From the NCBI GenBank assembly GCA_000182565.2, contig KQ257451.1: DNA of 64,000 nucleotides. One strand, given 5' to 3'. Positions 1 through 64,000 of this stretch are shown piece after piece. Each line of letters begins with the position of its first letter. The first letter of the stretch is position 1. The DNA comes from Spizellomyces punctatus DAOM BR117 (lineage: Eukaryota). Made by a program: the position numbers and the translations under genes. Under the pieces are notes generated by a model, which was not told where the DNA came from, did no database searches, and saw only the letters and a program-made list of their open reading frames with translations.

Positions 1-1
1 G

Positions 2-3000
2 CATGTTTTCATAGACAATATGGACTTCACAAATATCGACTTCGTTCCAGCCTTGAGATCATTCCTTCAAACATTTCGCTTGCCTGGAGAGGCTCAAAAA
101 ATTGATCGAATAATGGAGAAGTTTGCCGATCGTTACTATGAAAACAACCCGGACGTTTTTGCAAAAGCCGACACCGCCTACACCTTGGCTTTCTCCGTTA
201 TCATGCTGAATACAGATCAGCACTCCGCTGAAATAAAGCATCGGATGGATAAGAACGCATTCATCAAAAACAACCGTGGTATTAATGACGAAGGGGACTT
301 ACCGGAGGAGTATCTTGCTGCAATTTTCGACGAGGTGTCCAATAATGAAATTGTACTAGAAGAGGAACAGGCAGGGAAACTGGCACAAATGGCCATTGGA
401 TGGGGTGCCGGGGATCTCAACGATAGGCAGAGAATGGAACTCTATAGGAAAGAGATACAAATGGTGCAGAAGAAAAGCCAGCAGCTCATTCAAAATGCGA
501 ACAGAACAGTCGCACCATTCCGAACCGCAGTGAATGCTGATCTGGCGCGGCCCATGTTTGGAATGGCTTCTTGGCCTTTAATGGCGGTTTTCAGTCTTGC
601 CTTTGAGGCCGCCAACGACGAAGAGGATGTCGATGACGCAGCTGAAGGACCGCGCTCGCTGGAACCAAAGGCAGCAGACCTTTGCCTGGAGGGTTTTGCG
701 GGATCTATACGGTTGGCTAGTATTTTCAGGATGGAGACCGAACGTGATGCCTTTGTGACCTCATTGTCGAAATTGACTGGGCTATCTCACATTCAAGACA
801 TCCGACCAAAAAATATCAAAGCCATCAAGACGCTGATTATGATTGCGAATGTCCTTGGAGAGTATCTTGAGTCCAGCTGGATGCAAGTTCTAAAAGCAAT
901 TTCCCAGCTGGAGCGTCTCCAGTTGATTGCAAATCGGGGTTCTTTCGATAATGCTACGCGACAGAGTGGAGACGCGGTACATGCTGGTGATGAAGCAACT
1001 GCTGCAGATTTACCGTACGGCGGTTCAGCAGCCCCTGTACGACAAAGTGCATACCGCACCATTGAAGACTTGACTAGCAATTCTAGGCCAAACCCCGCCG
1101 TAGAAAAGCTGATCGCAGAGTTCCATAATCAAGCTACCGTAGTGGCGGTTGATCGTATCTTCACAAACACATTAAAACTATCCGCCACAGCCATTATTCA
1201 CTTCTTCCGGTGCTTATGCCATGTCTCCATGGAAGAGGTGGGACTCGATCCAAGTGCGCCGGTGGGTGGAATGCCGCAGGTTCTACATTCCGGGGCGCCG
1301 CGCATGTATTTGCTGCAAAAAATTGTCGAGATTGCCTATTACAACATGCCTCGAATTCGTTTCGAGTGGACGCAAATCTGGCGGATCCTTCAGCCGTACT
1401 TTAACACCGTTGCATGTCATCCCAACACTACAGTGTCCACCTTTGCGGTTGACTCTCTTCGGCAACTAAGTATGAAGTTCCTTGAGCGAGAGGAACTGGG
1501 ACACTACTCAGCGCAAAACGAATTCTTAAAAAGTTTTGAATGGATCATGAAGCACAATGCCAACCCGGCAATCAGGGAACTGATCCTCAGCAGCATGGCA
1601 CATATGATTGCTGCTCGTGCACGCAGCATACGGAGTGGATGGAGAAGCATTTTCGTGGTCTTGGCCAAGGCAGCACAGTCGAGTTCAGGAGACGAGAAGA
1701 TGATTAAGACAGCGTTTGGAATTGTGCAGGTCGTGTTTCGGGAACATTTCGATGCTGTGAATCATGCTGGAGGATTTGTCGATTATGTGGCTTGTTTGGC
1801 AGAGTTCGCGTTGTTGGAGGGTAGCGGGCAAACCTACGACGAGGTGGTGATGGGCAGTATTCAGCTTCTGCAGTCTTGTGCAAACTATCTTGTGAAACAT
1901 GGCAGCGAGACGCTTGAGGGAAAGCCGAGGCGGAGCTCTCAGGGGGAACTAGATGGACAGAAGCCCGTTCCGCCAGCGGTACTCCTTAACGGGACAGCAC
2001 TCTCGGTCCCGCCAACTCCGACCAGTACGCATCCACCTCGTGCCCCATCCCAGCCTTATCTCCAAGCAAACGGAATGGTGAGCGAGGAGCACTTCTTCCT
2101 GAAATGGTTCCCTATACTGTCTGCCTTCTCCCGTGTTGTGATTGACTCAGAAAGTGTTACCGTGCGCACCCGGACCATAGATGCATTGTTCGATACCTTA
2201 AAGTCCGCTGGCCAAAGGTTTGATGTAAAGTACTGGAAAAACATACAGCGGAGCGTTATTCTGCCCATTTTTGCTGATTTGGGTGAGCGCACCGACTCAG
2301 TTTCTCAAGAGCAGTATCGGCCACGAGGAAAAGAGGCAGACACCGCGATATGGGTGCACGGCTTGCGACTTTATGCGGATTTGACTACATCTTTTTTTGA
2401 GAAGCTGGCAACCGCGGGCCATGCCGAGCTGATGAAAGGCGTTTTGGACCTTTTAATCGGCATGTTACAGCGGCGAGACGAAAAGCTGGCGACGACAGGT
2501 GGTATCTGCCTGCACGGGTTTGTGCGAGACAATCTGGGTAGAATTGGCAAGTGCGGGTCTTGGGGGGTGATAACGGATGGAGTGGAGAAAGCCTTTGCGA
2601 CAACGTTACCGGCGGAACTACTATGCTGCGATTACGGAAAAGTTTCATCGAAACCGCTGGACGCGAATTCTAACAGGACAGAATCAGTAGGATCAGAGGT
2701 TGTAAGCGCAGGTTATACAGCTGCGCGAGCAGTAGGAACCGAAGTTACGCTGGATACGCTTGATTTTGAGCACACGTTAGTGAAATGTGTCACGCATCTG
2801 GAGCTCGTTCAAGCATTGCGAGATATCGCATTCACCAAGTTAGTCGGGAGCGGTCGAAGAGGGAGCGAAGCCAAGGTGTACGTTGACAAAACCCAAAGCG
2901 GTCGCAATTCCATAGTCGCAGATATGACTGCCACGGAGAGACCAGTAGATAAGAGCGACCCTGGAAGCACTCCTGTACCTCCAGTTGTACCGGAGCAAAA

Positions 3001-3718
3001 GCAAGTTCTGGCCATCAATATCATCCCTCCAGAATTCCGCCACCGCTGGCTTAAATGCTTGTACGACAGTTACGCGGTTGCGCGAGCGTTCAATGAGGAG
3101 AATGACTTGCGTTATGCCATATATCGACGGGGCCTGGTACCTCAGCTCCCACATTTGGTCAAGCAAGAGACTTTGAGTTTCGCAACATATTTGCGGATGC
3201 TGTTTGCCGTCTACCGTGCACAATCGTCCAGTACACCCTTTCCGAGGGAGCCTAAGAGTCCCTCGACTGAAACGATATCAATGGAGACAGCTGGGCAGGG
3301 CGACGCTAGTGTTCTACCAGAACTTGTCAAGCACACACTTGACGTCCTAGGGCGGTACGTCGAATGTCTGAATGACCAGCAACGCAATCAATTGCACATT
3401 GGATTATGGAGTCCAGTGGTTGCGATGGTTTTCAAGGAACTTTTGGGAATGGAAGGGCTGTGGACCGCACAAGCAGCAAATGGTGAACCGAGCGGAAAAT
3501 GCGCGGAAGCCAGGGAGCATTCCGATGGCAGTGTACATGAATTGGGTACTGCAGCACATAACGGCATATCAAATGGGCCACAGCACCATGTTGAACTGAA
3601 ACAACATGTGCCACGGTACTTCAAGTTTGCTGTTAAGATGATGGGTGTTGATCGCCCAGAGGTCCGAACTGCTTTGCAGGAATTCATGGAAAGAGTGGGG
3701 GATGAATATATACGATAG
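2..3718 (+). CDS. SEC7: Sec7/BIG-family large ARF guanine-nucleotide exchange factor (5'-truncated by window edge)
   Basis: Sec7 catalytic motif FRLPGEAQKIDRIMEKF and AFSVIMLNTDQH; downstream HDS motifs (LQKIVEIAYYNMPRIRFEWTQIW, AVDSLRQLSMKFLEREEL, IRSGW); frame is open back to position 2. Confidence 0.95.
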   Translation, partial: HVFIDNMDFTNIDFVPALRSFLQTFRLPGEAQKIDRIMEKFADRYYENNPDVFAKADTAYTLAFSVIMLNTDQHSAEIKHRMDKNAFIKNNRGINDEGDLPEEYLAAIFDEVSNNEIVLEEEQAGKLAQMAIGWGAGDLNDRQRMELYRKEIQMVQKKSQQLIQNANRTVAPFRTAVNADLARPMFGMASWPLMAVFSLAFEAANDEEDVDDAAEGPRSLEPKAADLCLEGFAGSIRLASIFRMETERDAFVTSLSKLTGLSHIQDIRPKNIKAIKTLIMIANVLGEYLESSWMQVLKAISQLERLQLIANRGSFDNATRQSGDAVHAGDEATAADLPYGGSAAPVRQSAYRTIEDLTSNSRPNPAVEKLIAEFHNQATVVAVDRIFTNTLKLSATAIIHFFRCLCHVSMEEVGLDPSAPVGGMPQVLHSGAPRMYLLQKIVEIAYYNMPRIRFEWTQIWRILQPYFNTVACHPNTTVSTFAVDSLRQLSMKFLEREELGHYSAQNEFLKSFEWIMKHNANPAIRELILSSMAHMIAARARSIRSGWRSIFVVLAKAAQSSSGDEKMIKTAFGIVQVVFREHFDAVNHAGGFVDYVACLAEFALLEGSGQTYDEVVMGSIQLLQSCANYLVKHGSETLEGKPRRSSQGELDGQKPVPPAVLLNGTALSVPPTPTSTHPPRAPSQPYLQANGMVSEEHFFLKWFPILSAFSRVVIDSESVTVRTRTIDALFDTLKSAGQRFDVKYWKNIQRSVILPIFADLGERTDSVSQEQYRPRGKEADTAIWVHGLRLYADLTTSFFEKLATAGHAELMKGVLDLLIGMLQRRDEKLATTGGICLHGFVRDNLGRIGKCGSWGVITDGVEKAFATTLPAELLCCDYGKVSSKPLDANSNRTESVGSEVVSAGYTAARAVGTEVTLDTLDFEHTLVKCVTHLELVQALRDIAFTKLVGSGRRGSEAKVYVDKTQSGRNSIVADMTATERPVDKSDPGSTPVPPVVPEQKQVLAINIIPPEFRHRWLKCLYDSYAVARAFNEENDLRYAIYRRGLVPQLPHLVKQETLSFATYLRMLFAVYRAQSSSTPFPREPKSPSTETISMETAGQGDASVLPELVKHTLDVLGRYVECLNDQQRNQLHIGLWSPVVAMVFKELLGMEGLWTAQAANGEPSGKCAEAREHSDGSVHELGTAAHNGISNGPQHHVELKQHVPRYFKFAVKMMGVDRPEVRTALQEFMERVGDEYIR

Positions 3719-3871
3719 TAGGGGGGGATGGCTTTATTTGTACGTATATCAATTATATTTTTTGCCTGCTTTCTTAATGTCGCTTTGCCAAGCACGATGA
3801 TATTCCTATTTACTTCAGTGGTCGCGACTTTTCTACCTGGTGGTACTATTAAACTTAGTAGAGTAATAGCG

Positions 3872-5187
3872 CTACGCAGTCAGACCTCCGTCGACGACCA
3901 AGCACTAAATACACAATCGGTATCAAGAATTGCTCCGATGGCCAAAAAATCCGGACATTCGGACACTTACCTCTCCAGTAATATACTCTGCTGTCGCTAG
4001 GAACATGGCTGCCTGCGCAATCTCCTATAATCCGCGAGGCAAAGAACGCTTCAATGGAAAAAACGTTCCGTGTTTGCGCAACCGTGACATGTTACTACCT
4101 CTGGTTTTCCAAAGCGGCCCAGTGGTGTCGAGGAAAGAATCTCTTGTCTCTTGCGTTCTGACATCCCTTTGCAGGAGTACATCACAATTGAACACTAGGC
4201 TATTCGAGCGGATCGACGCCCATCAGAAAAAGTAGATACCAGCAATCATATCTGTTTCGATGTAACCCGGTGCTATCGCGTTAACACGAATGTTTCGACT
4301 TCCCAGCTCACGCGCGAGAGATTTGGTGAAGCCTGAGTAGTGGTGCGGTTAGGCACCCATCCAGGAGCGTCTTTAGTAGGGTACCTATAACTCCAGCTTT
4401 GGATGCTCCATACACGCTCTGCCCTTCGTTCCCTCTCAGTCCCACGGCGGATGCAATGTTCAAAATGCAGCCTAATATCGCCAGGTATGGAACATCAGCC
4501 GACGTTTGCATGAGGAAACGGGTAGAGTGTGGATTCGCACCCTTCTTTCGTTTCATCATTCCTTTGACAACCGCACGGCTAGTGAGGATAGTTGCCGTTA
4601 GGTTGATGTTCAGGAGCTCCAACGCTCGCGAAGAGTTTTGTACAGCAAGCACGGCGTCAGACACAATCCCTACAAGGGATGTGAGTTTGCTTTAGTAAAA
4701 CCTGTTCTTATGCGTATACGCAAATGATTGATTAGGAACCTGCAGAGTTTACGAGGATATCAACATCACCCAGGGCATTGATATGCTAGTTCATGAATGG
4801 TATTGGAATAACGCAGAAGGTTCCTTGCAGTTATGGCTTGGCAGAAACTCTTTGCGGTACCTTTCCTAGGTCCTCCACTTCCGAAATGTCTGCCAGGTTG
4901 GCTTGGAGGGTCACCACTCTGTCCCTCATTTCGTCATGTGCTATATGTCCTGTCAGTCTCTCGTTATTCAGCAAAGAGTAACGGGCCTCTTCTAAGTTTT
5001 CAGAGTTACGGGAAACGAGTACAATTCGACCCCATCGCTGGGCTGCAAGAAACGAGCGGGCGATTTCCAAGCCGATGCCACGGCTACCCCCTGTGATGAC
5101 AGCTATTGACTGCGACTTCTCTGGTGTTTTCGGTGCAGAACGGGACAATCCTGCGACGGACGCTAGACAACGTTGGCTTCGGAACAT
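3872..5187 (-). CDS. Short-chain dehydrogenase/reductase, mitochondrial 3-oxoacyl-ACP reductase (FabG/CBR4-like), multi-exon
   Basis: TGGSRGIG Rossmann motif, YGASK catalytic motif, [27 protein letters not shown], terminal [13 protein letters not shown] introns join the segments. Confidence 0.88.
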
Positions 5188-5340
5188 GCCGACCTGCAAA
5201 AGCAGTCGAAATGGAGGTGTGAAAACAGACAAGAGACGCGTCGCGTTCGCTTACTCCCTTTGAGAATTGGCGATCGTTCGAATTAATCCGTTTGACAAAC
5301 ACATGCATCCTCGCTAGCTGTCCACGCCTCTCTAGCCGCT

Positions 5341-7712
5341 ATGATGGTAATCAGCTGAAATGGTCTTGATGTCAGCCGGGTCAAATCTCTTAAGATCATT
5401 TGTTGATCTCTCTTTCAGTCATCGTACCTCCAACTTCAAGATCCCACCCTTGAGCGTTCTTTCCGCGGACACAAAGATGTGATAACAGGCTTGTGCTTCA
5501 AGCCTTCCATGACGCAGCTGGCTTCGTCCTCTATGGATCACTCTGTAATGGTGTGGAACTTCAAACCACAATTGAGAGCCTTCCGCTTTGTAGGTCATAA
5601 GGTAAGCCTTGTAAACAAAAGTCATTCCGCAGATCGGTTGTTTCAGTTACGGTCTACACTTGCGGCGGGCATGGCAGTGTATCATAGAATTGCATATTGA
5701 CTCTTACGATACCCGAGTAGGGGCCCGTAACCAGCGTGGACTTCTCACCGGCTGGGCAGCTTTTGGCAAGTTCGTCTCGAGACAAAACAGTGCGGCTGTG
5801 GACTCCAAACGTGTAGGTGACCCTTCGTTCAACCGACCACAGCCTTTCTGCCTACTTTTCGGTTAACCCGATGGACAGCAAGGGTGATGTCACAGTCTTT
5901 AAAGCGCATACCTCCTCTGTACGCACAGTACAGTTCTCTCGCGATGGTGACTCCTTGTTAACGGCATCTGATGATAAAACTATTAAGGTGAAAGATTTCT
6001 TAAAGGCGGTGAATGGATGAGCTCTTCCTGATTACGGGCATTGGGTTGCAGTTGTGGTCGACTCACAGGACAAAATTCCAATATACCCTTGCGGGACACC
6101 TGAATTGGGTTCGAACAGCACGATTCTCCCCGGATTCGCGTCTGATTGTATCAGGAAGTGACGACAAAACGGTCAAACTATGGGACTTGGGCAGCAAATC
6201 TTGCGTGAAAACGTACTGGGACCATACGGGGTAAGGGTGGAACATTTTTACGTGCTACTTCTTTGATAGATACGGCCATGAATCAATTGAAATATGGCGA
6301 TCGATCTAGGATGGTGTCATCTGTTGCTTTCCACCCTGCAGGCACCGTCGTAGCATCTGCATCAACCGACCGATCTATCAAGCTTTTTGATATCCGAACG
6401 CACAAATTAATACAACATTACGGTGATGCACATGGAGGGGATCGTCAGTCAGCCGGTGGCGGAGCAGGGGTGAACAGTATAAGTTTTGGCGGACCTGCCG
6501 GCGAGTGGCTCATCAGCACTGGATGGGACGGTGTAGTGAAGGTACGCAGCGAACAGTGCATCGCAGATGTTGACTGCAGTCTGATCATATTACAACTATT
6601 TCCAGATATGGGATTTGAAAGAGGGGCACCTGTTCTATACCTTACATGGCCACAAACACGGACCAACCACAGCAGCGGTATTTTCGCCACATGGAGACCA
6701 TTTTGCTACGGGCGGCAGCGACTCGCAGGTCATGGTTTGGAAAAGCAATTTCGATTCCATTTCCAGTCCAGTGGGAACAGAGGACAAGGATGTGGAAGAC
6801 ACAGGTCAGTAGAGAGACCTTGCGGATGTTGACGAAAAAAACACCTTGTCCTGACTTTGCTTTTTGAAGGGGCAAACCGGCGCCCATTTTCCCAATCACA
6901 CCAGCATGCTCTGTATACCGAAGCATTTACAGCCGGTCGTTCGCGGGCGCAAAGCAAAAGTCCAGTATTGGCAGCACCTGTGCCAATTGCTGCATCCGGA
7001 GGTGTAACTGCGCAAAGAAAGGCCACCCAGATCTACGGTTCAGGAAAAGTTAATGGAGGAAAATCCGACCGACCGCCGATTGTCGATGTTGGTGCCTCAT
7101 TGTTTGCTGAAAAGGTCTATTCCCCTCCCGTCCTTTGTGCCACGGTATTCTCACGTCCTGACACGCAGAATTTGTATATAGGATCTTGAAGAGGATATTG
7201 TTTTGCCACCTTCGCGGCCTACCACATCACCTATCCGAGAAATGCGCAGTTCCCAACAGCACCAAGATAAACAGACGTATACCACACCTCTAGAAGTCCG
7301 AACAATGCCCAACGAGATCGCCTCTACACTTCAACATATTGTCCGACAGGTGGACGTTCTGACACAAACGATGAGCATTCTTGAGGTGAGCATCGTCTTC
7401 AGTTGTTTGTCAATCCCATGATAGTATGGTATTCAAATACACGAACAGAGTCGATTGACAATGAATGAAGATCGGGTAGTGGAAATGGGTCGACGATTTG
7501 GGGATGCGGTCGAGCGCATTGACTGGATGGCGTCTCGGTGGACCAGAGCTAATGCGTCTACAGTTAGCAGCAATGCGCCGGAAGGGGTCGGAATACCACA
7601 TGACGGAAACGATGCTCTAGGGCAGCAACCTGCCGCCCAGGATGCAACGACCGGGAGAGAAAGGGCTGTCCCTAATACTGATCACCCTGAAGCAGAGAGG
7701 ACGGGTATATAA
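5341..7712 (+). CDS. POC1: Centriolar WD40 protein POC1, multi-exon
   Basis: [13 protein letters not shown]...[20 protein letters not shown]40 repeats ([38 protein letters not shown]) and C-terminal Poc1 coiled coil [27 protein letters not shown]. Confidence 0.92.
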
Positions 7713-7848
7713 CACATATATACCGGTACATGAAAGAGAGAAGCAACGACGGCAGCTTCTGTAAATAATTATGGTCTACCTTGTAAGTCTAATTGTAAAC
7801 ACCGAGATATAATCTATCTATGTACAACTGGATTGAGGACAACAGTGG

Positions 7849-9113
7849 TCACCCGCCAGCGTTATCCCGCTCCTTTGTTGATATCAGCCCTTTCGAATTG
7901 CCGATTGGTCCAGCAGCTGCATTTTGGCGCTGCGCGTGTTGAAGTTTTGGCGTCCTACCGTTCTTCTTTTGTGTGATAGGTGCCGATGTTTTGACCGTTT
8001 TGATTCTCAACGGATAGTACGAGGCACTCCTGGCTGTCGACCTGGTCGTACCTGGAATTGCATTCGATGGACGTTGCAGCCACGGTATATTGGGGGGAGA
8101 GATTCTCGAGGCGACCAGAGCGCAGAGGTCGTCGAATCGTGGTGTGTCGTTCTGGGAGTAGACGTATCACGGTTATTCTACGGTAAACCCGTAGTCTCCA
8201 ATCCTAACTTACCCTTATACCCAGAATGGTCAGCCGCTTGATTCCTAACGCTGTTGCTAATGCAGCTTCTGCTCCTTTTGCAAATGGACATAGTAACACA
8301 TTGTTCCCGGCAAGGTAAGTGAGCGTTGGAATGTGAGCATACAGATGCGAAACTGGTACATCGCCACTGCACAGGAATACGAGACGCAGTTGGCTGGCTG
8401 TCGACGCTTGGGCTGTGGTGCAAGAATCTTCGAGGATTCGGGTAACTTTGTTGATGCCCAGAACAATATCCTGCAACGCTGCAAGCGCCCCAATACCGGT
8501 ATCACTGGGTGGGTTAGGCGGCTGTTTTGGGAGCATTTCCGGGATCTCGATGGCTCCACCACTCATGCCCTTCCTCTTTTTCTTCTTCTTTTTAGCAGCT
8601 TCTAGTTCATCTAATGTTTGCGGCACATCTTGGGTCGCAGGCTTTACAGCAGCAGCCAAAATGGCCGCTCGAGACTGCTTTCTTGCAATAATTTTGTGCA
8701 CAATGTCCTCCTTTCTTCGTTCACACTGGCCCCGTCGGTGTTCGCCTACGGATGTGAGGATCCTGGTAATCCGAGCATTAGATCGCCGACTCTTGAAATC
8801 CTGATGTCGAGTACAATACCTGCATAGCGCTTGCAGGATTTCCTCATTATCTTCCGTACTGAGTGCAGGCCTAGCATGGTGTGATAGCGATTAGAGAATA
8901 AACAAACAAAGGACAGACAAGCGTCCCAGTTCTGATACACTCCTAGCAAACTCACCACTCAAATTGAAACGGTGAATCAAAGACGTGCTTAAAAACGGTC
9001 CGCCTTGTCTTGTCCCGCAACACATTCTCCTCGTCCGCTATCAATGCTTCCTGGGTAAGTGCTCTCGCGTGCGATGTTGGTGTTGACTTGCGTTGCGGTC
9101 GGGGGGAATTCAT
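7849..9113 (-). CDS. L7Ae-fold RNase P/MRP subunit (Pop3/Rpp38-like), multi-exon
   Basis: N-terminal VFKHVFDSPFQFEW; L7Ae segment IVLGINKVTRILE...LYAHIPTL...ALATALGIKRLTILGI; C-terminal IPWL...YYPLRIK. Confidence 0.72.
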
Positions 9114-9267
9114 GGTTGGCGAAAATGACACTGCAAACTGTGATCTGTATGGTTCAGATCGGCACAGTTTTATATGTTACATAATCATTGGAAGTCATGT
9201 GCTAATCTGAAGTTCAATACGATGGCCAGCACTTTCAGCAGTTATTTTATACAAATCTTTTAGATAT

Positions 9268-12200
9268 TCACATGGCCAATGCAGTACTTCTCGTTGCGGT
9301 GTATGCTCCTAATGAGCATTCTTGTGGGCTATTCTGGTCTGGAGTCAGAGCATCGACGGGTTGGGTCTCTTCCTCTTGTATCAAGTCGTCCCTAGCTGCC
9401 CTCAATGATGCCTCAAATGACTTTCGTGTTGTCTCATTATCTGGATCAAGTTCCAAACAAATCCGGAAGCATTCAACGGCGGCGTTTGGATTGCTGGTTT
9501 TTAAAAGATCATCGCCGACCGTTCTAATAAGTAGTGTTGGTTAAAACATAAGTCATAGAGACACTTGAGTATCCAGCGGCTTACCGTAGCACGTCAGCAT
9601 CTCTGATGCCCAACCGTAGCGCTTGCGCTATACACTGATTTGCTTCAAAGCTGCGGTTGAGCTTCAAGTTGAGTAATGCTAGATATGCCCATACATCTGC
9701 ATTGCGATTGTTAAGGACATTCGCTTCCTGTTGACAGCCACAAAGAGCGAGTTTAGGAAAAACATGTTGTTTTTGTTTAGCCAAAGTTCTTGCGCGTCAA
9801 ATGTAAGTACCGCTAAGGCATCCTCAGCTTCTTCCCAATCTTCAAGCGCCATGCAGGCTTTTCCAGCACCAAGCCATGATGCGGTGCTCGGGGCAATGCC
9901 ACTGGCTCGAAGGTACATCGACTTGGACAGTCGTGCCATTGAAACGTCAATGCGACTATTTTCGACAGCATTTCGAAGATATAGTGAACCAAGGCGGGTG
10001 TACACCATGGATATATCGGTTGGTTCTAAAGGGAGCCGGGTTGGCAAGGTCAAAATGCATGCATTGCAAACGAAAGATTATCCCGCAACAGCTACCTTGT
10101 GACAAGGAAAGCACTGTCTCGTATGACACCTGAGCACTATCCCAAAGTTTTTGTACGTATTGGAGGTGACCTTTTTGCGCCATATCAGTATGGTCGAAAT
10201 AATGCGTTTACAGACTCTACCCATACCCAAAGCCGCCCAAACGTTCGGCTCATCTTGCTGGATGCTCAATGCGTCTTTCAGGTGCTCATTTGCCAACTTA
10301 TAGTTCGAGCGCTGGACTTCAAGCTGACTAAGAAGTAGGTAAGGCTTAACTCGAGGACCAGATTCAAGGATTTCCTAAAGGACTACGGTTAAATCGTGCC
10401 CGTAAAATGGAAAACAGTGAAAAGTACCCACTTGCGAAAGCGCACGCTCTGCGAGCTGTCCAGCATGGCAGTGTATGAGGAACTCGGCTACCAATAAGAA
10501 AATTGATGGTGCGTCTGGTAACCGGTTAATTCATCGAGCGCTAACAGAGTGGATGATCAAAAAGAACCCTCTTATACCTGATGGCATAGTGCTATTGTGT
10601 AGCTTTGCAGCCTCCATTAGATAGTTTTCAGACTCTTCTTCCTCACTAATAACATCATAGAAAAGTCCCTGATAAAGAGCGTAGAACGACTCAGAATCTA
10701 CAATCACTATAGACTGCGAGATGCATTTAGTTCAACTCACCAAGAGTGTCAAGCTCAATGTATACTTGGGCTGCAGTTCCACAGCCGTTACGAGGTAAAC
10801 ACGCGCTTCCTCGAAGCGTTCATGAATACAACATAGAGCGCCATATGCTAGCAAACTGTCGGATAGTTGATGGCAGAGATGGTCAATAATAGATTTTAAG
10901 TGATGTCATCCGCTACTGCACCTTGGAATGTGCTTGGGATTTTTTGACAGTATCTCACGAAAGCATTCCTCGCCTTTCGACATCATTCCATTTCGCATAC
11001 AGAAGCATCCGTAGTCAAACCTAAACATAAATACATTAGGTTTCGAACAAAAGAAGGACAGCGCAAAGTAAACATTTCCCCACCATGCCTGCATGCTATC
11101 CTCGTACTTTACTATCCGCTCTTGATGGTACCTACTGGCAAGATCCGTAAGATGATCCACTTCTGCCGTATCAGCAAAATTCTTCAATATTTGGAAATCA
11201 GCCGTCTTCGTAAGGGTTGGGTCGACAAACGCCGTTGATTTGTCCCGGAACATCTGCCTTAGCCATAAGTTTGAGGCTAACTGTGGAACATGGTCGAGCC
11301 CCGATTCATACCTTGTTGATCAGCAGATGCATTTGGTCGACGAGGTAAACGTATACCTCGGACATGAACAGTTGGAGTTCACTTTTAGATGCGAAGGGAG
11401 ATTTGCGCTTGAATTGCTGGGGTCGGTGGAAGCCATCTATCAGTGAAAAGGGAGCGGATCGACACATTACAACTGTTTGTTTACCTCCCGCACGACCTCA
11501 ACCACGGCTCCCTTCAACTGCTCTTTGAACATGAAGTATGCTCCGCTCTTGTTCAGATGAAAGAAAAGCCGCTTTCTTCGCTACATTGCACCGGAAAGCA
11601 CTATCAGAAAGTGGTTCTCCTGGGTGAAAATCTGCGAGCCCAATACCCACTTGGAGCTCCTCCGACGAAGTCTCCGAGCCAACCGATATGCCGTCGATAG
11701 AATCCCCGCGTTTCTCTGCCTCCGCTACCAGTACTGTCTCATATTCCTTGACCAACTTTCGAACAACCGCTTGAACCTGTGTAAGGTACTCCTCATTGGC
11801 ACGTTTCGAACGTTTTTCGTAGAGAAGCTGAGGTGGAATTATGCGACGGGGAATGAAGTCACTGACTGATTTGGTTATCTGAGTGTCATATCAAATAGTA
11901 TCTTAGTGTCTCCACGTTGGATATTAGGAATAAAATTCGTGTCGTGCATACCGGCTGTAGCTTCTTCTTGTCGAGAAGAGGCTTTTCCAGCAACAGCTGA
12001 AGGCCGATACTGGTACCTAAGCTTTTATATAGGTTCGCTGTAAAATAGCATTCTGAGCACAGGTCCTTCCGACTGTGGCATAGACATTTCTCGCTGTATC
12101 TGAGAAAGATGGTACTTCACGCCTTACCATCATCCTTTGCTCCCCTTCCCTTCTTGCTTGGTGTCGGACCAGGAGCTTGACTGTCCAGTGTCGTTGTCGA

Positions 12201-13952
12201 ACTCGCCAGTGCACCACGTGCTTGGCCCAGACCCATTCCCTCGCTAAGTGGACTTGCTGGTGGTTCAAACACCTCCAACGGCCAGCGACCTTTCAAGCCC
12301 ATCACCCGCGGAAACAGAAGCGAAGACATATCCATGATGGCTCGACCGCGATATTTATTTACATTGGAGTCTACCACGTGAGCGAACTTGGGTTGAAGCT
12401 CTCGAACAAACTGATTTTTAGACAAAGCCGTCAATTAGAGCGCGCTATTTTCAATGTGCTCAGGTACTCGTACCTCGACCTCCGTCATATGTTTACTCTG
12501 AATCTTCTCCCTCAACCGGATAACTGCCTCGGGTGGCATCCAGACCACATGTGTGGTTGCCCATGAAACTTTCTTGATGGTTTCCGCAAAGACTGGCCGT
12601 TCCCTTTCAGATGGGGTGGGAGGGACAGTGGCAGAGTCGCTTTCGCCTGGGGCTGGAGGATGGCGAGTCTCAGAATCCAGTTGTGCAGTGTTGGTCCCCT
12701 GGCTACTTGTAGCAGGTTTGGGCATCATGATGGGCTGCGGGGTAGTGAGAGCCGCGTCTAGTATGGAATGTCGATTGGTCCTGAGACTGGACAATGGATA
12801 GTTATCATTATATTTACCTGTCACAACTGGTACATCAGTCACCATTAATGTTCCGTTTGGGATGGAAACTAGTCGTTCTGGGGTGGATTCGGCTGGTACC
12901 ATTAAGTTCAGAGTGTACGTGTATATATCTATCAGAAACAAGATGTTAGAAGACCAATCTTTGGACGTGCACTGAGCGGTATGTCACGCATCATACTCGA
13001 ATTCAAGTCTTTTTCATTCCCTTCCTTTAATGTCCACTCATCTGGGACAGGAAAAACATCGTCCACCTTAAATGTAAGGAAAGTGCCATTTTCGACGACT
13101 TCGGGTTCAATGAGAGGCGCTGAGAGTATGACCTCCACGTCAAACTCTGGTCCATTTTTAGTGTGCTCGTCCGCGTCTTTTCCCAGTAGACGTGCATTTG
13201 CGTAGCTGATGGGGACAGTTGCCTTGAACGACAGAGGTGGAGGCGGTGGCAATACATCTGGGTTATTTGGATCCCGCGCAGGATATTTGAAGAAATGTGG
13301 AAACATGCTCAATTCTCCTTCCCCAAGCACCGCGGTCTTCTCTTTTGGAAGAGATTCAATAAGAGTAAAGTGGAGTTTCTTGTTAGCAAATGTGTCGATA
13401 AGAGTCTGCCACGGGACAATTTGACGTCAGTATACTGTCTCCTGACGCTCCATTACATATTTCAAATACCTCATCCACAAGAAACGATTGCTTCACTCCA
13501 AAATTATACTGAGGGTTGGGATTATCCATGACCACTGGCGACTAGGTGATTGTCACGTTAGCATCTTCCCCCGCAACATCCAGAATCCCACGGCAATTGT
13601 CAACCCACCTCCTTGTAATCAAAATCTGCAAACTGTACTCTCACAAACGAGTTAACGTGATCTCCCTTGGCTCCCTTGATGTTCTTAGCGGACAGCACTT
13701 TGATGGGTAATCAGAAGAGTTAAGGCTTCAACAGAAACTCCATTTGCAAAACCATAATCAAGTAAAATATTGATAAAGGATATTAAGCAAAATCCCGCCT
13801 TCCATCGTCGGTACACCCGCATGTTCGTCCGTTACTTCCGATCTCGCGACATTGAGAACGTTGGTGGATGAGGTCACACTTGGCCGACGACTTGTTCGTC
13901 CACTGCCAGGTTTGGCACCTCCGACTTTCAAGCGAGCCCCTCGATCAGCCAT
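9268..13952 (-). CDS. CFAP70: Cilia- and flagella-associated protein 70 (TTC18)-like; N-terminal C2-like strand, C-terminal TPR repeats; many exons
   Basis: LLTIKVLSAKNIKG (after U12 splicing), YFMFKEQLKGAVVEVVRE, LNVYLVDQMH, FDYGCFCMRNGMMSKGEECFREIL, TPR segments WLGAGKACMALEDWEEAEDAL and ANVLNNRNADVWAYLALL. Confidence 0.8.
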
Positions 13953-14200
13953 CCTGCTTGAAATCAATCTTTCGGTTAGCAGTATTCAGCTTTATGATGA
14001 ACAATTCGTTGTGTATTACCTTCAATAAGCCGTAGTCGCCTGGCGGTTGGTGACTCGTTTACTGGTAGTATGCCGAACTGACATCCAAGACGCGTGCACC
14101 AGACGCGATCGCTCAAGTCCGCCTGATTTCGTAATCAGGGTAGCATCCAGTGCCGATTACAGAAGGATCCTCTGGTCTTTCACACTCTATACGAGTAATC

Positions 14201-14597
14201 ATGAGCAGCCAAGACGAACTCGCCGACGCACTCATCCAACAACGTGGCCGCGAAGCAGAGCTTGAACTCGAAGTTCGAGGGCTCCGGCGCACAATTGAGG
14301 TGCTGAAAAACAAGGTACGTCGACTACATCGGTAACCGCAATGTACTGTCCAAAGGATTTGACGAATTATGCCTGCCGTTAAACAAACAGAATGCATCTC
14401 TCTCTAATCCTCCAGAAGAGCACACGCAGAAGATAGAAATTCTCGAAGCCGCCGTAAAGGATCTGCAACGTGAGCTGCGGAGACAGGAGTCAGAGCATGA
14501 TGACATTATTGAAAGGACACTGAATACATTGAGAAGGGGAAGTTCTGGTAGTGTTGGCGGGAAAGATATCAGTGGGGAGGGTGCTGACCGAAAATGA
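14201..14597 (+). CDS. Small coiled-coil hypothetical protein (2 exons)
   Basis: MSSQDELADALIQQRGREAELELEVRGLRRTIEVLKNK, GTACGT..CAG intron, then in-frame NASLSNPPEEHTQKIEILEAAVKDLQRELRRQ...*; heptad pattern. Confidence 0.6.
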
Positions 14598-14900
14598 GAC
14601 TTGAAGGTGACACGAAGACCAAAGACTTGGACCCCAGGTTCAAAAACGGGGGGCAGGAATGTTCACCTGTCTTTGGTACCCTGTGCACCCAAAGGATACA
14701 GTCTGTCTTGAGATTTACTGGAGCATCATGCCAGCCAAGGTGAAGATACACCAGGATGTACTGGAGCAAATATTGTACTATGCAGCTTTGAAAGCTTGTC
14801 CATATTTTGGCAGCCTGTAGGTACCTTAATAACTGTCTCTACCAAGACCTTGCGACCCATCCTAGCTGTCATTCCGCGTGGATTACGACAAATGAGTTAC

Positions 14901-16037
14901 CTACACATCAGGTCGTTCCTCGCTGGCCTCCCCTTGCGGGCCCTTTCCTTCGCCTCCCTTTGGTCGTCCCGCCAGGCCTTTCCCTTCGCAAATACTGGGA
15001 TAATAAAACCGATAGCATATGTATGAAATCGTAAATCCAAGCAAAGCCCCAACTGAGACATCTTCCCAATGATGCATATTCTGCTGAAGTCGGGATACCG
15101 CTAGTAAGCAAAAGATAATGAGAGAGTTCGCGTACCGGTTAGCAACAAATTTCACTGGTAGTAAGAAAAAAAATGAAAGCACGATGGTACTCACCCACAT
15201 ACAAAACAACCAGTAGCGGCAGTGTACAAATCAACACTCTCCACACACGTCCTTCAGGCCTTCGTCCATCAAAACATCCTACACCCAAGGCCGCCACCAA
15301 ATACCAACATGCGAACCCAAGTCCCGCCGCTGTTCGAGAAGCGTGACCGGACGGAAACGACATGTGCCCTTTTCGAATCTCAGACGTATCGTTAGAGCGA
15401 CAATTTAAAGTTATGGGATCTGGCTGACATCGAGCCAAAAAATCAGGACGTAGCCGTCCAACGAGCAATTTCGTTACAGTGACCATGAAGAATGTCAATG
15501 TGACAGACAAGAATGTCCCCTAAGGAGAAGAATGTGTTGGATTTCTTGTCACTAAACAACTGTTCCAGGTCTGGAGCTCTTACTCACCAACAAGGCATGA
15601 TGAACGTCTTTCAAAACCACCTCCATCCACCACTGCTTTTCGTCAGCACCTTCTTCCTTTGACCACCAGTCTTCCTCATCTCCCCCTTTGAAAGACCATA
15701 CAAGCCTCACGACCCACACCAAAGTTACTACCAGCATTGCACCGCCCAAAGCCATGACCCAACTCATTGTCCTCGAAACGCTTTCGCCTTTTCGCGGGTA
15801 TGCAATGTCGGGGTCATTCAGCTGAAACTCGCGATGAAAAGGTTCTGGAACTGCATCAAGATACAGGGAGAAGCCGAGGAGCAAGAAGGTGAAGAGGTAA
15901 TCAAGTATGTACAGAGGGTGGAAGAAAGGACGTGAAACTTGTGGTGGCGGATGTCGGGCGGACGGATACAGGAGCGGGGTAGCCGACGTTGCACCTTGAT
16001 GATAATGTGGTCTATTATGATGGTGCGGGCGAGTCAT
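14901..16037 (-). CDS. PAP2-family lipid phosphate phosphatase (DPP1/LPP-like)
   Basis: Three PAP2 motifs: KLLVGRLRPDF, SFPSGH, SRLQQNMHHWEDV; several transmembrane segments. Confidence 0.9.
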
Positions 16038-16261
16038 GGATACTTGTTTGAACCGAAATTCGCCTTGGGATGATGGACGGGGCAAGTGCTGGGGGGTGAT
16101 GACAGCAGTTGATTACGCGTTGTGACAAATCGACTCTAATCAATGAATCTTTCATGACTTTCTCTATCTCAGTGATGTTTTTTATAATTGCTATACAAAG
16201 GATGAAATAATTACGATGGCGTTCAACCTGCCAACAACCCCTCCTGGAGACAGCCCTCCTT

Positions 16262-17196
16262 CTATTCCAAAATGACAGTGGCCCCTAGTGCTTCCAGTGT
16301 TTTCTTCATCTTTTCAGCATCTTCCTTGTTCACGTTTTCTCGAATCACCTTTGGCACACTCTCGACAAATTTCTTGGCCTAGTACAAACAAAAGGGATAA
16401 GGATCACCAAGAAACAAGACGAACATGACGCTGTTGCAATTGTGCAGCTCACCTCAACCAAATTGGCGCCGGGAATCATCCCCTTGATCTCCTTAATAAT
16501 CTTTGCTTTGGAAGCAGCGTCGAACTTCTCTAGCTTGACTTTGAACTCGGTCTTCTCAGCAGGCTTCTCCTGAAAATAAATCACGGCGTTAACACGCGTT
16601 GCTGCAATCGGAAATGGACCGCCACATGGACACGATTATACCTCGGCAACTGGTGCAGCTGCGGCTGCCGCATTTCCAGCTGCCGCGGGGACTGCAACCG
16701 GCATGGCAATATCTTGGATGTTCAGGCGCGCCTGTTCCGTTCAATCTGACGATCAGTACATCTTATCCATATCATGACCTGTTCCTCTCTTCTCTTACAG
16801 TCATCCACACCTACCTTCAGCGATGAAACAAGCCCAGCCGTTTCCAACAAGGTCAAGGCTGCAATTTGATCCACAATCTTGGTGATCTTGGGATCAACCT
16901 GCTCTTGTCGTGTGGAGGGAGTAGAGGCGAAGGTGCGGACGGTGGCTGGGAGGATGGGGTTGCAGGTGGTGTGGTGACTAATCGGAAAAAGAAAGACAGT
17001 CCGTTAACGAAAAGCTCTAAACGAAAAGCTCTTGTTGACCTAGCGCCATATTCACGGCAATTCTACGTCTTCGGAAGAGCTCTCCCACCATTAACCGTCC
17101 GACCACTCCGCCAAAAGCTTCTCACAGACAAGTGCACAAGTCTAGATACCCTATCGTCCCCCATATATATCCTATATCAGTCCTCAATGCTCACAT
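16262..17196 (-). CDS. MRPL12: Mitochondrial ribosomal protein bL12m (L7/L12); 5' end uncertain
   Basis: VDPKITKIVDQIAALTLLETAGLVSSLK and C-terminal EKTEFKVKLEKFDAASKAKIIKEIK...NLVEAKKFVES...LEALGATVILE*. Confidence 0.88.
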
Positions 17197-17511
17197 TGTT
17201 TGTCGGCAAATGGGCCGGGCGACACTCGCGATGTTTCGTGCTACGAATGACTGAAATAGCAATATCCACAGATATTAATTCCTCACAATTTAAAGACATC
17301 CCTCCTCCACAGCAGATAAAGCACCAGGCCATGCAATGCATACCATTTTGGCAAAAGATATAAACAGTGATCTTGCTACCGACGCTGTCGCTCCTCTAAA
17401 GTCGGCCGAGTTCAAAATTTCGATGGGCATGGCAACCTACAGGAATCACCATAGCAACAAACGACCGAACGCGAGTCGCTTCTCGCCGACCTCCAAACGA
17501 ATGCCTTTGTC

Positions 17512-17827
17512 ATGACTATCCGGAGGACGGGACTGCAGCGGGATGTCTTGGACTTGTATCGCTCCTTGCTGCGTGTAGTGCGAACAAAGCCTGAGGTATA
17601 TGCCTGTGTACTGTTGCTGAGCCTCGTGCTCTTTGTCGTAACTTTTGACTTTGCAGTCATCGCGAGATCATTTCTACAAGTACATACGGTCTCAATTCAG
17701 GCAGGATGCTTCCAGCGTATCTCAGAGGGATATATCTACGATTGAGTTCATGCTGAGAAAGGGACGAAGACAACTAGAGGTCCTGAAGAGTGATAGTGTA
17801 GTGGATATCTCCCCTCCGTCATATTAG
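17512..17827 (+). CDS. SDH6: LYR-motif succinate dehydrogenase assembly factor 1 (Sdh6/SDHAF1), 2 exons
   Basis: GLQRDVLDLYRSLLR (LYR motif), GT-AG intron, FYKYIRSQFR...DISTIEFMLRKGRRQLE. Confidence 0.82.
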
Positions 17828-17858
17828 AACCTCCACACTTTGGCGGATACCTTGTACA

Positions 17859-17888
17859 TAGTGCGGAGCCGATGGGTATTGGCACTAG
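17859..17888 (+). repeat. Left terminal inverted repeat (including TA)
   Basis: TAGTGCGGAGCCGATGGGTATTGGCACTAG; reverse complement of 19971-20000 except one A/G difference. Confidence 0.95.
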
Positions 17889-19998
17889 TACAAAGATTCC
17901 AACCAATTTAATCATAATTTTACTCGATTTAGACTCATGAACTATGGTTTGTTTGATCCAAAAATCCTATAATAGTCATCGTCCATTTTCCCAGGCTTTC
18001 ATCTTTTTCTACAGATATCAGCATGCCACCAAAAAAGAAGCAAAAAGTCGACAAACCCACCTTACATACCTGTAACAAGACTTCCTTTGCAAAAGCTTTC
18101 CTGCCAAACGAGATCTATCGCCAACGGCTTCTAGACTTACATCACCATCATCCATCAACTCGCCGACCACGCTTCCCACGCTCTCAAATTCTACATCCTC
18201 TCCACATCCACATCCACATCGTCTTTCCCGGTTGTTCACAAAGATACAATCGAAGCCCTTCTCTATCTTCTCAACAAAGGAGAGGCTTGGCAACCAAAAA
18301 TTGATGCGAAAAGGGCATTGCGCAAATCCTTGTTGCCATATGTCCAACGGTACTGCCAAATCGTCGGCTTCGTTCCCCCAAATCTACAAAAAGAGCAGCA
18401 ATCAGTCAATTACCTGACAGCGAGTATGATGACGAACCTGAGAGTCAACGTTCAAGAGCATTTCATGCAGATGCTGCTCCGATATATCAATCTGCGGCTT
18501 GACGTGAAGAGACAGAAGCAACTGCCACTGAAAAGCAATGCGCGGAAAGCTTTCTTTACTCGACTACGCTACTTGAAGTCAGTTTTTCTTTTTGATATCG
18601 TGCCCGAGTCGCTGGATTTAACACCACTGGAGAGCGAGGTTCTTGAAGAGATTTGGTCATTGGATCTCCCATTCCTTCCCAACGATCCCCTTGCCTATGC
18701 CATTGTTGCTGATCCAATGTCATTTTTTCCCGCGTACTGCAAACTCTCTCGGCTGTATGAACGACATGGCTTCCGTCGGTTCAGTGCAATCCCTCTTCGT
18801 CGGTCTCTGATTCAGTCCCATATTCGCATTGACACGGTCATTCTCTACGCCCACATCCTCTGCATCACCCGCCAAGAAGCAGAAGCCGTAGAGAAGGTCG
18901 ATTTATGGTTGCGCGTCTGTAATCTACGTACCAAAGCTTTTCGGTCTCGCCGCAGTATGCAGTTTGAGGGTTCGATCACGACGGATGGAACCTCGGTGTC
19001 TGTATACCTAAAGCACCCAGAAGCAGACAAGTATGGAAAGCGCGGAGCGAGAAAGTCAGCAAAGAGTTTGGAGGACGAAGTGAAAGCGCAATACATGGAG
19101 AAAAACTTACCTGCTTGTCGAACAGCAGAGAATGTTGTTGTTATCGACCCAAACAAGCGCGACATTCTCTACTGCCAAGACGGCAATGGTACAACGTTTC
19201 GCTACACTGCAAACCAGCGAGCCATGGAGACAGGCAGCCGTCGGCAGCGAAAGGAACGACAGCAGATGAAGAAGGAAGCGGGAATGGACCTCATAGAATC
19301 ACGAATACCATCTCACAAAACAATGAACCTCATGGATTTTACTCGCTACCTCCTCGTCCGTCGTGTCGACTGGAACCGCCGCAAGGACTTCTATTCGCAT
19401 CCTGCTCATACTCGATGGAAATGGCACGCATTCATAAACCGTCAGAAGAGCGAATCAGACCTCATAAGTAACATGCGCAACAAGTACGGTGAAAACCTTA
19501 CTGTTGTAATGGGTGATTGGAGCGACGCCGGTCGAACTGCAAGATTTCAGACCTCATCAAAGACGAAAGGTTGGCGCACCCTCTTTAAGCGCAACAGGAT
19601 CAACTGCTTCCTTCTCGATGAGTACAAGACCTCATCTGTTTGCCCTCGCTGTTCCTCATCTGAGTTTGTGGAGAAAAAATTCAAAGAACGACCTCATTCA
19701 AGACCTTATCGACGACGAGAAGGCAAGATTGAAAAAGTCCACGGATTGCTGGGTTGTACCAACCCTAACTGTTTGCAGCAAGCCTGGACGATGCGCTACT
19801 GGAATCGAGATACGCTGTCAACCTGCAATATGCTAATGATCGTGCAATCAATGTTGGATGGACACGGTAGACCAGAAGTGTTCAGCAGGAGTGTAGCGTA
19901 GCGTAGATTGGTTAGATTAGATTAGGTTTTCCGAACCGGTTGTCGCGCGGTTCAATCCCTGGTGCGGGTGCTAGTGCCAATACCCACCGGCTCCGCAC
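17861..19998 (+). mobile_element. Non-autonomous Fanzor1-encoding DNA transposon with TIRs and TA target-site duplication
   Basis: Inverted repeats at both ends (29/30 identity including the terminal TA); TA at 17859-17860 and 19999-20000; single Fanzor ORF inside; no transposase ORF. Confidence 0.93.
18023..19901 (+). pseudogene. Fanzor1: Fanzor1 RNA-guided endonuclease (TnpB/Cas12-like RuvC), ~625 aa reconstructed, with one +1 frameshift at ~18137
   Basis: NLS PPKKKQKV; RuvC-I VVVIDPNKRD (D at 19146), RuvC-II LLDEYKTS (E at 19620), zinc finger CPRC...CTNPNC, RuvC-III WNRD (D at 19809); TDGTSVSV and GDWS motifs typical of Fanzor1; removing one T at 18137 joins ORF 18023 to ORF 18318 without stops. 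Confidence 0.92.
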
Positions 19999-20015
19999 TA
20001 CTATAGCATCGTTAG
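19926..20015 (+). ncRNA. Fanzor omegaRNA: ~75-nt scaffold (19926-20000) plus ~15-nt flank-derived guide
   Basis: GC-rich self-complementary segment starting 24 nt after the Fanzor stop codon and ending exactly at the element right end; architecture matches TnpB/Fanzor guide RNAs; guide 3' end is inferred. Confidence 0.85.
19971..20000 (+). repeat. Right terminal inverted repeat (including TA)
   Basis: CTAGTGCCAATACCCACCGGCTCCGCACTA. Confidence 0.95.
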
Positions 20016-20201
20016 TAAATAAATATACCTGCACGCAAGCAATGGAATTCATGGTTCCACCAGTTACTGCTTCACGGCTGATTTGGCACGCTTGATAGGA
20101 CCGTCAAGCGTCCACGCGACCAGCGCCATACCGGTTCACGCAATAGTGTTAATATCAAAATTCATGTATTAGGCAATTCAGTTGTCATCAACCACGACAA
20201 T

Positions 20202-21827
20202 CTACACCAAGAAAAATCCCAATAATCCCCTAACAGCTGGCCTCAACGCCTTGTGATGGTACTGATAAGCACTCAACAGGTAGCCCATTCCCATCGCAAA
20301 CAAAGCCACATCTCCACCAGGAATCTTGATCCCGCCCATGCCAAGAGCATGAGTGATCCTCCACCACGAACTTTCCAGGGCCTTGGGCAGGCAGTATAAT
20401 CCAATTTCCCTACGCCGCGACTTTCTCTCAAGCAAAAGGGAGAAACCACAGAGGAAAGACCCTAAAAGGGGACCCAGAGTGGTGTCTTGCCGGGAAACAT
20501 TTCGCACGACGCAAATAGGGGCCCACACACCTGCAATGAATGTGGCGAGGAAAGTCGACGAGCGAAGGGCGTTTGTCGCAACGTGGAGGACCGTTGAAGG
20601 GAACTGGTTGGAAAAAAAGCGTCGCCGGTGGAAGATCAAGGCCGGAAGGAGGTGAACGGGGATGTAGATTTTCAACGCGTCGAAGAATCCGCTACGCCAT
20701 ACGTCCACCAGATGGGTCCAACAGCCTTCAATTCCGCAGTGGATCAGCGTACATGAAATAAAGCCGTTTACCGGATCCCCAGCAGCAAATCCATAACCCA
20801 TTTCTTCTGCATAATCGCCAACAAGATGAGCATGTCCAGTGTCTTTACCGTATACCATAACGCCTTTCCCCAAGAGCTTGACGGCCTCAAGAAGACGAGG
20901 GTCCATACGTGACATTTTCTGGATCCACTTCACATAGCTACGCGGTAGGGCTTCGGGACTGGCATAGCGAAATAAATGGTCCGAGATATCGTAAAGCGCA
21001 GAAATCAACGACTTAAATACTTACTAGTAAAACCAGCAATACATGATCTGGGTGCAGCATGCCACAAACACGGATGTGTCCATATTGTTCATCAATATCG
21101 GTGGGACCCATCGCAACATCCTTTGAATCTTGTGATTCTGGAACGAGGCAAAAGAGTCCATAGCTCTCACCAATGTAAACAGCGCAAAGTCGGCTCGCCG
21201 GGCGGGTTCAATGGTCAGGAGTGCCAATGCACTGGACGCAACTCCAGCAAGGAACGTTGGAGATAGGATGTTACGCGCCGGCGGAAGTTGCGGGGCATTC
21301 TTGGTGTCTATTTGACGTTTAGACTCAAGGTTGGGAGAAGCTTCGTATGGATGATCATCGGCTTCCGCGGCCATGGACACACCTTCAACAACAGATCCCA
21401 CCACCATTCCGTTTCCATTCTTTTTACCATCCCATGCGACAGCGGTCTTGCCATCCAAAGGCCTCCACCCAACCTTCCGCGCTATCTCCCAAAACAGGCG
21501 ATCGAATAGCCGAAACCCGCCAATCAAGACTAAGAAGAACCACGGCAACCGAGCCTTGAAACTTTTGCTCAAGATTTGAAAGAGTTGCCCGAGTAGCGAG
21601 TGCGCAGGAGCCTTGGAGCTGTTTTTTCCTCGCGAGACAAGTCTCTTAAGGATAAGGGACACGATACGCGGGATGCATGCCACGGCATAGCCAGAGAAAT
21701 ACGCTTTAAGGGCGGACAGGAAGATACGGTGAAAAGACGCCTTGAAAGGAGGCACAAAGAGTGGGCGAGATTCTGTCAACTCTGCGGCATCGTGAACAAG
21801 TTTCCGCGAAACGGGTGCTGACGACAT
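20202..21827 (-). CDS. TMEM135/PXMP4-like multi-pass membrane protein (2 exons)
   Basis: DFALFTLVRA, FVACCTQIMYCWFY|..PEALPRSYVKWI, LRSSTFLATF, LLERKSRRREIGLYCLPKALES. Confidence 0.75.
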
Positions 21828-21982
21828 TGCGAACCGAGTGTCCGCAAGTTGGAGACCCGCAAGTTTTAGGACGAGATGACAAAGGGAATTGACGGCTCCC
21901 GGACCAGCCGGGGACTTGATATTTCCGCGAAAGCGTGTAAACGGAGAATGGTGTATCCCATCGCCCTCCTTGTGGTACGCTT

Positions 21983-22006
21983 ACCAACCAACCAACCAAC
22001 CAACCA
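21983..22006 (+). repeat. (ACCA)6 microsatellite
   Basis: accaaccaaccaaccaaccaacca. Confidence 0.8.
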
Positions 22007-22074
22007 GCGCTGTAATCGATTAGAGTTTTCATGCACTGAGTACATAGGAAGCAAGTATGTGTATGGATTTCAAG

Positions 22075-22146
22075 TCCGCATTGGTCCAGTGGTTAGGATC
22101 CCGCGCTTTCACCGCGGTGGCCGGGGTTCGATTCCCCGATGCGGAG
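22075..22146 (+). tRNA. tRNA-Glu (anticodon TTC), intronless
   Basis: Acceptor stem TCCGCAT/ATGCGGA, D-loop TGGTCCAGTGG, anticodon arm CCGCG-CTTTCAC-CGCGG, T-arm GGTTCGATTCC; T5 Pol III terminator at 22168-22172. Confidence 0.96.
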
Positions 22147-22435
22147 TCAGTTATGACAAAGTTATACTTTTTGAGATTCTTAATTGACACCGCTTGATAT
22201 TTTGATGCACAGTCATTTGTATAATATAATGCTTGGGTTTATGGAAAAAATATCACAAACTATTGCAAACTGCGATGCCGGCCAAGGGAGAATGGCAATT
22301 GCGTGGCAAGTAATTGCATTGACCCCTTTACTTTTGATGGAATGCAATATATGTAAAGCCTCTCAATTAGATGAACTAGATTAGAACTCTCAGTAAATGA
22401 CAAAGTCTTTCCTTTCACCAAAACACACACCATCG

Positions 22436-25198
22436 TTACTCTCCCAAAACTTCATGAATTCCCTTCAATGCAATACCATACATGACAACACCCTCTCCAC
22501 CGGCGCTGCCTTGATCTCCTGCCCACCGGACAACACCTCCGTGCCTGCCCGCCAAAACATCAATGCCAGCACGAAGCAAGTATCGCTTCTTGAGTTCAAA
22601 CTCTGCCCGTTTACGTCGTTCCCAGCCGCGACTCGGCAAGGCTTTGGTGGCTTCTGAGACGAGGTAGTGAAGAAGCAGATACGCGTGTTCCGATAAAATG
22701 AGTGCCACGAGAAGTGTGGGAAGCCGTTGCTGAACTTGGTTGGTTGCTTGTTCGTCAGGGACCCATTTGTAGTAAAGAATACTGAGAGATGGGGCTGTCA
22801 AGGAGCTTAGCCAGCTAAATAGAGTCTATCGCGAAGAAGGACTGTCAACAACTGAACTTTTAAAGACAAATGACGTACTTTGCTACTCACGAGGTTCTTC
22901 AACCACGGTCCAATGTTGTCCGCACGTTGTGGAACTGGTCGCCTGATTATAAATCACAAGGTTAAAAAGTGTTGACGGCACTCTTTGAACTAGCAAACGC
23001 CTTCACCTGTTGGCCTTGCAAATCTTGAATGCGTCTGCTCTCAGTTCCAAAAAGTTATTTACTAGACAAGCCAACGGTGCCAGTGGCCACGCAACGGAAA
23101 ATAAGACAATATAACCGAACTATTATGGTCCATGAACGATTACCTTAGTAAAACGCATGCTCTGCACGTATGAATGCGATATATCAACCGTAAAAACCAA
23201 CCTGAATTACCATCTCGGAGTAATCCGCGTCAACGTCATACCCAGGTCTCTCAAACTCGCTTCGAACCCTTCGCACATAGCGTTCCTCCTCAGTCTCCTT
23301 GGCCTTTTCTGCCTTACTCTTGTGTAGTCCATGCATAACCGTTGTAGCTTTGGTCGTCAGCAGTGGCACAATCAACTCTGTTGCAGCGTTCAAGACCTGT
23401 CCCGTGATCATCAGATAGATCAGCCGTGCTTGCAAGGTTTCCGGTGTCACTTCAAACCCCATCGAGGAGATGAAGCCTTTCTGCTGAAGGACGGACCCAA
23501 TGGCATTGGACAGTGGGATAAAGAGATATGATTCCGCAAACAGTGCAATGAAAGCAACCAGAGAATTGAAGGTGAATAGCTTTTGTGTGAAGGATGCCGC
23601 ATGTTGCGTATCCGTAGGATGATTTTCATAATCGCTAAGGCTGGCGGCTAGTTTGATATATTTACTATGAAAGACGGGGATGCATCCACCGTATAGGATG
23701 GTTGGTAGGAATCCCTGATAAAGTTGACATGGAGAATTAATGCTGCATTCAGGCTTCGCCAAAGCTGCCCATTCCCTGCACTTACCATCAGGTCCTTGCC
23801 GGGGCCGTCATAAAACTTATGGAAGTATACATCCGCGGACACAATTCCCAAGACCACCAGAGTCAGCACAGCCGTAATCGCAATTGTGATAGGAGCCGTA
23901 ATCAGACATTTTACCGCCCATCGTTTATAGTACGGATAATAAGGTGTCCGCTCCTCTGTTACCGGATCAATGACAATCTTGGTAGGCCGGAATTCCGGGC
24001 GGATTTTTTCAATCTTGGAAAAGTTCCGGGTGCCCCACCGTGTTGCGTACCATTCCGCTTGTCGGTTCCATAGAGAAATGACAATGATGCTCCAGACAAT
24101 CTGAGCAGCGGGCGTTAAGCTACATCTTCAGAACATGTGAAGGTCGAGAGCTGGACATCCACTCACAGTGAGAACGCCGTAGTATGGCGAAAAGGCACCA
24201 TGCCACCAATAGTCAAGCACACCAATGAGGGCCGGAGCAATGAGGGAAGCAAGGTAGAATCGCAGAAACGCGAAGTAGTAGGCAACCTGAATGGGTACAG
24301 TCGGTGGCTGGTTCATTCAACGTAGCACCATTCATAAGAATACAAACTTTTTCGCCAGCATAATCCCTTATCGCATCAATATCCTGTTGAGATAGTAGCC
24401 ATCGCTTCGCCCACGACTTGACCCATTTCTGCCAGACATAATAAAGCTTGCATCGGTAGAGGTTCCACATGGTTCAGCTGACTGGATCACACTCACATCT
24501 GCAAACTCCCTATCATGCGGTGCGTATATTGCTTCGATGTACTTTCCCCCAACAGCGTCCGTATTTCCTACCACGTCTGCATCGCTGGTCAATCCCGCGC
24601 CACCTTCGTACGTAGGAGCAGTCAAAAGTTCGTGGACCAGACGGAGTCGTTCCGCAGGAGTGGTAGCAGGGGTACTAACTTCTGCACTTTCAGCATTGGG
24701 AAGCGCAGGTGGCTCCAGTTCTGATATACCCGAGTCATTTAGCCAGTCGACGACCCTGAAGAGAAATTGTGGCTCCTGTTAAACCAATTTTCTATCCCTA
24801 TCATATCTAGATATCGCGTGTTGTTAATTCCGCCGTACCTACCTAGATCTGTACACCTCTCTGGCCAAAACTTTTTCAGGGCAATATACGAAAATGGCCA
24901 GCCTTATTTCGTCCCACTTTTGAACCCTGAACTTCAACCCGACGGCTAGCAACCTGGAAACGACGTCCGCCCAGGCCTTCCTAACATCCGCTTTCGCCCC
25001 GTCGTAAAAGTGATCAACGTTAGGGGTGGCAGAAGGGGCAGCTTGTGTACCCTTCAATTGAGTCTTTGAGGACGTATCCTTTTTGTTTATCCTCGTGTTG
25101 AAGACGATGACCCAGTCCGTCGCGGTAAACGGGAAGGAGTCCCCGTTATCGCCGCGCTCTTCGTATGAGTTTGTTTGAGGTTTACGCAGCGCAACCAT
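22436..25198 (-). CDS. Anoctamin/TMEM16 (Ist2-like) scramblase/channel, multi-exon
   Basis: IDAIRDYAGEKVAYYFAFLRFY, LSDYENHPTD, YDVDADYSEMVIQFGY, WPLAP...NNFLELRADAFKIC, RADNIGPW. Confidence 0.92.
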
Positions 25199-25361
25199 TT
25201 GGTATGTGTAAAGAATGTCAAGATGAGAGTGTTCAAAGTGCGAGAAGAAACCGTGCAGATTGGTGATGACATGACGCGGATCACGTGACGATCGAGATTA
25301 CGCTGACATTACAGCTGGCAATTCCAATGCTTGCTATGGTAGATTATGGGCACTCTTCTAG

Positions 25362-27211
25362 TTAGATAGCTGGCAATTCTTTATCGTACATCCATTTACC
25401 CAACCTTTCGATGGTTCCACCACCCAGACAGATATCACCTACATACGCTACGACATGCTACAAAACCATGCGCAAGCTTGGGCGTGAGTTTGCGTTCGTT
25501 CCAGAAAGCATATGATACAAGGTGCCCACCTGGCCCATTGCTAACCCATTTTGAGGTTCATCCAAAGTAATGTCATATCCACCTTGTGATTCTTCACTTC
25601 TTTGCATCATGCATGGAACTAGTGATCAACAATATCAAAAATATCAACAAAAATCCCAGGTCATATTTTACTTTCACCTTCATAGTCCTACCTGGATCCA
25701 TGCGATACCGATACTTTACAGCAAACCTGATGCTACCCTGTGAGTACAGCTCCACTGGCTCCTCTCCAGATACCCAGTGCCAATTCTTGACCCCTAGGGA
25801 ACGACGGCATAAAGCCGGGTGTGATCTGCAATGTGATGAAGCACCGGATTCAATGCTATAGCAAAAAGCCAATGTACAAGACCGGCGTTCGTTCATACCT
25901 GCCGGATGCGATATAGATTATGTTTCTCTTGGGGTCTTTCTCTGCAACGTACCATCTGAAATGGGCCCATGTCAGTCCGAGTGCTCACAAAGATGAATAG
26001 CCATCTAGAATGATCCATACTTCTCGACCTCCCCGGGTATTCTGGCTCGCTGCCCAATGGTGTACCTCGAGATACCTCTGTGTTCCCCTTTGACCTCTCC
26101 ATCGACCGACACGAACGCGCCATGTGGCTGAACCAAATAGTCATCTAGTAACATAGGTCCGAGGCCTGATGAGACTTTTCGAAATCACTTCATGCCACTA
26201 TGGGTCAACCTACCAATAAAATCACCAAAATTCCTCTTTCCTACAAAGCATATCCCCATACTTTCTCGCTTCACAGCTGTGTGAAGACCAGCCTCCGCGG
26301 CGATGCGCTTAACGGTTGACTTTAAGTAGGCGCCAATTGGAAAAAGTGTGCGTTGAAGGGCAGTGGAAGGGACAGTCGAGAGGTAGTAGGTCTGGTCTTT
26401 TGTCTTGTCGATTGCTGCGGTGAGGATGCAGCTCAACGTTAACCATGAAAAGAGGAGATGGCAAGGTATCTTTCCTACCTCTCAGAAGCAGAGCACGGCC
26501 ATCCGGCAAGTGGTGGAGCCGTGCATAGTGACCAGTCGCAATTAAATCAGCATCAGCCTTTATAGACTTTTCCAATGATCGGCTTTGGGCGCATTGGTCA
26601 TTTCCCACAGACTCCAATGCTGTTGTCCCTAGTTTGATTTCTCCACTGTTTTCGCGTCGTATGAACCGATCAAAGAAGGAGCCAAACTTTATCTCACGAT
26701 TGCACGCTATATCTGGGTTGGGCGTCCGACCCATAGCCAGATTCTCCAGGAAGGCATCAAAGACATTTATCCAGTATTCCTTTGAGAAATCCACCTATGA
26801 AGAGCGCCTCGCTCCGTTAATCACCTGGACTGTATCTCGTCGATATTTCAAAGAGTTCAACCAAGCGTTTGAACGCACCCGATGAGACTTTATTCCCAAC
26901 TTATCGCAAACTCTCAGAACGTCCTTCCAGTCCTCCTCCGACGGACAGACGCCGTTCTCGTCTCGCTCATCCCAGTTGCGCATGTAAACTCCTTCTACCT
27001 CGTACCCTTCCTTCAAGAGCATGTACGCTGACACACTGGAATCAACACCGCCTGACATGCCGAGTATGACCCTTTTGCGACGAATGCCGTGAGGTGGCAG
27101 ACCGTGCGAATGACGACATTTTTGACTTCGACGGTTGATTCTACAGGAGGTAAAGGCGGTATTCACAGACGTTCGCAGGTATGCCAGAAGGGATTCGGAC
27201 GGTAAGAGCAT
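25362..27211 (-). CDS. TRMU: Mitochondrial tRNA 2-thiouridylase (MnmA/Mtu1/TRMU), multi-exon
   Basis: SGGVDS PP-loop, [41 protein letters not shown], terminal [10 protein letters not shown]. Confidence 0.93.
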
Positions 27212-27370
27212 GCTCAACCGATGCAAACAAATGGGAAGATAGCTTTGTTGAAGTCCAAATACGTGGGATCTCATCGGCTTGACGACCGCGTTGCCAAGGG
27301 ACTCACCTATTCCGATTCCCTTTACCCATTCCTTCTGAGATCCCATTCGTTTCGACCTCACAAGCTCAAA

Positions 27371-28516
27371 ATGGTCTTCGCGGCACTCACTCGGTCTTGG
27401 TGCCAAGCACAGGCCTCTTCTGCATCCTGTCGTTTCATTCCGCTTTCATCTACACACCTCCGACGTACATTCTCCTTGACGATCCCTCCCCATGCATCCT
27501 CGACGGTAGCCCTCGTAGCTCGCCTCCGTAAAGAAACGCAGTGCAGTATCACAAAAGCTCGTGAAGCTATTGCTGCGACAGGAAGCTCATCTTATGAAGA
27601 GGCTTTGAAATGGCTTAACAATGACCTCGCACAATCGGGTGCGAAAAAGGCCGCGAAAGTCGGGTCTCGGGTGGCGGCCGAGGGCCTTGTTGGAGTCATT
27701 TCAACGGACTCTAGAGCGGCGTTAGTGGAAGTCAACGCTGAAACCGACTTTGTTGCACGTAGCAAGGATTTCTCAGAACTGGTTCAAAGGATTGGTGCTA
27801 CTGCTTTGGTGGTAGGCGAAGATGTGGTGGCCGCCGCCGGAACTCCAAGCTCTTCCATTGTCGAAATACCATTAGATGGTCTGCTTGCCTGTCCAGCGCT
27901 ACCTCCCGCTTCAGCAACATCTCCTGCTGTAGACTTTGATGGCAAAACTGTCCAAGAATCCATTGTGGAGACTATCGGCAAATTGGGTGAAAACATCAAG
28001 ATCCGGAGGGCAGCAGTTACTGTAGCTTCTCCAAACGCTTCGGGTGCCACTTTTGTTGGAGGCTACGTCCATTCCGGGGGGGATGGATCAATTCCGGCTG
28101 GTCTGGGACGTATCGGCGCCTTGGCCATGCTGGAAGCCACTCCAGCTTCGTCCTTGACATCAACTTCCTCAACATCCCTTTCGCGCCTCGCAAGGCAGCT
28201 TGCACAGCACATTGTAGGCTTTGATCCAGCTGTTGTCAGCGAGTCGGGTTTAGAGAGAGCGGTCCAGAAGGAGAAATCCGCCAGACTTGATGGCGAGAGC
28301 GAGCAAGAACATCTTGACCGCGTCGTCCTCCTGCGACAACAGTTTATCTTTGGTAACGGAACCGTTAAAGAGGTTCTCAAGCAAGCAGAGCAACAGATTG
28401 GTCCGGATGCTTCGATTGTGATCAAAGAATTTGTGAGATGGGAATGTGGTGAAGGCATTGACAAGAAGGAGGACAACTTCGCCGAAGAGGTGATGAAGCA
28501 AGCAGGAATGGCCTAG
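27371..28516 (+). CDS. TSF1: Mitochondrial elongation factor Ts
   Basis: [58 protein letters not shown]; Arg/Ser-rich presequence. Confidence 0.95.
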
Positions 28517-28674
28517 ACTACAATTTATTATTTAAATGCGGTTATGTACCATGTGTAGATTATTTCCAGTTACATTCAATACATTAAAATGCTCATATAC
28601 GACGAATGATTAAGCAATAGCACGAGAGCACATACCGGACGGCCCATACAAAGAAACAGATAGAAAAATACATA

Positions 28675-31104
28675 CTAAACAGTAGGGGCACGCTTTACTT
28701 CCCCCTTTGCCGAGAACCTTGGCCTAACCGTTGTTTGCTGTAACATATTCAGCAAGACATCGGCAGGTATGCCATCTACGCGTAACGTTGTCGGTTTTCG
28801 TTTAAACAGGTCGTTAACAGCTTCTGGAGTCCTTCTCTTTGTTTCCTGTACTGGAGCAGAAGGAGCTCGCACTGGCGGGGCAGGTTTGGGGATCTCCGTA
28901 GCACTTGTTTCCCCAGTGGCATTTGGACTAGTTTGACTCTCCGCAGCATGAGCAATGGATTTTTCCTGCTGCTTATCCTTCCCGCTCTCAATCCGAGCCA
29001 AAAATTCTGGTGTAAGCTTAACCGACTCATCCCGTATAATAATTCCAGTGTCTTTCTCCAATTGTTTTTTAACTTCCTTGATCCTCAACGGAATCGACTC
29101 CACGATCCTTCTCAATTCCCATACTGATGCACCCGAGAACGCAGTTCGGAGAGCGTCACCCATATTTCGGATATCCGCCATCGTGTCCACCAGTTGTTGA
29201 TACGCAGCAACAAGTGACGCGTCAGTGGCCATGAGCTTGTTGAATATGAGAAGATATTGAGGGTAATCACTCTGCTCATACATAAGTTTTCTGTGCTGCC
29301 ACCGTTCCCACGCTTGTCGGCTCTTGAGTGAATTATCTTTTGGCGGTTCGGGATCATTGAACGGTGGCGGTTGAGGGGGAAAGCGTGGACCGACCAGGAG
29401 GGCAATCTCGTCTAGGACATGCTTCTTTGTTTTCTCGTCAAAGCGATACAGGTGCACACGCGTGAGGATTTGCGCTTCCCCATTCTGGTCAACTAGGTCT
29501 GCTTCGACTGCATCGGGAAGGTCAATGGCATTAGTCCATTCTCTCCCTGGCCAAACTTGGCATGGTTTAGCTGGCTTAGCATCCTGCCCGTCCACAAGGC
29601 GATATCCAACAAGCCATCCTCGCCGAATAAGCGTGAAAATGAATCCACGGCCAGTGTTGGTGACTGATTTGCATTTTTCAGCGAGCTCTTCAATATTTCC
29701 ACCTGGTGCTTCCATAAAACCCAACATCTAGGGATCCAAGCATGATCAATGATAAATCAACGTATAAATGAGAAACGCGCATTTTGTACCTCGATGAAGA
29801 GCTCGCTCTTTTCCATTTCAATGTCTTCTTCTGTGGGCCCAGTCTTTACTGGAGTCGCCACAGGCTTTGGAGCAGGAGCTTGCACCTTGCGAAGCTTCTT
29901 TCTACGGTTGGGGTCGCGTAGCTCCGCCAAAAACGCCGATTGCAGGTCTCCAGCGTCCATAACTGGAGTACTTGCTGGCGGCAGTCCCCTCACCGACGGC
30001 GGAGGTGGGGGCGGTGGCGGACCTCCTCCCATGGTCGGTAGCGGCGGCGGAGGAGGTGGAGGTGGTGGACCTCCTCCCATGGTCGGTAGCGGCGGCGGAG
30101 GTGGAGGAGGTGGTGGACCTCCTCCCATGGTCGGTGGTGGCGGCGGAGGAGGAGGTGGAGATGGTGGCCCACCTGCCATGGTTGGTGGTGGCGGCGGCGG
30201 AGGAGGGGGAGGAGGAGGTGGTGGCCCTCCTCGCATGATCGGTGGTGGAGGAGGAGGCGGTGGCGGCGGACCTCCTCGCATGATTGGGGGCGGGGGAGGT
30301 GGTGGTGGTGGTGGTGCTGGCGGCATAAGCCCTTCTCCGGTCACAGCGAGCGTTGATGAAAGTGAATCTCTACTTTCTGTAACAGCATCAAGCTTCTTTT
30401 CTGGAGAGGCCCGCGAATCTAAATCGATCGATCGACAGTCAGTTGTCAGCTAATGTCACCAATTGGGCCATCAAGGGGAGTACCTCTCTCGGTCGTCCTC
30501 TTTCTGACAGCAGTCCTCCTGCCAATTCCTCCTGGTTTGGAGGAGACGGGCCCCGACACTGGGGCAAGCTCTTCTTCGTTGGTAGAAGTCACTTCGACGG
30601 GGCCGGGTGCTTCATTGAAAACTTTCTGGAATGGTTGAGGGATGTTTTTCACCTCATGCGACAGCAGCGCCAACAAAATCTATCGAATATGTAGTCATTA
30701 ATATGAGCGTTCGGTCTCTTCGCAAAGTTCAGTAGACAACCCACATGGTCTTTCCGATGCACGCTCGCAACCGATTCGCCACCAAAAACACTCCGCCCTT
30801 CCAGAGTTTTCGCTTGTACCAGTTCCACACCCTGGAAAGCTTCCGAGGCCTTCTTCAGCAGCGCATTCAAATCAACATTGTCGGGAACAGTAACTTGCAG
30901 TTGTCCTTTTGAAGTGATGATGGTGAACTCAAGGTCGCGAGTTGGGGTTGCTGGAAGAGTGGTGGGAGATGTTGACTGTACTTGTGGAGGTGGTGTAATT
31001 GACGGCATTATGGGCTCTGGCAGTGAAATTGTTGCCGCTCCTGCAGTAGCAGCAGGCCTGGGGGCCGACGCAAGCAGTAGATCGTGCACACGGCTCCTGC
31101 GCAT
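28675..31104 (-). CDS. Polyproline (FH1-like) plus WH2-like protein of unknown family, multi-exon; 5' end uncertain
   Basis: Repeated MGGGPPPPPPPPP units followed by DLQSAFLAELRDPNRRKKLRKV; ~350-aa C-terminal exon not recognisable as FH2. Confidence 0.7.
29996..30320 (-). repeat. Coding tandem repeat (~42-57 bp units) encoding polyproline tracts
   Basis: Repeated ggacctcctcccatggtcggt(a/g)gcggcggcggagg units. Confidence 0.85.
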
Positions 31105-31590
31105 AATGCACTGTCGTGGTTGCAGACAATAAGTGTATTAACGTGGTTACAGTATAAGTGAAGCACAAAGCAACATGGTCTGGTAGCGTGTGAATGGAAA
31201 TGCCAATGTGATGAGGGTGAAAGTAAGTTCTTTTTCAACGTCAAGAAGGCGACAAGGAACTTATCGCGTGGCTCAGCGCTACACTCACGTGATGCACGCG
31301 CTCGAAAGCTGTGGGTGGAATTTGGGGGATTTGGCCATCCAGCAATTGAAACGATTCCCAAAAGAGAGGTAAGTGAAGGTGTAGATTGTGGCAAGGATGG
31401 CTACAGGATCAAATGGGAAGGTGCTGTGAGAAACGGTTTGGTCAGCGTCTTCTGGTTGAGGAGTGATCACTCAAGGTATAATAGCGACTTTTCCAGCTCA
31501 TCGTTCCTTCCTGTCTGTCGATATTCTGTAGTCTCTATCTCTCAATCGTAACACCAATACCAACACCCGCTAGGCCACAGTCAGACTACA

Positions 31591-32150
31591 ATGGCCCACC
31601 TCCAAAAGGATCGCTCGCTCATTGCGGTGCTCGGAGATGAGGTGCAATAGTTTGCCAATGATATTTGCAATAACCCTTCTATGTTGGCTTACTCGACCAT
31701 ATTCAAAAGGACTCTGTGACAGGTCTCCTCCTTGCGGGGATTGGTCATATCGATTCTAAGCAAAAATCAAACTTTCTTGTAGTCGACTCGAGTAGGTCAC
31801 GTTGTCATACCAGGGCATTCCAATATCCATTGTTGTTTATCCGTGATGGACATAGAAACACCACTGGCCAAGATTGAAGAATCGTTCGAAGAATTTACAA
31901 ACCGCAAAGATGTTGCTATCATTCTGATCACACAGCAGGTTGCCGATGAGATTCGTCATATATTGGATGATTATGATCAAGCTTTTCCAACAATTTTGGA
32001 AATCCCGTCCAAAGACAGGCCGTATGATCCGTCAAAAGTACGTGAAGGGGAATATAAGACTTGCAACATGATGCGTTACTTAGCAGCGTCTTCCTCTCAC
32101 AGGACTCGGTATTGAAGCGTGTGCAACGATTGTTTGGTGAAGGAGCTTAA
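31591..32150 (+). CDS. VMA7: V-type ATPase subunit F, 4 exons
   Basis: [58 protein letters not shown]. Confidence 0.95.
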
Positions 32151-32298
32151 TGTGGGCATGACATATATGGTAGATGTAGAACGCTTTGTAACATGTGCTT
32201 TCTTTCCAAGCTGGATCTCGATGCAGAGCGACACTGCTTTATTTACTACGAGAGAAAGAGGATCTACCTGTACAATAAAAACCGGAACATAATCATCA

Positions 32299-35200
32299 TC
32301 ACCTTGCTCTCTCCGTCTTACTCTTCTTGTTGGGCCGTCCAATCCCATTCTTCTCCATTTCCAAAAGTTCCTTCCCACTCTTAATCTCACTTTCATTCAC
32401 ACTCAAACCCGGAATATTAGGCTCCACCAACCGCAACGTCAACTTGCTCCTTCTCGCCGCCCCACCAGCCTCCTCAACGTTCACAACGACCACAACTTTG
32501 GAAAACAACTTAATGGTCGCATTCATCGCCACAAGACGGTTGCTGTCACGGTCATATGTGAACGGTGATGATGCTCCACCATCAGCAGATTCTTCTCGCG
32601 TTGAGTAGACATAACCTTCAATACCGTACTTCGGGATGAGGACAGAAAACCCGTTCTTCATCACGCGGACAACGTAGCCTTCCTCTTTAATGACCTTGTC
32701 CTTGAAGAAAAGGTTTGTGAAGAGCTCGACGGAGGATCGGGAAGCTTGTTGAGCCATGCGATGGCGGTAATTGAGAACTAGCAAACAGAAAGTGTGTCAA
32801 TAGGTATTGACATCAACCAAACCTAGACATTTGGCTCCTCACCATCACATAATTCCTTCAACTTGACTTTATCTATCAGTTCGGATGAGTAATTCTTCTC
32901 ATACCCGATGGCAACCGCCAACAATCTGTGCACCACCAAATCAGAGTATCGTCGAATAGGCGATGTGAAGTGTGTGTAAATCCTAGTTGCAAGACCGTAA
33001 TGCCAAAAGTCGGGTTCGGATATCGTCCCAGAGCAAAAGTAAACGGCTTGCATCATGCATCGTGTGGTCATGATTCGGATGAGCTTATTGATATATGGTT
33101 CGCGTGGTACCTAATTAACGACTGTGTAAGTAACCGTAGAGGATTGACCCGCATTGTTCAAGCAGCATACGTACAACCGCTTTATCGAGAGAATCAGCCA
33201 ATGTCTTGGACGTCTGCACGTCAAGGGTTATGCCAAGTTCACCAACTGCTTTGATCAAAGCTTCAAAATTCGAGGTGGGCGGCTTAGGATGCCTTCGTAG
33301 CATGGAGGATTCCGGAAATGCGGAATAAATTTTCGTCGCAACCCAAATATTGGCGAGCAACATGAACTCTTCCACTAGAGCATTTGTCTCCTTGAGTTCC
33401 TTCATCTCCACGTCAACGGGATCTTGTTGATCCTCCTCCAGCTTAAATCGAATCTCGGGTGACGCCAATGTCAGAGCCCCGGCTTCCATTCGTCGTGCCC
33501 TAAGCTGCTTGGCGAGCCGATTCAATCCTTTGATACCCATGGTCACAGGGTCTGTCAATGTTGCATCATCCAGACGAGCTTGTGCTTCATCATAAGTTAA
33601 CGATGCTTTTGACCTGATAACACTCTTAGTGTACCGCACATTGACAACATCGGCATTTTGTGTCATCTCCCAGATACATGAGAATGCCAATCGATCGACA
33701 TTGGACCGAAGGGAACATAAATTTGTTCCCAACAATCCCGGCAACATATCGATCCGCTTATTGACAAGATAGACAGTTGTACCTCTCCGCCGCGCCTCCA
33801 GATCCATTGCATTCTCGGGTTTTACAAAGTGGCTCACATCGGCGATGTGCACTCCTACTTCGAAGTTGCCATTTGGTAATGAACGACAATGAAGGGCGTC
33901 ATCAATGTCTGTGCATCCAGGTGGATCGATACTGCAAACGTCGAGATGCCTAAAATCCTCGCGACCTTCCAAGTGCTCATTCCGCACAATCCATGAATCC
34001 CCCTCTGGCGGCAAAAAGCTCAATACTTGCGGAGAGAACGGAGCGAAAGGGACGTCATGCTCAAGCAGTACCACCTCTGTCTCAGTCGCCTGCTCGCCAA
34101 CATCCCCCAAAGTCCGTATGTAATGTCCCGACGGGTATCTTGCATTCTTTGCCCATCCGTCAATCGCAACAACTATCCTTCTTCCCACGAGCTTTTCCGC
34201 CTGGCGCGTTCTAATGCGAATCTTTGGGATTTTCTTATCCATAGCCCAGAAGAAGACCATTTGCTGTGTCGATAGACCACTGCTTGACCGAACCGAGGAC
34301 TTATCAATGGTTCCACAGTACGGTCTCCAGTTGCGCTTGATGATGCCGACAATCTTCCCTGTGGGTACCGTCTCTTTGGCAGCCTCATCGACATTCATTC
34401 GATCTTCTGCTCTCGCCATTGAATCTTCAGCGTTTACTGGTTCATCATCACCATTTTCGACTTCCTCCTCTTCTAATATGACGCCCACAGGAGCCCTCCA
34501 TTCCGACCGTGGGAGAAGTTGCACCGCCACCACGTCCCCATGTATACCGCGGTTCAGATGTTCGCGTCCAACAATCATCACCGTTTTCTCTTCCTTATCA
34601 ACTTCAGCAAAAATGCTCCCCTGGAGGCCATAGGTAAGCCCATGTACATCATAGTTCATCCTCGTTATGGAAACGCACCTCTAAGAAGTTATTTGAACTG
34701 ATGCTTAATTTTCCTTGAAGGAAGGCGCCTGATCTCAGACCAGCTGACATTTGACTCACTGACAGGTGCTAACATGAATTATCATATCAGCATCTAGCAC
34801 ATTTAGTATTCGAGAATAGTTTGTCACGGACTGGTACACACCTCAGGGTAGCTGAACTTATCCTCCTCATCAACATGCTCTTCGTCCACGGCCGCTACCA
34901 TGTCAACAAGCTCTGGGTGATCCGTCATTGATGCGACATACTGTCGAACTAGTCATGGTATGGACAATTTAATTTCTTTTGCGTTTACCCACCAACTTCG
35001 ACGTACTACTAACCCGAAAATGTCGTCAACCCTTCTGCTTGTGCTTTCTTTCGGTTGTCCGCATCGTCGGTGACAAGAACGAAAGTCCACCTTCCCCCAA
35101 CATGCTCATTATACCAACGTGTAGCAGCTCGTATCGCTGATCAAAACAATTTCATAAATTATCTCACTATCTAGGTCCAACCTTAAGTGCGATCTTACCT

Positions 35201-35827
35201 CGATCATTACGATCGTTTGGGGTCTCATCTTTCTGTTTTTCAATGTACGTCTCTCTAAAAGAAAGCATTAGAATTTCAAAAGGAACCTAAGCGTCTTCAA
35301 AGGCGCATTTTACCTGTTGTGCTCGTTCGAAAAAACGTAGAAACGACGAGCGGGATCCGATATCAGTGATCGTACGCGATTGTAAACTGGGAAACTTCTA
35401 TGTCGTAACTCTTCTAACACTGTCTGTAAAACTACTACATCTGTAAATGCCTTGTGCTCTATTACATCGATCTAAGATAAAGAAAGCGTTGGTTGGATCA
35501 GAGACAAAAGTGACATGCTCTTATGAAGCGAGCACGCACCTGGTGGTAGAGCACATTGGTGTCTGGCACCAGAAAGTGTGGTGTGTTGACTGTCTTGGAA
35601 GTCCGAGGAGACGTCAAAACGACATTCTGCTCCACGCATAGTTTACAACCAGCTACACCACAATATATATCGTCTCGCAAATCTGTCACATAGCATATTC
35701 TCAGCAACTTGGTGTGGCAAATTGGGATATAGCAGTCGAGATCTAGTCTGAACTTACAGTGCTCTTTCACCACTTTCACGATTGTCCCTCGCTTGGTTTT
35801 TCTTATGAAAGCTTTATTTCTTAGCAT
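32299..35827 (-). CDS. DIS3: Exosome catalytic subunit Dis3/Rrp44, multi-exon
   Basis: KVVKEHYLRDDI, PIN motif VPDTNV, RNB motif [26 protein letters not shown]. Confidence 0.97.
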
Positions 35828-35902
35828 GTTGGGCGAGCAGTTACCCTATCTTTACGGTGATCTCGGTATCTGAAGGCAGGTGCTCGAACCAGACCACATG
35901 TA

Positions 35903-35916
35903 ATTTCCATGGCAAC
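35903..35916 (+). promoter_or_regulatory. RFX/Crt1 X-box-like motif in the DIS3-FAN1 divergent promoter
   Basis: ATTTCCATGGCAAC, 13/14 match to GTTTCCATGGCAAC. Confidence 0.45.
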
Positions 35917-36031
35917 AAAGCGAAGAATCATTAAGCCTATTTTGGTTTAATCATGATTAAGCTGTCTCAAGGCCCCTGTGCACTCTGGTGTCGTTCATGA
36001 AGCGAGGAAAAATGGAATTCTCCTTGCGGAC

Positions 36032-38660
36032 ATGGCTCCAAGTCCGCCAACGAAGCGACGAGCTGGCGCTAGCTTGACACAACGTGGGAAACGAGGAAAG
36101 TGGAAGGAGGGGCGTGGACTGGGGCCTCGAAGCCCGAGACAGCGAACGCTCCGGAACTTTTTTGGAGACTCAACGACTCACGGACCGGACCACGAGTCTG
36201 CCGGCAGCAAAGAAACTTTCTTTGAAGACGACTTGGAGGAAGTGTTAGATTTATCTGGGCATGCTTCAGATCCAACGCGCAAGGGTCACCTCGTCGTACC
36301 GCTGCCGTCTCCTCCGACCGACTCTCCTGACGAAGATGGTGAAGGTGGCCAGAAGCCTGAAGCATTTCGGTTTTATACTCCTTACTATCAGCGTGTTTTT
36401 GAGGAAGGTTTGAAAATTGTGCTAGATGGGGAGGGATATCTATTGAATCAAGAAGAACTCACGCTTGTATCGAGGTACATGAATTTGCATGGTATGATTT
36501 GACATCTGTCTTGTAAAGGAAAATGGTACCCATCTGATCGTGCATATAAATATGTGCAGTTGATGCTCAGCGCTTGTTTATCAGGCTTTTCTCCCGAGAG
36601 TGCAAATGGTTGCGACTGGCATCCCTGAAGTACCCCGAGATAGATGATATCCCGCTAGGTGCCGCAGAATTGTGCAGTTTAGATTTTGCAGATAACGGTA
36701 GTGTACTATCGCGAAACGCGATGTCCAAACTAGCGTATTAATTCTGGGACCATACTCAGATATTGAGTCGCTCTCCGATCTCCTTGCCGTCATGGGAATC
36801 ATGGAATTGAAAGAATTTATGAGGGACAGTTTGATGGTGTTTAAGACTACGTCTATAGTCACCAAGTCGGCTCTCATTGAAGCAATTATTGCGAACGTTA
36901 AGTCCCAGCGCCTGATCACAGGTGATCCGATAGCTAGATTGAGGAAACGGGTCGTGCAGCTTCTGGGTAAGGTCTGGGACGCAATTTCCATTACCCCTTC
37001 TAACGTTTTACTACTAGGACCTATAATCAAAATTAAAGAAACGATTGTAGATCTTTTTGAACGAGTGATGGTGATTTATTTCCGATCTTTGGATATTCTC
37101 GAACGACCAATGACGGCAGGTATTTTGTCGGAAGTGGAAAGGTGGTCATTTCCAGAATACGAAGTGGATCGGAGTCGTATTTTTGAAAGCAGAGAGATAT
37201 GCATCCAATGTAAGGACAATCATCTGCCCAGTCACCGCCGATCCGACGAATGACATGTGTCTGTAGATTTTGATGCTTTGAAGCTCCACGCCAAAATTGA
37301 GCGATTTATAGAGAAAAGGCTGCTCTCGGATGCTCTTACACACCTGCCGGAGATCCAGTCTGCATGGGAGTCGTGTGTCAAGCATGGGCGTTTAGCCGAA
37401 CCATCACAATACTTCCTCTTGCAATTTACGCCACCTCGTGTTTATACCCTTCTTTTGACAACCTTTGCAATCCACATCCTACCACCACTTCATCAGTACG
37501 ACCTTGCGATTTCCTTGCTCCATAACCTCCTATCACAGCAATTTTATGGTCGCGGGTCGCGCGGGAAATGGTGGGACCAGCTCTCGCATCTAATGCTCAA
37601 TCATGCAGACATGTCACCCAGTGATCGGGAAGAAACGTGTCTGGAGCTTTGTGCTGAAGCTGTCCGAGATCCGCTCGTGCGGGCTGGAAGGCTAGTGAGT
37701 ATACGAAAACGCATGGAGAGGGTGGCAAAAAAAATCTGGGAACGGATCCATTTGATAGCACGAACTAATACCGGGAAAGGAAAGCCTGGCAAAAAGGACA
37801 AGGTGATGCTTAGCGGATGGGAACAAATTATACCCTCGGATGTGAAGAAGAGATTGGTGGATTTGACGATCAGAGATACGCCGGAAGTGATCTTTGAAGG
37901 AGAAAAGCTGCCAGATGGGGTCACAGGTCACAAGTCACAGTGGAGTACACTTCCTGAACCGTCGTCTACATCGCCTCTACAAGTGGAGACTGAACCCCGG
38001 ATAGGAGAAATAGCCACAGCTTCTAGCGTCGAAGAACTCGCGCTTCAGCACTATGCAAGGCGCGGCTACCATGGCCTGCATGTGGAGAATGCGCTTTTCC
38101 ACCATTTGTTTGGCCTTCTTCTCTATCCGATTCTTTTCTCACCGGTTCCCGCCGTTTTCCAAACGCGCTTCCAGACATACCCACTTGACCTATTCACGGA
38201 CGATTTCTATTTAGGCAGAGAACTGGTAATTCGAAGTCGTTGTGAGGAAATCTCAGGGTGGAGTCGGGAAGAACTTTTGGCTGAGATTGTTGATGCAGAC
38301 GCTAGGCTACGGCAGAAAAAAATTAGAGCTGCCGGATTGGCCTGGAGTTCGTTCGACGATGTTGTACTGAGACACATCGTCTCGTGCATGGACCCCAAAG
38401 CTGTGGCGGCTGTAGTCAAGTGCATGGCAGAAGGGTATAGAGAGCATTGTGGTGGGTTGCCAGATCTGGTACTCTGGCAGTTGCCCTCCACGGACGCTGG
38501 AATCGGGAAAGTGAAGCTGGCGGAAGTGAAAGGACCAGGGGATCGGTTGAGTGAGAAGCAAATTATGTGGATGGATGCGTTGGCTGCGGCTGGATGGGAG
38601 GTAGAGATTTGTAAGATAGTGGATACGAACAAGATCCGCCGCAAAAAGTTGATTAGATGA
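36032..38660 (+). CDS. FAN1: FAN1 (VRR-NUC) interstrand-crosslink repair nuclease, multi-exon
   Basis: SVEELALQHY, VFQTRFQTYPLDL, GGLPDLVLW, LAEVKGPGDRLSEKQIMW. Confidence 0.93.
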
Positions 38661-38676
38661 TATTTAGAGGTAAACA

Positions 38677-39026
38677 TTACAATTGACAGCATCCAAAAAA
38701 TCGGCTCGTATCTGGGTCTATAATCTGCTCTCCGTTCTTGACACTCGCTATGCCAGAACCGCGGCTCTTATAACCGACAACAACTACCAAGAGACTGTTC
38801 AAGATCTGTCTTCTTTGCTGTTTCAATCGGAAGCTCATTCAAGTGACGTCTTCTCTTTTGTTCCTTACTCACGCGACCTTCTACACTAATATTCCAGCGT
38901 TGCAGGTCCCCTCTACCAGGGCCGGAACTGGAAAGAACTATAATTGCAATTGGCTACATATTACCTGGTAGAAGACTGAGGTTTCCTTGGGTGATGGACG
39001 ATAACTGCTGTACCGTTCAGCCCCAT
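38677..39026 (-). CDS. Predicted 80-aa three-exon micro-protein (MG start, C-terminal CCQL)
   Basis: Exons 39026-38965, 38912-38873, 38817-38677 joined by 52- and 55-nt GT-AG introns with compatible phases; no homology recognised. Confidence 0.35.
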
Positions 39027-39132
39027 TTTGGCCGCTTGACGATGTTGCGATCACCTATCGCAATCCTTAGCGCAAGTGCGATCAATCGTGAATCGCCATT
39101 TAGACAAAAATGGCAAGATGCGGATGACTCAT

Positions 39133-39147
39133 GTTGCCCATGGCGAC
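39133..39147. promoter_or_regulatory. X-box-like palindrome
   Basis: GTTGCCCATGGCGAC, close to RFX consensus GTNRCC(N0-3)RGYAAC. Confidence 0.4.
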
Positions 39148-40168
39148 GCGGAAATAACAGCAACCACTTGCTTGCTGTCGAGCGCTCTACGACCAATTCC
39201 ACACCGTCATGACCAGCGTTCCACGAACGGCATTTCGCGGGTTTGCCCGCACCGCTTCTTCCATGCCGCGCACCGCGCGCTCATCCTTCACTCGTCCCGC
39301 CGCTTCTGCGTTTGCTTCAGCGCCAGCGGCAGTCCCACTAACGCGCGGGATCTCATGCGCTCCAACCCCAGGAAGTGCTCTACTGGTGAGGGTCAACTGC
39401 AGTCCTGCGTGTGGCCTAGGGATCCATCGCCAAATGGCTTACTGATGCTCTTGTATTTAGAAATGTGGCTCAACAACTGCAGGACATTTGGCCGCGTTGA
39501 TGCGAGGGCGTGCTGTTCGGACATGGTACGGTTCGCTTAAAGATGATATTTAGGTACGGCATCTTCGTCAGGCCCTGCCGGCACAGATTATCTTGTCGGG
39601 CGGTTTCCGGTGGGCGAGAAAAATCTGTGTTCTGGCGAACTGGGCTGGCAGAGTTCAATCGCCGCGTCCTCGTTCTCTTTCTGCTCGACGAAAATGGATC
39701 TTACTGACGCCGGTTGTTTGGCTTTTCTATAGCGGGATGGGCATATTAGAAGATCGCTGACACTCCATTGTGATTACTTAACATCAACCAAACCGGGCTC
39801 ACGCATGCCTCGATAGTATGATGCTCCAAAAGTTCGGCATTCGGACCTTTTCACCTGAGTTGTTGTACCGATGATGCGCTCGTACTGTAATTTGTCACTT
39901 GATATATTTATTGTAAATTGAAGACGTTGAGCTGTCATTCTCTCAAGCACTTGAAATAGATTGATTTTTCACCAATGAAGATTGATATCTTCACGAAGCA
40001 TACATTGAGATGTGAGGAAGAGTGACAAGACAGCTTGCACCACTGAAACCACCATTATTCAAAGGTTAAACAAATACATCGCGCTAACTACACCGCAATA
40101 TGCTACTATACGTTATTCAGACAAATTCTTAGTGTCGACTCACTTGATCCCTGCCCCGTCCTTTAGCG

Positions 40169-41872
40169 TCAAATATCCATAGGCAGAGGGGTTGCTTCCG
40201 AGTTTGTCACAGCGCGAAGGGTCACTTTGATTGGCTGACCGTGGGTTCTTGGCTTCTTGTGAATCTTAGCTTCGCCGAATGAATCTGCGTAGTGATGACA
40301 TCTGCATACCTCTTGATCGCAAGTAGATGCGAAAGCCATGATTGTACCGTTCGGGTTGAAAGTCAAACTAGTGATGGATGAACTGGCTTGGATGGACCTT
40401 TTCAGTCGTCTTCTTTGGGTGATATCCCAGAAATTGCTGTCAAAAGTGAAGATACCAGATGATATGCATTAGTACGTGGCTGCTGATTGCAGGCAGGAAC
40501 GCGCTGCGTACCACACCCCGTCCGCTCCCCCAGTTGCGAGTGCTCCAAAGACGGGATGGAAAGCCATGCAATTCACTGGTGTCTGTGCTTCCTCTTGGGC
40601 CCGGAATATGTAGCCTTGTCGATCGGCGTATTCTACTGCAACATGGCCATCCACACCTGGCAAGGAAGACGCCTCTATATGGTGTCAGCTGACAATAAAA
40701 AGCAGAACATACCACCGCATGCGTAGCTGGTACCCGACGGAGATACGGATACGCATTGGATCGGGCGGCGGAGCGGACCTTGGTCACCCTGAACACTATG
40801 CATGAGCGTCGTGGTTATGCAGAGAGAATTCAATTTAGTGTCAACCTTGAGGGGCTCGCAAGGTTTTCTCATATCATATACCCCAATCTTTTTATTCTCC
40901 ATTCCCACCACCAATAGAGAAGTTGCAAAGTCTAAAGGAGGGAAACGGGACAGCTGTTATAGATTGGATTGCAGGGAAGGATGAATTATGTACATACCCA
41001 TTGACTTCGCGCGCTCCGGAGTTTCTGATGTCAGTACGCTATTGGGAGCACGAAGATCCCAATACTTGACAGAAGTGTTGGAGGCTGCCGTTTGGGAGTC
41101 CCAAACTCAGGAATGTGATACCTTCATCTGCTTGTCCCAACCAGCAGTGCAAACAACAGCGTCATCCACAACACGAATGCATCTGAGGGGCTGTATAAAT
41201 GGAATGCTGCCGATTAGTATGATCCTATGTTTAACACGCAAACCGTTAGGCGCCGGGGGTCGCATACCGCCGCATGCCGGGCAAAAGGCATCGGTTGCGG
41301 TGTTTGAAGATCCAAGACTGCGCCAATCCCGTTAGAGCTGCCACAGAATATTTTCTCACTATCCTACATGAAAGGATGTAGTTTAGCATATACATGCATT
41401 TGCTATCATCATGAGCGTTCGGCGTACCTTGCTCCATTGACAGCAGAGAGTAGTCGGTCCGCATTGCCAAATGTACTTGCCGACAGTCAATCCTGGAACA
41501 ATGTAATCCATTTATATAATCAATGAGTTTTTGCTTGCTTGAAGAGAAACACACCGCTTTGTTGAATTTCCCAGACTCTGACGGTACCGTCCCAGGAAGC
41601 CGCCGCAAGATGCTCCGAGCGAGGTCTGAATGAATGAGAAGTCATCTAATCATCGTGACAGTTTTCCTAACACGATCTCAAAACCTACGAGAAAGCCAAC
41701 TCGGAGACAGTGTCTGAAGGGGGCTGGACTGCAGCTACCTGACAGCGTTCAATGGAATGGAAGATAAACAAACGATTTAGTAGCTGCTCGCGTCAACATG
41801 AGCATTATTTTGCTCTTGCACAATTGCTTCTCATCCACTACTTTTGTGAAAGAACATCACCTCAAATTCCAT
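40169..41872 (-). CDS. Bub3/Rae1-family WD40 protein (divergent), multi-exon
   Basis: PPSDTVSELAFS..HLAAASWD, CTAGWDKQMK, YWDLR, IQCVSVSPSGTSYAC, GHVAVEY, PVNCMAFHPVFGALATGGADG, ITSLTFNPNGTIMAFAS. Confidence 0.72.
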
Positions 41873-42258
41873 GTTGCTGTTGAAAACGATAAGTCAAGAG
41901 CGGGAGACTATGGAGAGAGTAAGCTTCGAAGTGGAGCTCAGGACACGGATGAGGTAAGCGGTACGATCGATTTGTCACATGACCCATACATAGGGGTAAT
42001 TTGGAGTCTGTTCTCCTTTCTTCCTTCCGAGGTTTTGAAGGACTGCTGAACAGAAAATACGAGCAAGAGTATAGTTGAAGGTGCTATTGTCTACTTTTAG
42101 GAGATAAGAATTGCTTGGAAACCCCCGGATAGAGCTGGTTCGCGGGAAAGGTTGGCTTTGCGGACAGCGCTCAGCTCTATCGGTTGCGGTTGCGGCTCAT
42201 TGACCTTGAACCCTCGGGGCTTCTCTGCCAGACCCTCACCAACAGCACCATTTACTGT

Positions 42259-44044
42259 ATGGCAGCTATTACAAACCTCACATTAGTTGCAATGGAGGTG
42301 AAACCTGTCGCAATGGCTCCGGATGAGGAGTCGCTGTTTGCCAGCGACTCGTCGCTGTCGGAGCTTGGAAGCGACTTATGCACGAGTGGAGACGACGATG
42401 AAGTTCTAAAAGGACAGAACGGTTATGATCTTACAAAAGATCCGTCAATGGCGGACTCGTCATCGGTGCGGAGAAAGAGAAAAGGAGCAGGAACACGATC
42501 AGAGGAAAAGAAGGTAAACTTTCGCTCAATTCTCCTGTTCGTACCAGGATGTCAGCCATCTTCATAGACGAACAGAACGGGTGTATTTTGTTAAGCAATG
42601 CACTGAGATACACCGTTTATGACAATGATTGCTAACCTTATTGTCTGTCGGGCGCCACTTGATTTTCAAGCGTTTGCACATCGACGCAGCTTTGCTAGCA
42701 CCATCGGTAATCCCAAAGTTTTCGGACGGTGATGCGAGCCTGCACCCACCACTTTCCGACACGGTCACCATTCTAGAAGGGGAGGATACTCCCGCGCGAC
42801 ACGTCTGGCTTCCGATGCTCGGTCTAAAAGCCTTCCCCACAGGATATACACTTTTCACAGTAAAATCACGCTCGTGGACGCAGGACGGGCAATTTCGGAT
42901 TGATCAGTACTTATACGGGCATCCCTCTGGCGGCTCTTATCGCAGCGCAAAAGAATTCCGCCCGCATTTGGAATGGCTAGTTACGGGTGACCGAAATGCA
43001 ACTTGCATCTGCCTGTTATGTGCACGCCTCAGCCGTTCGTTCGAAGCAGTATCTGCGAATCACACATCTGAATTGAACAAGAATAAGCCAGAAGATACCG
43101 CACTGCTCAAGCCACAAGAAATGGACGTAGCCGAAGTGATGGGCGATGCTTCCAAGCCGCGCATAGCCAGGAAGGCGGGCAGTGTACCAAAGCCAGTGCA
43201 AAATGCCAGCCATAATACCTTGCCACAGCTGGAGGTACGACCTAAACGGAAGGCGAGCATGAATAACAAGGTACTAGCTATGTTGCGACCAAGCATGAAC
43301 CGAACGAAGAAACCGGCAAAGAAGAGAATTCCGATTAAGCAAGAAAATCCCGCACCGAGAAAGAGTTCAACGAAGGCCGGGCGTGACTTGCATGTCCAAG
43401 TGGACGTCGACAGCACAACTTCAACTCCTTCCCCTTTATCTGACAATTCAAAGCAAACCCCGGATTCTGAAAGGCGGCGAAGGTCCCGGAGAGGCGAAGG
43501 CGGTGGTGGAAAGTGGAAATGGACGATGCGTGGATGGGTTTGGGTGGATAAGGATGGAAATGAAGAAGTGTTGGACGGTGATTTTCTGTCCCCGGCCGCA
43601 GAGGTTGCAGGGAGAAAGTTGGGTTTTACGGAAGTTCCACCATCTATGAGTCCCACGGAGAAAAAAGCTTCTGCTCCTGGAGTTCTTATTGAGACAAGCG
43701 TGGCAGAGCAACGCTTGGTAAGTCGAGTGCTGTAGAGGGGCTGACGCTGCATGGAAGTTGCTCTCTAAGCTAAAATTGCTTGCTTATAGAAACCGTCGGC
43801 TACCGTGACTGACAACATGATCAAACCGCAGTCACCAACGACCACAGGCGTTCCTCTACCCGCCTCAAACCTAACCGTCCCTTCATACTTACGCTCGGAG
43901 GACATTGAACCCCTTGAAATAAGCAGCATTTCCAGTGCTGATCTGGAAGCGGCGGAAGTTTTGGTGATGGTTGCACGCCGGGGCTCTTTCGGACATACCG
44001 AGATGTTGCAAGGGAATTTCGCCGCCCACGCTGGGCAAGTTTGA
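42259..44044 (+). CDS. Protein with Clr2 N-terminal (cryptic loci regulator)-like domain and disordered tail
   Basis: FPTGYTLF...IDQYLYGHPSGGSYRSAKEFRPHLEWL...CICLLC resembles the Clr2 transcription-silencing domain; start codon uncertain. Confidence 0.62.
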
Positions 44045-44340
44045 AATCTGTGGGGGATATATATACCCGTTTTATGATTAGAAGCCTTGACACTTATTAA
44101 TGTGCTGGGCACTGTGCGATCTGGGGATTGTATATAGGTGATATTTTTGCAAGTGTTTTATAGAGACACTGAAGAATAATAATATTTTGAAACGAACCAG
44201 TCGAATCCCAATGATATTTTTCCTGCTATCGAAGCGGGATGTATGGACAAGACAAAATATAGTACAAAAAATCAATTGGCCGGAAGAACCGGCCAATGTA
44301 GCTATTTCAAAGGACAGTATCAGACAAATGACAGTTGAGC

Positions 44341-46534
44341 TCATGTGACAGGAATGCCATAATCCGCGGCCAACTGTCGTATCCGCTCTTTGCAGAACTT
44401 CTCCAGCCGATTTGCGCTAATGGAAAGTATGAGCTGCATATCAACCATGTCTAGGTCGTCCGGTAGGCACTCACCACTTGACGTACGGCGTGTGGTCCTC
44501 GTTATAAATTTTACAATTCTGAACAATCAATGCGAATTCAGCCTCGAATTCAGCTATAGATTGATATTTCCCATCCTCCAGATGCTCGCCCATTGTTCGC
44601 AAGTCTGCGGATGCGACATGTTTATCACAACGCAATTGAGGAGCAGACATGGATTGGGACGGAAAGGGAACTTACCCATTGGATGCTTAATTATATCATA
44701 ATAGTCAGGTACTCCAGATACAGGCTCTGTAAAGGGCCAAGCATTCTGGTTCTCTCTAAGCTCACCAAGTAGTTGGCTCAGCATATAATACATTGGACTT
44801 TTGGTGTCGTCTGAGCCTCGTATTCTAGTGCAGCAGAAGGTCAATGCGGTTACGACTGGCGTTGATGCATAGATACATACTTTTCTTCAATATCGGGCGT
44901 CCAGCCTGCCTCCTCTACGAATTGTGAACAATAAGTAAAAGTAATTTAAATCAGGAGCGCATCTGATGCAACATACGAAGTCCAGGGATGTCCTGGGGAT
45001 TGACATGCGTTGCGCCCTTTTTAAATGCATCCAAGCCGGGGTACACAATGTGCGACTGGGATATTTCTTTTATCTTTTGGAACACAGCCTGCGATTCCGT
45101 GCGTGAGTTGCATCCGCATTTAGCCAACATGCGCCTTTGCCCGAAGCATGGGAAAGTACCTTTCGATGCGCCGCATATATGGTATAAATTTCAAGATACC
45201 GGACCTTGGGGAAAAATGTGCATTGGAGGAGAGTGGCACCTTCATAATCTTTTATATATCCGACCCAGATTGCTTTCTCGAGGGTTATCTCCGAAGTGAA
45301 GCCCTAAAAGCATGCGATTATGGCCCGCTCACTAATGAAGGCATGAAACTGCGCCATTACTGAACTAACCTGCTTCTTAAAAAACCCGATAGCAAAATTG
45401 TCGGCGTAGGTGAGGAGATGTTGCACGCCAAAGGTATCACGTACGTAGTCTTTGAAATGGGCCATAAGACGTGCCCCATATCCCTATGATGATCATGGTT
45501 CATGTAAGGACGGAATAAACCCGTCATGTATACGTCAGGACCTCGTACCGAAGTTTGATTGCCACTCAATACAGCCAAGAACACAATTTCAGCAAACTTC
45601 CGTGCTTCGAAGGGTCGAAACGTGATACCTCCGATCACCTCACGATTGGCTCGGACAACGACGTAGCTAAAGTGCTCCCTGCAACCAAGGGAGGTCAGCT
45701 CCAATGACCGTCCGACCACACGTGCCGTTTATTACTCACCTTGAATACACCACGCGAGCGATATACTCTCTTGGCATTTTCGGCAATTGAGCTTGAATGA
45801 CGGCTTTGAGTCTTGACAGCAGAACAAGATTCTCCTTGCGGCCATCATTGTGCGCCAGCTTAAAACTCACGAATCCAGACTGCTCTTCCTCTAAGATTCG
45901 CTTGTATTTCGCGGAGCGGACCTAAACGACACCACACGTCAGTACTCAAAGATGGCAGATGCTTTGCACTTCAAGATCTGAAATTCACCTCGTTAAATTT
46001 TTCTGGTGCGGGTTGGACACCATCTTGAATATCATCCACAAGTGTTGTTGGGGCAATCAATGGACTTGGCAGCTTCGGTGGTACTTCGCCCGTTGTGAGC
46101 GCTGATGCTGTGTCACCATTTGCCACATCCCCGTTTTCATCCGCCTCTCCTTGTACACCAATACTCTGATTAGCCAACGTTCTTCCACTTTGAGCAGGGG
46201 TATTTGTAGGTGTGTCACTGGCAGGAGTCTCTTGGGAGCTGAATATTTGCTGACCCATTCGACGGCGTTTCGATAGTGGCGCCTCGTCCTCTTCCGAGGA
46301 GGAGGACATGCGCCTCGCGGGTTCTGGTGTACCACTTCTACTTCGTTTGGGTTTACTGCTTAAGGTAGGGCTGGCCTCCGCCCCAGCAAACAAACTATCT
46401 GGTGCTTTGATAACATCATCGCTGGCAGTTCTCCGGCGTTTGGAGAGCGGTTCTTCGTCGTCGTCTGAGGATGGTGGTTGTGGCAGACGTTCAATGGAGG
46501 GAGTTCTATGCCGCTTTGCGGTTTCCGGTGACAT
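44341..46534 (-). CDS. GCN5: Gcn5-type histone acetyltransferase with bromodomain, multi-exon
   Basis: [62 protein letters not shown], bromodomain [22 protein letters not shown]. Confidence 0.92.
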
Positions 46535-46795
46535 CGCTAAGAATGATAAGGTATCTGAGACGTTGAAAGAACCTGCTTGCAACGGGTTAAGCGCTTATGA
46601 AAGCGCTTAGATGAGTCCTACAGATTGCGAGCCAGATGCGAAAAACCTCACGCCGAAATCTCCGCCGATGACAAGAATTGCTTTGCCCCCGACTTAACCG
46701 ACTGGAACCGTACAATTTGTGGTTAAGTCACGATTGTCATGCTGAAGAAGGAATGTTGGAATCTGCTGGGACCCTCCATTGACTATCGCTCAGGC

Positions 46796-47813
46796 ATGTC
46801 ATCAAATATTTTCACTCCGGTCAATCAGGTATGATTTGTATCTTATCGAACTATAGACAATGTCGTCTGACAGTAGGAACCAAGGTGCGGTTGACAAATG
46901 TGTCCGTGGTACGGTTGAAGAAGGGTGGGAAACGGTTTGAAGTTGCCTGTTACAAAAACAAAGTTCTCGAATGGCGGAACAATGTGTAAGTCATTTGCAA
47001 GCAACAAAATTGATGCGAGTCAGAGATTGAGTTTAGTGCAGGGAAACCGACCTCGATAATGTCCTGCAAACCCGCACAGTTTTTGTGAACGTCTCAAAAG
47101 GGCAACTTGCCAATAAAGAAGACCTCAACAAAGCCTTCAAAACAACCGACACGGACAAGATCATTTTGGAGGTACGCAATTGGGCTATATCTCAGAAGAC
47201 TGAGAGCTGTAACCACCGACATGAAACAACCTTGGCATAGTTAGATTTTGCGAAAGGGTGAATTGCAAGTTGGAGAAAAAGAACGAACACAGCAGCTAGG
47301 GAACCTTTCGAGAGATATTGCTACCACGGTTGCGGAAAAGTGTATCAATCCCGATACCAAACGCCCGTATACCGTGACTATGATTGAAAAGGCCATGGCG
47401 GACCTTCATTTTTCGGTCAACCCGAATCGGAACGCGAAGCAGCAAGCCCTTGAAGTGATCAAGCAGTTACAAGAAAAACAAACCATTCCAATAGCTAGAG
47501 CACAGATGCGCCTTCGTGTTGCCATACCTGGGAAGGAAGGAAAGAGAGTAAAGGAGAAGATCTCGTCACTAATAGAGAGCACAGAAGACGAAGATTGGGG
47601 CGATGAATATGAGCTGGTGAGCCTGATATCAGTTTCATGAAGTTGCATGAATGATGGATGATCTAATGCGCTCGAAAATTTTAGATATGCCTGATCAATC
47701 CTGGACAATTCAGGGCATTGACAGATGTTGTGCAGAAGGAAACAAAGGGTAGAGGACAAATTGAGGTGTTGAGCATTCGAGATACGGACGACAGGGATGA
47801 AGCTTTTGCATAA
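46796..47813 (+). CDS. SDO1: Ribosome maturation factor SBDS/Sdo1
   Basis: [63 protein letters not shown]. Confidence 0.96.
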
Positions 47814-48080
47814 ACTATCTAGTCCATAGAATCTGAAGCGCATGTGTTTAATTATCCATTCTGAAGAGAACATCTGCATTATCCAAACACGCTCTGTATG
47901 CACGGAATAAACGGCAATCCGGAATGTTACCAATTATAACACTATAGGGCTGGTGAACTGACGGCATTAGGTGGAATGTGCACATCAGCAATTGGCCAAT
48001 TCAGCGTGACGAGAACACCCGACACACAAAGAGGCACTGCCAGTATCTTGTCAAATCGTTTTACCCTGGCTTCTTTGGCA

Positions 48081-50349
48081 TCATCGTGAAGGGAGAGGAG
48101 ATGCTTGTGCTCGGCCATGACCCCCACTTCCAGGAATCCCTTTGGCAGCCTGCTTTCTCTTCTTAAACGCTTTGACTTGCTCGTGACCCTCCTCAGTTAC
48201 CACCAAAATCCGCTTCTTATCATTCTTCCAGAGAATCGCACCAAATGGCTCTGCATAATCGCTGAGTTGCTTGTACTCCTGTATGTCGGGGAAGTCGTTG
48301 TACATGTAGGCTGCCATGTGACGTACAATGAATATAGCTAGAATTTACACAATATAGGAAATTTGAGACTTTACCTCTAGACACTCGCAGTCTATTCCGC
48401 TCCATTTCCCATAATCGAATCTGATCAACAACCGTCTCGGGCAAAATTGGCGACTGTATATATGGCAACATATTCGGGTCAAACGCTCTTCCTTGAGGCA
48501 CCCAAACCGTACACCAACCTGTTTCCTCATCTCCGGATGTGCATGTGCGGTGAGGTAGGTAATGATCTACGCAACATAATGAGACAGTGCAGCGGGTACA
48601 ACGGCAATCTTGAACAAAGCAGTACATACTTGATCGGCTGTGATTCCTTTCGCTAGCGCATCTCTTACTCCATCACGTGTAATTAGCCCCACAACCATAT
48701 TCTGGAAGCGTGCTTGCAGGGAGACAAAGAGACTTAAAATAGCGATTTGCAAAGGAGACTCTACCGGAATTCATAAAATGAGTGCAACTGAAAGCGCTTC
48801 AGAGAACCATAAATACAAACCCGTATAAGCATATATTCGATAGTTGGTTTCCACAATAATATATCCATGACCTTCTTCTGGCTTCCGTGCAGCAATCATT
48901 GAACCTGACGTGAGGGATGTCGCCATTCGTGTGGGGTAAAACCTGCTCGATTTTTTCTATTCCAAAGAGTGCTTCAAGTCAGTAATTTCGGCGTCGTGCA
49001 CATTGGCCCTTCCCAAGTATACCAACCTTCCTTTGATAGAAGAGGCCAAACCATTTGAGGTCTTCCAGAACCATCTTTTGAGTGTCCGTCAAAGGATCTA
49101 TTGAATATGACTGCCATACCATTCATAAGCAACAACCATATATGGCCAAGTGAAGAACATATCGGGTCGCGTCACTAACCTGACCAAGCTCCAAACTGCC
49201 AACTTGGAACAGGAAATTCAGGACCTCCACGATATCCATTTGCAGTTGCCTCTGATAACACATCCGTTTTAGCGTGGAAACCTCAGAACGATTTGTACTT
49301 CCAGGCTCTCACCTCTGCCAGTTCAAGATACTGGAGCAAGAGCGACCACACTTGAACATTGACATCTAGCAATAGAAATTGAAATCCTTTGCTTGTGATC
49401 ATGGTTCTTTCATCGTCCGTTACACCAGACCGGCCACTGGAAGAACGCTATGTATTAGAATTTGTGCCAGAGGATAGGCGATCGTTTCGCGTTCTTACTC
49501 TTGCTCTTGTAGTCCAGATGCAACAAGTAATCTTCCGACTGCCTTCGGTCGTTTCTCAGTTGGTGTGCCAACAAGGTAGTGTAGTACCGCCTGATGAACA
49601 GAGCTGATAAGGTTACACTCTCAATTGTAATCTATCAGTTCGTTGACATACCTCCCAGGCTTCAGATGCATACCGATCGAGAAAAGGAATGTCTACCTCA
49701 TATTTATCCTGGGTATCGGCAGGCTTTCCGAAACTCGCATGTGTACCACTACATTAGGGTAGCAAGTAAACGTGCGTCATTACAATACTGGTGCTCACTC
49801 CCGCCCTATTGGTCCTCACCCGCCAACCAGAGCATTATGCATATTCTCTTGAAAGATTCGATTGATCTGGAGATGTTCGCTACCGGTCTCTGTGCAAATA
49901 TTCATTTTGGCAAGCTTTTTCAGACTATCTCGGAGATCGCTGGAACATAGCAGTCGTGTTATACTATTGCTGTTCAGAAGAAAGGTCGTAATAGGCCCAT
50001 GTGACGTACCTGCGATGCTCCTGAAAGCACCAAGCTTCAACATCTGCTTTCAGGACGGGGCGTTGTGTATAGAGTAGTCGCATCACGATCTGCTTGGCGA
50101 CAGGTGGAAGGAGTCTATTTCCAGGTCTCAGCTTCGAGTTTTCAAGGAGCTCTCCTGATATCAATTCTCACCGAAGCGCGGCTAAACATGTTGCAGGCTG
50201 AGTGTAGAGTTTGTCAAATGTTTGTTTGGGGAGAGTTTCTAGGTACTCTTGGATACTATTCTGTTGCAATTGGCCATTTTAAGTGTCATGTGAACGCTTT
50301 ACGTGACTATCCAGTGCCATACCTTTACGGTAGCCAATGAGTCCGACAT
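48081..50349 (-). CDS. TFB2: TFIIH subunit Tfb2/p52 (GTF2H4), multi-exon
   Basis: [74 protein letters not shown]. Confidence 0.94.
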
Positions 50350-50609
50350 GTTTCGATCGCCTGAACATCTCCAGATCCCGGCACTAGATGTTTACGAAAA
50401 CTCCGTCAAGCGACAGGAAGATACAGTTCCACATTGGTCAATGACATCTCAGACTTGGATGCAATTTGGATATAGTGTGGATCATTCCCAAAGTGGTTAA
50501 ATTGTGATCTGAGCGGCTGTGAAAACTATATACAGCCAGATATGGATAAATGACGCGCAGCATTCCATTACTCACAAATACCAATGCTCGGTTGGTGTGA
50601 TCTGCCAAA

Positions 50610-53068
50610 ATGCCCAAGGAAATCGTAACTCTGCAGCTAGGCCACACAGCTAATTGGGTCGGAACACATTTCTGGAATATTCAGGTAAAACATGTCGTGC
50701 TCTGGGCATATGGACATTCTCATACCGTTATGTTTAGGAATCATATTTTCACTTCAACCCAGACGATGAACCAGAAATTCAACATGATGTTTTGTTCCGG
50801 GCCGGGAGCAACGTATATGTAACTATCCGTTTTCATTTCCAAAAACGACAACCGGTGTACCAACGTATCCTTTGTGATCGGAAAGGGTGAAGAAACATAT
50901 ACCCCGCGGTTGATCCTGTTCGATCTGAAAGGTGTACCCGTGTCTCTACTGATTTTTGGCGTACGTACAAGATGCAAGTGTTGACATAATGTCAAGGTGG
51001 TCTGGGGACCTTGAAGAAAGTTAGTCCTCTATACGAACCTTCAAACGAGAGCGCATCCTACACCGCTGACACTTGGTAAGAAGCGCTGATATCTATAACT
51101 CTATTGCAAGAGCTAAGACGCTGTAGGAGTGGCAAAGTTGAACGATATGCAGAAGAGCCGTACCCGAAAAACCAATTCCTTCATCATCTGGACGAGGTAG
51201 CATACGAGACTCACTTGTTATCGTAGGCGGGCCTTTAATCCAAACTTTAGCCCCCGCCAGAGACTACAATACCACTCACTTACGCCGATGAGCTTGAAAG
51301 AAAAGTGTCTGTATGGTCAGATTTCAACAAGCTTTATTATCATCCCAAAAGTATAGTCGAGATACCCCACTACTTGCACGAGGACGACAGGAATCCTTTT
51401 TCAACATTCACCCAAGGTCTTGACATTTTTTCGCAGCCTGACGTTGTGAGTACCCAGCCGTGCCCATTTCATCGTCCCCTAAAAAGTAAATGTGCATATT
51501 CAAATACGGTAATAGAAGGAAGACGTCCTTGATGAACGACTTCGCTTTTTTGTCGAAGAATGCGATTCGTTGCAGGTGCGAGTTTAAATCATTACCATGA
51601 TTGGAAATGCTGTACTTACGAACCAAGTAGGGGTTTAACCTTGTGGCGGATGCTGTAGACGGATTTTCAGGCATTACCGCCAGTCTGTTGGAATATCTTC
51701 GTGATGAATTTCCCAAGAAAGCTGCCATAACTTTTGGAATCCACAAGCCGCTTCCGCACGAATACACTGAGGTGGAATCATTTTGTTCCCTAGAGTGCCT
51801 TCAGCGTACAGCTCACTTTACAATCTACAGAAAAGCCGAACCATATGTTCTATCAATTCAGCACTGCTTCTGGAGGCCGCCTGCCGAACAAGTTCCTTGT
51901 ACATTCCTATGTTTCCACCTACGAGAAATGATCTTGATCCCAATGGATGGTCTAAGTATCTCAGCACAGATGTGCGTATGGCACGTATTTTTTTGATTGA
52001 GTGCCGGCTGACAATTTGTGATTCTATCTAGTTTACCTCTATATATCATTGGAGTGCCTACCTGTCTACTGCCATAGAGACCACACTACTCCCGGTTCGG
52101 TATGTCCGTCCCCTTCTCCCCATATTACAAGTGCGCTGAGCACTTGATAACCCCCTTCATTCCAGGGTAAAGGCGAATCCGCTACATATGCTTGACATGG
52201 CTGATGTTGTCAGTGGCGGAAGCGCCCGTACATTGGCGGCATTAGCCTCTTCTCTTCCATTTCCCATGCCTAAGCATGCACCTTTTACCACCGTGATGAG
52301 CCCCCAAAATTCAAGGATACGATGGATGCGGGACTTGACTCAGCAGCTGCCATATGACTCGGTGGGTTCCCACAAATTAACATATGCTACAGGTGCGCCA
52401 AACTCATGACATTTGCTGCAGATAGGAGACCATTTCGGACACGTCGCCGTTTCACGAGGTGTAGCTGAGATTGCAAAGTTTCAAAATCACGAACATCAAC
52501 AATGGTGAGCGTTTGTGGGGGATATGAATAGCAAAATCCTAACCATTCTCATCTAGTCCGCCTACCAAATCTCAAGTACAAGAGGCACTTGACAGGCTTT
52601 ACAATTCGCAGTCAGCAATGGCTGGTGGCCGAAGGTAAGTCTCTTATTCCTCTCAATAGACCCACCATCGCGCTCAAAGAGATGACGGTCCAGCATCGCG
52701 CTCGACCAGGCCATGCCGGTCGCGGAAACTTTTCCTCAATTTTTCACCGAGCATGTTGATAACAATGGTCTTGTCGATGATCTGGCTGAGCGACCTAGCG
52801 GTAAGATTACAGAGCGATGTGATTTTGATTCCGTTTTCTCATGAAATCTATTGATGCAGGGGTTGTAACCCGAGTAGCTACAATGACTCACCTACAAATA
52901 TCACCTCAGCTGAAGAAATTGATCATTGATGCTGCTCGGACACTGACCAGAATTTCAACACCTATTGCTGTCTTATATGAGAAAGGGGAGCATGGGATAT
53001 CTGGAGAGGATTGGCGGGCAATGAGAGAGGCCATTGAACAGCTGGCAGAGAATTATGAAGAAGAATAA
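50610..53068 (+). CDS. DML1: Misato/Dml1 tubulin-like protein, multi-exon
   Basis: KEIVTLQLGHTANWVGTHFWNIQ, TYTPRLILFDLKG, WSDFNKLYYHPKS, LRFFVEECDSLQG. Confidence 0.93.
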
Positions 53069-53270
53069 AGGTACTGTCATACCTCATGTAAAATCGCAAC
53101 TGATACTAATACTCCACCCACCAGACTCGTGGTATTGGCACATTACCCCCACCAATTGTAGATGTCTGAAACCTTTAGCATAGCCGCGGGCAAATCTTTC
53201 TGACTCGAGCTGAGCAGTCAGTTCATATGTTAACTTTTGTATTTGCTTTTTGTATGAACGACAAAACAGA

Positions 53271-54032
53271 TCAATCTTCTCCTGCTGGCACCTCCTCCTC
53301 TAGATATTTGACCAGCTTTACGCGCATCTCCGTTAAGTCATCCCCTCGTAGGATGTCACTGACGAATGCCACCTCCACTTGCATGTGAACCATTTCTAAG
53401 GCCCCTCGTAGTACCCCGCACAAAACATTGGAATACCACAATTCGGTCACGGCATCCTCTGGAAGTTCCACGAAATCTGAAAGCGGGTTATCTTCGAGGA
53501 CTAGGGAGAATTCTTTGGAGTCTGCGGACCAGTTTGTTACAGTGGGTGATATACCGAGGAATATTTTGAAGCCAATCTGTCCGAATCGCGGCGTAAATTA
53601 ACGAGGCACTAGCAATCAAGCCTTCAAAGGCCCAACACCCACTTTTGCTATTGTATCTGCCGTTTCCCGAAAGTCACCGCACTTGGTAGTACCAGATTTT
53701 GCCAGGAAATCTTCAATCAACCGTACTCCGATATTATATCCCCTGTGGTAGAAACAGTTTTTAGCAACGAGAACGATATATCTCCCCCACAGAACATTCA
53801 ACCAACCCACATCTTCTCCAAGTGCTTATTTACTTCTATATAGTTTTCGTGATCTTTCATGAGTTGCGCCACGACTGAACCGTACGTCAGCGTAAAAAGT
53901 TCGGCGCTCTGTGCAAACGTTCGTTAGAGTCTAGAAAACGCAGATGAGGGGCGATCCTTTGAACCAGCATACAATTTTATCCACTTTTGTCTTCCATATC
54001 TCATCTCCAGTTTGTCGTGGCTGCCGAAGCAT
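53271..54032 (-). CDS. BET3: TRAPP complex subunit Bet3 (TRAPPC3)
   Basis: [50 protein letters not shown]. Confidence 0.96.
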
Positions 54033-54195
54033 GGTAATCTTAGCTCTTTGGTGGTGTAAATTGAGGAAAGATGGGGGAAGCTAAACGGGCAGAACGCGTT
54101 GACGGTTGACTCACCGCCAGTGAACGTGATCCAGCATCCAGAATCCAACTAACTTGTAAAAACCGACATGTTCATTTTCATGTAGACTATTATAG

Positions 54196-55872
54196 ATGAC
54201 CTCCACGGTTACGACCCGCACTCACGTTCGGATAGATACAGAGTACAGCGCTGACGCTGTTGAGTTCTGTCCGATACATCCCTTTACGCATGTGGTAGCG
54301 GTTGGAACTTATCAAGTGGTCAAAGACGGTAACCTCTGGTCCCCAGACGCAAATGGGAATATAAAGGAGACGACAACAGAAATCGCGGAGGACAAGGGAA
54401 ATTTCAATACCGGTAGGCTTGGTCGACTCTTATTGTTCGGTTTGACAGAGTCGGGAGAGAATGAAGAATCCATCGTAGCGTGAGTTGAATATTTATTGTC
54501 AACAACGCTTCCGAAACCTCACAAAATTTCTGTCTAGGAAGGAGGTTTTCCGGATGGAAACTGGTGCCATTCTTGATATGAAATGGTGGGACTGCTAGTG
54601 TCAACTCTGTTGTTCCAACATTAAGCGTGATCTACGCAGGTCACACCATCCAGTTGATGGTCAGGCGTACTTGGGGCTTGTCGATGCGTTGGGACAAACG
54701 CAGCTTCTTGGCTTGAATGAGGTTGGTGAAAAATAAGTGCATAAAGAATTACCGTGAAACTAAAGCCAGACTATGTGCAGGGCTCTGAGGAGCTGGTGCC
54801 AAAGGCCTCACATTCTAACGGGAAGGATGGAGTCCTCAGTCTATCCCTGGACTGGTCAAATCGCGTCAATAACAGGTAAGATGCACCTCAGTATGAAAAT
54901 TGTGATCGTTTTTTGTGTCCTGAACAATAGTACTCTGTGTTGTCCGCCAGCGATCCACGAATTATAATCAGCGAAAGCGATGGAAATATTGCCCGCCTTT
55001 CAATAACCGGCGGGTCGATTGTGCGAAGCGAAGAATGGCACGCACATGAATTTGAAGCTTGGATCTCGGCCTTTAATTACTGGGAGACGGAGATTGTTTA
55101 TACTGGTATGAATCGTCTGTCTACAGTCACGATTCCTTCGCATGTATTTGCTAACATGTTTGCCATCCCTTCACAGGTGGCGACGACTGTACTCTCAAAG
55201 GATGGGACCTTCGAATGAACCCGGCGTCACCCACTTTTACGAATAGAAGGTGCGTACTGGATCTTGTCTCCTGATGTCATTGCTGTAGTGCTCACATTTT
55301 GTCATCGATTATTCTAAGGCATCAGGCCGGAGTTTGCAGTATTCAATCGCATCCTCATCGCCAACATATACTTGCAACCGGAAGGTGATTGCTTGTCTCT
55401 CGCGAGAGAAGTACTCTTTGTCCTTTTGCATAACTATTCTACCCCCAATGTCAGCTACGATGAAAGCATCATGATCTGGGACACACGAAAAATGCGCACC
55501 CCATTATTAGAACATCATACGGGGGGAGGAGTCTGGCGTCTGAAATGGCACCCGACAGACCCCGGGCAGCTGCTCGCTGCATGTATGCACAATGGCTTTC
55601 ACATCCTAAACGTCGATACAGGTAAATGGAAGCACCACATCTTCCAAACATGACTCTAATAATATATCCTGACAGACGCAACTCGATGTGAAACTGTGTG
55701 CAGCTATATGGAGCATACCTCCCTTGCCTACGGTGCAGACTGGTGCTATTCTAACCTCAAGCCAAAGCTAGAAGAAACTTCTGTCCGAAAATCGGCAAAG
55801 GACACTTTGGGAACATGTTCATTTTATGATCACATTTTCCACGTGTGGGATGTTGCACAGCCTCTTCGATGA
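54196..55872 (+). CDS. DPH7: Diphthine methyltransferase/methylesterase WD40 protein Dph7 (WDR85/Rrt2)
   Basis: [73 protein letters not shown]. Confidence 0.93.
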
Positions 55873-55922
55873 CTGCACAAAAGTTGCGGAATCTATTAGC
55901 ACCTGAACATTATCTACTCTCT

Positions 55923-58516
55923 TTATGATCGTAATGGAGGGCCTATATGTCGTAGGGTATCGTGTTCTGACACAAGAGGAGGTGGAGGTGATCCGTTTCT
56001 GCGTGCGACGTACAAACCGAGACCCTTACGTGGAAGTGAATGAGCCGGCGGACCCCACTGTCGAACTTCTCCTAGAAGGTATTCGCTTTTCGTATTCTGG
56101 ATATTTGAAATGTTAGAAACCCATATAAAATCATTGATCAAACGGTGTGTACATACTGGACCGAATGGCAAAGGTGCAGTTTGCACAGCTACGTCGCGAT
56201 ATGCTTCATGGTCTGATGAACTAGACTGCAAATTTTCTTTTTGCGTTGACGGTATTGCCGCGATTACAGCCTGCAACCCGGCTGGAGGCAGTTTTCTAGG
56301 AAGGCTATGCGCATTCACCGACTCAGGTGTTCTTCGTGGTTCTGCTGGGGCTTGACGACCAGCTTGAGATTCCAATGGGGCAGTCTCTTGACGCAACATT
56401 TTATCCGTTTCGATTTCCTCAGAGCGCCCCATTTGATCATTATGTGTCTCAGCAAAGGAGTCTGTCGCCACTGAATCCAAATGCAACCGGATGTGTCGGA
56501 ATCATATGTACCGTTGACGCAATCAAGCTGCATACTTACTTGAAGCGCTGTTAATGTCGACCAACCCCTAAGTGCGAGAAAGTTGGAGATGTTTGTACAT
56601 GGGTTTGGTTGTCAACCTTGTGCCGGGATAGGGTACTCGTACCTCGTGGTTGATAGCAGCCACTGCTTCCACCAAGGTGCTCCGCAATCTTGAAAGTACT
56701 GTTGTTCACTTCTGCTGTTCCGGAGAAAGCAAAACGGCTCTTGGAACCCTACCTTTCAATATAGGCGCCAAAATCGGTCGATATCACATCCTGATTATGA
56801 AGTCTGTGTTCATCCCAGTATTCAGTCATATCATCTGCTACCCGACAGACTTTCATTAACAATGAAGAGAGCTGCGAATTTTTGGTCTGTAAATCTTCGT
56901 CTATCTGCAAGGGAGTATAGGTTCAGCGACGACAGTGTAGCATGAGAGCGTATAAATTACTGTACCGGCAGATCAGCATTGCTACTCCTATCCGACTCAT
57001 ATATCTGATCTGTTGATTCCTCTTCTCGGTCTTCGTACTCGTATTGCTCACGATCATAAATGACATTTCCCTCTAGATCCAACAAACCGCTTTCATATGC
57101 CATCTCCAGCATCTTGTCGCTCTCTGCAATTCCGTATCGTCAGTTAGGAGTTTTTCCAGGTACGTTTCTAAACTTTACCTTTGAGCTTCTCCACCAGCAT
57201 TTTGATAACTCGCTGATTGGTCTGATTCTTCTTGGCCAATTCTTGTTCGGATTCCGTGAGCAGCCCATTACCTGTTCGTAATTGTGCCACCTTTTGTTTG
57301 AGTGAATCGTTTTCGCCGATCAGTTCGATCGTCTTTGCGCTCATTTTTTTGAGTTGAGACGTTATGGCCATGTTCTCGCGGATGGCTCGTTTCGTTGTCT
57401 GTTAACACAAAACCGCAGGATCAGAATGCATTTTGAAATCAGCCTCCAGTTTCCCAGCCGCATTATACCTCTGCCATCTGCTGATCCGCAACTCGTCGGA
57501 AGCTGGCCACCGCTTCATTGACCTTTTGTAGCATCTCTTTCTTGACGGAATTCTATGTAGATGCCTCTTTAAGCAAAATGCTGCCAGTTTCAGTACAACT
57601 GGTTATGTACCTTATCCTGAAGTACTTTTCGCTCAATATTGTGAATAGTCTCCTTGTATGACCGCTCCTTTGCTTCCAACTGATTCTTCAACGATTTCAG
57701 CTGCTGTTCTAGCTCGTCCTTTATCAAGTGACAAGTTGGCGTCGTCAATGTCCACCACTGGTGAGGAGACCCTGAACAATGCAGTCCTCACCTTCCTTGC
57801 AGCAAAAGTATTCAAGTCATGCAGTTGAGCCTTATAAACAGCAACCTGACTCTGCAGGCCTTCGATCTCTTTATGAGCAGCTCCCACCGCGTGCTCCACG
57901 TCAGTCTTGGCTTTCGCCTCGAGGTCTCTTTTTTCTTGGTCCATTTGAACCACCTTTTCCTCCAGATCACTGATATGCTTTTCGTGTTCCCCTACTTTAA
58001 TGTTCAGGAATTCCACAATGTCTTGCTGTACCAAGTTGTTGTGAGTGCGGGGTACCAGACAGCGAACGCTTCAATCACAGGCGGCTATGGCACCTTATCG
58101 TGGCTGGCTTTTGCTTGAGCTTTGCCCAAGGCGTCGTTTTCTTTGGTCAACACATCGCACTTGCTTTTACTTTAAGAATAAGGTAGCTGTTAAATTCAGT
58201 AGATTAACATGAATAAACGTTAATATCCGGACTTACTATCGCTCAAGCTTCTCCATGAGGTCTCGAACTTTGGCCTCATAAATTTCAATGGTGACCTCAT
58301 CTAGTTTTGATTTCTCGGCCTGCTTAAAATCTCCTTCATCTGTGCTGGAGGCAAAGTGTCAAGAAAGACAACAGTCAAGGGTTAAGGACAACTGTCAAGC
58401 AAATCGGATGAAACATGAGCATGCTCATATTTCGTATAAAACACAAAAGGATATCTGTCCCCTGTAGCGCTAGCCGATTTTCTTCCACCTTTCTTCCCGC
58501 CCTTTTTGTCAGACAT
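55923..58516 (-). CDS. CFAP157: Coiled-coil ciliary protein, CFAP157-like, multi-exon
   Basis: YEAKVRDLMEKLERYKSKCDVL, DKQDIVEFLNIK, FRRVADQQMAETTKRAIRENMAITSQL. Confidence 0.72.
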
Positions 58517-59970
58517 GGCGACGTGAAAGCGGTTGTCACTGGCTGAATGCTCGCGGGCAAGATTATACTTGAGGAATGTCGATCATTTGATCGAAATTTC
58601 GAGCGGACTATTTGGCTGGATGGCTTACCAAATCCTTGGATTCCAACCATGTTTAACCATCATTCGAGCAATATTGGATATCAAAAGAGAAATCCCAGCC
58701 CAGCAGTTTCGACTTCCCTCTGCGAGACTGATCAAAGGCTCTTCCAAAGCAAAAGAGACTGGCAAACGGTCTTGTTTGCAAAGGCCATTTGTGAGCATCA
58801 AGGCGGCTGTGGATCCAAAGTATGCACGGGAAATACCGCGTCGGCTTCTCTTTGTCAACATATATCATATTTCATCCTATTTCATCCTTTATCACAGGCC
58901 CTTCCCCCGAAAAGGATGCCATCATCGCCCGAAGGCTCCGGCGAGTCGTTGCTCCTACCATTTCTGGCGCGCGCACACGATCAGTCCCAGGCGCCCACCT
59001 CAAAGAGGTTAGTACGTTGCATTACTACAACGGCCTTTAAAGTTATCCGGTTATGACTTTTCGACCGAGTTGAGTTTAGCGCCAAGTTCCCAGGGCGGGC
59101 TCGAGTTTTACGCCATCCCAAGGCGAGTGAAGAGAGAGTGGGGGGGATGCGGGAGAGAGTGCCTTTTTATAACCCTGGGGGAACTGCGCTTTTTTTTTTT
59201 GCAATTCGGAATTCTCGGCGGAAGATTCCGTATCCTGCGTACGTCATTCTTGTGAGCACGCCATGAACGCCCAATCATCGTCGTCGCTTCCACCTCCTGG
59301 CAGCCCCTTGCCCACGGCGCGCGAGTCAAGATTATGTAAACGCGTGAAGCGAGTCATTTGTTTATCTTGATTTTCCCACGGTCCTCCCCCAACGAGATGA
59401 AGAACAAATATCGTACGCACAGACGACAAAGTTCACTACTTGATGGACGTTCAGTGAGGCGGAAATCGGACAGTCTGTATATGGCTTTCCTTCTCCCGCT
59501 CTCAATTGCAGAGACACATCTCATTTTTTTTTGGACATGACAATTCAAGCCGCGACGGGCATCATCTTATTTGCGAGTGTGGTAGGGAGCCCGATACAAT
59601 AGCAGGCTGCATTCGTCGAACGCCAGATCAATGGAGCTTCATTTGTTATGACAACATTTGCTGCTGTAATCACACCTATTGAAGCGGCTATTGAAAATGC
59701 TGTTACACTTCATTGGATAGCCGGTGCTATATGCTCAGAGGAAGCAGGTTCATTCCAAAAGCGATAGATATGGAAGATTTGTGACACAGAAACAAGATGT
59801 TATTCCCCCCGCTTCGACCTGCTATCTTGCAAAATCAGATAAATGTCGGTGTGCAGGAACGCATCCTATGTTATCTAAAAAGAAACTATGCAATGGCATG
59901 TAATGCTACGTGTATGTACATAATCCATCGGAAAGGAGGCCAGAAACGTCAACATGTGGTAATACCCCAG

Positions 59971-62190
59971 CTAGGAGCTGCTTTCAATATCAACTTGCTC
60001 GTTAGACACGTCAAACTTTCCGGTAGACTCGACGCCAGTAGCACGGCGCGGGCTTTGCGGTCCAGTTTCGTTATCATCCTTCTCAACCGGGCGGGTAATC
60101 GTATCATCATCTACGGCGTGCCGTTTTCCTTGGAATTCTTGCCGCTGAACTGTATCAAGGTATGCATCCGATCCAACAAACGCTGGGGCATCCCGGAAAA
60201 TTTCTTCCTCATCATCGTTGGCTTCTCGGTCCAATTCATCCACATTTGCTATTGCATCTACTTCCCCGAGCATCTGTTCGTATTCAGGTACTTCGGTTTC
60301 ATTTTCCCAGCGAGATGCTTCGGTCTGTTCAAAGTCTTTCACAACTAGGTGTTCAAGTATTTCATCCATGAGGGTCACGTACTCGGGATACAGATGGGGA
60401 TGTCGGACAACACGCGCAAATCCATCGCTTTTTCGTACCGCGTTGAAATCGGCTAAGACGTACTGTAGCACTAACCGACGTAAAGGTTCGTACTTGTATG
60501 CAAAGGAGAACAAGAATTCAGTGACGGTATCTGGTTGAATATGGGTTTGTAAAAGGCTTTTGGCTTTGCTCATCAAATCGTGAACCTAGTGTATGTTGTT
60601 AGGAAGAAATATATCGGCCGCAGGTGACTAGAGTGGTAGTACTAACCTGATATTTGTCCGCAATGACGTACAAGTACCCGATTTCTGATATCGACGATGG
60701 TGGATCGATCTCACGGACGTAGAGGTATAGCAACATGTTGCGGACTGTACTATAGGGGAAATCCGGTATCTCCACAACAGTGATATCACGCTCAGTCGTG
60801 CTTTCTTGAAACCCTCTCGTGAACATTGCCAGAAAGTAGTCAGAAAGGCTAGATAACACACTCTTTTGCGCTGTCAGAATCTTCCCTTCAACGACAAAAT
60901 GCACATCGGCAACTGCTGGATTCGCCAAGAGAGAGCGAAAGGCCATCGATCGACGCCAATCCAGATTCCCAGCTGATTCAGTTGGCTCGAAAATTGGTGG
61001 TCTATGTGGCGCAATAACTTCCATTCGTCGTAAAATAGCTAAGAGGCTTGCAGTACTCCGACGAGTAGGATGCGTACTTAAACGTCGAAACGCATCGCTC
61101 GATCTGATCTCAGCAAAACTCTGAATGATGTAAACGCATATCAGTTCCCGTAACGATGGAGACAGGCCACCGAGAGCCATGTAAACATCCAGAGCATCGG
61201 TAACCGTGAGACAACTGTAGACCATTCTTCGAGACGTCCTTCTCAGTTGCTCCATGCCAAAACGCTCGGCAAGGACCTGTAGATATGCATGATTCTTGGC
61301 AGTGTTTTCTACATGCAGTGCACCGGTGTAGGCATACGCAATGGTGGCCCGTACAACCTCATAAGGGATATCATCAATGACCAAAGGCGATCCATCCTCG
61401 GGAAGTTCACATCCCGGTAACCTGCTGGCAAGGACTGATCTTTGCACGTATATCGGCTTTCCTCCAGCTATCACAGTCAGATCGGAAATCCTTGCGTCAT
61501 CAAAAAGGCCTGCCGGTAGAGCACCAGCGGCTTGCACAGGCCCAATAGGTAAGGTAATTACATCTTTTCCATTGATAACGTCGGGTTTCTGGCGCAAGCC
61601 GGCTTCGCCTGTCGTGAAAGAGATCCTAATGATCAACGTGTCATCGGTCAACTCCATCAATCTTGGCGAGCTTCGGAGGCTTATCAACCACCATCCAGCA
61701 GCATCCTCCATGTCACACCAAGTTGACTGGCTGCTTCGAACAACATGAAGGGCGGCTGGTTCAGGCTCTGTGATTGTTATCTGAAAATCAATATTGTTTG
61801 CACGAATCCAGGAAAGGAACTGCTCTTCCGTTTCGTTTGCATTTTGAGCCCATATATGTAGGTATATATCAATCCTAGACATACTCGTGAGAAAGCAACA
61901 CAGGCACCGCTCTTGTGTTTTCTGGATCCTCACCTTTGCCCATAGTCCTTTGACGCCGGCCGTAAGCCAAACGGATATACATTGCACCCCCATTTTCGGT
62001 TGCATACTAGAAATGGAGTTGCCCCATAAGAGAAAGTTGTTTTCCCATGCTCGGCCTTGCTAAAATTTCGGATTGCAAGTTCCAGAGTCCTACGGTTCTC
62101 GGTCAACTTCAAGGGAGTGATAGCAACGTTGTTGGAGGTCCCCATGACCAAGAGGTCTGACTGGGAAGCGGCAGATCTCAAGCTGCTCAA
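59971..62190 (-). CDS. Tandem BTB/POZ-domain protein with possible N-terminal MATH-like region; 5' end uncertain
   Basis: Two BTB signatures: SDLTVIAGGKPIYVQRSVLA...IAYAYTG and ADVHFVVEGKILTAQKSVLSSLSDYFLAMFTRGFQES...LLYLY...ADKYQV. Confidence 0.82.
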
Positions 62191-64000
62191 AGAGGGCTGG
62201 AGGTCTGATCGCGACAGTCACATGGGCTTGCTTACGTTCCCATCGCCCGCTGTTGCAAAGCGTGATATCTAAACGGGCATCAATCCTGTAGGCTACATGA
62301 ATTGTCTTTCCACTGGTATTTTCCAACACATTTCTTCAGTGAATTGTTCCTGGCTCTATTCACATACCGGTGGACCTTTTATCCAGAATTTCTGCGTTGA
62401 TGCTCTCCCATCTCCCTCCCTCAGCCCACTGGTTTCGGTGTTATGAGCCTCATCATCCAACTCTACCAAAACCCTTCAATGATTTCTCCTTTTCCTTATC
62501 ATTGAGCTAAAAGATGCATGTCAATATGTAGAAGGTCTCACCGAGTTTTTGGTTAACCCCTTCCTTACTCAGCTGTCACCATCGGCCCCTTCCACCATGG
62601 TAGCTACGTTGAAGATTGACCCACAGATGCAGTGACACTATTTGTTAGATGGCTTAATCTTGTCTATACATTCCTGCGTTCAGCTTACTTGCTGGCTTAT
62701 GTATCTGAAGACAGTGTACAGAGAGGCAACGGTATATATTTGTGGAGCGACACAGGACTGCCTACGAATTCTTATAGAAGGCTGGTTAGTCTATCCAGGC
62801 TACCCGGATATGGATGCGAGATTTTGTGACGATTGATGCTTGTACTGAACGACCGGCGATCCTCTTTGTTGGAGAATCGTAAGTTTGTTCGAGGTCAAGG
62901 GAGACAAAATGCCTTTAGCACTCGTCTTGACTTTTGTCCTTTGTATTCAAAGCATGCCTAAGAATCACCACTTGGCTTTGATGATGCTGATTTTTACAGC
63001 TCTCAGCGATCTATCAGGATGTTGGGCTTATCATTCTTCTCTCGCTTCTTTTTTCCTACTTGCTTTTGTTTCTGGTTTCTTTTCTGTTTCTGTTTGTTTG
63101 GTTTCATGTTTGTACCGGTTAGGACACTAAATGCAGCAGGTGTCCTTGTCAATAGGGGTTGCTGACTGCCCGAAGCATACTCTCATCTTGCACATGTTGA
63201 CGATACTCCTCCCTATAATGAGGATCTTGCATGGATGAGTAACAGGAAAATCGAGCCAGACACACTTTTATCCCTGTAGCGAGTGTCAACTTTGGGCAAG
63301 CTATGATGTGAGGAGGAGAATAGTCAATTTTTACCATGATATGGCTAGGTGTCGTAAGCTGTCGTCTAACCTGCTTTCCCTGCCCCAACCGAGGTCCCCC
63401 GTGTTTCTCTTCGAGCTGGCAATGTGGCTGCTTCCCTGGCGCTGCTTACTGGCTTTCCAGTACCGCAACAGCAAAACTTGCTGATCGCAGACATATCCAT
63501 ATGACCGAAGGGTAGGGCGGCTGGTGGGACTATTTGTGCCTAGGAGTGCTTTCTTTTGTTGCGGATGGCGATAAGTTCATACTCGTAAACTCGATCAGGA
63601 CATCCTCAGCATTCGATTCGAACTCCCTTTACAATAGGTTCCTCTGATACCATTGTGTTAACATAGGTCATGGAGGCCGTTGGTTGAGAATGGCACTTCT
63701 CAACATCAATGGTGCTTTTCTCCTCCCTGCGCAGCATTGAACTGTCGAGAAAAGGCCTGCAGAACGGTCAAAACCCTTGGGCAAGCGCTGGAAATAGTGC
63801 TTTGCGAAACAAAATAGACGACTGGTTCGCGATTTCAACAGGTAGAGAGACGGAAAAGCGTTGAAATGGGTGTATGGCAGGTGGTTAAATGATGGCCTTT
63901 CCGCTGATTGCTGTAGGAATTCGGAATTGCCTGCATGATATACATAATACCATCACCCACAGAACCATTTTTGGAAATCTTGCAGTATATCTGTGGAACT

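Follow-up and report, generated by a model that had tools for sequence, protein, structure and literature searches.

Among the systems described so far, the closest is the omegaRNA of the Fanzor1 nuclease SpuFz1 together with its Spu-1 (SPu-1) element (Saito 2023, PMC10432273). Spu-1 elements carry 30-nt inverted repeats, the left end is preceded by CA, and the TAM reads CATA. Their RNA was described as 88–90 nt long, with a 75-nt scaffold over the right inverted repeat and a variable guide of 14–15 nt, and small RNA-seq, pull-down and cryo-EM showed that the right end is the omegaRNA scaffold. The solved structure (PDB 8GKH; Extended Data Fig. 10e legend), which contains the omegaRNA ID16, has two stems, a 6-nt linker and no pseudoknot; seven base pairs were described for stem-loop 1 (Xu 2024). 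The distal part of stem 2 (C40–G70) is flexible and dispensable for nuclease activity and can be removed without loss of editing (Saito 2023). TAM-dependent cleavage of dsDNA was shown in the same study for ID16, which has the same fold as a second omegaRNA, ID23, and the TAM of ID23 is listed as N.A.

The family had been described as SPu-1 (Bao and Jurka 2013, PMC3627910), with about 2.1 kb, a 33-bp TIR, a 2-bp TA TSD and a single Fanzor1 ORF, all of which it has in common with the copy studied here. In the table of that paper the transposase/superfamily column is empty for SPu-1 to SPu-3, and the DDE link proposed below is absent from it. Fanzor1 genes in TA-flanked TIR elements, like that of Spu-1, are also found in the Mariner-type elements PGv-1, PUl-1 and PUl-4 (PMC3627910), and PUl-4 is non-autonomous with the TIRs of a Mariner family, the arrangement that would apply to Spu-1. 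These three either have TIRs identical to those of an autonomous partner or carry a transposase on board, whereas Spu-1 ends show a likeness of 18–19 of 27 bases to a transposase element that has no Fanzor. The reRNA of the SfAV Fanzor1 (Yoon et al., bioRxiv 10.1101/2023.08.09.552727) holds the TIR and the 3' TSD in its guide-adjacent stem, as in the present copy, but differs from Spu-1 by a three-stem scaffold of about 120 nt, a TTAN duplication and a viral host; Fanzor1 omegaRNAs without a pseudoknot were described there and in a review (PMC13565253). In ISDra2 TnpB, the right end is transcribed as scaffold and the flank as guide, as in Spu-1, whereas the TnpB RNA has a pseudoknot, which the Spu-1 RNA lacks, and IS605 ends have neither TIR nor TSD (as given in Saito 2023).

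The locus considered here lies in a window of 64,000 nucleotides of Spizellomyces punctatus DAOM BR117 (contig KQ257451.1) and is almost certainly the omegaRNA gene of a Spu-1 Fanzor1 element, being both the RNA scaffold and the right end of a non-autonomous cut-and-paste element. The scaffold closes a 2.14-kb Spu-1 element on the right, is identical to the scaffold of the published SpuFz1 omegaRNA ID23 and deviates by 1 nt from ID16 (Saito 2023). The original prediction, made from the letters alone, that the same DNA serves as element end and as RNA scaffold is thus upheld by the identity to ID23 and by the experiments of Saito 2023 on sister copies. A comparison with the published SpuFz1 omegaRNA, which had been proposed as a check, gave agreement in the two nested stems, the linker and the missing pseudoknot; a TnpB-type pseudoknot at the scaffold–guide junction is absent from the window scaffold. 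The overlap of scaffold and right end, the fold and the lack of a pseudoknot are already in print (Saito 2023). Shared with that system are the 30-nt inverted repeats, the length of about 2.1 kb, the CATA left end and the two stems with linker, whereas the window copy has its own flank, hence its own guide, a frameshifted Fanzor gene and an expression that is presumptive. Only about 6–8 terminal bases carry both the DNA-end and the RNA function, and the rest of the TIR falls within the dispensable C40–G70. A search of Rfam returned one match (E 0.07), below its cut-off and away from the scaffold.

The 30 nt that end at 20000 are an inverted copy of 17859–17888 with one mismatch (A17872/C19987), and a second mismatch (17889/19970) appears when the TIRs are compared over 33 nt. 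A right TIR reaching to 20000 with a single mismatch had been claimed; this holds over 30 nt and fails over 33 nt, and the last two bases are the TA duplication and not TIR. Because the SPu-1 consensus stops two bases before the end that had been proposed and the TSD is a 2-bp TA (Bao and Jurka 2013), U74–A75 of the scaffold belong to this duplication, and the TSD is described as part of Fanzor omegaRNAs generally (PMC13565253). Both TIRs and the TAM are intact in the copy at 17857–20000. Among 20 elements with both ends, 19 have CA immediately before the left TA. A TA target duplication and TIRs were thus found, as in non-autonomous elements of the IS630/Tc1/mariner type, and TA specificity has been described for IS630 and Mariner (PMC13565253). 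The element's insertion lies between two host genes, because about 150 nt separate its right end from the poly(A) site of a minus-strand neighbour gene (20149–20915). The CACTA/EnSpm superfamily, at which the terminal letters hint and whose end features were used for comparison, was rejected, since the motif has the wrong orientation and the duplication is TA. A second copy of the guide's flank was sought in genome G000, and the single candidate was this flank itself. The features are collected in Table 1.

Table 1. Coordinates of the Spu-1 copy in the window and of the candidate transposase element found in genome G000
Feature	Position	Strand	Basis
CATA (CA and left TA duplication)	17857..17860	+	equals the published SpuFz1 TAM (Saito 2023, PMC10432273)
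Left TIR, 28 nt without TA	17861..17888	+	inverted-repeat comparison; Bao and Jurka consensus
Fanzor1 gene, frameshifted	18023..19901	+	protein comparison, copy comparison
omegaRNA scaffold, 75 nt	19926..20000	+	identical to ID23; numbering of U5, C6, C7, G20, A29–C34, U35, C40, G70, A72 and A75 agrees with the published description of the structure
Stem-loop 1 (7 bp tested; bulged G22 in the window copy), outside the TIR	19933..19953	+	fold, covariation; Xu 2024
Linker A29–C34, 6 nt	19954..19959	+	fold; Saito 2023
Stem 2, arm 35–42 paired with the terminal 8 bases (6 of TIR plus TA)	19960..20000	+	fold, covariation; Saito 2023
Right TIR, 28 nt without TA	19971..19998	+	inverted-repeat comparison; Bao and Jurka consensus
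Polymorphic C/T site, omegaRNA position 62	19987	+	15 C and 23 T in 38 Fanzor-type right ends
Right TA duplication, U74–A75 of the scaffold	19999..20000	+	published consensus; both pairs invariant in 45 distinct rows
Guide, predicted, 15 nt, from host flank	20001..20015	+	24% identity among copies; 14–15-nt extension in Saito 2023
IS630/Tc1-type TIR element, 3.0 kb, single-copy	G000:C3, about 531,540–534,565 (L115, G000:C3:528500-538400, 3836–6861)	minus	DDE_3 search, TIR comparison

The 75-mer folds into two nested stem-loops (-28.9 kcal/mol, z -2.19; 6 of 200 shuffles were equally stable), with predicted pair probabilities of 0.79–1.0 for both stems. Counting perfect stems of 6 bp or longer gave three, as against 0.43 in shuffles, and only 0.6% of 2000 shuffles reach three. 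The four complementary segments that had been listed for the scaffold are all present, two of them requiring one G–U pair each. Two of these pairings are the solved stems; the other two cost more than 10 kcal/mol, and divergent copies do not preserve the long-range one.

For a covariation analysis, a scaffold search gave at least 41 matches, with 40 of 118 candidates scored (40 of 160 in a later search), so that all copy counts are lower bounds. From the loci L001–L112, 76 distinct ends were extracted and 67 aligned, giving 45 distinct rows. Nine ends were left out: L056 for a run of N, L062, L063, L069 and L093 for having no terminal motif in range, and L040, L057, L061 and L108 for internal deletions; the end of L076 was placed by hand. 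The two stems are paired in 98.5% of 670 cells, and 6 of 15 pairs show two-sided changes, so covariation, named beforehand as a check, is indeed found. Such changes occur in 3 of the 7 pairs of stem-loop 1 (99.0% of cells paired) and in 3 of the 8 pairs of stem 2 (98.0%), and RNAalifold returned the same two stems from the aligned ends. Pairing and covariation values were matched by none of 500 shuffles, and slid controls reached 31–57%; the shuffle control overstates the covariation, however, because the events are few (two-sided changes in 2 distinct rows per pair of stem-loop 1) and the changes in stem 2 mostly track the split between end types. The covariation is confined to ends within the genome, as 0 of 26 pattern matches for Fanzor relatives in metagenome contigs were confirmed. 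In divergent end types, the inner TIR is swapped and stem-loop 1 and the base of stem 2 are kept. At L061 (2237–2290, G000:C3) a natural 54-nt scaffold has lost the distal stem 2 and keeps both stems, close to the engineered trimmed omegaRNA. Smaller deletions in distal stem 2 are seen at L040, L057 and L108. The natural end variants and the one natural deletion are a small confirmation of the engineered trimming.

Seventeen further copies that have both ends served to measure conservation. The 45 nt upstream of the TIR, whose lack of conservation had been named as a reason to abandon the scaffold reading, have a mean identity of 94% (scaffold positions 1–45), the right TIR has 96% and the left TIR 98%. 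Mean identity is 81–87% in the ORF, 69% over the 35 nt that precede the scaffold and 24% in the guide, and conservation ends at 20000. L058, L065 and L066 are Fanzor-coding copies in which a right end of another TIR type is joined at the stem-2 arm, suggesting an exchange with ghost-type elements, and the left end of L058 is ghost-type as well. Ghost-type elements (L074–L112; about 630–850 nt) keep the first 5–6 bases and a subterminal box, and their left and right ends differ at 7–18 of 31 positions. L039 carries a 3-base TIR variant at its two ends and L067 has it at the left end alone, pointing to copying between ends. At L064 (G000:C7:73762-74898) a divergent Fanzor (25% identity) has a nearby end that is closest to the TIR of the transposase element (22/27) and has no Spu-1 stem-loop 1 motif.

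An intact Fanzor ORF is absent from the window element, owing to one extra base near 18136 that none of the 17 other copies has (0 of 17), and the first ATG of the frameshifted gene leads to a product of 93 aa. The remainder of the frame has no stop. An open frame of 491 aa (18426–19901) retains three RuvC acidic residues and four zinc-finger cysteines; it matches SpuFz1 (PDB 8GKH chain P) with E 1.3e-299, and its D241, E399 and D462 align with the published D383, E541 and D606. Partial and ghost loci are counted in the family by Saito 2023, and an intact ORF is not required. Four of five reads at 18136, possibly from other copies, do not have the extra base, and the frameshift may be an assembly error. 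In one RNA run, of which about 6% was read, plus-strand depth is 120 at 19875–19961, 26 at 19962–20048 and 0 beyond; the plus strand is probably the sense strand, judged from the poly(A) end of the minus-strand neighbour gene at 20149. Other end types supply most of the plus-strand reads (77 of 145 with C19953T; 200 loose ends ahead of 19922), so the RNA over the scaffold is evidence at the level of the family, and no read, start or end site is tied to the window copy. A contig from another run spans 19971–20300 without difference and may not be independent. Minus-strand reads (depth 45–61) were also seen at 17961–18221 over the 5' part of the Fanzor gene, again at family level, and would be antisense to it by the same reading of the strands.

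A Pfam DDE_3 search of G000 gave two matches from four candidates. The C3 match is a continuous frame, giving 355 aa when read from its ATG, with HTH and DDE_3 domains (E 1.6e-12) and the residues D161, D241 and E286 (DD44E). It lies in an element bounded by inverted repeats that show 89% likeness over 38 nt. The right TIR of this element agrees with the left TIR of the window copy in 19 of 27 bases, as against 16 for the best of 5,754 TA-anchored control sites; its likeness to Spu-1 ends is 19/27 (left) and 18/27 (right), and up to 22/27 for other end types. A matrix trained solely on omegaRNA right ends gave the TIR 17.2 bits, above all 123,394 control 27-mers (best 13.5). The likeness is well above chance and falls short of identity. 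Applied to 26 metagenomic transposase loci, the matrix ranked a TIR-oriented flanking site first in four of the six distinct long loci with a gene start (L122, L124/125, L126/127 and L129; L123 and L128 are ambiguous). The end signature was found 309 times in G000 and 7 times for the reversed control, and it fits the C3 end by construction. No Fanzor gene was detected beside the 26 metagenomic transposase relatives (tblastn, E 0.1; loci of less than 3 kb make up 18 of the 26), and transposase relatives in viral contigs came to 0 of 40. The second DDE_3 match, on C5, is a short broken piece without likeness to the C3 element and was rejected. The C3 element also holds an opposite-strand frame of 294 codons with a weak SUKH-3 match below cut-off. 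It is flanked by two inversely oriented ghost elements, of which one is 167 nt from its left end; because these ghosts lie outside its TIRs, the proximity of DDE gene and ghosts was not counted as evidence.

On these sequence grounds the C3 enzyme is a candidate for the Spu-1 transposase, which Saito 2023 did not find. The sources covered (the supplements of Saito 2023 and of Bao and Jurka, Jiang 2023, Yoon and Muszewska 2017, in the portions consulted) assign no transposase to SPu-1. The TA duplication, the matched ends and the IS630/Tc1-type likeness of the TIRs suggest that the right end of Spu-1 is a transposase-binding end. There is a slightly better than even chance that a single family of IS630/Tc1/mariner type includes the Spu-1 Fanzor elements and the gene-less ghosts as non-autonomous members, and that its transposase (HTH and DD44E) survives once in this genome, at G000:C3.

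It had been proposed that the RNA might form a pseudoknot or switch folds, by pairing 11–15 with 61–65 or 41–45 with 56–60. On this rival reading C62 would have been fixed to permit it. The complementary segments exist, but such a proposal is not derivable from the letters, because 5-bp complements are no commoner than by chance (at least one perfect complement in 86% of 2000 shuffles; 15 seen and 13 expected with G–U pairs). Among 38 Fanzor-type ends, the common changes U12 and U62 leave 11–15:61–65 pairable through G–U, yet this pairing stays at shuffle level (80.4% versus 80.5%), and 26 of the 45 distinct rows cannot form its pair C11–G65; together with its energy, this led to its rejection. 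The helix 41–45:56–60 is paired in 79.1% of 220 cells and beats all 500 shuffles on cells paired and covariation score, but relatedness among copies can yield this excess, 46 of the 220 cells are unpaired, the helix is a competitor of stem 2, and a fold forced to contain it is 10.5–10.7 kcal/mol less stable in a nested model. It lies inside the dispensable segment, where distal stem 2 gave no clear cryo-EM density (Saito 2023); C40–G70 is dispensable for editing, and the structure published there has no pseudoknot. Both alternatives have probabilities below 0.001 and forced folds of -18.2 to -19.0 as against -29.5 kcal/mol, in a nested model that cannot score true pseudoknots, and bases 11–15 and 41–43 are already taken by the solved stems. 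A third competitor, the TIR's own hairpin (47–52:70–75), which had not been listed before, was likewise rejected (probability 0.001, cost 4.7 kcal/mol). A pseudoknot or fold switch is therefore very improbable, and the original prediction is not supported on this point. Nor is any meaning supported for the TIR mismatch, whose place in a predicted pairing segment had been pointed out. Position 62 segregates, with T commoner than C, the predicted fold is kept with either base, and the segment is dispensable, so adaptation was rejected as an explanation. Of the 20 elements with both ends, among them the one in the window, 16 have concordant left and right bases (12 A/T, 4 G/C) and 4 show the A/C mismatch; A17872/C19987 thus seems to combine two end alleles.

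Two further alternatives concern the activity of this copy and the mobility of the family. That the window copy is dead, with a frameshifted nuclease and its RNA not made, is quite possible, although short of an even chance, and would leave the identity of the locus untouched. The extra base near 18136 is private to it, the RNA evidence is at family level and not copy-specific, and in the native organism RNA was found at four loci (Saito 2023); yet the scaffold is perfect, being identical to the tested ID23, TIRs and TAM are intact, and the rest of the frame is free of stops. It is unlikely that the RNA role alone maintains the right end, with the TIRs as relics and a spread by Fanzor-induced gene conversion or another DDE-free route. 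No transposase was found within the Spu-1 inverted repeats (Saito 2023). Ghost copies have ends that differ to the extent given above where a CA- or TA-preceded left end was found, and the single-copy C3 element has a left TA that reads AA and a transposase with three deviations from its relatives, all in almost invariant columns close to the catalytic E. Against relics, however, the left ends, which hold no scaffold, are as conserved as the right ends, and left and right ends change together, as seen at position 14 in 16 of 20 elements and in the variant on both ends of L039. Copies also lie in unrelated flanks with TA on both sides, and the end signature is shared far beyond its reversed control.

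With an omegaRNA gene at the end of a transposable element as the preferred reading, transcription through the right end into host DNA would give an RNA of 88–90 nt, with the 75-nt scaffold of two nested stem-loops and a guide of 14–15 nt. Such an RNA, scaffold plus guide, was shown for sister copies (Saito 2023) and would presumably be made from the window copy. Fanzor1 would bind stem-loop 1, the linker and the base of stem 2 and cut DNA that reads CATA followed by a match to the guide, that is, the pre-insertion site. The cleavage rule was shown in vitro (Saito 2023), and the natural target would be the vacated pre-insertion site. As its own nuclease gene is frameshifted, the RNA of the window copy would depend on Fanzor protein supplied by a copy with an intact gene. 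At the DNA level, the bases of the right end would act as right TIR and TA duplication of a non-autonomous cut-and-paste element, which is most likely moved in trans by a transposase of IS630/Tc1/mariner type, and the mover is probably the transposase family found at C3. The two functions would hardly conflict, as just the last 6–8 bases pair in the part needed by the protein and the inner TIR, in the dispensable loop, would be free to follow the transposase. If this is true, the omegaRNA tolerates any end variant of the transposase family, because the terminal bases alone pair.

The finding in the window itself adds nothing beyond what is in print, and the one fresh lead is the transposase element at C3. 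The C3 candidate could matter: the literature gives Fanzors no established natural role, and the best-studied Fanzor1 had no known transposase. A named transposase candidate would open excision, footprint and homing assays. If the proposal is true, Spu-1 and the C3 element would be another member of a known arrangement, as Mariner-type Fanzor1 elements have already been described, and a eukaryotic cut-and-paste transposase and an RNA-guided nuclease would work as a pair in trans. In that case 'restorative homing' by a Fanzor1 would become directly testable.
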